Notes under the pieces: generated by a model | What the model saw: only the letters and a program-made list of their open reading frames with translations | What the model was told of the DNA's origin: nothing | Databases searched by the model: none | Translations under genes and position numbers: made by a program | Assembly: GCF_018977255.1 (NCBI RefSeq) | Contig: NW_024704828.1 | Coordinates: 124,001 to 188,000 of the forward strand | Reading direction: 5' to 3' | DNA: 64,000 nucleotides | From: Callorhinchus milii | Taxonomy: Eukaryota | Part shown: piece by piece, positions 1-64,000 of the stretch | Numbering within the stretch: position 1 is the stretch's first letter | How the letters are laid out: each line of letters opens with the position of its first letter

Positions 1-1135
1 ATCGTTGGGCAAGTTTCCTTACTCCACACACACGTCTCTGCTTACCTAGCAGTAAGTTGGAACCCGCTTGTTAGTCGCTTTACCAGGAGGGAAATAATGC
101 CTTAAAAAAAATAATTTGGTCACTCAGTTCCCAACTGTTTGTGGGGACTATGTTAATCCTTAATAATCCTTACATTTCACATCTGGGAGGACATTATGTG
201 GGCAAACATGGCATCTAAGTGCAGAGCAATGTCCCAATTATAAATTGAATATACTCTCCAGAGGCGGCAGAACAAGACAATTCAGGTTTCGGGTTACAAA
301 GGGCAATTAGAGCAGAGCCAGGAAGTATATCTTTATCCACGTGAATATATAGTGAGTGGAACAGGTACCATGGAGAGTAATTGAGGACACTGGATGCATT
401 TAAAGAAGCAGCTCTATGTCGCAATAAGACTACAGTGTTGTAAAGATTTATTCACCTTCAATCTTCGTCCTTCCTGGTGATAGGACGACTGGTACAAGAT
501 TGTTTGATGGGATTGTGTGAAAAAGTGAGCACATGTATGAAAATGTGTGAGGTACCACCTGATATCTGAGACGCTACCCTGTGTGATGGGCTGTCCAGGT
601 GTGATGATCCACGATGATTTATTTCTCCTTCCTTGCAGGATGGATTGAACGTGAGACTTATTACTGAGAAGTTTTACCGTCGCAGCGATGTACAGGACAG
701 AACACTGGTGTGCCATCAGCTCCATGATTGTCGCTTGTTAAATGACACCATTATTTTTAAAGACTTAACAACTGATTTCAGAATATTTTCATCAATGGTT
801 CACTGCAGTTCGATTAATATCAATTAAAAATCCAGCAATGCAATGTCTGACAAGACTCCATTACTCTAAAAACCCATCAGGATGCTTAAGGAGTTTGAGC
901 CAGACAGAGAGTTCAACATATGGATGAAATTTCCCTGCGTCTGGGAATGGATTATTTCCTGGAGCTTGCCAAGAGTTTCCAACACCCAGAATGTTATCCT
1001 GTCCAGTAAATTTCTACAGTTTAATCCTGGTCAAACACATCCATTGACCACCATTGTGATTTCCTGAAAAAACAGCTACAGCAAACTCAATACTTTCAGA
1101 ATTAATTGTATTTAATTCCACCCAAAGCCGACATT

Positions 1136-3958
1136 TTAGTTACTGTAGCACAGAGAGGGATGAATAGGTCCAAACTTCTGATTAAAGTCATCCTGAGCGA
1201 GAAGCAGAGCCTCCTCGTCTATGTAAACTGCCGGCCGTTTGGAGATCACAAAATATTGGGTTTTCCTCAGGCTCCACCCAAAGATGTACATCAGGAACCC
1301 GCAAACTGTGGCTGTGGATCTCCCCACTCCAGCATTGCAGTGAACATACACACTGTGCCCATTCGCCAGCAGCCCGTGCAGTAAGTACACAGCCTGCGGT
1401 AACATCTGCACTCGGCCTGAGGGAAGGCAAGACACACAAACCTCCATCATCTTCAACACTTACACAAACGCAGGTTTAAAAAAGGTAAAGACTCGGACAG
1501 GTTATTTATTTCAGGAACATAACAGAGTTCCGAGGGTTCTGGTGACTTCTGTTTTATTTTTAGAAGATCAGGAGTATTTGGGCTCAGGATCTTGGTGTCT
1601 TCATTGATTTGCGATGGGACTCCAGCAAACCGTTTATCCACAATAAGGAGATCTAAATTGCCACCCTCTCCCTGCTCACAGCACTCCTCCCTCATCCATC
1701 TCAGTGAGAACACATTCTCCCTGTTCAAGGCTTACTTCACCCACCACCACCACCACCACCACTGGCAGGTGGGTCGGTAACCAGGGGACATAGATTCAAG
1801 ATGATTGCCAAAAGAACCAAGGGAAAGACGTGGAGAATTTCTTTACACAGAGAGGTGTTGTGGTCTGGAATGCATTGCCTGAAAGGCTGGTGGAAACAGA
1901 TCAACAACAACTTTCAAAAGGGAATTGGATAGATACTGTTTGCAAGGATATGGGGAAGGAGTGGGACTGATTGGGTAGCTCTTCCAAAGAGCCAACACAA
2001 GCATGATGGGCCGAATGGCCTCCGATGCTATTATAGTCTATGATTCTATGATAAGAGTCAAAGGAGCTGGATCACCTTGTGTGCTCATGTCTGGGGTGGG
2101 AATCCACACATAGGCCAAACCAGCCTCTTTGTAGAGTTCCTGCAGGAATTCAGGTTTCATGGGTTCAGGTTTCTGGTTACAACCCCATGAATTGTGGATA
2201 ATATCCCAATCCGTCTGGAAATTCATCACCGCAGTGACTCCCAGCTCCTGCTTCAGCTTCACCGTCACATGTTCTAGCTGTCGCGGGCAGCTTCCCAGCC
2301 ACAGGCTCGACAGGATCCTGTAGTGAATAGACAATATAATAATAATAATAATCCTGGCATTTGATACCGCGCCTCATCACGTCTTTGAGACGTCTCAAAG
2401 CGCTTCACAGGATACACTGTAAAGTGAATTAACTGTATTTTGTGGACAAAATAATGTCACACTTACCTGTAGTAGTGAATAGACATTGTCACACTTACCT
2501 TCAGCAGTGAATGGACATTGTCACACTTACTTTCAGCAGTGAATGGACATTGTCACACTTACCTGTAGTAGTGAATGGACATTGTCACACTTACCTGGAG
2601 TAGTGAATGGATTGGTTGTCTGCAATGTGAAAGTAGAAGTCAGTGGTGTGTTTCATCTCGTTGGTGAAACCACTCTCCTCTATATAGTGCCCGACGGGGT
2701 GACAGTAAACCCCATCCACCACGTTACTGTCGGTAAATTCACAGCAGCGGTCATGCAAAGGACCATTTCCTAACAATGACAACAAAACTCTTATTTGGGA
2801 CTTTCCCCTCTCCTACAGCCCTCTGTTCCCCTCTCCTACACCCCTCTGTCCCCCCTCCTACACCCCTCTGTCCCCCCTCCTACACCCCTCTGTCCCCCCT
2901 CCTACACCCCTCTGTCCCCCCTCCTACACCCCTCTGTTCCCCTCCTACACCCCTCTGTTCCCCTCCTACACCCCTCTGTTCCCCTCCTACACCCCTCTGT
3001 TCCTTTAGGGCCACACATATCCATTGCTACTGTTACATTCACTGATCGCTGATCGAGTTGGGGCTGTGTCCAAGTCGGTGTTGATCCATCTCTCTCCGTG
3101 GAGCAAACTCTTGGTTCTCTTATTCCTCATTTCTTGGGCCTCGTGACACTCACAACCGGTGCGGTTACTGCTGTCAGTCACTCGCTGATCAGATTACAGA
3201 GCGTGGAGCTAAAATTAACCGGGACTGTGTGCCAACATGTCAGCGGGAAACCCGATGAGCAAAAAACAACTAAGCTTTCCCTTAGTAAATAATGATTTGT
3301 TACTTGCTACCAGTTCACCAACCCCCCACCACCCTCTACCCTCTACCCTCTACCCCTACCCATCCCCTCTACCCACCCGCACCACCCTCTACCACCCCCA
3401 CCACCCTCTGCCCACCCCCTCCACCTCTACCCACCCCCACCACCCTCTGCCCACCCCCTCCACCCTCTACCCACCCCCACCACCCTCTGCCCACCCCCTC
3501 TACCCACCCCCACCACCCTCTACCCCTACCCACCCCCTCTACCCCCTACCCACCCCTCCACCCCCTCTACCCCTACCCACCCCTCCACCCCCTACCCACC
3601 CTCCACCCCCTCTACCCACCCCCTACCCACCCCCGGTGCCATGTACCTTCCCAGATGATCTGCCCATTGATGTTCTTGGCAAATTTGAACCAGAATCTCT
3701 CGCTGACGTTGTGCTGCAGTGAGATGTCGGCGACCCACAGCTGGGCTGACCCTGGGGCTGACCCTGGGGCTGACCCTGGGGCTGGGGCTGACCCTGGGGC
3801 TGGGGCTGACCCTGGGGCTGACCCTGGGGGCTGTGAGCCGGGCTCATGGGCACCGCCTTCCCGGGATCCCAGTGACCGAGCTCCGGGCGGGAGCCCGACA
3901 CACACAGCGTCTCAGCCCCACCGCCCAGAGACACCACCACCGCGAACCTGAACAGCAT
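1136..3958 (-). CDS. EPM2A: Laforin-like glucan phosphatase (CBM20 + dual-specificity phosphatase), 4 coding exons, one apparent 1-nt frameshift in exon 1
   Basis: Exons 3958-3647, 2769-2595, 2317-2076 and 1416-1136, all GT-AG with compatible phases. Peptides [92 protein letters not shown] and the catalytic HCNAGVGRS match laforin. Exon 1 changes frame near 3743-3745. Could be a paralog rather than the strict ortholog. Confidence 0.9.
1780..2052 (+). mobile_element. CR1-type LINE 3' fragment
   Basis: Degenerate CR1 ORF2 C-terminus (FFTQR..VWNALPE..VE) followed by gggccgaatggcct and an (attctatg)-like tail. Confidence 0.75.
2453..2610. repeat. 32-bp tandem repeat (5 copies) containing the laforin exon 2 end and splice donor
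   Basis: Unit cattgtcacacttacctgtagtagtgaatgga; cttac recurs at 2462, 2494, 2526, 2558 and 2590. Confidence 0.95.
2807..3003. repeat. ~22-bp pyrimidine-rich minisatellite in laforin intron 1
   Basis: About 8 copies of cccctcctacacccctctgt(t/c)c. Confidence 0.9.
3320..3632. repeat. C-rich low-complexity array (G-rich on the laforin sense strand)
   Basis: Degenerate accccc/accctctaccc units immediately downstream of the laforin exon 1 donor. Confidence 0.85.
3741..3832 (-). repeat. Coding 12/18-bp tandem repeat in laforin exon 1 encoding (QGQP/QP)n
   Basis: Plus-strand units ctggggctgacc with optional extra ctgggg. Confidence 0.95.
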
Positions 3959-4720
3959 AGCCACAGGGGGACAGCGGGGGGCGGGGCGTGGTGACAGAGG
4001 GGGCGGGCGTGGTGACAGCGGGGGGCGGGGCGTGGTGACAGCGGGGGGCGGGGCGTGGTGACAGCGGGGGCGGGGGGCGGTGACAGCGGGGGCGGGGCGT
4101 GGTGACAGAGGGGGGGGCGTGGTGACAGCGGGGGCGGGGCGTGGTGACAGCGGGGGCGGGGCGTGGTGACAGCGGGGGGCGGGGCGTGGTGACAGCGGGG
4201 GGCGGGGCGTGGTGACAGCGGGGGCGGGGGGCGGTGACAGCGGGGGCGGGGCGTGGTGACAGCGGGGGGCGGGGCGGGGGGACAGCGGGGGGCGGGGGGA
4301 CAGCGGAGGGCGGGGCGTGGTGACAGCGGGGGCGGGGCGTGGTGACAGCGGGGGGGGCGTGGTGCCAGCGGGGGGCGGGGCGTGGTGCCAGCGAGGGGGG
4401 ACAGCGGGGGGCGGGGCGTGGTGACAGCGGGGGCGGGGGCGTGGTGACAGTGGGGAGGCGGGGTCTCCCGTACCAATGACGAGACGAGACTGCCCCTTGG
4501 TCCCGCCTGCTGTGTCATGTTACGTTGTGAGAGCTCGCAGCCGATTGGTGGAGGAGGCCGCCTGCCAGCCAGGCTGTGCCGGGAGTGGCGATTGGTCAAC
4601 CGACGGGGTAGGACCCGCCTACTCACCGCCGGTTGGTGGAGGCCGACGTCTGTCAAAGCGGTGGCGGCAGGTGATTGGTGGATGGTGATGTCACTCGCTG
4701 TCACTCCCTCCCCCGGTGAC
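3959..4720. promoter_or_regulatory. Bidirectional CpG-island promoter / 5' UTR region (laforin-like and GPR108)
   Basis: Divergent ATGs ~760 bp apart; CpG-rich; GC boxes (GGGCGG, GGGCGTGG); CCAAT at ~4473 and ATTGG at ~4544, ~4591 and ~4674. Confidence 0.75.
3965..4455. repeat. GC-rich ~21-24-bp minisatellite between the laforin and GPR108 start codons
   Basis: About 20 copies of ggggcggggcgtggtgacagcgg. Confidence 0.95.
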
Positions 4721-15036
<10,316 letters not shown>

Positions 15037-16965
15037 AGCCGCCGTATTCTGTCTCTCTGCGTGTGAGTGAGTGTGTGTGAGTGTGAATGAAGTAAAAACC
15101 TTTCCCAGAACCCAGCCACTGCACCCCGAAGCTGTGGAACTCTCTCCCTCAGTCACTCCGCCTTGCGCCCCCCCCCTCTCCATTTTCAGCTCGCTCTTGA
15201 AGACCTTCCTCTTCGACTGTGCCTACAGTCATCTTCCCCCCCCCCCCACCTCCCCCTGTCTCAGGGTCGGGCTCCGCCACTGTTAAGCACTCTGAGAAGC
15301 CATCTGGCGTGAAGGACGCTATATAAATGCAAGCTCTCGTTCTCCATCGAATTTTCTAGAACTGTTAGGAGGAGAACACAAACACACACGAACAAACGTG
15401 ACTGATTTACCTGCACATGGGGAATGCAATGAAGATGTACCTTCATACCGTAGAGTCCATTGGAATACTCTCTTTCTAAACCTTCACGACCCGACTTGCT
15501 GAAGCCGTGTTCGCATCTTCTACCCAGTGACGTGTGGCACATGTGGCTCAGCTCCTTTGTTAAGCTCCACTTTTCCCACACATTGAAATCTTGGCCCTGT
15601 TTTTTTTTAAAACCTTTGGCTTTTCTGGAGAGAGAGAGAGGGGGTGGGGGGGTGACGACGATGAGAAATGGAATGGTGTTCAGTTGAGGTACTCTTCCCC
15701 TCTTCCCCCCCCCCCCCCCACCCACTCACTTTAGTTCCTTGCTCAGTACTATTTAAGGAGGCCCTGTTATTGCCTCCTTCACACCCATAATGCGGTTTCA
15801 CTGGCCCGACTTCAGGAGAGCGGCAGGACCCGGCCCTGTGCCGAGCCTGGGTTACACTGTGGGGTGGAGCGCCATTTGGACTGCGTGAGAGTGCGTGTGT
15901 GTGTGTTCTCTCTCCCTTTAGGCTGACGTGAATACTTGCAACCCGACTGGCACTTCAAGGGGGACCAACGATGTATAAATCGGCGATTGTGTGTGTGTGT
16001 ATATATATATAATATATTTATATATTGTCACCCCCCCCCCCTCACCCTTCCCACTCCCCCAAACACCCTCCCATTGTGGCAGTTCTACTTAATGCGGCTA
16101 CACGCCTGAATCCTGCAGGACAGAGCTCGGTTTCTCAGCCCTAATACTCCTCGCTTGGAGGCTGCGGAAGGAGGTTTCAGCTGACTTGCTCCCAATAAAA
16201 CTCCCGTACCTTATTCGCCAGCCCTTAGGGAATCTTGGGACATCTTCCACATAGGGTCCGTCCGCCCACACTCTTTTCCCGCTTTCCCAGCCCAACGGAT
16301 CCAATGCGACCAACAACAAATTACATTTGTGTAGCGCCTTTCACGCCTGGAGGACGTACCAAAGTGTTGCATTGCCAGTAACCCCCACGAACCATTCTTT
16401 CAGCTTTCACCCCCCTCCCCCCTGCCCCCCCCCCTCCCCCCTGCCCCCCCCCCCCCCCAAATTGCCAGGAGCACTTTTTATGTTTTCTTTTGACGTCGAC
16501 TCTTTCGAGCCGCGCGACGTTTCTCTGAACGGAACGTCTCGATGGGGGAAGGGGGTGGGGGGGGATAATTTGCGGGTCGTGGGCAGTAAGTCAGTGGACC
16601 TGTTCCCCCCCCCCCACCCGCCCCCGTGTCCACGTGACCAGGCCAGTAGAGGAGTGAGGTGCATTTTTCCGAGATGCTCCTTCTCTGGACTTTGGACAGA
16701 TCTGGAAAAGCTCCCGTCTGGACCAATGTTATCTGAACTTCCTTTAATAAAGTGTGCAAAGGACGAGCAGCCCCCGCACCCCCCCCCCCCCCCACCCCAT
16801 CACCCCCTGACCCCACCCCATCACCCCCTGACCCCACCCCCCTCACCCCACCCCTCACCCCCCACCCCCCGTCCCTCTCTCTCGCTCTTCTCCCCTTGTC
16901 CTGGTTTGGGTGCCGCCCCCCGACTGGTCACTGGATTCAAACTTCCAAATCTTTGCCATTTGAGC

Positions 16966-17961
16966 NNNNNNNNNNNNNNNNNNNNNNNNNNNNNNNNNNN
17001 NNNNNNNNNNNNNNNNNNNNNNNNNNNNNNNNNNNNNNNNNNNNNNNNNNNNNNNNNNNNNNNNNNNNNNNNNNNNNNNNNNNNNNNNNNNNNNNNNNNN
17101 NNNNNNNNNNNNNNNNNNNNNNNNNNNNNNNNNNNNNNNNNNNNNNNNNNNNNNNNNNNNNNNNNNNNNNNNNNNNNNNNNNNNNNNNNNNNNNNNNNNN
17201 NNNNNNNNNNNNNNNNNNNNNNNNNNNNNNNNNNNNNNNNNNNNNNNNNNNNNNTTTGAGTTTGTAAAAATGATCAGTAAAATGCAAACCTTTGCTGATC
17301 TGAGACGGCTGTTTTCTTACCCGCGACACCCACAGGANNNNNNNNNNNNNNNNNNNNNNNNNNNNNNNNNNNNNNNNNNNNNNNNNNNNNNNNNNNNNNN
17401 NNNNNNNNNNNNNNNNNNNNNNNNNNNNNNNNNNNNNNNNNNNNNNNNNNNNNNNNNNNNNNNNNNNNNNNNNNNNNNNNNNNNNNNNNNNNNNNNNNNN
17501 NNNNNNNNNNNNNNNNNNNNNNNNNNNNNNNNNNNNNNNNNNNNNNNNNNNNNNNNNNNNNNNNNNNNNNNNNNNNNNNCACACAGTCACACACACCCCC
17601 ACACACACCCCCACACACAGTCACACACACCCCCACACACAGTCACACACACAGTCACACACACACACACACACACAGTCACACACCCCCACACACACAC
17701 CCCACACACAGTCACACACACCCCCACACAGTCACACACACCCCCACACACACACCCCCACACACAGTCACACACACCCCCCACACACACCCCCACANNN
17801 NNNNNNNNNNNNNNNNNNNNNNNNNNNNNNNNNNNNNNNNNNNNNNNNNNNNNNNNNNNNNNNNNNNNNNNNNNNNNNNNNNNNNNNNNNNNNNNNNNNN
17901 NNNNNNNNNNNNNNNNNNNNNNNNNNNNNNNNNNNNNNNNNNNNNNNNNNNNNNNNNNNNN
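16966..17961. other. Assembly gaps at 16966-17254, 17338-17579 and 17798-17961 (further gaps at 19628-19755 and 35258-35385)
   Basis: Runs of N. Confidence 1.
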
Positions 17962-18068
17962 ACACAGACACCCCCCACACAGTCACACACACCCCCACAC
18001 ACAGTCACACACACCCCCACCCCCACACACAGACACCCCCCACACAGTCACAGTCACACACACCCACA
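17580..18068. repeat. CA-rich satellite (cacacagtcacacacaccccc)n interrupted by a gap
   Basis: Directly visible tandem units. Confidence 0.9.
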
Positions 18069-18885
18069 CGCGCCGAAGGAACGCTCCGGGAGTGCGGGGA
18101 CTGTGGCGGCGCCGAGAGCTCTACAGCGGTCAGAGCCGCGGGAACCGGAGGGGGAGAGGGGTCCGGGGGGTGAGGGGGGTCCGGGCCCCGGCGCGGAGGG
18201 GGTGAGGGGGGTCCGGGCCCCGGGGGGAGGGGGTGAGGGGGGGTCCGGGCCCCGGGGGGAGGGGGTGAGGGGGGGTCTGCAGTTGGGGGTATAACCGTCA
18301 TTATCGGTTCATTTTATTTATTACATTTGATTATTTTGTTATTTTTCACGTTTTTAATGAATTTTATTTCATTTAATTTTATGTCATTTTTACTGTGTAC
18401 TTTATGTCCTTTTATTTTATTTTATATGTTATGTTCTCTGCAGTTTAACTTTAATTATATCATTAATTTTATGCAATTTTATTATGTTTTATTTTATTAT
18501 TTATTATGTTGTAATTCAATTTTAATTTACGTTAATTTGTTCGATTTTGTTATATTTTATTTGATGTAATTTTATTTCTTTATTTGATTTTATTTACTTT
18601 GACTTCTGACTTTTCGCTTAAAGTTTCCTTTTAATTTAATGTCTTCCGATTTGTTTTTTTTCTAAAAAATTATTTTAATGCATTATTGCATCGTGTGAAT
18701 GAATTAATCTAAACCGATTAATGATTATAATGATATAATATATAATTAATATAATATATATAATATAATAATAATAAACATGAGCGTCTGCATGGGGAGG
18801 GGAGGGGAGTGGGGGGAATTACTGCCGGAGTGTAATCAGCTAAAACCACACAGATTGCTCATCTGAAAACACTACTAATAATATA

Positions 18886-19210
18886 ATAATAATAATAATA
18901 ATAATCCTCGCATTTGATATAGCGCTTTTCACGTCGGGAGGACGTTCCAAAGCGCTTCACAGAACACACTGTAAAGTGATTGACTGTATATTTGTGGGCG
19001 AACGCGGCAGCCAATTGCGCACAGCAATGTCCCACAAACAGTCGTGGATTGTAAATGACCAATGTATTATAGTTTTGGTTTGGGAGGGATTATTATTAGG
19101 CTCTGTGTGGAGTAAGGAAACTTGCCCAAGGTTTCGCCCTCTGCCGGGGATTGAACTCAGGTCTCTCACTTGCAAAGCGAGTGCTCTAACCACTGAGCCT
19201 CAGGACTCCA
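18886..19210 (-). mobile_element. Full-length young tRNA-derived SINE
   Basis: Its reverse complement is nearly identical to 38746-39074 and 53323-53642. Confidence 0.9.
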
Positions 19211-19973
19211 CTAAGGAGAGGGAATAGCGCTGTGCGTTCACCTACAAAATACACAGACTCCGTGAGAGCTCGAGGGGGTTTGGGGGGAGAGGGGAAAGAT
19301 GACCGAAAGAGCGGTCACAGAGAGGTAGGTCCTGTGATGAGGGTCGGGAGGATTGCCAAGTACTGGGAACGCCGGAGAGGTCAAGTTACAGACAGGACCA
19401 TATTTATTAGGATAGCACAGCAAACATAACGACCCAATCTGACCACGAAGGGGGAACCGGGAGAAGAACAGTTTGGCCTCATTGAGCTCTTCCCCATTCA
19501 TGACCTGTTTCAGGTAGAGGTTAAGGATTCCCCCCCTACCCACCGCCCCCCCCCACAGCGATGCGACGCGACAAGAGAAGGGAGTTTCTCTCTCCCGACC
19601 AAAAGCACAGTCAAAGAGGTAAGTCTTNNNNNNNNNNNNNNNNNNNNNNNNNNNNNNNNNNNNNNNNNNNNNNNNNNNNNNNNNNNNNNNNNNNNNNNNN
19701 NNNNNNNNNNNNNNNNNNNNNNNNNNNNNNNNNNNNNNNNNNNNNNNNNNNNNNNATGGAGTTCCAGAGAGCAGAGTGGGGGGGCCTAAAGGTTCGTCAT
19801 GATGATGTTGCGGATGCTGTTGATAATAATATTGCTCGCATTTGATGTAGCGTCTTATCTTGTCTCAAAAGTGCCACACACAGAATATACTGTGGAGTGT
19901 AGTGACTGTATATTGTGTGGGGGAAACCACTCTGTTGCCGTTGTGGTTGATTTTGGCTGTTGAACCTTATCGG

Positions 19974-22900
19974 TCAGTTCGGTGAAATCTCACCGCTGCG
20001 AAAGCAATTGCAAGTTATGATCCTGAGGAGAGTTAAACTAATTTTGAACATGGTCCCGTGGTTAAAGAGCAAATTATAAAACGTACGCACGGACAGGTTT
20101 CCTGTGTTGTCCGCATATTTCATTGCTATCAGAGGTGTGTAGAGTACATTCGTTTGGTAACGAAAAACTGGCCTCTCCATGCTGATCACTTTCATAGTTG
20201 CCTGGGAAAAAAGAAGTACTTTAGAATAACCGCGGAATATAGTTAATAACCTAAATAGTTGTTTTTTACGCTGTTAGCAGATGTCCCGATGTTTTCAACG
20301 ATCAAAGGTGCTTCAGACCTCACAGATTCGATCCTGTTTTTTTGTTGCAAATCCCAACATCTGTGTTTCTTTGACATTTAGTTATTTATAATAATAATAA
20401 TAATAATCCTTGTGTTCGATAGAGCTCCTTATCACACCGGGAAGACGCCTCAAAGCAAGCGCTTCCTCGGGATTTCCATTGTAAATTGTAGTGACTGTGT
20501 GTCTTGTCGGCAAACACAACAGCCACGTCCTTGCAAACAGCCATGAAGTGAATGACCGGTTTTATCCTGGGGGGAGTGGGGGGTGGGGGGAGCTCGGTCT
20601 TAACATCTCATCATCTCACAATATATCCCACAATACCCCCCCAGCACTGTGCTGGTTAATGAGCCCGGATTGTGAGTTTGCTGAATACCTGTGCAATCGC
20701 GTCCGGAGTCTGACCCATTGTCATAAAGATGTCGTGGGAAGCAGGAAGATAGACGTCCTTAAAATACTGGACGGTCACTGGGTCTGCTCCCGGGAACTCT
20801 GATTGAGACACCTCCTCCATCAGCTTCATCTCGAATTCTGTGTTGACCGGACCTGGTTCAATCATTGACACGCTAAATCAATTCAAATAAAATCAAAATT
20901 AATCTGGTCAAGTCATATACCTATGTTGTTTCATTCGGTTAGTTATTGGGGCAACTGAGGGTCTGACACGGGGAAACACTTCGCTGTGTTTAGGGGTCTC
21001 TAAACCCAAGTCGGTAAGTCACCTGCACACAGAAATCTCTGTGTCTTGAAGTGGAATGCACATTCTCTCTCCCCCCCTCTCTCTCTTGGTCCCGGGAGGG
21101 ATGCATCTTGCCCAGAGGCAAGAGTGCCTCTGAATGAGCTGACCCCCAATTCTGGAGAGTATTAGGCAGGGTGGGGATGGCCAAGGCCTGGGACCTTAGA
21201 GAGTCCATTGGTGGGGAGGGTACCTTAACCAAGTAACTGCTGGAGTTTACCCAACAGCTAAAATCTGTGTATCAAAAAGTCAAAACTTACTAGATATTGA
21301 ATTTCAGAAGTTGAACCGCAAGGCTCTCACAGAATCCCTCGATGGCAAATTTGGAGGCAGCGTACACGTCATTAAATACCACTCCTAAGCAAAAAGAAGT
21401 CCTGTTAAATTGTATCCCAGTAGCTATGAAAGACCTCTCCCTACTTCTCTGATTTACTCGTACTCCACTCTCCTGCGAACCCATCCCTCCCTTTGCTTAG
21501 CTAACTCGGATGACCTCCCCCCACCCCCATCCCCGCACCAACATTGGGTGTCGTTACTTCAGCCACCACATCTAAATTATGCAGTAATGTCTAAACCGGC
21601 ACATCAGAATATGCAGCTGCCCCCTCCCGCCCCCCCCACCCCATCATAACCCTCCACTCCCCTAATCTAGTACCCTCCAGAATGAGGTAAGTGGGGTACA
21701 TCTCTCGAGGGGGGAGAGAGAGTGTGTGCCAGATGGGGAGATTTCCACGTGTAGGTGGCATATGCACGTGTAGGACTCCAGGTCTGTTTTGGAGACTCGA
21801 AGCAAGGAGATGGGTTTTCACGCGTGGAGGTCAGACTCCTGGATGATCAAAGAAAAATGCCATGAATTTAAGCGCCTGTACCTTGCAGACCTATGACACT
21901 GCTCATCACGACAATGTGGCCACTTTGCCTTTTCTTCATGTCGGGCAGCAGAGCTTTGATCATACGAACAACCCCAAAAAAATTTGTTTCAAAGATAGTT
22001 TTCATTTCCTCGATGCTCAGGCTTTCCACTGGTCCTATCTTTCCAACCCCTGCGTTGTTGACTTGATCAAAATAATTCTGATGTTAATAACAATAGTAAT
22101 CTTCGCATTTGATGCAGCGCCTTATCATGTCATCGAGACATCTCAAAGCGCTTTCCAAAGTTATGCTATCAACCCTCCAAAACACTGCCCCGTGATACAT
22201 GAACAAAAAGGTGTTGTTGTTCAAGTGTAGTGACTGTGTGTGAAGCATTCATTAAGGAGGATGTTGGTAAGCTATTTCCAATTGCTGAAGAGTCTGGGGA
22301 AGGTGTGTGTTCGGGGTAAACGAATAGAACAAATTAATATCGTCAATAGAAGATAGACAGCGGTAGATTGAATGGAGAGTTTAGGAGGAGCTTCTTCATG
22401 GGGAGGGTATGAGAATGTGGAACTTACTGCTGGGGTTAAAGCAGAAATCTTTTAAGTGTTTAAGAGGAAACCTGATGCAGAGATGTAGGGACTCCGTGAT
22501 GGAGTTCCAGAGAGCTTACCTCTGCAATAAACTTAATGTACCAGTTATCAGCCCAACTGCACACCCTATCAAGCTCTCTCACTGAGTAGGGGAGTTGGCT
22601 GGAGTACTGGGGGGAAGCAGAATGGTTGGTGATGGGACAGGTAGAGGTGGGGAGGGATAGGTAGGGTGGGGGGCAGAGATGAATCGGGTGGTATTTAATG
22701 AATACACAAGGGAGAAGTGACTAGAAGGGTGTCAGGAAGGTGGGATATAAACACCGGCTTCGACGAGTTGGGTGTAAAGGCCTGTTTGCACGCTGTCTGG
22801 TTGTGTGTTACTCTTGAGTACACAAAGCTTCACTCGCTTACCCACGATATCGACTCGCCCGGCTTGAATGCTGCTGAGACACTGGGTCACAGACTCATCA

Positions 22901-24412
22901 TAGCAGACGTCCAGCTGTGCGATGTGTAATGTTTTGTTCAGCGTCGCTCCAGCCGCCTCTTCCAACTTCCCTTTTTTACTCAAGTTCCTCATTGTCGCGA
23001 TAACTTTCCATACAGACGCCCCCACCACAGCCCCCACACAGACCAAAGAATAGCGTTAACTCGGTCACTCCGCTTCACAGTTAAATCCCACCCAAACGCT
23101 TCGAGACACCCTCTCGACATGGAAGGCTGACTGATCCCACAGATTTGAATCACTTTCTCTTCTATTAAACATTGTCGGCCTCTGGCTCAGTCGGCAGCTC
23201 TCTTGTTTCTGAGTCAGAAGATTGTGGGTTCAAGTGGGTGGGGGACGTGAAACTCGTAGAGTCTAAGATGACTATATGAGTTATTATTAAGATGGTATTC
23301 AAGTAACGGGAATTTCCCCCTCTCAAGAGAAAAAAAAATCCTGTCAAGCGCTTTGAGACGTCAAGAAGACGTGAAGAGCGCTGTATCAAATGCAAGGACT
23401 ATTATTATTATTATTACTATGATAAAATTCTGAATGTCGACCCAATCGTTAGTAATCTTCGCATTCCACACCTGTTTTTCATGTCTTGAAGTGCTTTGCA
23501 GGATTTCACTGTGTTTTTTGTGGGCCACTGGCGTCGCTGTAATTTAGTGATCAGAATTAGACAGAAAGCTTATTATATATAAATGTAGCACATGTCCCCG
23601 TTAATCCTTTTACACCTAATCTTCTCGAACTAAATCACTGTAACACTCCAGATAAATGACCCTGTACTGGACTGTTTCATAACAAACACAAACACATCTT
23701 GAATTGCAGTAAAATAATCGAGTTGATTTGGGGGTGAACTTTGGTCCATGTAAAAAATAAAAATGACGAAATAGACTTTACTGCAGTTTTTTTGTTTGCT
23801 AATGATCTTAACGTTAATTAATAATTGATGATAATAATAATCCTCGCATTTAGACAGCACCTTATTACTTTCCGTCTCAAAGCACTTTGCCGGATTCGCT
23901 GTCGAGTGCAGTGACTGTGTGTTTTGTGGGCGAATGTGGAGCTGAAGTGCAACACCGACGTCCCCGAGAAGAGCGAGGAAGCAAATGAGTGATTTTATGG
24001 TGGGGGGTGGAGGGGGCAATTTGTCAGGCAGAACACGGGTTGTGGGGGAGAGAAACTCTTCTCTTTTCCGACAGCTTCTTTAACTTCTGCCTGAACGGGG
24101 AGGAAGCTCGGTTTAATGCCGCCCGCACACACACACACACACGCCCCCCCCCACCCCGCGCCACACCGGAGCGTCAGTCTGGACCGTGTGAACTCAACCC
24201 AAGGGGACTCGAACCCACAACCTCCCAACTCGGAGACCAGAGCGCTGGCCGGCGGCTGAGCTCCGGCACGAGACAGCCCAGCATGGGCCATCAGCAAGCC
24301 ACCTACCGTGAAATCGCTTCAGTGGGTCGCTAGCGAGTTGCACAGCGAGCCTCAGACCGATCCCCGAGGAGCAGCCAGTGATCAGCACGACTTTTTGCCC
24401 GTCGCTCGCCAT
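19974..24412 (-). CDS. RDH8: Retinol dehydrogenase 8-like (photoreceptor SDR), 6 coding exons
   Basis: Exons 24412-24307, 23003-22842, 22061-21882, 21384-21291, 20872-20689 and 20201-19974, GT-AG and in phase. Rossmann motif [16 protein letters not shown], catalytic [15 protein letters not shown], and C-terminus [12 protein letters not shown] (Cys pair plus IxPx, typical of RDH8). Confidence 0.9.
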
Positions 24413-25794
24413 TGCTGACAGAGCCCAGGAGCCTGAGCCGGACACTGGAGAGGCTCAGCGGCTGGAGAGATGGGATAAGCTGGCAGCTTAAGCGAGGGAT
24501 GTTTACGTCACCTTTGTGCACTCGGACCGGTAATCCACCGTGGACACTGATTACAGGCGGTTTCCAGCTGCCTTAGGTCGGCTCAGAGTTTTAATAACAA
24601 GAAGAAGAATCCTTGCATTTGGATATAGCTCTTTATCACGTCGTTGAGACGTCTGAAAGAGCTTCACAGGATGTACTGTAAAGTGGATTCACTTTAAATA
24701 AATTAGATAGGGAAGGGTACCAAGCCCAGCTCAGCGGGTTACGCTGCCCGGACATCTTAGGTTGGTTTGCTGACTACAACGCAGGGCTTAATTTAATTTT
24801 TTTGGATGCTGTGGATTGATTTTCCCCCCAAATCCCCATTTCTCTCTCTCCCTCCCTCCCGGCTCCCTCCCTCCCTATGGGTTTCTCCAGCGAGTGCAGA
24901 TGAACGCCCCAGGTTCAATTCCCTCGCTCGCTTTAACTCGATCAGTGAGCTTAGCTCAGCCAGTTGGTCAATTGGCCTGAAAGGCCAACTTCCATCAGTG
25001 GCCGAGCCTTCAGCCAATGCGCCCTCTAACCTCTGGACTCCCTGCCCCTACTACTCCTCCGCCTGTGCCCTCTTTATCTTTAATAGATAAGCCAACCGAT
25101 GACCTAGTTCTTCAACTGCGCGATGATCCCCCCCCTCCCGCCGCCCACCGTGCAATTCTCCAAGATGATGCCCTATGTGATGGGCGCTACGTGAACGCAA
25201 GTTGTCGTGTGTTTTGTGGGCAAACGCGGCAGTTAATTTACACATTTTGACATCTCGCAAAAATGGCCGTGAAGTGAACGACCAGTTGTAGCTGTGGTGA
25301 TGGTGGGGTGGGGGGAAGGAGGGACTTGTCGGTCAGGATAGTTGAGGTGGTGGGGAATGGCTGGGCTGTGTAACATGGGGGAATTCTACGTTCCCTGCGC
25401 TAGAACCTTTAATTGAACAATATTATGGGGGAAGCTGAGTAAACGAGCGGTTCTTTGAACTCTTGTGTTATTGACTCTGTGTTGCGCAGCATTTGACTGT
25501 TTACACTGTGAACACAGAGAGGAACAAATTAGTCATTATCGATGGCAGAGAATCGGAGCCCAAAATTCCACCCCGTCTCACTCTTTTTTAAATTGATTGA
25601 TTGATTGATGGATTGATGGATTGATTGATTTAGAGGGGTTTAGAATTGTAGCACCTACAGGAGGCCATTCGGTCGATCGAGTCCGTCCCAGCTCTCCGAG
25701 CAAGCTTTCCACTCAATCTCACTGTCTGCACCCTATCCCCAAACCCTTCAAGTCTCTATCCTTCTACATGTGTATACCCCCCTTCATGTACGTT

Positions 25795-26195
25795 GTCAGG
25801 TTGGCTCAGTGGTAGCTCTCTCTCTCTCTCTCGCCTCTCGAGTCAGAATGTTGGGGGCTCCAGCTCCATGTCAGGACTTGGAATCACACACGTAGGCACA
25901 TCCGTAAGATGACATATCAGTTCAGTGCTGCGGGTGCGCTGCATTGTTGGAGATGCCGTCCTTCAAGTGAGGTTAAACTGAGGTCCTGTCTGCCTCTTCA
26001 GGTGGACGATAAAGATTCCCATGGCTCGAAAAGAGAAAGAAGTTTCTCCCGGTGTCTGGCCAATAATCCCCCCAAATAAAAACGTGTCACTCACTCCATG
26101 GCTGTTAGTGGGATGTTGCTGTGTGCAATTGTGCTGCTGCGTTTGCCCACAAAATACTTCACAGTAAATTCTGTGAAGCGTTTTGAGGATCTTTA
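25795..26195 (+). mobile_element. Deu-domain-type SINE (SacSINE1/AmnSINE-like); related copies at ~31250-31625 and ~52525-52945
   Basis: tggctcagtggtagc..ctcgcctc..gagtcagaa head; central gccgtccttc..gttaaactgagg..caggtggacg..aaagat.cccatggc block; tail shared with the other SINE family. Family name is from memory. Confidence 0.7.
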
Positions 26196-26614
26196 ACGTC
26201 TGTCTGAATAGGGCACGGACTAGGTGGCTCGCAATCCCACCCCTCCACCTACCCAACCCCCAGCGCTACATTGGAGCTTTGTTCTAGACCTCGTGAGCTC
26301 AAAGTCTTCTGACTCGGAGGCGAGAGTGCTGTCACGTGAGCCAGACTGACACACTTAGAAAGGACCTAAATGACTTATTCCGAGCTTCAGTCACATTGCA
26401 AGTCTGTCCGTAATCATAAGGTCACCTTATCTGAGGTAAACTTGTCCTAAGATGCGTTTCACAACAGGATCTCGTATAATCTCCCTCTGTGTTTACAGAT
26501 GTCCTAATAACAATTTGTTGTTTTCAAATTTTTTTTTAAACTGTACCCCCCCCCCCCCCCACCGGGGTCCTGGCCGACAATCCCATGGATAAAACCAGTG
26601 GGATGGGGATGGCT

Positions 26615-26865
26615 GTTTACGGCCTCGCTCCCTCCTACCTCTCCAACCTACTATCCCCCTACCTACCTGCCCGTACCCTCCGTTCCTCTGGCTCCGGTCT
26701 GCTCCACGTCCCCCGCCCCAATCGCCCTACCATCGGTGGTCGGGCCTTCAGCCTCTCAGCCCCCAGGCTCTGGAACTCCATCCCCCAGTGCCTTCGCCGC
26801 TTCCTCCCTTTCCTCCTTCAAGGCCGGTCTCAAAACCTTTCTCTTTGACCGTGCCTTCAGCTCCC
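26615..26865 (+). mobile_element. L2-type LINE 3' fragment
   Basis: GLAPSYLSNLL..RTLRSS..GGRAFSLSAPRLWNSIP..FKAGLKTFLF, the typical L2 ORF2 C-terminus. Confidence 0.85.
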
Positions 26866-27252
26866 CTCTCGACTCTCTTCCCCCTCCTTGCTCCCTCCCT
26901 TCCCTCCCCTCACCCTGACCATTTCCCCCCTCCTCGCTCCCTCACTTCCCTCCCCTCACCCTGACCATTTCCCCCCTCCTCGCTCCCTCCCTTCCCTCCC
27001 CTCACCCTGACCATTTCCCCAATGCTCGGGTCATGACCCAACTGTGCAGCGCCTTGGGACGTCCTCCTGACGTGAAAGGCGCTTTATAAATGGAATCTTG
27101 TTGTTGTTGTTGTTGTACGGTGATGTCAAATGTGTGCAAATCTGCTGCCACCTTCATCCCCATAACGCGCAGTCACAGTAACACCCTGCAAAGCGCTTTG
27201 AGACATCTTGATGAGATAATAAAGCGCTGTCACAATTGCAAGGATTATTATG

Positions 27253-28574
27253 ACAGTGTAACTCCCGATAACTCGACCCTGGCTTAACTTGTGATCGTGC
27301 TGCCAATATCCTGGCCGCGTTTGTTTATGAATTTATACATCTGCCTAAGTTGCCATTCTTGATAAATCGCCACTGAGCCCTTTTCCTTGGAGCAGAGAGA
27401 TATCAGGTGTTCACTGTATGATTAGACAAGGTCAAACCGTCCCTCATGCCAGAAAACTGTTTGCTTCCTGGAATTCGCCTTGTCCGCTGGATTGCGATCA
27501 ACTCTTAAATAAATATGTTCACAGATAAAACGAATGGTGCAAATCCACCTCCAATGTTAAAGATTAATAGATATCATTCCCACATATAAACTGACAAGAT
27601 TTTTGGGGAGGTTTAGTCCCAGTGAAAGTCTGTCACCATGAAGGGGACATGTCTGTATCTGGTCCTGTGGACGTATTTCACTGCTTTCTCCCAATGTGGT
27701 GCACTGTAAGTATTAATATTCCTATTTCCTATAATAGTAATCGTTGCATTTGATACACTGCCTTTCATGTCAGGAGGGCGTCTCAAAGTGCTTCGCAGGA
27801 TTTTACTGTGGAAGGGGAGCGACTGTGTGCTTTGTGACCAAGTGGGGCAGTCAATTTGCGTGCAGTGACATCCCTGCAAATAGCCGTGAAGCTGAAACAT
27901 TACCCCCCACCCTCCCGTGCTGGCTGTGTCCTGTTCAGTCAGACACTAAAGATCCCCCGTGGCGCTATTCGAAAGGAGAAGGGAGATTTTTTTTCTGTCT
28001 CTCCTAATGTCCTGGCCAACAATCCCCCCCAGATAAATGTAGTCGTTCCCTTTAGGGCTGTTTGCGGGAATGCCTTTTTAAGCGCAAATTGGCTGCCGAG
28101 TTTGTCCACAAACTACACAGTCTCTGCACATCACAGTAAACACCTGTGAAGCGCTTTGAGATATCCTTCTGATGTGAAAGGCGCTGTATAAAATGTAAAG
28201 ATAGTTATTAGTAGTAGTCCAGTAAACTGATAACTTGTCACACCTATCTGGAAGGCTGGTGGAAGCCGATTCAATAACAACTTTCAAAAGAGAAATGGAT
28301 AGATATTTGGGGAAGACAAGTTTGCAGGGCTGTGGGGAGAGAGCGGGGGAGTGGATTGATTTGGAAGCTCTTTTCAAAGCGCAGACCGAATGCCTCCTTC
28401 CATACTGTATAATTCTATGATGCTATGAAAGGGCTCTGACGAGTTATCCAGAGTGGGTGAGTTAGGCATATGTATAAATGCATAAATAAACACGGCCAAA
28501 ATATTGACAGCACGATGACTACTTGGTAGTGACAAGTTAAGCCAGGGTTGAGGAGTTACCAGGAGTTTTACTGT
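27253..28574. repeat. Inverted repeat pair (27253-27348 and 28462-28574) flanking the C3 promoter and exon 1
   Basis: Left arm accctggcttaacttgt..tcgtgctgccaatat..tggccgcgtttgtttatgaatttatacatctgcctaa matches the reverse complement of the right arm, apart from scattered mismatches and a ~14-nt indel. Confidence 0.9.
27425..27595 (+). promoter_or_regulatory. C3 proximal promoter with hepatic/acute-phase motifs
   Basis: TATAAA 27585-27590; HNF1-like GTTAAAGATTAAT 27556-27568; STAT site TTCCTGGAA 27465-27473; FOXA-like TGTTTGC ~27458; CAAGGTCA ~27427. ATG at 27638. Confidence 0.6.
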
Positions 28575-31500
28575 AATTATATTAATTACCTGTTAATTTG
28601 TTGTCTTTCCCCAGCTACACTCTAACGACTCCAAATCTCCTGAGGGTCGACATCTTCGAAAAGATTGTTGTGGAATCTCATGACACAAGCAGTGCCTTTC
28701 AAGTGCAAATCCGTGTCCAAGACTTTCCTGCCAAGTCTGAAATTCTGTTTTCTACCGAAGTCCATCTCTCACAAGATAATAACCCGGCCTCTGTGGAAAT
28801 CAAGGTAATCAGCTGAGGACGTAAACCGCAAGTTAATACTTACATTTATACAGCGCCTTTCACATCGGGAAGATGTCCCAAGATCCTGGATAGTCCAGGG
28901 TTTGCACCCGAGCTGGGGTGGGGGTTAAGGTGGGAAACAATGACCTAAAGAGCGGCCAAGAATAAAGTTTTGAGACGGACCTTAAAGGGGTGAGGTAGCA
29001 GGAACTCCAGAGGGTGAGGGCAGATAGGCTGAAAGCCTGAACCCGAGGTTGGGGCACAAGACACAAAGCGGAGGTGAGCCCCACTGAGCGAAGGGAGTTA
29101 TAAGTTTAGGTGACCAACCCTGTTTCAATGTGGTAGTGTGGGTTCAACACCTCGGTAACGTATTGCCTCTCCTCCCCGGTGAATTCCTGCGAAGCACTTT
29201 GAGACATTTCAACGGGTTACGGCGCAGTACTGAATGCGAGGATTATTATTAATGACGTATCTCTTTCCACCTGTTTTCTGCCCAGATTCCAGCTGATCGG
29301 GTTCCTAAAACGAGATTTAAACAGTATGTTATCGTGAACGCCAGGTTCCCAAACTTCGAATTGAACCGAGAAGTTCTTCTTTTATACGAAACTGGTCACC
29401 TGTTCCTCCAGACTGATAAACCAATCTACACACCATTGCAAAACGGTAACTCCTTCAGCAAATTATTTTTGGTCACCCGTCCGAGTGTCTCACCCGCACA
29501 CGAGGAAACCCGTTACTGCAATCGGCCATGTTTCTCATCCACGTGGAAATCTGTCACTTGTCTCCCAAACCAGCCCAAGAATTCTATAATTGTCACGTGG
29601 AATTGGGAATGGAATCACATTGTTCGCTCTCCCCCTCGAGGGTGGTGGCACCCTCTGCTTACCTAATTCTGGATAGTGTTAGGGGTGGGGTTTCAGGGCT
29701 TTCACTAACCTGAAATGAGAAGATTCAGATGCACTCCTTCACGCAGGAGCATAGCTTCCCTCCCTCTGGGGTGTATTGAATAAACCCCGGGGTGGGGGGG
29801 GGGATTTATATTCTAACACACAAAATGCGCATGAATTAATTAATGTTTCTCTGTCGTTGTGTCTCTGGTCTCCATTCTTAGTGCTTTACCGATTGCTCAC
29901 TGTGGACAGGGATCTGAAGCCAAACAACAAAAAGGCAACTGTTGAAATTTTGGTAAGGCTCTGACCTGATATATTCTCACGTAGATTTTGTATATTAACA
30001 GTGGACATATTGTCACCGAGGTATAATTATATGATGCTATGAAAAGGTCTCTGACGTCATGTACCTGTCCACGTGTCAGCCCCTCTGCCCATCCCCTCAC
30101 CCCCACCCCTCCTCCCCGTGCCTCAACGGGTTTAGTGGAGCCCTGATCTCTGCTTACTCTCACAGCTCGTTCCTCCTCTCAGACCCCACAGGGTGTCACC
30201 GTGCAGCAGGTCCAGATAAATAAAGAAAGCAGAATGAAGTCGTCTGGAATCAGCACGGGCACGTTCGCTATCCCAGAGCTGGTGCAGTAAGTAGCACTTC
30301 CCAAATTTGTCCCTGATGGAGAGGGGACGCTGCTCGGCCAGTCATTAACCACGGTGCAGTCTCAGCCTGTTGCTCTCTCGCGCGCTCTCTCGTCTCTGAG
30401 TCAGGAGGTTGTGGGTTTGAGTCCTGAGCTCACAGTGCACACCCCGGCATGTCGGAGGCAACGTCTAGGAACTCTAGGAGAGAAGGGAATTTCTCTCTCT
30501 CTCATAAAATCGTTCGTTCACTTCACGGCTGTTTGGAAGACGTGCTGCGTTCCTCCCACATGTCTCGACGACCCGCTAGTGCGCTGTGTCCAACATGAGG
30601 ATTATTATTCTTTCTTAACTAAATGTCGGTTCATTTCTACTTCCAGGTTTGGGTTCTGGAAAATTGTAGCAAAGTATGATACCGATGAGACCTACAATTA
30701 TACAACGGAATTCGAGGTCAAGGAATACGGTGAGGGATCCCACTGAACAAAGCAGTCGACCATTTGCTCCCTTACTGTTGATGGAATTGACCTGCCCCCC
30801 ACCACCACCGGTGCCTGTTCATGTTCAAACATCCCCGTGGCGCTATTGAAAAAGAGATGGAGTTCCCCCCACACACACGTACACCCACACATTCATACGC
30901 ACCCCAGTGTCGTAGCCGACAATCCCCCAAGTAAAAATTAGTTGTTCACGCTGTGCGTGCCTTGGCTGCCACATTTGCCCTCAAATCATGTGGTCACTGC
31001 ACTTTAAAATTTGTGTTGTACTGTAAGCCTAAAAATACCACTTTCCTCTTCAATAACACGCAGTACTCCCAAGCTTCGAGGTCGTGTTAGAACCGAGGAA
31101 GCATTTTTTCTACGTGGATGACGTGAAGTTGGACGTGGACATCAAGGCTAGGTCAGTGGGCTTGTCGGGGAGAAGAGAGCAGACAGGAAATCTGCTTTCT
31201 GTTCCGTGCTCACCTCACCCCACTTCCGAATTTAGGGTTTACACTTTGTCAGTCAGCCAGGCTCAGGGGCAGCTCTCTCTCTCTCCTCTGAGTCAGAAGA
31301 TTGCAGATTCAAGCCCCACATTAGGTCTTAGAATCACACAGTCTAAGCTGATGCTCCAATACAGTGCTGGGGTTGGGGGGGTGTTGCATTGCCGCAGGTG
31401 CCATCCTTCAAATGAGATGTTAAACCGAGCTCCCCGTCTGATGGTAAGATCTCTCTCTCCCAGTGTCCTGGGTGGCAGTCACCCAAATAAAGTAAGTTGC

Positions 31501-34500
31501 TCACTTCGTGTGGAGGTCCCTGAGCACAAACTTGCTGCCACGTTGGGTGACTGAATTTACTGTAAATCCTGTGAAGCGATTTCCTCGTGATTTGAATGCC
31601 ACCTTATCGAATGCAAGGATTATTATTATTTATTTATTTATTTAGATACACCTATGGCGAATCCATAGAAGGCCGTGCGTTCGCTCTCTTCGGGGTGGTG
31701 ACGGACAAAGATAAGTACTAATCCCATCGTCCCTTCAGTCCACCGATGTGAGTACAACAGTCACGCCCTGGTCCATCCTGCTGCCCCTTCGCAAGGTTGT
31801 GAGTTCAAGCCCCACAACACCGACAGCTAACCCGTAACCTTCCCAGCTGTTTGGGGGACGTCATTGTACAAATCGGCTGCTGTGTTTGCCCACAAAACAC
31901 ACAGTCACTGCGCTCGATAGTAAAATCTTGTGAAGCATTTGAGATGCCTCGAGGATGTGAATAGAACTGGACAGATGCAGGGATTGTGTGTTCTCATTAA
32001 TTTAAAAGCTTTTTACCCGTCTGACCGTGTGTGTTTATTTTCAGATTATTGAGGGGAAAGCGTCGGTTTTTCTGGAGAGTAACACAATATCTGAGGCTTT
32101 GGGTCCCTTGGAAAAGCTTGTTGGATTTTCGATCTACGTCATTGTCAGCGTGATAACCCGCACAGGTAAACCCTGCAACTGTTTGGACACCCGGTTGATC
32201 ACGGCGATGGGTTTCCGCGTGGGTCAGACACCCGGTTGATCATGGGATGGGTTTCCGCTTTGCGTGGGTGAATCAGCCAATTGTTTTATAAACTGCTTAC
32301 ACTTTGTAAGTTTCTTTTCTAATTCCCCACTTGTTTCTTCCAGGAAGTGATATGGTAGAAGCAGAAAACTCTGCCACCAAAATCGTCAAATCTCCATACG
32401 TAATACTGTTCACTAAAACACCAGAGTATTACAAACCAGGGATACCCTTTGACTTCATGGTAAACGTAACCCTTTTTTGTGTTTTCCTTTTTGCTTTAGT
32501 GCCGAGGGTGGGTGTGGGGGTGTATGGGGCTGTGTGTAGTGTGTGTGTGTGTTTTTATTAATAATTGCTTTTTTTAAAACTTTGGACCTTTTATTTTCCC
32601 GGCTCAAACTCCACTCTGCTCCTGGTCTGACCTCCTTATAGCTGGGATGCAGTTACCCCAAAAAACTAAGCCTGGAGTCTCACCACCTTGCCCCTTCCTC
32701 CCTCTTCTTCCCTCACCCCCCAATTTAATTTAAAGCCCATCTTGTTTCAACCACACTTATGATCACTCCGCCCCCACCACTATCCCGACACAGATGTGAA
32801 CAGCATTGTGTAAAGGTTAAGTAGTTGTTGTTATTGTTGTTAAGGTCTCTGTCACAAACCCTGACGGTACCCCAGCCAGAAGAATCGAATTGTCTGGGAG
32901 TCATGATACGGCCCACAGCGAATCCATCACCGGACTCAATGGGAAAGCCAGAATGGTTATCAACACACCAGGATCGTCAACAGTTATCAAAATAACCGTA
33001 AGCACTCCACCACTTACTATTTCCAGTGCCTTTGGACCTCCTCCAGACGTGAAAAGCGCTTTGCAGTGTAATTTTGTTAATGTTGCTTCTTCTTTTATAA
33101 TAATAATAATCCTGGCATTTGATACAGAGCCTTATCACGTCTTCGAGAAGCCTCAAAGCGCTTCACAGGATACACTGTAAAGTGAAGTGACTATATTTTG
33201 TGGGCGAAACGCAGCAGCCAATTGTGCACAGCAGCGTCGCACAAACAGTCGTGGATTGAGTGACCAGATTATTAATTTTTTAAATTTTTTTTATTTGTTT
33301 TCTTGAGGGATTATTATCAGGTGTGTGGAGTAAGGAAACTTGCTCAAGGTTTGTCCTGCTGGGAATCGAACCCAGGTCTCTCGCTTGCGAGGCAAATGCT
33401 GTAAACCACTGAGCTGCAGGACTCCAGGCCAGGGTTGAGGCCAGGAGACTGAGAACCCTTTTACTAAGTAGCTGGATGCTGTTATGTGGGGGTGGGGGAA
33501 GGGTAGGGCGGGTGTCGTGGAGGGATGAAATTGGATTCGGATGAAGAGCCTTGAATCAAATACAAGACTTATTATTAATGATTATTGGACTTATTTCGAG
33601 TTGTACAGTTACAGTGCAGCATTTAAGTTACATTTGACCTGACCTGTCCCTTGGCTCTGTCCTTCCATTGTGTGGTGCAGGTTACAACAAAAGATCCAGA
33701 GCTCCCAAACGAACGTCAAGCCACGGCCTCCATGGTTGCCAAAGCCTACAAAACGATGTTTAACTCAAACAATTACTTGCACATCAACCCCAAAGTGACA
33801 GATGGAGACAACCTGATCGTTTATCTGCACGTTCCGAAAGAAACTGCCGCCGTTACCGAGAAGATCAAGCACATCAGCTATATCGTATGTGCCTTGTGAC
33901 TGCAGTCCTGGTGTAAAACTTGCCACTCCTGACCTCACCCGCGCCCCCAGCAGCACAGAGACCACTTGCTCCCTGTCACAGAACCTCCTCACACTCGCCT
34001 AGAAATCACTTTACGCCTTGGCACCTCCCTACCTCATCCATCTGCCAACACACACAAACCACACACACAAACAACACATACACACTCGCACGCGCCCTTG
34101 CCCTTGGCCAGCTCGGGTCACCTGCACCCCCTGTGTGTCAGAGGTGTGTTTTCAGCCAGTATTACCCTGTTCTGTCACTCACTGCCTCTGCCCCTCCACC
34201 TCCCGCCCCACCACCGCCTTCCCGGTCTTCAGATTGCTTCTGAAGGCTTTCCTCTTCAACCCCTCCTGCGCTCCCCTCCCCTCTCCTCTCCCCTCGGCTT
34301 TGTTAAGCAGCGTTCAGTGACGCTGCCCCTCGGGAAGACCACCGTGTAGATGTGAAGCAGCGTTGTATCAAAATAGTAAAAATCAAGCAAACTTTACCCC
34401 ATAAAATCCTCTTTCTGGGGGGGGTGGCGGGCGGTTGTTATCTTTGTTCCTCAAATTATTTTTCCTCTCTCTCGCTCTCTCTCCTCTCGCTTTAGCTGAT

Positions 34501-37500
34501 GAACAAAGGGGCGATCGTGAAAGTTGGGAAGCAGCCAAAGGACCCGGGGCAGACCGTGGTGACGATGACGGTTCCGATCACCAGTGCGCTGATCCCATCG
34601 TTCCGACTCGTGGCTTATTACTACATAGCTGTGGGAGGGAAATTTGAATCAGTGGCTGATTCCATCTCGATTGATGTGAAGGACACATGCATGGGATCGG
34701 TAAATATTCTGTTATGCTGGGGGTGGTGGGGGGGGGGCGTTGCTCGTGGGGGCCATATACGAGAGGTAATTATTTGATGCCTTGCCGAGGCCACCAAGTT
34801 GGAGGAGGTGGTGGGGGGAAGCATGTTCATTGCCATGATATCTGATCATCTGGAGCCCCTTTGACTCTTACAGCCTCTTGTTTGCCTCTTCTGTGTGTCA
34901 GCCTGGCTCAGTTGCCTCTAAGTCAGAAGGTTGTGGGTTCAAGCCCCCACGTCGGGACTTGAAATCACACAGTCTAAGTGAAGGAGGTCCAACCCTTTGG
35001 CTGCTGAGGGCCGGATGCTGGATTTGGGAACTGTCCCTTTGACTCTTCACAATAAGCAATATTTTTGCGTTTCCCTTCCTGAAACAAAGAATCCTATCGA
35101 AGTCCTCTGGTTTGAATTGTGTGCCTGTATTACTTCAGTTCACTTCATTTCGGTTACATTGCAAACCTTAGTTAGTCAATTTAAAAATTCAGACAAATTT
35201 TAAAACAATAATACAACCAGCAATGAGGTACTTGTCTCTGTGTCTCTCGGTGTATCTNNNNNNNNNNNNNNNNNNNNNNNNNNNNNNNNNNNNNNNNNNN
35301 NNNNNNNNNNNNNNNNNNNNNNNNNNNNNNNNNNNNNNNNNNNNNNNNNNNNNNNNNNNNNNNNNNNNNNNNNNNNNNNNNNNNNGTCTCTCTCTCTGGC
35401 TGTGTGTGTGTGTATCTCTGTCTGTATGTGTTTCTCTGTGTGTGTGTATGTGTGTCTCTCGCTCTGTGTGTGTGTGTCTGTCTGTGTATCTCTCTCAGTC
35501 TGTGTGTGTTTCTCTCTCACTCTCTCTCTGGCTGGGTATGTGTCTCTGTGTTTCGCGCTCGGTCTGTGTGTGTCTCTCTCTGTGTCTCTATCTGTCTGTC
35601 TGCATATGTTTTTGTATCTCTGTCTGTATGGGGTGTCTCTCTATCTCTATGTCTGTCTCACTCTCCCTATTTGTTCATGTCTCTGGGACGTCCTCCCAAC
35701 GTGAAAGGCAACATGAAAGGCGCTCTATACATGTAATTTTGTTGTTGTTGATGTCTCTGCATTTCTCTCCGTCTCTCTGCCTATCCAGTTACCGGTTTGA
35801 AAGTGATTGACAGGTTCTGCTGCTAAATGATGCCTTGTGATGCTTTTTTCTCCCAGTCGAGTCAGACCAAGCCAGAGCTCCAGACCGTGTTTGCGGGCCG
35901 GGCTGGGTGTGGTGTTTAAATCACCTTGGTCTAGTTGACGCTCCAATGCATTGCTGGGGTGGGATGCCTCAGGAGTCCTGTAGCAAAATCCTATGCACTC
36001 GTCTCGCAGGTGAGACTACCCGGGTTCGATTCCCGGGCAGGGCAAAACGTTAGGCAAGTTTCCTTACTCCACACACCTCTGTTTACCCAGGAGTAAGTTG
36101 GAACTTGGTTGTCAGTCGATTGGCGGATCACTTTTCTGGGAGTAATAATTCCTTCAATAAAATATAATAATAATAATCCCCCAAATAAAATTGGTCACTC
36201 ACTCTACGGCAGTTTGTGGGGCACTGCTGTACTCAAACTGGCTTCTGCGTTTGCCCACAAAACACTCAGTCACTCCACTTCACTGTATATTCTATGAAGC
36301 GCTTTGAGATGTCTCAAAGCTGTGATAGGCGCTGTATCAAACTTAAGTATTATTATGATAATTACAAGCAGTATTATTATTACTACACAGCTCAAAATCA
36401 CTGGGGCCAACGAAGGGGACAATAAGAAGATTTATAGCCCACGTCAAGCATTCAAGTTGAAAGTAACAGGCGATTCAGGAGCCAAGTTTGGTCTTGTGGC
36501 TGTGGATAAAGCCATCTACGTGCTGAATAACAAAAACAGACTGACTCAGAGCAAGGTGAGGATCCCGCTACACTATTCTGGGAACTAGAGTCTGATGTCC
36601 GTCCGGTTCGCATAGTTTTATCGTCTTCTGCTGACAGAATGTCGAACTTCCTTCAGAAAAAAAAACCTTTGTGCGATATTGACTCCAAATTTCCGCCAAA
36701 TTGCTGTGCTTCGGGATAATGTCCTGGAGGTGCTTTGAATCGCCATCCTGACCTCCCCGGTGAAAGGCGCTGTATCAAAATGCCAAGATACCTGTTGTTA
36801 TTGTTGTGATGAATAATGTTTTTTTTTAAACTTCCCGCGTGTGTTCCCTGTAGATCTGGAGCACAGTAGAGGAGAGCGACATTGGATGTACAGCAGGAAG
36901 TGGGCCTGATGCCTTTGGTGTTTTTAGTGATGCAGGTTTAGCTTTCACAGCAAGCAATGGGTTCAAGTCGACCACACGGACAGGTAGTGTTCGCTAGGAC
37001 TTACAATACATTTTGACAATTCGTTGTGAGGTCAAACACGGGAGTGGAATCACATGGTCTAAACGAGGTCCAATCTGTTTGTTCAGATGGACAATTAAAG
37101 ACATCTCCCGGTGTCCTGGCCAACCAATCATTTCCCCAAATAAAATCGATCGCTCACTTTGTGGCTGTTTGTGGGGACGTGGCCTGCAAATTGGCTGCTG
37201 GGTTTCGCCCACATAACACACAGTCTCACTCCACTTTACAGTGTATCCTGTGAAGCGCTTTGAGACATCTCGATGACTTGATAAGGCGCTGCATCAAATG
37301 CCAGGATTGTTATTATTATTAACTCTTTCAACATAGAAGTGTCTGTCAAGGAAATGCCATTGAAATTAAGATTGCACAGAGGTTCGGTTCAGATATTTCC
37401 CCTTCAATTCCATTCCCAGTTTTCCCCCGTCGGCCCTATTCTCCCTCACTTGGCAACCGCTCCAGTCACTGAGAAGCGCCCCTGACCTTATCTCACAAGG

Positions 37501-40500
37501 TCTCATCAATTACTGGATTAGGATTAAGGATTATTGTTATCAAGATTAGTTTGGATGAAGGCACTTTGACCCCGTTAATTTCATCCCAGCAGCACACCCG
37601 CCCGACCATTATCCCATTTAAACGAGCCCCAGTGTCCTGGCCTCAACTACCCATACTGGGGACTCGTGTGTATTTTGAAGGCGAAACATGGCCACCAATT
37701 TGCACACAGAGATGTCCCGCAAACAGCCATGGAGTGAATGAGCGATTGATGGCCAGGTCACCGGGAGAGAGAAGCTCATTGGGGAGACTGGTTGCATGTT
37801 ACTGGGCCTGTATGAAGTGCAAACCATGAACCAGGTTAACAACACGTTATCATTACATATCAGACTGACAAGTTGGCTTTGGTTTGTTGCAGAACTCGGG
37901 TGCAAACAGATACAGAAGAGGAAACGTCGATCGCTCACTCTCATGAAGCTAAGGAGATCCAAAGGTATATAAGAGGAATCTTGCCTCAGTCGTGAGGGGA
38001 ATAGTGAGGCCCAGTAGGGCTTGGGCTGTGTGGAATATCAACAGCGGCACAGATCTGTTAGGCCAAATGGCCTCCACCACTTGCTCAGTGCCGGCCAGCT
38101 CATCAGCTCATTACCGACCTCCCTTCCTTTCCTGTGCTGAGTGCACGAAGTCAGGTCAGCGGTGACCTGACCACCCAGAAGGCGGCCGTTTTCATCGGCC
38201 GATTGTGGATTTGCCTCTTGTGGTGGGAGGGGGCTAAAAGCATCTCAGTACTTCCCGCTCCGCTCCTGCAGTGACTATCCGTGTCCTGGGGTGACTGTAT
38301 CCGTGTCCTGCGGTGACTGTATCCGTGTCCTGCGGTGACTGTATCCGTGTCTCTGGTTCTTTTAGAGAGCAAGTACTCAAACGTTTACTGAGATGCTGTC
38401 GGGATGGAATGAAGTCGATTCCAATGGCCTACTCGTGTACCTTCAGAGCAAGACGCATTAAGCAAAGCCGTGAATGTGTTGATGCCTTCCTGGACTGCTG
38501 CAACGCTTACCAGCAAAGGAAGAAATTAGAAGCAAGTAGTATGATGACATTAGCACGAAGTAAGTACATGATACTGTGCCGGCCTGCGACTTGGAACCAA
38601 TGTAGTCGAGGCTGAGGGTCGGGGCAGGGAGGAAACAGATGGACAGAGAGGGGGAGGAAGGCAAAATGGTTGAATGCTCACCCATTGATGAGGTGGGGGC
38701 AGGAAAAAGGGCAGGCGGGTGGACAGCGAGGGGGAGAGAGAGAGAGAGTCCTGTAGCTCAGTGGTTAGAGCACTCGCTTTGCAAGTGAGAGACCTGAGTT
38801 CAATTCCAGGCAGAGGGCGAAACCTTGGGCAAGTTTCCTTACTCCACACAGAGCCTAATAATAATAATAATAATCCCTCCAAAAACCAAAATCAATAATA
38901 AATTGGTCATTTTCAATCCACGACTGTTTGTGGGACATTGCTGTGCGCAATTGGCTGCCGCGTTCGCCCACAAATATACAGTCAATTCACTTTACAGTAT
39001 ATTCTGTGAAGCGCTTTGGGACGTCCTCCCGACGTGAAAAGCGCTATATCAAATGCAAGGATTATTATTATTATAGAGAGGGGGATGTGGAGATGGTGGG
39101 TGGAGGGAGCTGAGGAAGGAAGCGGGTGGGTAGGGAGTGCCAAATTCCTGCGTGGTCCCACAAGCTTTTTTTCCTTTCCCCCCCATTCATCTCTTGCAGG
39201 CGACGATGATCAAGGTTATCGTCTGTATGAAGATATTTTCGCCCGAAGTAATTTCAGAGAAAGCTGGCTTTGGTACCTGTACGACATGCCCAAGGAGACT
39301 GACAGAGAAGGGTGGGTATCTGTTTCATTTAAAATCCCTGTTTATTTATCAGAAGTTGTAACCTCTGGCCTGTCTTCTCTGTTCTCCTTGCCTCTTGGGT
39401 CAAAAGAACATGGGTTCTGCTCACATCCCGCTCCTCTACCCACTCCCATTGCTCAGCTGGCTCTGGCCTCCTGCGCGACCCTGGTTCCCTCTGCTCCAAT
39501 ATCAGCAGCCATGCTTAAAGCCAATACTCCGAGACTCTGGAACTCCCTGCCTCCATCCCCCTCACCTCGCCCCCTCTTTGTCCATCTTCGGATCCCTCCT
39601 TAAGACCTTCCTCTTCATCTGTGTCTACGGTCACCTCCCACCAACTCGGCGTTCATGCTCTGCCACTGTCAAGCGCTCTGAGGCGCTACCCACTTGTACT
39701 GTGTTAAATGCAAGGTGTGGTAATGTCGCTGTGGAAATGTCCACTGAAAATAAGCCTCTTTCTGCTTAATCAGCTATGCTTCAAAAGAAATACCAGGTCA
39801 CCTGCCAGACTCTATTACTTCCTGGGAGGTGCAGGCGGTCAGTATTTCACAGGATAAAGGTATGGACATCACACTGTTACGTTTGCTGCACCCCCCCCCC
39901 CCAAAAAAAATCCATCTATTTGGAAGGTTATGGGTTCAAGCCCCCTCCAACGTCTGGGACTTTGAGCTCGCAGTCCAGGCTACAATATATTTCTGAGGAG
40001 TGTTATGCACTGCAGTGCCACACGTCAACTCTCAGCCGCCACACACAGTCTGTTAAAGATGTTAAAGATTACCCTCTCTCCGCCCCCACCCCCGCCCAGC
40101 CCCCCCCCCGCCATGGCGCTGTTCGAAACGAAAAGGGAGTTTCTTTCCCCGATGTCCTGGCCAGCAATACCGCCAACAAAAATTGTTCGTCAACTTCACA
40201 GCAGTTTGCGGGGCGTCACTATGAGCAAATGGGCCGCCTACAGAAATAGTCACTCGCACTTGACGGTGAATTCTGTGAACCCCTTTGAGACATGAAAGGC
40301 GCTGTATCAAATGTGAGGGGTATTATTAATGTATTTGAACGAATGAACGTTTGACAGGGACGAGTGTGGTCTGACCCGACCTGCTTGTATCCTACAGGTA
40401 TTTGTGTGTCTGATTCTTACGAGATGACAGTGATGAAAGACTTTTTCATTGATCTTCGTCTGCCCTATTCGGTCATACGGAACGAGCAAGTGGAAATCAA

Positions 40501-43500
40501 AGCCATTCTTTAACAATTACCACACCGAGAAGATTAAAGTAAGTTTTGTTCTTACTCAAGATTTTTATTTCAAAGTAAAATACAAAATGTTACCACAAAA
40601 TACAAAGTGGAATTGAATCTAGGAACTGGAGAGAACGATCTTTCAAATGAGTCATCAATTCTATAGAAATGTAGGTGTCAGCTTGGCTCAGTCTGTAGCA
40701 CTCTGGCCTGGGAATTAGATGATTGAGTCATTAAACCTCTCTCCCCGACTGTGGCCAGTTCAGATAGGCATTAAAGATCCCCCACAGTCACTTTCTAGTG
40801 TATCCCGCTGAAGCACTTTGAGGTGTCTCGGTGGTGTGATGAGGCGCTGTATCAAATGTAGGGATTACTGGTTTTATTACATATTCCTTTGAAGATCAGA
40901 AGACTGAGTGGGGATGTGATAGAGATATATAAGATGGCGGGAGACTTAGATAAGATGGACGGGAACGATTATTTCCAGGGGTACAGGGCATTATTTTACA
41001 ATCAGAACCGGGAGATCTCGAACGGGGACGAGGAGGAACTTTTTCACATAGAGAGTGGTGGGAATGTGGCATTCTCTGCTGCAGCCAGCTGGGGAAGGAA
41101 CCATGTGCCCCTTAAAAAAAGACTGGAGGCAATGTTGAGGGATATGGGGGAAAAGCTGAGATATGGGACTAAGGATAAGATGTAGGATCAACACTCCATC
41201 GTTGGAGTATAAACCCGAGCCAGTCTTGATGGGCTGAATGGCCTGTTTCTGAGCTGTACCTTCTGTGTATCTATTTATCACCCCATAAAAAGACCTGCAT
41301 TTAATCTGCTTGTTCCCAGGTCCAAGTGGAGTTTCCATACAATGAACATATCTGCAGTGGGGCAACACCACAGAAGAGGTTCAAACAGACGGTTGAGATT
41401 CACCCAAAGTCTTCCGAAGCCGTGTTCTACACCATCATCCCTCTGGTGCTTGGAGATATTGCAATCGAAATAAAGGCCTCTGTCTATGAAGCTTTTGTCA
41501 GTGACGGAGTGAGGAAGACCCTTCGTGTGGTGGTGAGTGTCTGTATTTTTACTCCGAATCTCCATCATTCCCATCCTGAATCCTCGGCTCCTCCTTGTCC
41601 GTCTTCAGGTCATGACTGAACGCCTTCCTCCTCGACCATGCCAACACTCACCGCCCTTCTCTCCCCCGGCTTGGCATCATTGTTTATGCGATCCGAGACT
41701 TTATCCCACATGAAAAGAGATATGTAGATAGATATTTGGGGAGAACGGATTTGCAAGGCTATGGGGAGAGCGAGGGGGAGTGGGGTTGATTTAGATAGCA
41801 CCAGACACAATGGGCCGATTGGCTTCCTTCTGTGCTGTATAATTCTATGATTCTATGATTCTTTCACGTCATGTGGATGTGTTGAACGCTTCACAGGAGA
41901 GACTGTTCAATGCAGTGGGTGAAGCCCCTGGATCTCATCCTTCAGATGAGCTGTAGAAACCTGACTCCCAGTCTGTGCTCTGTTCAGGCAGATGTTAAAG
42001 ATCCCCACAGCGCTATTGGGAAAATAGAAGGGAGTTTCTCTTCCCCAATGTACTGGCCAACAATCCCCCAAATAATTTTAATCTTTCTGTCTTTGAAACG
42101 AGTTAAGAACTGGGAACTCACACAAATGTATTTTTTTTCTTAGGCCGAGGGCAAACAGGTGGAAAGAGTGCAGACTATCCCATTAGATCCTCAAGGTGTG
42201 TTTGATTTTTATTTACAATTATGCAGTACCCTTCACTTAGCCTAACTTCACAGGGATGGGGTCAGACATTGAGCAAAGGGAGGGGAATGAGGCACGTTCA
42301 AAGAGACTTTAAAGACAGAAAAGAAGGGGGTGGGGGAGTTGGGGGTTGGCATGCAACAGGATAGTGGAAGGAGAGAATTCCGAAGGTCAAGGGGCATGAG
42401 AACTGAAGGCTCGGCTGTCGATGGTGGGTCGCCACTGACATCACTTCCTGCACGTTGCACCCAGAAACAACAACAACAACAACAAGATTTCATTTATAGA
42501 GCGCCTTTCACGTCGGAAGGATGTCCCAAGGCGCTGGACAGTTGGGTCAGGACCCGAGCAGGGGGGAAATGGTCAGGATGAGGGGAGGGAAAGGAGGGTG
42601 CGAGGAGGGGTAGAGAGTCGAAACAGGAAGCACTCGCTGCACTTCACAGGGAAGACTCCACAATGCACTTTGAGATGTTTCGAGGTGATGGAGGGGTGGG
42701 GGAGAGATGAGATGCAAGGCCAACACAGTTTGGAAAATGATCATCAAAAAATATATAAACTATATTGATTTATTTTCCCTTCCTCTCTTCAATAGGTGTA
42801 CGTAAAGAATTCCCAGTTGATAATAGAATCCCAGATAATGTGGTTCCAAACACAGAGCCCAGACTTCATCAGTGTACAAGGTACAGGCACCCAGGGTAGA
42901 CTTCGCTTGACCTGTCTTGCTTTCAAGGTTAAAAAGAGGGACATTTTGTGACTTTTTTTTCACAAATCTCTTGACGTTTAAGAGTCTCTTGGGTTGAGTC
43001 AGCCTGTGTTTCAGTCGGTCGCACTCTCGCCTCTTGAACCAAAAGATTGCCCACACATTTATCAATCTAGGCTGGACCGTGCTAACTCCCTGTTTGCCGG
43101 CTTCCCCAACTTTTCCCTCCACAAACTGCAGATCATTCAGAACTCTACAGCTCGTGTCCTCTCCCGCACCAGGCTCCATGACCCTATCACCCCCACCCTC
43201 ACCCAGCTCCACTGGCTCCCCATCCTCCCGAGGATAGAGTACAAAATCTTCGTCCCCACCTTCAATGTCCCCCATGGCCTGGCCCACTCCTACCTCTGAC
43301 CTACCTCTTCGGCCACTCTCCTCTCCCTGCCGTCCAAGCCCTCCTGATTGCAACCCCTAGCTCAGGTCCAAATCCCTGACTGTCCAGCGCCTTGGGATGT
43401 CCTCCCAACGTGAAAGTTGCTGTGTAAAGTCATTTGTTCTTGTTGCTGAAGATGTTGTGGGTTCAACCCCCTCCCCCCAAGTTGGGGACTTGGAGCTCAC

Positions 43501-46500
43501 AGTCTATGCTGCTTGCCTCACCCCTTTATCTATCGAACTCCCACCTTAACACTTACCTCTTTGATTGTGCCTACAGTCCCCTGGCCCCATCCCCTTCTCC
43601 CTCGCTCTGAGTCTGACCCCAGCCACTAGGACTCTACCCCTTGTGAAGGGCCCTGTGTAAATGTAAGTTGTTGTTGTTTTTGTTCTGCTGAACCAACAAA
43701 ACAGGGAGCGTGCTGGCTGAGACCATTGAAAATTCTATTGATGGGAGTAGGCTGAAACATCTAATCCGACAGCCAACTGGGTGTGGCGAGCAGAATATGG
43801 CCTCCATGACCCCCGGGGTGATTGTCACTCATTACCTGGACCAAACCGCTCAGTGGGATAAAGTGGGCCTGGACCGCAGAGAGACTGCGCTAACCTACAT
43901 AAGGAAAGGTAGGCGATCACCAGCGAGAACCCCCAGCCTCAACTGCTCTGCTTCACTTCCTCTTTGCCTGTCATCAGGTCGGCCTGAAGGCTTCTCTCTT
44001 CAACTGCGTCTACAGTCACCTTCCCTTTCTCCCCACTCGGGCTCAAACTCCACCACTGTTAAGTGTTCCCAGACGCTACCCTGAGTGAAGGGTGCTGTGT
44101 GAATGCAAGTTGTTGTTGTTCTCCTAATCTTCCTCCTCCACATTTGCCACACTTCACTACATTATAATCAGCCAACGTCCTCCACCAATTATAACCTCAC
44201 TGCCACCTGGTCAGGCTATCAGCCCCTCTGTCCCACGCCTTGAAGCTCCATCCCAGAGTCGTTCCAACTCACATCTTTCCCCACTCACCTCGTCTCCCAA
44301 ACCAAGCTCGGGTGCACAGCCAGGGTTGTTGAAGCTTCTCGGTCCATCCTCCCAATGTGAAAGGCCCTGTGTTACAGTAAAGTTTGGTTTTGCTCTCAAC
44401 TGTAGGTTACACTCAACAGCAGGCTTTTCGCAAGCCAGGAGGATCGTATGCAGCCTTCATCAACCGCCCTTCCAGCACCTGGTACGTCAGTCAAGTCAGT
44501 CTTGTCTGCAGTTTGTACAGGCCGCCAAGCTCAACTCGTCCACATCAGTTCCCCCCGCGCCTACTCCCCTTTCCTTATATCCTTCTATTTCCCTCTCCTA
44601 TGTCCTTATAATAATTGTTGTATTTGACGCAGCACCTTATCACGACTTCGAGACATCTCAAATTGAGTGACCCAATTCAATATTTTTTTGAAGGAATTAT
44701 TACCCCCGGAAAAGCGATCCGCCAATCGACTAACAACCGGGTTCCTACTTACTGCTGGTAAACAGAGGTGTGTGGAGTAAGGAAACTTGCCCAATGTTCG
44801 CCCTGCCCGGGAATCAAACCCAGGTCCTCTCGCTTGCGAGGCGAGTGCTCTAACCACTGAGCTACAGGACTCCAAAATCCTTCTATTCCCCTCTCCTACA
44901 CCCCTCTATTCCCCTCCCCTGCGGGGGTCGTGGGGCTAATTGTGACTCTGTGTCTCGCCAGGCTGACCGCGTATGTGGCGAAGGTGTTTGCAATGGCCCA
45001 AAGTCTGATCTCAATAAAAGCTGAGGTTTTGTGCGAAGACCTGAAGTGGCTAATATTAAGGAAACAGAAACCTGACGGGATCTTTATGGAGGACGCAGCT
45101 GTGATTCACCTCGAAATGCAGGTAAATAAAACTGGGGAGAGAGAGAGTGCCACACATCAGGGACCCTGACCCTTCAGATGAGACGTTGAACTGAACTTCC
45201 CCATCTGTGCCCTGTTTGTGTTGTTGGAAAAGAGAAGGGAAAAGAGTTTGCTCTTCTGTCTGTCTGTCTGTCTGTCTCTCTCCAAGTGTCATGGCCAACA
45301 CGACCCTTCCCTCTTTCCCCCCCCCACCGCCCCCCAAATAAAGTCATTCACTTCAGGGCTGTGTGCCAGGTGTTGCTTTGCACAAATTGGCCACTGTGCT
45401 TGCTTACAACATACACAGTCACTTCACTTGACAAGGGGAGTTTTTCTCTCTCTCTCTCTCTCCCCCGGTGTCCGGGCACACAATTCCCCACCCCTCTCCC
45501 CCCCAAATAAAGTTGGTTACTCACTCTGGTGATTCGTGGTGTCGTCGCTGTGCACAAATCAGCTGCCATGTCCCCCCACAAAACATACAGTTATCACACT
45601 TTACATCCCTGTGAAGGGCTTTAAGACGCTTTGTGAACGTGTGAAGTTGTTGTATCAAACGGAAGATTATTATTATTAAAAGCCGACGATGAGATTTAAG
45701 GTGTCGGTCGCGAGGGGTAAGGGCACGTCATCGAATGCGAGGATTGTTACCGTAACACTTTAACCGATTTCTCTAGGGAGGAGTGCACGGGGCTGAAAAT
45801 GATGCCTCGTTGACTGCGTTTGTTCTTATCGCAATGATTGAGGCCAAAGATCTCTGCTCAAGAAGCATAGGGGTAATGTATTTCAGTATTACAATTTAAC
45901 ATTGTTCCCAGGAAAAGGGACCGACAAGCATTGATAACCGGGATGAGTGGTTTGGCTGATGAGCAGTGACAGGAGGAACTGGGACTATTTCTGCTGGAGC
46001 AAAGAAGGTTGAGGCACGACCTGATCGAGGTCTTTAAAATGCTTTAAAAGGGAGAAATGATTTCTATTGGTTGGTGAGTCAGTGACTGGAGGGGTGTCAA
46101 TTTAAGATAGTTAGCAAACGAGTAAAAGGGGAGTATTTTTCCCCCGAGTGGCTAGGATGTGGAACGTGCTGCTGGGAGCCGTGGTTGAGGCAGAATCCAC
46201 ATTAGCTTTCCGAAGGGAAATGGATGGATATCTTAAAAGGGATTGGACTGTAGAGGGCACCACTGATGGGCCTGACCTCCCCTCACAACCAGTGGAGGGC
46301 CCAGGAGCAGTGAACCCTGACCCTCAGCAATGATCCTTCTCATGGCCAAGCCCCGGGTTGGAAAGGGGACCCGATGGGATGATTTGATTTCATTTCGATT
46401 TTAACTAACGATGAATAATCTTACGTCGACATTCGTTCCAGAGTTATGAAAACAGCATCCAGAAAGCCGGTACCTATTTGGAAGGCCGTATTGCCAAGCT

Positions 46501-47562
46501 GACCCGCGCGTACTCCGTGGCCATCACTACCTACGCCTTGTCGCTCTTGGGGATACACAAGGACGACATTCTGATGAAGTTCGCCTCCGAGGGTAAATTT
46601 TTTTTTCTTTCTCTTTCCCTCTGGGCGAACCCCAGTTACAAGGTGGTGTTTTTGCTCCGTATAATTACTCTCCAAACTTACAATGGCTTCCCCCTGTAAT
46701 TCGCTTCCCCCGTAATTCAGTTCCCCCTTTAATTTGGTTCCCCTCTAATTTGCTTCTGTTTGAACTTCCCTGCCATTCGCCTGGACCTTCCTCTCGGTTC
46801 TAGATGGAACCTACTGGGCAAAAGCCAATCAGGAGAATTCCATGTACACCATCGAAGCCACAGGATACGCTCTGCTCGCATTACTGCAACTGGAGAAATT
46901 CGAGCAAACTGGTAAAATCGTGAGGTGGATGACTGCGAAGAGAGATTATGGTGGCGGCTTCAAATCCACCCAGGTTACGTTTTGTTTTTCCATTATAAAG
47001 TGAATTAATTTAAAAGACATCGAAAAAATAACACTGGGGTGGGGCGGGGCGTGGTGGGAGGGGTGGGGTTGCTCAGCCTGTGTCACCCTCTCATCGCTGT
47101 GGTCAGAAGGATGTGGGTTTGAGGCTGGGGAGGGATAGGGGAAAGATGACCACAAGCACGGTTATAGGGCTAAGTCTTGAGACAGACGTTGAACGAGGGA
47201 GAGTGCGAGCGAGTTGGTGGGACTCTGGCTTGGGGAGCAGAACAGTTGAAAGCCCAATGGGGTGTGTTTGGGAGGGGATGGGGAAGAAGCCAGTTCACTG
47301 AGCGAATCGAACAGCCTGGTCAACAGGGTTGAAGCAGGTCCGGAGGTCGGGTGGAGATCATGGATAAGATTTGAAGACAATTACTGGCGGGCAATAGATA
47401 ACAACCACAACAAGATTCCATTTATAGAGCGCCTTTCACGTCGGGAGGACAAAATATTGCATCTATTTAGCGCTCCTCATGCAGAGAAGTATCCCAGAGC
47501 ATTTGAGATAATGGCAATTAAAATAATGCCAGTCTCTTCTGATTGGAAATGGTTTAATGAAA

Positions 47563-47596
<34 letters not shown>

Positions 47597-50500
47597 GGCC
47601 ACCTTTGTTGGTTTGCAGGCTCTTGCTGCATACCTGATTCAAATGCCCGATTCCAAAGCTGTCAATATGGATGTCACCCTGACCATCAAGGGCAGGCAAA
47701 ATTCCATTCCTGGCATTTTAACACAGAAAATGTGTATGTAGCGAAATCTGAAAAGGTTAGTGCTTATATAATATAATTTACACTTACACCGTGCCTTTCA
47801 CATTGGGACAATGCGTTGCCCCTTCCTTACCCATCTACAGGTCGCGCCTGAAGACCTGAGGCTTACGGTCACCTCCCACCGGCTCGGAGCTCTACTCTGC
47901 CACTGTCCAGCTCTCTGGGACCCACCCCGCTCTGCATGAGTGAGGGGCGCAAGTTGTTGCTGTTGCATTCAATCTTGTGCTTCGATTGAGACAGAGCTCT
48001 CTCTCTGCTCTGTTCAGGCAGATGTTAACGATCACCTACCGGGGAACATCCTCCTCCCCCACCCCCCCGAATAAAATTTGCATTAAATTCCTGGCTGTTT
48101 GCGGGACATTACTGAACATAAAAAATTGTGTTGGCCTACAAAACACACAGTCACTATGCTTTGTGAAGCACTTTGCGATGGGGGGGGTTCTGACTCTTTT
48201 AATATTCTATGTTTTTATGTTCCAGATCAACATCAATCAAAACTTCACTGTCGCAGTGACAGGTCAAGGCCAGGGGATGCTAACAGTGAGTTCAGTTAGT
48301 TCAGGGAAATTTACTATTCATGAGTTTGTTTCTCAAGAGGAATTCTCATCCCAGGTGTCGGAATTCCAGGCTCCGGGAATTGTCGGATGCAGGTGGGAAT
48401 GAGATACAATACAATCGGCTGAGCGGAGGGATCGGGCAGGTTGGCAGTAGGTTAGGAGGTCACCGAGGTAAGGAGGAGCAAGGCCATGGAGGGCTTTGAT
48501 GATGAGGACCAGGATCTTGAACTGTATCCTCTATGTGATGGGAAGTCAGTGGAGTCGGGCGAGGATGGGGGTGAAGGGTCACAGAGGCCGGTGCGGGAGA
48601 GGACACGGGCTGCAAAGTTCTGGATGATCTGCAGCCTGTGGAGGTAGAGGTGGGAGGCCGACAAGCAGAGAGTTTGTGTGGTCGAGCCTGGATGTGATGA
48701 ATGTGTGTATGAGGGTCTCGGGCCTGCGGTGTGAGACAGTGGCGGAGCCGGGCGATGTTGCGGAGGTGGGGGAAGGTGGAGCGGGACACGGCACAGATGT
48801 GAGGGATGAAGGACAATTGAGGGTCGAATAGGATGGTGAGGTTCCATATTGGCTGCGCGAGTGTAGAGGGCATCCATGAAGGGTGATGCCCGAGGTATGG
48901 AGACGCTGACGGGAGCCAAGCAAGAGATCTTGTTGGCATTCAACTGGAGGAAGCCCATCTGAGATGGACGAGGGGGAGAAGGGAAGGACTTAGAGATCAC
49001 AAATCCAGCTCCAGCTGATCGCCCGCCCCTCATTTCAGCATTTTTAAAAAAAAAACTTATCTTCCCCCTTTGCTAATTATCTGAACCTGATATATTTGTG
49101 GGCTAAGTTTCTGCTGTAACTGAACCTCCCACATCCTTTCCCTGAAGGTGACGACCATTTACAACGCTTTATTGACTGAAAAAGCCAAGGAGTGCCAGAA
49201 ATTTGACTTGCAAGTTACTGTGGAAGAGGTTTTTCCAGGTAAGCACCACAGTATCCGACCAGTGTCAGCGTCGGTGTTCCTATAGCATCAGAAGTAAGGA
49301 TTGGGGAGTCCTGTAGCGTAGTGGTTAACACACTCGGAGGGAGGGAGGGAGGGAGGGGAGTCCTGTAGCGTAGTGGTTACACACTTGGAGGGAGGGAGGG
49401 GGGGAGGGAGGGAGGGAGGGGAGTCCTGTAGCGTAGTGGTTAACACACTTGGAGGGAGGGAAGGAGGGGCCCAGTTTTGAGACCAGAAGTACATGGAAAT
49501 GGCCAGTGACCAAAATTTAAAAATGGCCATTATCTGAGGCACCATCGGCATCACATTCGGGATAAATCGGAGCCGGAATCGGGAAGTGGAGGGTGGATAT
49601 GCCGTACAAACAGAATCTTCCTTTACATTGTTACAGAAAAAAAACCACAAGGCGCCCTGAGCTCTGTATTGATAAACGTGTGTGCACGGTAAGTGGACTG
49701 AATATTAATCAATACATGACCAAATTGTACAATATTTCCCCTGACAATAAACAGCGCTGTGGGCGGCCGAGCAGTTCCTGAGCGTGAATTCAGGGGGGAG
49801 TTCAATTTAACGCGTTCAAATTGCTGCCTTATAAATGCATTTTCTAAGCCCGTTACTCAGACCCCCAACTCCCGGCACCGACCAGCCAGCTTCTCGCTCT
49901 AAAGAAAACGTCCGACTCCCTGATGGTCAGGTTTGCCCCCGTCACCCCGGCCTGTGTGCAGGAAGTCATGTCGGCAGCGACCAGGAAGCCGATCCAGAAG
50001 TTGGCTGTTTTTTTTTCACTTCGGCCTCTTGAGATATTCGACCAAGACGCTTTGTGTGTTCCTGTTTAGGAATCTGGAAGAGAAAGAGGTGACAATGACC
50101 ATCGCGGATATTTCCATGTTAACGGGATTTTCTCCGGATTTGGATGATTTGAAAGCGGTAAGATTGCATTTCTAAATTGATGGGCAGTCTAAGGATTTTA
50201 ACACTATAATAATAACACTCCTCACATTGGCCCAGTGACTTTCACGTCAGGAGACCTTCACTGTTCAGTGGAGTGCTGTAGCACGTTAGTTAGGGCACTC
50301 GCCTCGCAAGCAAGAGGACCTGGGTTGATTCCCAGGCAGGGCGAAACCTTGGGCAAGTTTCCTTATTTCACATGCCTCTGTTTATCCTACAGTAAGCAAT
50401 TATAATGATTTGGTCACTCAATCCGCGACTGCGTGGGGGACACTGCTGTGTGCAATTGGCTGCCACGTTTCGCCCACAAAATATACACTTTACAGTATAT

Positions 50501-53500
50501 CCTGTGAAGCAAGCACTGAGATGTCTCAATGACGTGATAATGCGCTGAATCAAATGCAAGGGTTATTATTAAGCGAGTCGGAGAATATGGCAGCTTTCTA
50601 TAAAATGCCTTAAGTGTACTTGTCGGCAGGTAAGTTATGCTGTAATTTGAAGGTGAATATCTTAACAATATCTTTTCAAGATGGAGGTAGATAAATATTT
50701 GTTAGGTCCGGGTGGTAAGGGATATGGGACAAGGGCGGGTAACTGGAAATGTCAGCACAGGCTCGATGGCTGAATAGCCTCCTCCTGTTTCTATATGTCT
50801 ATGTATCTATGTATTAGTAATGATCTTAGTCACAAATAACAAGTTGTTTGATAAGTTGATATATTTTATTGATCTGTGGGTTCTTTGCAGATTTCAACTG
50901 GTGTCGATCTGTACATATCAAAGTTTGAACTCAACAAAGATACATCACGCAAAAGTTCCTTGATTATTTATCGGATAAAGTAAGACACGACACATATTTG
51001 TATCTTTTTACCGAATATTCCTCTTATTTTTTTAAAAAAAACTATTTATGTAACCAGAGGTTTATCGTGCCCCCATCCGCCCTTGCCCTTCACTGATGAC
51101 GTCGCTTCCTGTGCCTTGAGGTAGTTGGTTGTGAGGGACGATGGCGGAAGGGTGGGGTTTGTCCTATATTTGGAGCTATAATTACAATTCTCCAATTGGG
51201 TTTCCTTAAACCCCTTAAAAATAATCTGTAAAGGAACCATCAGCCCAAAGTGTCTGCTCATATTTCTGCTTGGAAACCCCCGCAGGTCTCCCGTGATGAA
51301 GACACTTGCTTTGCATTTAAAGCACATCAGTACTTTAAAGTTGGTTTCATGCAACCAGCTGCAGTTGAGGTGTACGAATACTATGATTCAGGTGAGTATT
51401 TACAGGACCGGTGCCTCTATACCAGAGCCCTCACCACCCTCCCTCTCCCCACGCATTGATGATCTGGATTCACCGACCCAGTGTGAGGTACTTACATTTA
51501 CAGATGACATCAAGTTAGGGGAAAAATTGCAGAACCTGAGGAGGCAGCAAAGGGTCTTGGGCTGATAAATGGCGAATGAAGTTTAGTGCAGATATCTGAA
51601 ACTCCATCCCGGAGGCTCTCTGACACCCCACCCCGCACATCACCATCTTGTTCAAGGCCTGGCTCAATATGCGTCTCTTTGACCTTCTGCCCGCCTCTCC
51701 CCACCTCAGCTCCCATATTCCACCCAAAGCGCGGTCAAAAAGATACGTTTTGAGAAGGGCCTTGACCGAAACAAGGGAGGGAGTGATTTGCCAAAGGGGG
51801 AAGCTGATAAAAACTGTCTATTTATGCTTTATGTTTCTTTTTTGTTCTAATATCCTCAGCAAACAGCTGCACATCGTTCTACAACTTAAAGGCAAGCAAC
51901 GCCATGCTTGGTAAGATTTGTCACAACGAGATCTGCAGATGTGCAGCAGGTAATAAATCCAGACTTTCTCTCTCCTTGAACACTGTGAGTTTTCAGATGG
52001 CTTTGTCCATCAGTCCCATTGTGTAAAGATTCGATCTGGGCGCTGGTCTTGTCAACTTGGCTCAGTGGGTCACGCTCTCGCCTCCGAGTCAGAAGATTGC
52101 CCATACGAAAGGGGAGTTAGAACTCATCTAGTCCAGGCTCAGGCTCCAGTGCGTTGCTGGGGGCTGAGCACCACATTGTGAAAAGTACCCTTTCAGGAGA
52201 GATGTTGGGGGAGTGGGAGCAAAAGTAGGAAAATAAACTTCCTAACCTCCCCATTGGCTCCTTTACAAATTATTGTAAATCAACACCCTCTTGTCACTTT
52301 CCTTTGGAGAGATTTAACTGAAAAACTGGACCCATTGACCACAGTGATGTGAGGATATTAATCTCTCTTCTATTCTTCCCGATAGAAAACTGTGTTTCGC
52401 TACAGAAACCAAACGACAGATCGATAACTGCTGATATGAGACAATACCAGGCCTGCCTTCCGGAAGTTGATTTTGGTAATTATTTTTTCTGTCAGACAAC
52501 AACTGTCTGATATTATCCCACCTCGTGGCTCAGTCACTCACACTCTTGCTTCTGAGTCAGGTCATGGATACATGCCACGTTGGGGACTTTGAGCTCACAG
52601 TGTAAACCCGAGGATCTGGTGCAACGCTGGGGGGAGCACCACATTGTCGGAGGCGCCATCATCCGAATGAAACATTAAACTGACCTGCCTATTCGGGTGG
52701 ATGTTAGAGATGTCTCCTGTGATGCTATTCGAAAAGAGAAGGGAGTTTAGTTTCTCTCTTTCCCCTAGTTTTCTGGTTTACAAACCCCAAGATAAAATCA
52801 GAGACTCATTACAACGGCTGTTTGTGAAGACATCACTGTGCCAAATAGTCTGCCATGTTCACCCACAAAAACACAGTCACTGCACTTTACAGTAAATTCT
52901 GTGAAGGGTTTTGAGACGTCTCACTGACATGAAAGGTGCTGTATTAAATAACAGTCCTTATGTTTGATACAGTGCCTTGCAGGACATCTCTATAAAGTGC
53001 CTCGCAAGGATTCAATTGAAGCATTGTTATTAATAATTATAATTTCCACTGATTTCTAGTTTACAAGATACGATTCCTCGATAAGGAAGAAAAAGAGGGT
53101 TACGATTACTACAGTTTCAAAGTCCTGACAGTGATTAAAGCCGGTGAGACAATCAGCAGTTCAAATTGTTACTTGTCTAATTCGCGCAGAAACCCATCAC
53201 CGTGATCAGCCGGGTGTCTGAGGGACAGGGAAAGCCATCACTGTGATCAGCCGGGTGTCTGAGGGACAGGGAAAGCCATCACTGTGATCAGCCGGGTGTC
53301 TGAGGGACAGGGAAAGCCATGTGGAGTCCTGTGGCTCAGTGGTTAGAGCACTCGCTTTGCAAGTGAGAGACCTGAGTTCAATTCCAGGCAGAGGGCGAAA
53401 CCTTGGGCGAGTTTCCTTACTCCACACAGAGCCTAATAATAATCCCTCCAAAACCAAAAACAATAATAAATTGGTCATTTTCAATCTACGACACTTTGTG

Positions 53501-54276
53501 GGACATTGCTGTGTGCAATTGGCTGCCGCGTTCCCCCACAAATATACAGTCAATTCACTTTACAGTGTGTTCTGTGAAGCGCTTTGGGACGTCCTCCCGA
53601 CGTGAAAAGCGCTATATCAAATGCAAGGATTATTATTATTATCACTGTGATCAGCCGGGTGTCTGAGAAACCCATCACTGGCAAAGATAAAATGAGTCAT
53701 GGTGTCCGGCTGTGAATATTCCTCTTACAGGGAGTGACGAGGTGGTGGAGGGAAATGACAGGTTCTTGGTGTCACACGCCAGCTGCAAAGAGACGTTTGT
53801 GGTGGATCTGCAGGTCAAGGATTATTTGATTATGGGTTTTCAGAAAGATCTGTGGCCGATGAAAAATGGGTGAGTTGCAAATTCTGGCTTCTATTCTGCC
53901 TTTCAGCCCATCCATCGCCTGATCCACACACTCCTCCTGATCCACACACTCCTCCTGATCCACACACTCCTCCTGATCCACACACTCCTCCTGATCCACA
54001 CACTCCTCCTGATCCACACGCCTCCTTATCCACATGTCCATGTAATTCTCTACATCCATGGCTGCAATGTCCAGTTACAAATTGGAGGCGATGCCCGGTC
54101 AATCCTCACGGGTTACAAAATATCTTAATTTCAGAATGACCTACGTGGTCACGAAGGGGACCTGGGTGGAATGGTGGCCGAACAACGAGGAGTGTCAGGC
54201 TCGGACTTACAGAAGCCTCTGTGAGAACCTGATAGACTTTTCAGACACCCTGCGGGACTTTGGATGCACCACTTAA
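27638..54276 (+). CDS. C3: Complement C3, 41 coding exons; six exons carry apparent frameshifts in this sequence
   Basis: Exons 27638-27705, 28615-28804, 29286-29445, 29882-29952, 30183-30286, 30647-30729, 31064-31151, 31646-31747, 32045-32165, 32344-32459, 32845-32997, 33681-33884, 34496-34699, 36391-36555, 36854-36983, 37893-37964, 38366-38559, 39200-39311, 39774-39859, 40398-40538, 41320-41532, 42144-42195, 42796-42880, 43705-43908, 44406-44481, 44962-45121, 45777-45872, 46442-46592, 46804-46973, 47598-47755, 48226-48285, 49148-49238, 49637-49688, 50070-50157, 50891-50979, 51286-51391, 51860-51949, 52386-52475, 53060-53143, 53731-53869 and 54135-54276. Signal peptide, [11 protein letters not shown], beta/alpha junction RKRR, anaphylatoxin CC..C..C..CC ending LAR/S, thioester GCGEQ (43779-43793), catalytic VIHLEM and C345C end FGCTT. 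AATAAA at ~54452 and ~54619. Confidence 0.95.
33098..33425 (-). mobile_element. tRNA-derived SINE copy
   Basis: Same head, core and tail as 38746-39074, in reverse orientation. Confidence 0.85.
35386..35670. repeat. Mixed (TG)/(TC) microsatellite beside a gap
   Basis: Directly visible. Confidence 0.85.
38271..38352. repeat. 22-bp tandem repeat (4 copies) just upstream of the C3a exon
   Basis: gtgactgtatccgtgtcctgcg units start at 38271, 38291, 38313 and 38335. Confidence 0.9.
38746..39074 (+). mobile_element. Full-length young tRNA-derived SINE
   Basis: Pol III A box tagctcagtgg, B box gagttcaattcc, conserved core and LINE-like tail ending aaatgcaagg(att)n. Confidence 0.9.
40885..41270 (+). 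mobile_element. CR1-type LINE 3' fragment
   Basis: [13 protein letters not shown], then FF..RVV..W, then gatgggctgaatggcct. Similar fragments at ~22240-22490, 28245-28428, 45960-46240 and 50575-50810. Confidence 0.75.
43020..43300 (+). mobile_element. L2-type LINE ORF2 fragment
   Basis: [48 protein letters not shown]. Confidence 0.85.
48470..48970 (-). mobile_element. L2-type LINE ORF2 fragment (frameshifted)
   Basis: FLQLNANK.., [33 protein letters not shown] and [12 protein letters not shown] spread across frames. Confidence 0.85.
53189..53680. repeat. 41-bp minisatellite interrupted by a SINE
   Basis: Units gaaagccatcactgtgatcagccgggtgtctgagggacagg start at 53189, 53230, 53271 and 53312; the array resumes at ~53641. 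Confidence 0.9.
53323..53642 (+). mobile_element. Full-length young tRNA-derived SINE
   Basis: Near-identical to 38746-39074. Confidence 0.9.
53917..54020. repeat. 18-bp tandem repeat in the last C3 intron
   Basis: cctgatccacacactcct x5-6. Confidence 0.9.
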
Positions 54277-55177
54277 ACACGCTCTGACTAACCACATCCA
54301 ACAACAGCCCTCGCATTTGATACGGCGCCTTTTCACGTCAAGCCGCCTCACTGAGCTCCACGGGGGGGGTTTGCGCTGTGACTGTGTCGGAGGATTTTCA
54401 CCGCAGCGTCCGGCTGACGGGAAAGGCTCTGTATCAAAAGTAATTTTAATCAATAAAGTGCCGGCGTGCGATCGCCTCGGGGAAGAGTCTCGAAGCGCCT
54501 TGCGGGGATTTTCCCGTGTGTCGTGTTAATTTTGTGCTGGTGGTGGTGGTTGTGACTGTGATTTGAGGGCTTTCGTGTCGTGACTTGTCGTGCGCGTGAC
54601 ATCATTTTGGGAACCGACAATAAAAAGCAGCTGAAATCAAACCAGTCTGTGTCAATTAATAAATGATTACCCCACCCACCCCCGGCATGACCTGCTTACC
54701 ATCGGGTGGGGGGGGGGGGGTTAGGGTTTCTGCCTCTACTCTCTGGAACTCCATCCCCTTCCTCCCCTCTCTCTGACTCGCTCCCTCCTGAACAGCGCAC
54801 AGATGGGGAACTCGACGACATGAAGGCGCTATGTAAATGTAATTTTGTTGTTGTTGTTAACATCTCATCCGCAGGACGGCGCCTGTGATGTTGCTTCCCT
54901 CCCCCAGCGCTGGGCTGGAGCATCAGCCTGGAGTTTGAGCTCAAAAAAGTCCCCAAACCTTAGGTTGAGGGTTGACAGGAGTGGGGGGGGGGTTGACATT
55001 TGCAGAATGATTGGCTTTAATCTGACTGAAGGTCAGAGATTGAGGATTTATAAGCAAGTGAGAGGCTTGTGATCTCGGGGGAGAGAAACACTTGCTTTTT
55101 AACTAAAGGAATTTATGTAAAGCTCCTGTGAGGGAGACTGACTGGCCCAGCAATCCTGTTACTTTTCAACCTCAATG

Positions 55178-55520
55178 TCAGACAGACAGGCAGGGCGGGC
55201 AGGACAGGCAGGCAGGGCGGGCAAGACAGGCAGGCAGGGCGGGCAGGACAGGCAAGCAGGGGGCGGGCAGGACAGGCAGGCAGGGCAGGCAGGACAGGCA
55301 GGCAGGGCGGGCAAGACAGACAGGCAGAGCGGGCAAGACAGACAGGCAGGGCGGGCAGGACAGGCAGGCAGGGCGGACAGGCAGGCAGGCAGGGCAGGCA
55401 GGACAGGCAGGCAGGGCGGGCAAGACAGACAGGCAGAGCGGGCAAGACAGACAGGCAGGGCGGGCAGGACAGGCAGGCAGGGCGGACAGGCAGGCAAGAC
55501 AGACAGGCAGGGCGGACGGA
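55178..55520. repeat. (GGCA/GACA/GGGC)n purine-rich satellite
   Basis: Directly visible. Confidence 0.9.
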
Positions 55521-55617
55521 CGGGACTCGAAGGGGAAGGGGAAGCGGGTTGGTTATTGGCTTGTTTGTGGGAGGGAGAAAGGTCAACCTCTTTAGAGTCA
55601 TCACTACTGAACATTGC

Positions 55618-56080
55618 CACAGTGTGAGACAGAGAGTGTGTGTCACAGAGAGAATGAGACAGAGTGTGTGAGACGGAGAGTGTGTGAGACAGAGAGAGTG
55701 AGACAGAGTGTGAGACAGAGAGTGAACCACAGTGGGAGACAGAGAGAGTGAGCCACAGTGTGAGACAGAGAGAGTGAACCACAGTGTGAGACAGAGAGAG
55801 TGAACCACAGTGTGAGACAGAGAGAGTGAACCACCGTGTGAGACAGAGAGAGTGAGCACAGTGTGAGACAGAGAGAGTGAGCACAGTGTGAGACAGAGAG
55901 AGTGAACCACAGTGTGAGACAGAGAGAGTGTGATAGAGGGTGAGACAGACCGTGTGTGAGTGTGTGAGACAGACGGAGAGTGTGAGAGAGAGTGAGCCGC
56001 AGTGTGAGACAGACGGAGAGTGTGAGAGAGAGTGAGCCGCAGTGTGAGACAGACGGAGAGTGTGAGAGAGAGTGAGCGCA
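55618..56080. repeat. ~26-bp purine-rich minisatellite
   Basis: gtgtgagacagagagagtgaaccaca units and variants. Confidence 0.9.
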
Positions 56081-56489
56081 GTTGGAGGACGAGCCGGAGG
56101 GAAGAAGGAGAAAATGAAATGCGACAAACCACAAGTATGAACTTGTGACAGTGGTTATGGTTAACTCAGTCCCTGGGTGTTCTGCTGATTCTTTTTAATG
56201 CTGAAGAGAAATCGGTCTTATCTTTATATTTTATGTAAATATATATTTATTATAACAATTTACTGCATTGTGTGTGTGTGTGTGGGGGGGGGTCAGTTTG
56301 TGGGGGCTGTGTGTGACTGTGTGTGGGGGTGTCTGTGTGCATTTATGTATGTGTGTCGGGGGGGGGGGGGGGGTGGAATCTAAGTGTGTGTGTGTTCGTG
56401 GGGAGTTTGTGTGTCTGGGGGGGGCTTTCATTGTAGAAATTGGTTTTAATGTGCTGGGGTTTTGAAGACAGAGGTGGGTGGGAGGGGAG

Positions 56490-57297
56490 CGGGCAAGGCA
56501 GGGGGGGGTTGGCAGAGGGGACGGTAGGGAGGGTTGCAGGGGGAGGGGTGGCAGGGGAGGGTTGGCAGTGTAGGGGTGTCAGGGAAGGTTGGCAGGGGGA
56601 GGGTTGCAGGGGGGGTTGGCAGTGGAGGGGTGGCAGTGGAGGGGTGGCAGGGGAAGGTTGGTAGGGGAGGGGTGGCAGTGGAGGGGTGGCAGGGGAAGGT
56701 TGGCAGGGGGAGGGTTTGGCAGTGGAGGGGTGGCAGGGGAAGGTTGGCAGGGGAGGGGTGTCAGGGGAGGTTGGTAGGGGAGGGGTGGCAGTGGAGGGGT
56801 GGCAGGGGAGGGGTGGCAGGGGAGGGGTGTCAGGGGAAGGTTGGCAGGGGGGAGGGTTGGCAGTGGAGGGTTGGCAGGGGAAGGTTGGCAGGGGAAGGTT
56901 GGCAGGGGAGGGGTGGCAGTGGGGGGGTGTCAGGGGAAGGTTGGCAGGGGAAGGTTGGCAGGGGGAAGGATTGGCAGTGGAGGGGTGGCAGGGAAGGGTT
57001 GGCAGGGGAGGGGTGGCAGTGGAGGGGTGGCAGGGGAAGATTGGCAGGGGGAGGGTTGGCAGTGGAGGGGTGGCAGGGGAAGGTTGGCAGGGGAGGGTTG
57101 GCAGTGGAGGGGTGGCAGGGGAAGATTGGCAGGGGGAGGGTTGGCAGTGGAGGGGTGGCAGGGGAAGGTTGGCAGGGGAGGGTTGGCAGTGGAGGGTTGG
57201 CAGTGAGGGTGGCAGGGAAGGTTGGCAGGGAAGGTTGGTAGGGGAGGGGTGGCAGTGGAGGGGTGGCAGGGGAGGGGTGGCAGGGGAGGGGGGGTGG
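56490..57297. repeat. G-rich minisatellite, ~800 bp
   Basis: Interleaved ggcagtggaggggt / ggcaggggaaggtt ~14-bp units. Confidence 0.95.
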
Positions 57298-57366
57298 TAT
57301 TGCCTGACGGCTAATGTACCTCTCATATGGCTCCTGAATCAGACTCGGCTGATTGTTTGTTTGTAG

Positions 57367-60300
57367 ATGATGTTCCGCAGCCCCTCACGGTCCTCCTGTT
57401 CCTGCTCCTGACCACCTCCGCTGCCTGGTGTCCTGCAGCGAGTTCGTCCATCTCCTGTTACAGCGACTCCGGGAATCCCGTGGACTGGTAAACCCGGCTC
57501 CAGAGTGCTGTATACTGGGGAGTGTGTGTGTGGTATGTCTTCTACATGTGTGTGTATGTGGTGTGCGTGTTGTCTGTATGTGTGTGTTTCTGTGTACATC
57601 ACCACGACTGTTCGCACCACTGCTCCCTCGATCCCATCCCCACCTCTCTCCTCGTCTCCCAGCTCCACCTTCTGGCCCCCACTCCTGTCCGATGTCATCA
57701 ATCTCTCCCTGTCCACCGGTTCGGTTCCCACCCCCCGAAAAACAGCCGTCATCACCTCCATCCCGACTCCGCTCCTTTCTCTCTCGCCGTTCCCTCTTTA
57801 AACCCCTCCAATCCGGATTCCGCGCTGCCCACAGCACGGAAACAGCCCCGGGGGTCACAGTCACTGATGACATTCTGAATACCTGTGATCAGGGGCTCCC
57901 TCTGCCTCCTTGTCCTCCTCGATCAATCCACGGCTGTTTGTGGGGACGCTGCTGTACGCCGTACAGATGCCAGGATTATTATTATTATTATTATTATTCA
58001 GGTTCATCGTTTACAAACTGCCCAAACGCAGCAGTCTGACTGGGCTCAGCTACATGTACCAGGACTCTACCACCAAGGGCTGGAAACCGGGGAATTACTT
58101 GATAAACAATACACAGGGAGCTGTGGGCCGCACTCTGACACAAGTCTATAAGCAACGTCAAGCTCAGGTAAGGCTCCCGACCTCGCCAAGTCCTGGCTGA
58201 GAGCTAACTTGCTCTAGTTCAATGTCAGCAAGACCGAGGCTTTCTTGATTGGCTCCCGTCAGCGCCTCCTCACCTCAGGCGCTGACAACATCACCGTCCA
58301 TTGCTCACTCCACCTCACTGAGTCAGTCCCGAACCTTGGGGGTCTTGTTTGACCCTCACCTATCCCTTCTACCCCACATCCGTGCCATGACCTGCTCTGC
58401 CTTCCCCCACCTCCGCAACATGACCCGGCTCCGCCACTGTCTCACGTCGCAGACCTCCGAGACCCTCATAGAAAGAAGGTTCTTTCTCTCTGCCCCGGAG
58501 ACTTGGGCCAACAAACCCCCAAGTGAATCCTTCCTTCACTTCATGGTTGTTGGAGGGAAGTCGCTGTGTGCAAATTGGCTGCTGTGTTTGTCCCCAGAAA
58601 GCCAGTGCGGTACTGTCCGCTCAGTGAATTTTAGGTGAATTTTGATGTGAAACAACTGATAACCGAGATTTCTCCTTCACTTCACCAGAACCAAGAGACA
58701 GCGTATGTGCTGTATAACGATCAGTCTACTAAACACTCGGAGAGCAACTACGGCCACACTAAAGGTAGGGAGTGAACACTCGACAACCTCATCTGACTTT
58801 ACCATCTCCTCCTCCTCGTCCCTCGCGTCCTCTGCCCCGAAACTCTGGAACACTCTCCCTCAAATCCCTCCGCCTTGCCCACCACCCCTCTCTCTCTCTC
58901 TCTCTCTCTCTCCCCTCCTTTTTTCGACCGTGCTTACGGTCACCCTCTTCCCCCCACCAGCTCGGAGTCAGGCTCCGCCAATGTTAATCACTCTGAGACG
59001 ATGAAATGCCCATATATTTATTTATTTATTCTCTCTCTCTCTCTCTCTCTCGCTGTCACGCACTCGGTCAAGGTGTCATCCTCTTGGATCAGAAGCAAGG
59101 TTTCTGGCTGGTCCACAGCACTCCTCATTTCCCGCTGCCAGCCAACGAGAGTTACAGCTGGCCAGACTCAGGCAAACGCAATGGGCAATCCTTCCTCTGC
59201 GTCACGTACCCCTACGCCCAGTTCAACGAGATCGGTGAGGGCACAGGTCGCACATGTCACTCCATTCTACTGTGAAACCCCTGAGAAGCACTTTGAGACG
59301 ATCTGGACCATGTGATTAAGGCTCTGACTCCCCACCATCGGCGGTCGGGCCTTCAGCCTCTCTGCCCCCACCCTCTGGAATTCCATCCCACTGACCCTCC
59401 GCCTCACCCCCACCCTCCCTCCCTGGCCTCCTTCATCACCAGTCTCAAGACCCTCCTCTTCAACTAACTGGGCCTTCGGTCACCCTCCTACCCCCACCCT
59501 CCCTGCCTCCACCCTCCCTCCTGATCCCAAGCCCCAGCTCGGGTCCAAACGCCTGACTGTCCAGAGCCTTGGGACGTCCTCCTGATGTGAAAGGCGCTGT
59601 GTAAGTGTCGTTTGTTGTTGTTGTTGTATCGATTGCAATGATGACTGTAACCTCTCTCTCACTCACTCACCCTCTCTCTCATTCCTTCCTTGCTCCAGGC
59701 CTCCAGCTGTTGTACAACAATCCTCACACTTACTCCCACTCTGTACCGGAGCCTTTCGCCAGAGACTTGCCCGACCTCAAGAAGGCCGTGGAGCCCCACA
59801 GGGCGCTCCCCCCGGGGGGGAAGAGAAAGGCTGGGTTGCGCTCAGTGGCCGGAACCAACTTCAACAGCTTCGCAAAATCCAAAGCTTTCGGCAAAGGTAA
59901 TCCTCGCTCGTTTGAGATGGTGCTGCCCACCCCCACGTCGTTTTCCTTTTCACCCCTCGAGCCCCAAATTCCACCCGGTCTCAGTCTGCCAGACCGCTCC
60001 CAGATCGGAGCGAGCAGCTTGCGGGTTCAAACCCCGTGTCGGTGGGGTGGGTGGGGGTGCTTCACGCTCACCTGATCCTCACCTTTAAAACCCCTTCACA
60101 CCTCTGTATTGCCCCGATCCTCTCTTCCGCTTGGCAAACACCCTCCCCCCTTCCCAGCCCTCCCCCACTCACGAATCGAACCCGGGTCCTCTCGCTTGCG
60201 AGGCGAGCGCTCTAACCACTGAGCTACAGGACGTCCCCTATGTGAAGGTCGCGGGATGAACGGTTGCTCTTGTTACAGATCTGTATGTTGACTGGCTGGC

Positions 60301-60631
60301 GGGCGAGTTTGCCAGTGACCTCCTGGTGCAGTCGTGGCCCAATTCCCGAGGGACTCTGCCGTCGAATTGCTCCGGGCCTCACTGGGTTTACAACGTGGAC
60401 ACCATCCACCTGCCCGGGAACCCCGACTTCACCAGCACCGTAGACCACTCCAAGTGGTGCGTGACCCACCCACGCGGCGACGGACCGAGCTGGGTCTGCG
60501 TCGGCGACATCAACCGAGACAGAGCCGAGGAGTTCCGGGGCGGAGGGGTTGTCTGCGTCAACGATCCCGCCGTCTGGAAGTCTTTTTCCAGCCTGGTCTT
60601 GAAATTCAAGGATTGTTCGTCCCGTAACTAG
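57367..60631 (+). CDS. DNASE2: Deoxyribonuclease II (lysosomal acid DNase); start codon ambiguous
   Basis: Exons 57367-57487, 58002-58167, 58689-58764, 59073-59234, 59699-59896 and 60279-60631. Signal peptide, [57 protein letters not shown] and WVCVGDINR (both PLD-type HxK motifs). AATAAA at ~60674. DNASE2 is preferred over DNASE2B mainly by 19p13-type synteny. Confidence 0.88.
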
Positions 60632-61599
60632 CAGCAACTTGTGGGAACTAACTAACTAACTAATTATTATTATAATAAAACAGGTGTTCAGCCGTGCCTC
60701 AGGTGTGGAGGCACTCGTGCCTCTGGGCTGCTTTGACACTCCAATAACAATAATAATAATAATAAGCTTTACGTTTGACGCAGCGCCTTATCGCGCCTTT
60801 GGCACTTCTCAAAGCACTTCACGGGATATGCTGTAAAGTGTAGTGACAGTGTGTTTTGTGGGTGAAACGCAGCAGCCAATTGCGCCCAGCGACGTCCATG
60901 GCAATTGTTTGATTTTGACAAACTAACATTGCACCTTCCTCTTCGACCGTGCGTACAGTCACCCACCCCACTCCTGCTTGACATCGGGTTCTGCCTTTGT
61001 TATGTGCTCCGCGACGCTGCCCTTTGTTGTTGTATAAAATGCAATTAAAAGTGGGTTTTATAATCTGTGAGCAGATGTGGGCTTGGTCTTTGGTCAATAA
61101 TAATTATAACAGTAATAATGCTGGCATTTGACACAGAACCTCATCATGTCTTCGAGATGTCTCAAAGCGCTTCACAGGATACACTGTAAAGTGTAGTGAC
61201 TGTGTGTTTTGTGGGTGAAATGCCCGGCGTCGTCCCCACAAACAATCGTGGGTTGAAGTGACCGAATTTATTATTATTATTATTTTGTTTTCGAAGGGAT
61301 TATTACCCCAGAAAAGCCACCCAACTAGTTACAGAGCATTGTGTGGGAGGATTGCACTAAGCTATACCAAAAGTGTGTGATGGAACAGGCTGAGTGGGCT
61401 GAATGGCCTCATTCTCTATAGGGTGAGGACATGGGGCTGGGATTTCCTTTCCTGCTGCAGTTCCAGCCTCCAGCCTCCAGGCGGCGCTGTCCCCAAACCC
61501 AACCTAACCTGGCGGCGCAACCTAACCTGCTGGTGCGGGGGGGGGGGGGGAGGGGCAGATTGATTGACGTACCAAACGTCCGGCCGAGCGGGTGCAGGT

Positions 61600-61933
61600 G
61601 TGGGACCAATGAACGCGAGGAGAGGGCGGGGCTCTAGAAGAGGTGAGAGACAGGACTGAGGACCAATCAGGAGCCGTCTGGCGGGGGGAGCGGCCAACCA
61701 GCGTGAGGAGAGGGGCGGGCTCTGGAAGTGACAGGAGTGAGAACCAATCAGCAGCCGCCAGACTGAGCTGGGGGTGGGGGGTGGGGGAATCCGACCAATG
61801 AGCGTGAGGCGAAGGCGGGTTCCGGGGGTGGGGGTGTGATTGACAGGGTCGTGGACCAATCGGGAGTCAGGCCGAGCGGGAAGCTGGTGAGACCAATGAC
61901 CGTGAGGAAGGGGGCGGGCTCTTAGGGGGGAAA
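61600..61933 (+). promoter_or_regulatory. DCAF15 CpG-island promoter with six CCAAT boxes and GC boxes
   Basis: CCAAT at 61606, 61663, 61744, 61795, 61856 and 61893, interspersed with GGGCGG. Confidence 0.75.
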
Positions 61934-63438
61934 ATGGCGCCGAGCGCGAAAAAGCGTCCGGTGGCGGCGGCCAAGAGGAAAACCAACGTCCTGAGGAGCT
62001 TACACCGCCTCAAGGTACCGCCCCCCCTCCCCTCCGCCCTCAGCCCCTCCTCCCCCCAACATCCACCCCCCGGCAGCCCCTCCATCCTCACCTCCACCCC
62101 TCAACCTCCTCCCTCCCCCTCAACCTTCTCCCTCCTCAACCTCCTCCCCTCAATCTCCTCCCTCCCCCCCCTCAACCTTCCCCCTAACCTCCTCCCTCAA
62201 CCTCCTCCCTCCCCCTCAACCTCCTCCCCCTCAACTTCCCCCTCCTCCCTCCTCAACCTCCTCCCTCAACCTCCTCCCTCCCCCCCTCAACCTTCCCCCT
62301 AACCTCCTCCCTCAACCTCCTCCCTCCCCCCCTCAACCTTCCCCCTCCGCCCCCCCTCAATCTCCTCCCTCCCCCCCTAACCTCCTCCCTCCTCAACCTC
62401 CTCCCTCCTCAACTTCCTCCCCTCAACCTCCACCCCCCCCCTTCCCCTTATAGCCCCCTCCCCGGGCGAGAGCAATCCCGGCTATAACAGTGACCCCCCC
62501 CCCCCCCCGCGCTGCTCTATATAAACTGTATAAATAATAAATAATAAATACTATATATAATTCCCCCCCACTGCGCTATAACTACTGCAACTGGACACCT
62601 GCAGCTATAATAATAATAATAATAATAAGCCTCGCGTTTGACACAGCGCCTCATCGCACCTGTGGGACTTCCCAAAGCGCTTCACGGGATATGCTGTAAA
62701 GTGTAGTGACTGTGTATTTTGTGGGTGAAACGCGGCAGCCGGTGCCGCGCAGCAGCGTCCCCACACACAGCCGTGGATTGAGTGACCAAGTTATAGTTAT
62801 ACTAACCTTGAACCCGCACAGTGTACGGTGACGCTCCAATGCGCTGCTGGGGGTGGGTTGCGGGGTTGCGGGGGGTGGGGGTTGCATTGTTGGAGGTGCT
62901 GAACGTCATCCGCCTGCTCAGGTGGACATTATTGACCCCGTGACGCCATTTGCAAAGAGAAGGGAGTTTCTCTTTTGTCTCCCTGTGCCCTGACAATTCC
63001 CCGAATAAAATCCCCCGCGAGCTATTGTGCTGCCGCGTTTGCCTACAAAAACACACAGTCACTCCATGTCACAGTGAATCCTGCGAAGCTTTGAGACGTC
63101 CTTCCGGCTTAAAAAGGCGCCATATCAAATGCAACGACTATTATGATAGCCCTGTAACGGCCCCCCCACAGACACAGCCCACTCTCTGCTTTATAACTAG
63201 TGTGACTAGCATAACTAGACTAGGAGCAAACGCTGCAGGTCTCCTTAGTGTTGGGGAGCTGACCTTTGGGTGAGAGTTGATGTGGGAGTTGTGTTTTTTT
63301 CTGGACGGTTCCTGAAGTGCTTTACGTTTTCTCGTTGCAGATTACCGGACAGTTCTCCCACCGAATGTTCCAGAACCTGCCGCCGATATTGTGCGTCCCG
63401 CTAAAAAACATAGTGGACGATGTGTTTTTGCTCGCGGG
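61934..63438 (+). CDS. DCAF15: DDB1- and CUL4-associated factor 15, exons 1-2 (continues beyond the window)
   Basis: Exons 61934-62014 and 63341-63438 give MAPSAKK..VLRSLHRLK/ITGQFSHRMFQNLPPILCVPLKNIVDDVFLLAG, matching the recalled DCAF15 N-terminus ([48 protein letters not shown]). Confidence 0.88.
62030..62445. repeat. C-rich (cctcaacctcctccctcc)n array in DCAF15 intron 1
   Basis: Directly visible. Confidence 0.9.
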
Positions 63439-63559
63439 GTACGTGGAAGAAAAAAAGGTTTCAGTCGGTTGGCATTCCTTCCTGGCCTTTTCCTCCCCTC
63501 CCACCTCTCTCCGTGGAGGAGATCAGACTCCGGAGTGAAAAGTCCGCACTCNAAAAAAC

Positions 63560-64000
63560 ATTGATAGAAATGTAGTTCTGCCTTGTATTGAGTAGAGAAG
63601 GTTGAGGGGTGGTCTACAGAGAAACTGTTTCCTCTGGTGGGTGGGGGTGGGGGGGATTCAGAACAAGTGGGGGGGCTTCATCTTAAAATTAGAGCCAGGC
63701 CGTTTAGGAGTGAAATCAGAAGGCAGTTTTTCACACAAAGGCCAGTGGGAGTCTGGAACACCCTCCCTCCCCCACAAGGCTGCGGATTATGGCTGAATCC
63801 GTTCACATTTTTAATTAGAATTTAAAAATCGATTCAAATTTTCCAGACTGAGGTGGACAGCTGTTTGTTAGGTCAGGGGATCAAGCGATAATGCAGCAAG
63901 GGCAGGGTAATTGGAGTTGAGGTACAGATCAGCCGTGATCTTATAGAATGGCGGAACAGGCTCGAGGGGCTGAATGGCCTCCTCCTGTTTCTATGCTGCG
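63560..64000 (+). mobile_element. CR1-type LINE 3' fragment
   Basis: LKIRARPFRSEIRRQFFTQRPVGVWNTLP, followed by the ggctcgaggggctgaatggcctcctcct 3' UTR (also seen at ~9730-9810). Confidence 0.85.

What the first reader, a model, noticed from the sequence alone, without database searches (positions are those of the whole stretch)
1136..3958. Laforin gene in a 19p13-like block: possible second vertebrate laforin paralog
Seen: a 4-exon laforin with the CBM20 Trp/Lys residues and HCNAGVGRS, head-to-head with GPR108. Known: human EPM2A is a single gene on 6q24 near UTRN/FBXO30/SHPRH, whereas GPR108, C3, RDH8, DNASE2 and DCAF15 are all on 19p13. Inference: this is either a duplicate glucan phosphatase retained in this lineage and lost in mammals, or a relocated ortholog. 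Retained introns exclude a retrocopy.
Basis: partly seen in the sequence, partly recalled or inferred. Interest (0 to 1): 0.7.

Follow-up and report, generated by a model that had tools for sequence, protein, structure and literature searches.

The report
Ordinary laforin gene that changed chromosome
This is the elephant shark's only complete copy of laforin, the glycogen phosphatase lost in Lafora disease; it is spliced, groups with shark laforins, and has likely moved with its introns from its usual large chromosome into a small GC-rich one, so it is not a second vertebrate laforin.

Summary
The 4-exon laforin is real (minus strand, 3958-1136) and already annotated publicly as laforin [Callorhinchus milii]. 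Spliced contigs from two studies carry the base, so it is most likely an assembly slip; the RefSeq model hides it with a 59-nt pseudo-intron.

The paralog idea fails. Four genome searches find one complete gene. The only other hit is a recent truncated duplicate (exon 1 plus a dead acceptor) on C29. The FBXO30/SHPRH/UTRN region (962 kb of C3) holds no laforin trace. The protein is sister to elasmobranch laforins (100/99), and the ancient-paralog tree is rejected (AU p=0.0008). In 15 of 15 scoreable sharks and rays, laforin shares a chromosome-scale contig with FBXO30; here it does not.

Best reading: the single EPM2A ortholog moved, introns intact, into a 19p13-like GC-rich block on the holocephalan side. 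It now lies head-to-head with a GPR108-like gene, is compact (2.8 kb) and evolves somewhat faster. My searches found the move neither in print nor in earlier scan notes, but it is an ordinary gene transposition.

The parts
3647..3958 (-). EPM2A exon 1 (ATG at 3958; most of CBM20); 312 nt as assembled, one base short of frame
3741..3832 (-). Coding 12/18-nt tandem repeat giving a Pro/Gln/Gly linker loop in CBM20; length varies between alleles; holds the 1-base deletion (G-run 3743-3745). Ends approximate
   Evidence: sequence; 6-nt indels and +G; shorter alleles P0121 and P0122
2770..3646 (-). Intron 1, 877 nt, GT-AG
2595..2769 (-). Exon 2, 175 nt
2318..2594 (-). Intron 2, 277 nt, GT-AG
   Evidence: joint table
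2076..2317 (-). Exon 3, 242 nt (DSP domain, D-loop)
1417..2075 (-). Intron 3, 659 nt, GT-AG
   Evidence: joint table
1136..1416 (-). Exon 4 coding part, 281 nt with stop; catalytic HCNAGVGRS at 1342-1316
700..1135 (-). 3' UTR, continuous with exon 4 in RNA-type contigs at least down to 700; candidate AATAAA near 618 (untested)
3959..4720 (.). 762-nt GC-rich interval between the laforin ATG and the likely ATG (4721) of the GPR108-like gene; likely shared bidirectional promoter (not tested)
   Evidence: sequence; GOST domain downstream at 12778-13140

Best explanation
This is the single complete EPM2A (laforin) gene of this holocephalan, which likely moved as DNA with its three introns from the FBXO30/UTRN macrochromosome into a GC-rich 19p13-like block, and which is predicted to be an ordinary glycogen-binding phosphatase. 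Shown: gene structure, splicing, single complete copy in the assembly, tree position, absence from the C3 region, 19p13-type neighbours on both sides. Inferred mechanism: copy-and-loss or cut-and-paste transposition after the split from bony fishes, most simply after the split from sharks and rays. The vacated site is probably the gap-free UTRN-DACT2 interval, and the gene likely shares a promoter with the GPR108-like gene. Inferred biochemistry: CBM20 (W30, K72, W83) binds glycogen, and the DSP domain (D219, R225, C250-X5-R256) removes glucan phosphate through a cysteine-phosphate intermediate, as in human laforin.
For: One complete locus with four queries: own exon 4, shark, hagfish and a 15-sequence profile. 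The hagfish query still found exons 2-4, so a gnathostome-level paralog should have been seen. No laforin signal in C3:68.27-69.23 Mb: best 4.5 bits against 3.5 for reversed DNA and 26-162 for the true exons. That span holds SASH1, TAB2, FBXO30, SHPRH, STX11-like, UTRN and DACT2. Tree: sister to 14 elasmobranch laforins at 100/99, again 100/99 in a 25-row tree; elasmobranch+bony clade without it rejected, p-AU 0.00084. Laforin and FBXO30 share contig length in 15 of 15 scoreable elasmobranchs but not here (215,859 vs 99,087,298). Locus ids are consecutive in Erpetoichthys, Synaphobranchus and Albula. Left flank on C87: Na,K-ATPase alpha, four GPCRs, C-type lectin, TBC, C2H2 and LRRC8 genes. 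The laforin/GPR108-like adjacency recurs in the diverged C29 duplicate. Key residues are conserved.
Against: The gene sits on a small contig (216 kb) in a duplicated and partly redundant region. The genome search can miss short exons: the GOST family search missed this window's own GOST gene. Unassembled sequence cannot be searched, and two 25-N gaps lie in the C3 span, neither in TAB2-FBXO30 nor in UTRN(3')-DACT2. Shark synteny is indirect (contig lengths and accession order, not gene maps). No other holocephalan could be examined, so the date is loose. Neither DNA-type run covered position 3742, so a rare frameshift allele is not excluded. R91, otherwise invariant in the six comparison rows, is Asn here. 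No activity assay.
Confidence: 0.88

Rival explanations
1. An ancient (whole-genome-duplication) second laforin retained on a microchromosome, with the canonical copy lost or unassembled in this species.
For: 19p13-type neighbourhood on both sides. PMC8302630 (passages) says 2R gave macro/micro chromosome pairs. The end branch is long (0.37).
Against: Sister to elasmobranch laforins at 100/99; AU p=0.00084. No canonical copy. No second locus among the listed records of 19 elasmobranch species (large clusters were listed only in part).
Confidence: 0.03
2. A duplication in the cartilaginous-fish stem with reciprocal loss (sharks kept the old site, this lineage the new), possibly with both copies alive in some chimaera.
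For: Gives the same tree and single-copy state as the best explanation; chimaera-only substitutions are about double the elasmobranch count in most tests.
Against: Needs an extra loss; no second copy seen in any elasmobranch listing.
Confidence: 0.06
3. The location is an assembly artefact, or the gene is a frameshifted pseudogene.
For: Small contig; 85 kb of it is 98.9-99.8% identical to C29, which diverges at a repeat near window 7012; frameshift as assembled.
Against: The adjacency to the GPR108-like 5' end recurs in an independently diverged copy whose two diagnostic bases appear in DNA-type run X2. Spliced, in-frame contigs come from two studies. The C3 site lacks the gene.
Confidence: 0.03

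Closest known systems
Human laforin / EPM2A (PDB 4rkk, 4r30; glucan phosphatase, CBM20 + dual-specificity phosphatase)
   Same: Same two domains; 60% identity; W32, K87, W99, D197, D235, R241, [10 protein letters not shown]321 and C329 equivalents kept. Exon 2 and 3 sizes (175, 242 nt) match the human sizes as I recall them; fragments of other laforins break at the same residues.
   Different: On a GC-rich 19p13-like block rather than beside UTRN/FBXO30; whole gene 2.8 kb; length-variable Pro/Gln/Gly loop; R91 equivalent is Asn.
Elasmobranch laforins (e.g. XP_041043592.1 Carcharodon, XP_048387124.1 Stegostoma)
   Same: 69-72% identity for the five best-scoring full-length records; one clade at 100/99.
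   Different: They lie on the FBXO30-bearing large contig in 15 of 15 scoreable species.
Public annotation of this gene: laforin [Callorhinchus milii] XP_042201675.1, XP_007910394.1, UniRef V9L6T3
   Same: Exon 4 is 100% identical; the locus is already named laforin.
   Different: XP_042201675.1 equals the window sequence with a 59-nt stretch of exon 1 treated as an intron, so its linker is an artefact of the 1-base deletion; V9L6T3 has the spliced reading with a shorter repeat.

Membership tests
Laforin (EPM2A) family | N-terminal CBM20 followed by a DSP domain | tested here: met
   PF00686 40.9 bits (cut-off 23.3) and PF00782 58.1 bits (cut-off 33.5) on P0122
Laforin (EPM2A) family | Glucan-binding residues W32 and K87 (PMC8564118, passages); W99 recalled | tested here: met
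   W30, K72, W83 in alignment
Laforin (EPM2A) family | Catalytic HCxxGxxRS (PMC2714694, passages) and D-loop Asp (recalled) | tested here: met
   H249-C250-N-A-G-V-G-R256-S, D219
Laforin (EPM2A) family | Binds glucan and releases phosphate from it in vitro | not testable with these tools
   Needs a recombinant assay
Canonical gnathostome EPM2A ortholog | Branches at the species-tree position among EPM2A proteins | tested here: met
   Sister to elasmobranch laforins, 100/99
Canonical gnathostome EPM2A ortholog | Only complete laforin in the genome | tested here: met
   (assembly only)
Canonical gnathostome EPM2A ortholog | Linked to FBXO30/SHPRH/UTRN (usual, not required for orthology) | tested here: not met
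   Those genes are on C3; laforin is on C87
2R ohnolog (second vertebrate laforin) | Branches outside the shark+bony EPM2A clade | tested here: not met
   p-AU 0.00084
2R ohnolog (second vertebrate laforin) | Coexists with a canonical copy here or in a relative | tested here: not met
   None in G000; none in the listed records of 19 elasmobranch species
Retrocopy | Introns lost | tested here: not met
   Three spliced introns; no joined form in DNA-type run X1

The most novel reading that the evidence does not exclude
A single-gene, intron-keeping jump from a macrochromosome into a conserved microchromosome in chimaeras. EPM2A landed head-to-head on the GPR108 promoter, took on short introns and high GC3, and roughly doubled its protein rate while its former neighbour FBXO30 stayed slow. 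That would be a natural experiment on how chromosome class reshapes a gene. A second copy surviving in another chimaera is not excluded.
Probability: 0.5. Interest if true: 0.35.

Novelty: already known. Interest (0 to 1): 0.2.

Why it matters
A second vertebrate laforin would have been news for glycogen and Lafora-disease biology; this is not one. What remains is modest. First, it is a case of gene traffic into a microchromosome-type block, a class described as having low inter-chromosomal rearrangement (PMC8302630, passages). Second, it is a caution that synteny alone can mimic an ohnolog in this genome. Third, it is an annotation fix: the RefSeq laforin model for this species has an artefactual linker.

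Tried and rejected
Second copy at FBXO30 or UTRN: tblastn with 77 laforins, blastn and HMM scans gave only noise; the best tblastn hit, E 0.008 near C3:69.007 Mb, had no HMM support.

C29:4.21 Mb hit as a paralog: rejected. Exon 1 differs from the window copy by 3 substitutions outside the repeat, the intron-1 acceptor reads TG, and homology stops about 65 nt into exon 2. It lies in a ~50-kb block duplicated at 91-99% identity. RNA-type contigs over exon 1 matched the window copy, not this one, but contigs drop rare variants.

A true mini-intron in exon 1: rejected, since contigs are continuous there and carry the extra G.

SELENOL as a marker of the vacated site (the Hypanus laforin record is named selenoprotein L): the family search gave one weak unrelated-looking hit and the motif scan nothing useful; inconclusive.

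GPR108 vs GPR107: the family search missed the gene and the Atlas look-up was uninformative.

No RNA holder was listed as RNA on record.

Sex-chromosome link: the putative chimaera X fragment maps mostly to human chromosome 1 (PMC12952989, section 3.4); nothing there ties it to this block. Its one text supplement has no hit for epm2a, laforin, gpr108, dnase2 or dcaf15.

Literature searches for the move found nothing: laforin/EPM2A/synteny/Callorhinchus, EPM2A+shark. Earlier scan notes held nothing on this locus.

No structure prediction was run; a solved 60%-identical homolog exists.

Full report
Gene. The minus strand carries a four-exon laforin: 3958-3647, 2769-2595, 2317-2076 and 1416-1136, with GT-AG introns of 877, 277 and 659 nt. 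Exon 4 matches human laforin structures at E 1e-39 and is 100% identical to a public protein named laforin [Callorhinchus milii]. That gives the organism and shows the gene is already annotated. Introns 2 and 3 are skipped exactly in 3 of 3 RNA-type contig sets and in 0 of 1 DNA-type set; the exon 1-2 joint shows in 2 of 2 RNA-type sets. The tool only guesses that these runs are RNA.

No in-frame four-exon model exists as assembled; translation stops at codon 134. Contigs of X5 and X6 (two studies) carry one more G after 3742, in a G-run of a coding tandem repeat. The public protein P0122 reads through in that frame, and everything downstream of the break matches it exactly. With the base present the window allele gives 336 residues; P0122 (316) and P0121 (313) have shorter repeats. 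The RefSeq protein P0001 equals the window sequence with 59 nt of exon 1 removed as an intron, so its linker is an artefact. The two DNA-type runs did not cover 3742, so a real rare null allele is not excluded, but an assembly slip is likelier.

Protein. CBM_20 and DSPc pass their cut-offs. Against human laforin, W32, K87, W99, D107, R108, D197, D235, R241, the HCNAGVGRS loop, Y294, P301, F321 and C329 are all matched; R91 is Asn. W32 and K87 are the direct glucan-binding residues (PMC8564118, passages) and HCxxGxxRS is the DSP signature (PMC2714694, passages). Ordinary glucan-phosphatase activity is therefore predicted, not shown.

Copy number. Exon 4 finds itself and one weak DSP (2 matches, 28 candidates scored). 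Shark laforin gives 12 matches: 5 on this gene, 2 on C29 and 5 weak DSP-motif hits. Hagfish laforin gives 4: three exons here and C29 exon 1. A 15-sequence profile gives 13: 5 here, 1 on C29 and 7 motif-only hits of at most 33 bits. CBM_20 gives this gene, C29 and one site on C1 that I did not examine. The C29 hit is a recent segmental duplicate: about 50 kb at 91-99% identity covering laforin exon 1, intron 1, the promoter and much of the block to the right. Its intron-1 acceptor is TG and it ends about 65 nt into exon 2. Its two diagnostic bases occur in DNA-type run X2, so it is real, but it cannot encode a phosphatase. Limit: the GOST family search missed this window's own GOST gene, so the search can miss short exons; the hagfish query is the control that a diverged laforin would be seen.

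The usual site is empty. On C3 (99 Mb) the order is GRM1-type (67.68 Mb), SASH1, TAB2, FBXO30, SHPRH, LATS1-like kinase, cyclophilin, katanin-type AAA (twice), calpain, TAF5L, ABCB10-like, CCSAP, syntaxin, UTRN, DACT2. Gene names here are my reading of Pfam domains plus recalled human order; FBXO30 is confirmed. A profile scan of all 962 kb from 68.27 to 69.23 Mb peaks at 4.5 bits, against 3.5 for reversed DNA and 26-162 for the true exons. Two 25-N gaps lie in the span, none in TAB2-FBXO30 or between the UTRN EF-hand exons and DACT2. In reptiles and birds EPM2A is reported beside FBXO30 and GRM1 (PMC4524481, passage).

Direction of the move. For 15 of 22 elasmobranch species seen in either listing, both laforin and FBXO30 came with a contig length, and the lengths are equal in 15 of 15 (89-376 Mb). 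The other 7 lacked one of the two entries or a length, and the two largest clusters were listed only in part (15 of 23, 15 of 36). In an older Chiloscyllium punctatum annotation the two are 13 gene models apart on one 2.1-Mb scaffold. That fits the 10 or more genes I find between FBXO30 and the end of UTRN here, so sharks probably keep EPM2A just past UTRN (inference). Three bony fishes have consecutive ids. Sharks and bony vertebrates thus share the old linkage, and this lineage is the derived one.

Tree. In a 48-row ML tree (LG+C20+F+G4, rooted on 5 non-vertebrate or unnamed rows) the protein is sister to all 14 elasmobranch rows at 100/99. A 25-row tree repeats this, and forcing elasmobranchs and bony vertebrates together without it costs 22 log-likelihood units, p-AU 0.00084. 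Deeper branches are poorly resolved (bony vertebrates are not recovered as one clade, and hagfish floats), but the node that matters is starred. Rows were chosen by me from the hit lists: one per species, full-length where available.

New home. Left of laforin on C87 lie a Na,K-ATPase alpha gene (tail to tail), four single-exon GPCRs, and C-type lectin, TBC, C2H2 and LRRC8 genes. Right of it lie a GOST 7TM gene starting 762 nt from the laforin ATG, a short-chain dehydrogenase, C3, DNase II and DCAF15. The right 85 kb of C87 continues as the tip region of C29, a 4.3-Mb contig with GC 0.40-0.56 in the part I read. Short chimaera chromosomes have high GC, high gene density and short introns (PMC12952989, Results part 1). 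Laforin GC3 is 0.60 (exons 2-4), against 0.36-0.46 for four C3 ORFs and 0.46-0.74 for four C87 ORFs; I had no shark coding DNA to show that it rose. In relative-rate tests the chimaera protein has more private changes than elasmobranchs in 8 of 8 trios (p<0.05 in 6, or 5 without the linker), while FBXO30 has fewer in 8 of 8 (p<0.05 in 2). These trios are not independent and the skate trios are not significant.

Verdict. The second-paralog reading is not supported; the relocated-ortholog reading is. The gene is already known. The relocation was not found in my literature searches (open-access library only; bioRxiv supplements were not available) or in earlier scan notes, but it is an ordinary kind of event. 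Papers seen: PMC2714694, PMC8564118, PMC4524481 and PMC8302630 as passages; PMC12952989 as abstract, Results part 1, section 3.4 and a search of one supplement; all others as search listings only.

Noticed in passing
G000:C29:4209155-4259733 (L016-L025) vs window 2710-56001: Recent segmental duplicate (91-99% identical) of the block, inverted relative to the near-identical copy on C29. It includes truncated laforin, a GPR108-like gene lacking window 4800-8031, the dehydrogenase and a second C3-region copy.
   Followed up: partly
window 7012-64000 and C87 to its end vs C29:4182867-4097912: About 85 kb is 98.9-99.8% identical; C29 diverges at a repeat near window 7012 into 26 kb with an internal 4.5-kb tandem duplication. 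Haplotig, misjoin or structural allele; unresolved.
   Followed up: partly
window 3741-3832: Length-polymorphic coding tandem repeat (Pro/Gln/Gly) in the CBM20 loop; alleles give 313-336 residues.
   Followed up: partly
P0001 (XP_042201675.1): The RefSeq model uses a 59-nt pseudo-intron to bypass the 1-base deletion, giving a wrong linker.
   Followed up: yes
L108:6314-8845 and L110:5550-8083 (C3:68.596-68.618 Mb): Inverted duplicate of katanin-type AAA/Vps4_C exons with identical Pfam scores, on either side of a 25-N gap; possibly an assembly artefact.
   Followed up: no
G000:C39:377110-378618 vs C3:68987333-68988841: Identical-scoring second copy of UTRN EF-hand exons on a small contig; likely redundant assembly.
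   Followed up: no
C3:68.47-68.99 Mb: FBXO30-SHPRH lies between TAB2 and a LATS1-like gene, far from UTRN's 3' end, unlike the recalled human order; a calpain-TAF5L-ABCB10-CCSAP block sits before syntaxin-UTRN.
   Followed up: partly
P0186 (XP_043830471.1, Dromiciops): A second 'laforin-like' protein on an 85-Mb contig, sister to the main Dromiciops laforin (100/97), with the catalytic loop reading HCNAGIGTS (Arg lost); a marsupial duplicate, likely inactive.
   Followed up: partly
P0139, P0142 (Hypanus sabinus): Laforin proteins are named 'selenoprotein L isoform' in NCBI, suggesting merged gene models of neighbours.
   Followed up: partly
L044-L046 (C87:82.4-101.9 kb) and L026:1238-2326: Cluster of four single-exon rhodopsin-family GPCRs, three of them recent copies (93-98% DNA identity); another such GPCR lies near the tip of C29.
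   Followed up: no
L096 (G000:C1:37835909-37836157): Another CBM_20 gene, probably STBD1 (recalled; not examined).
   Followed up: no
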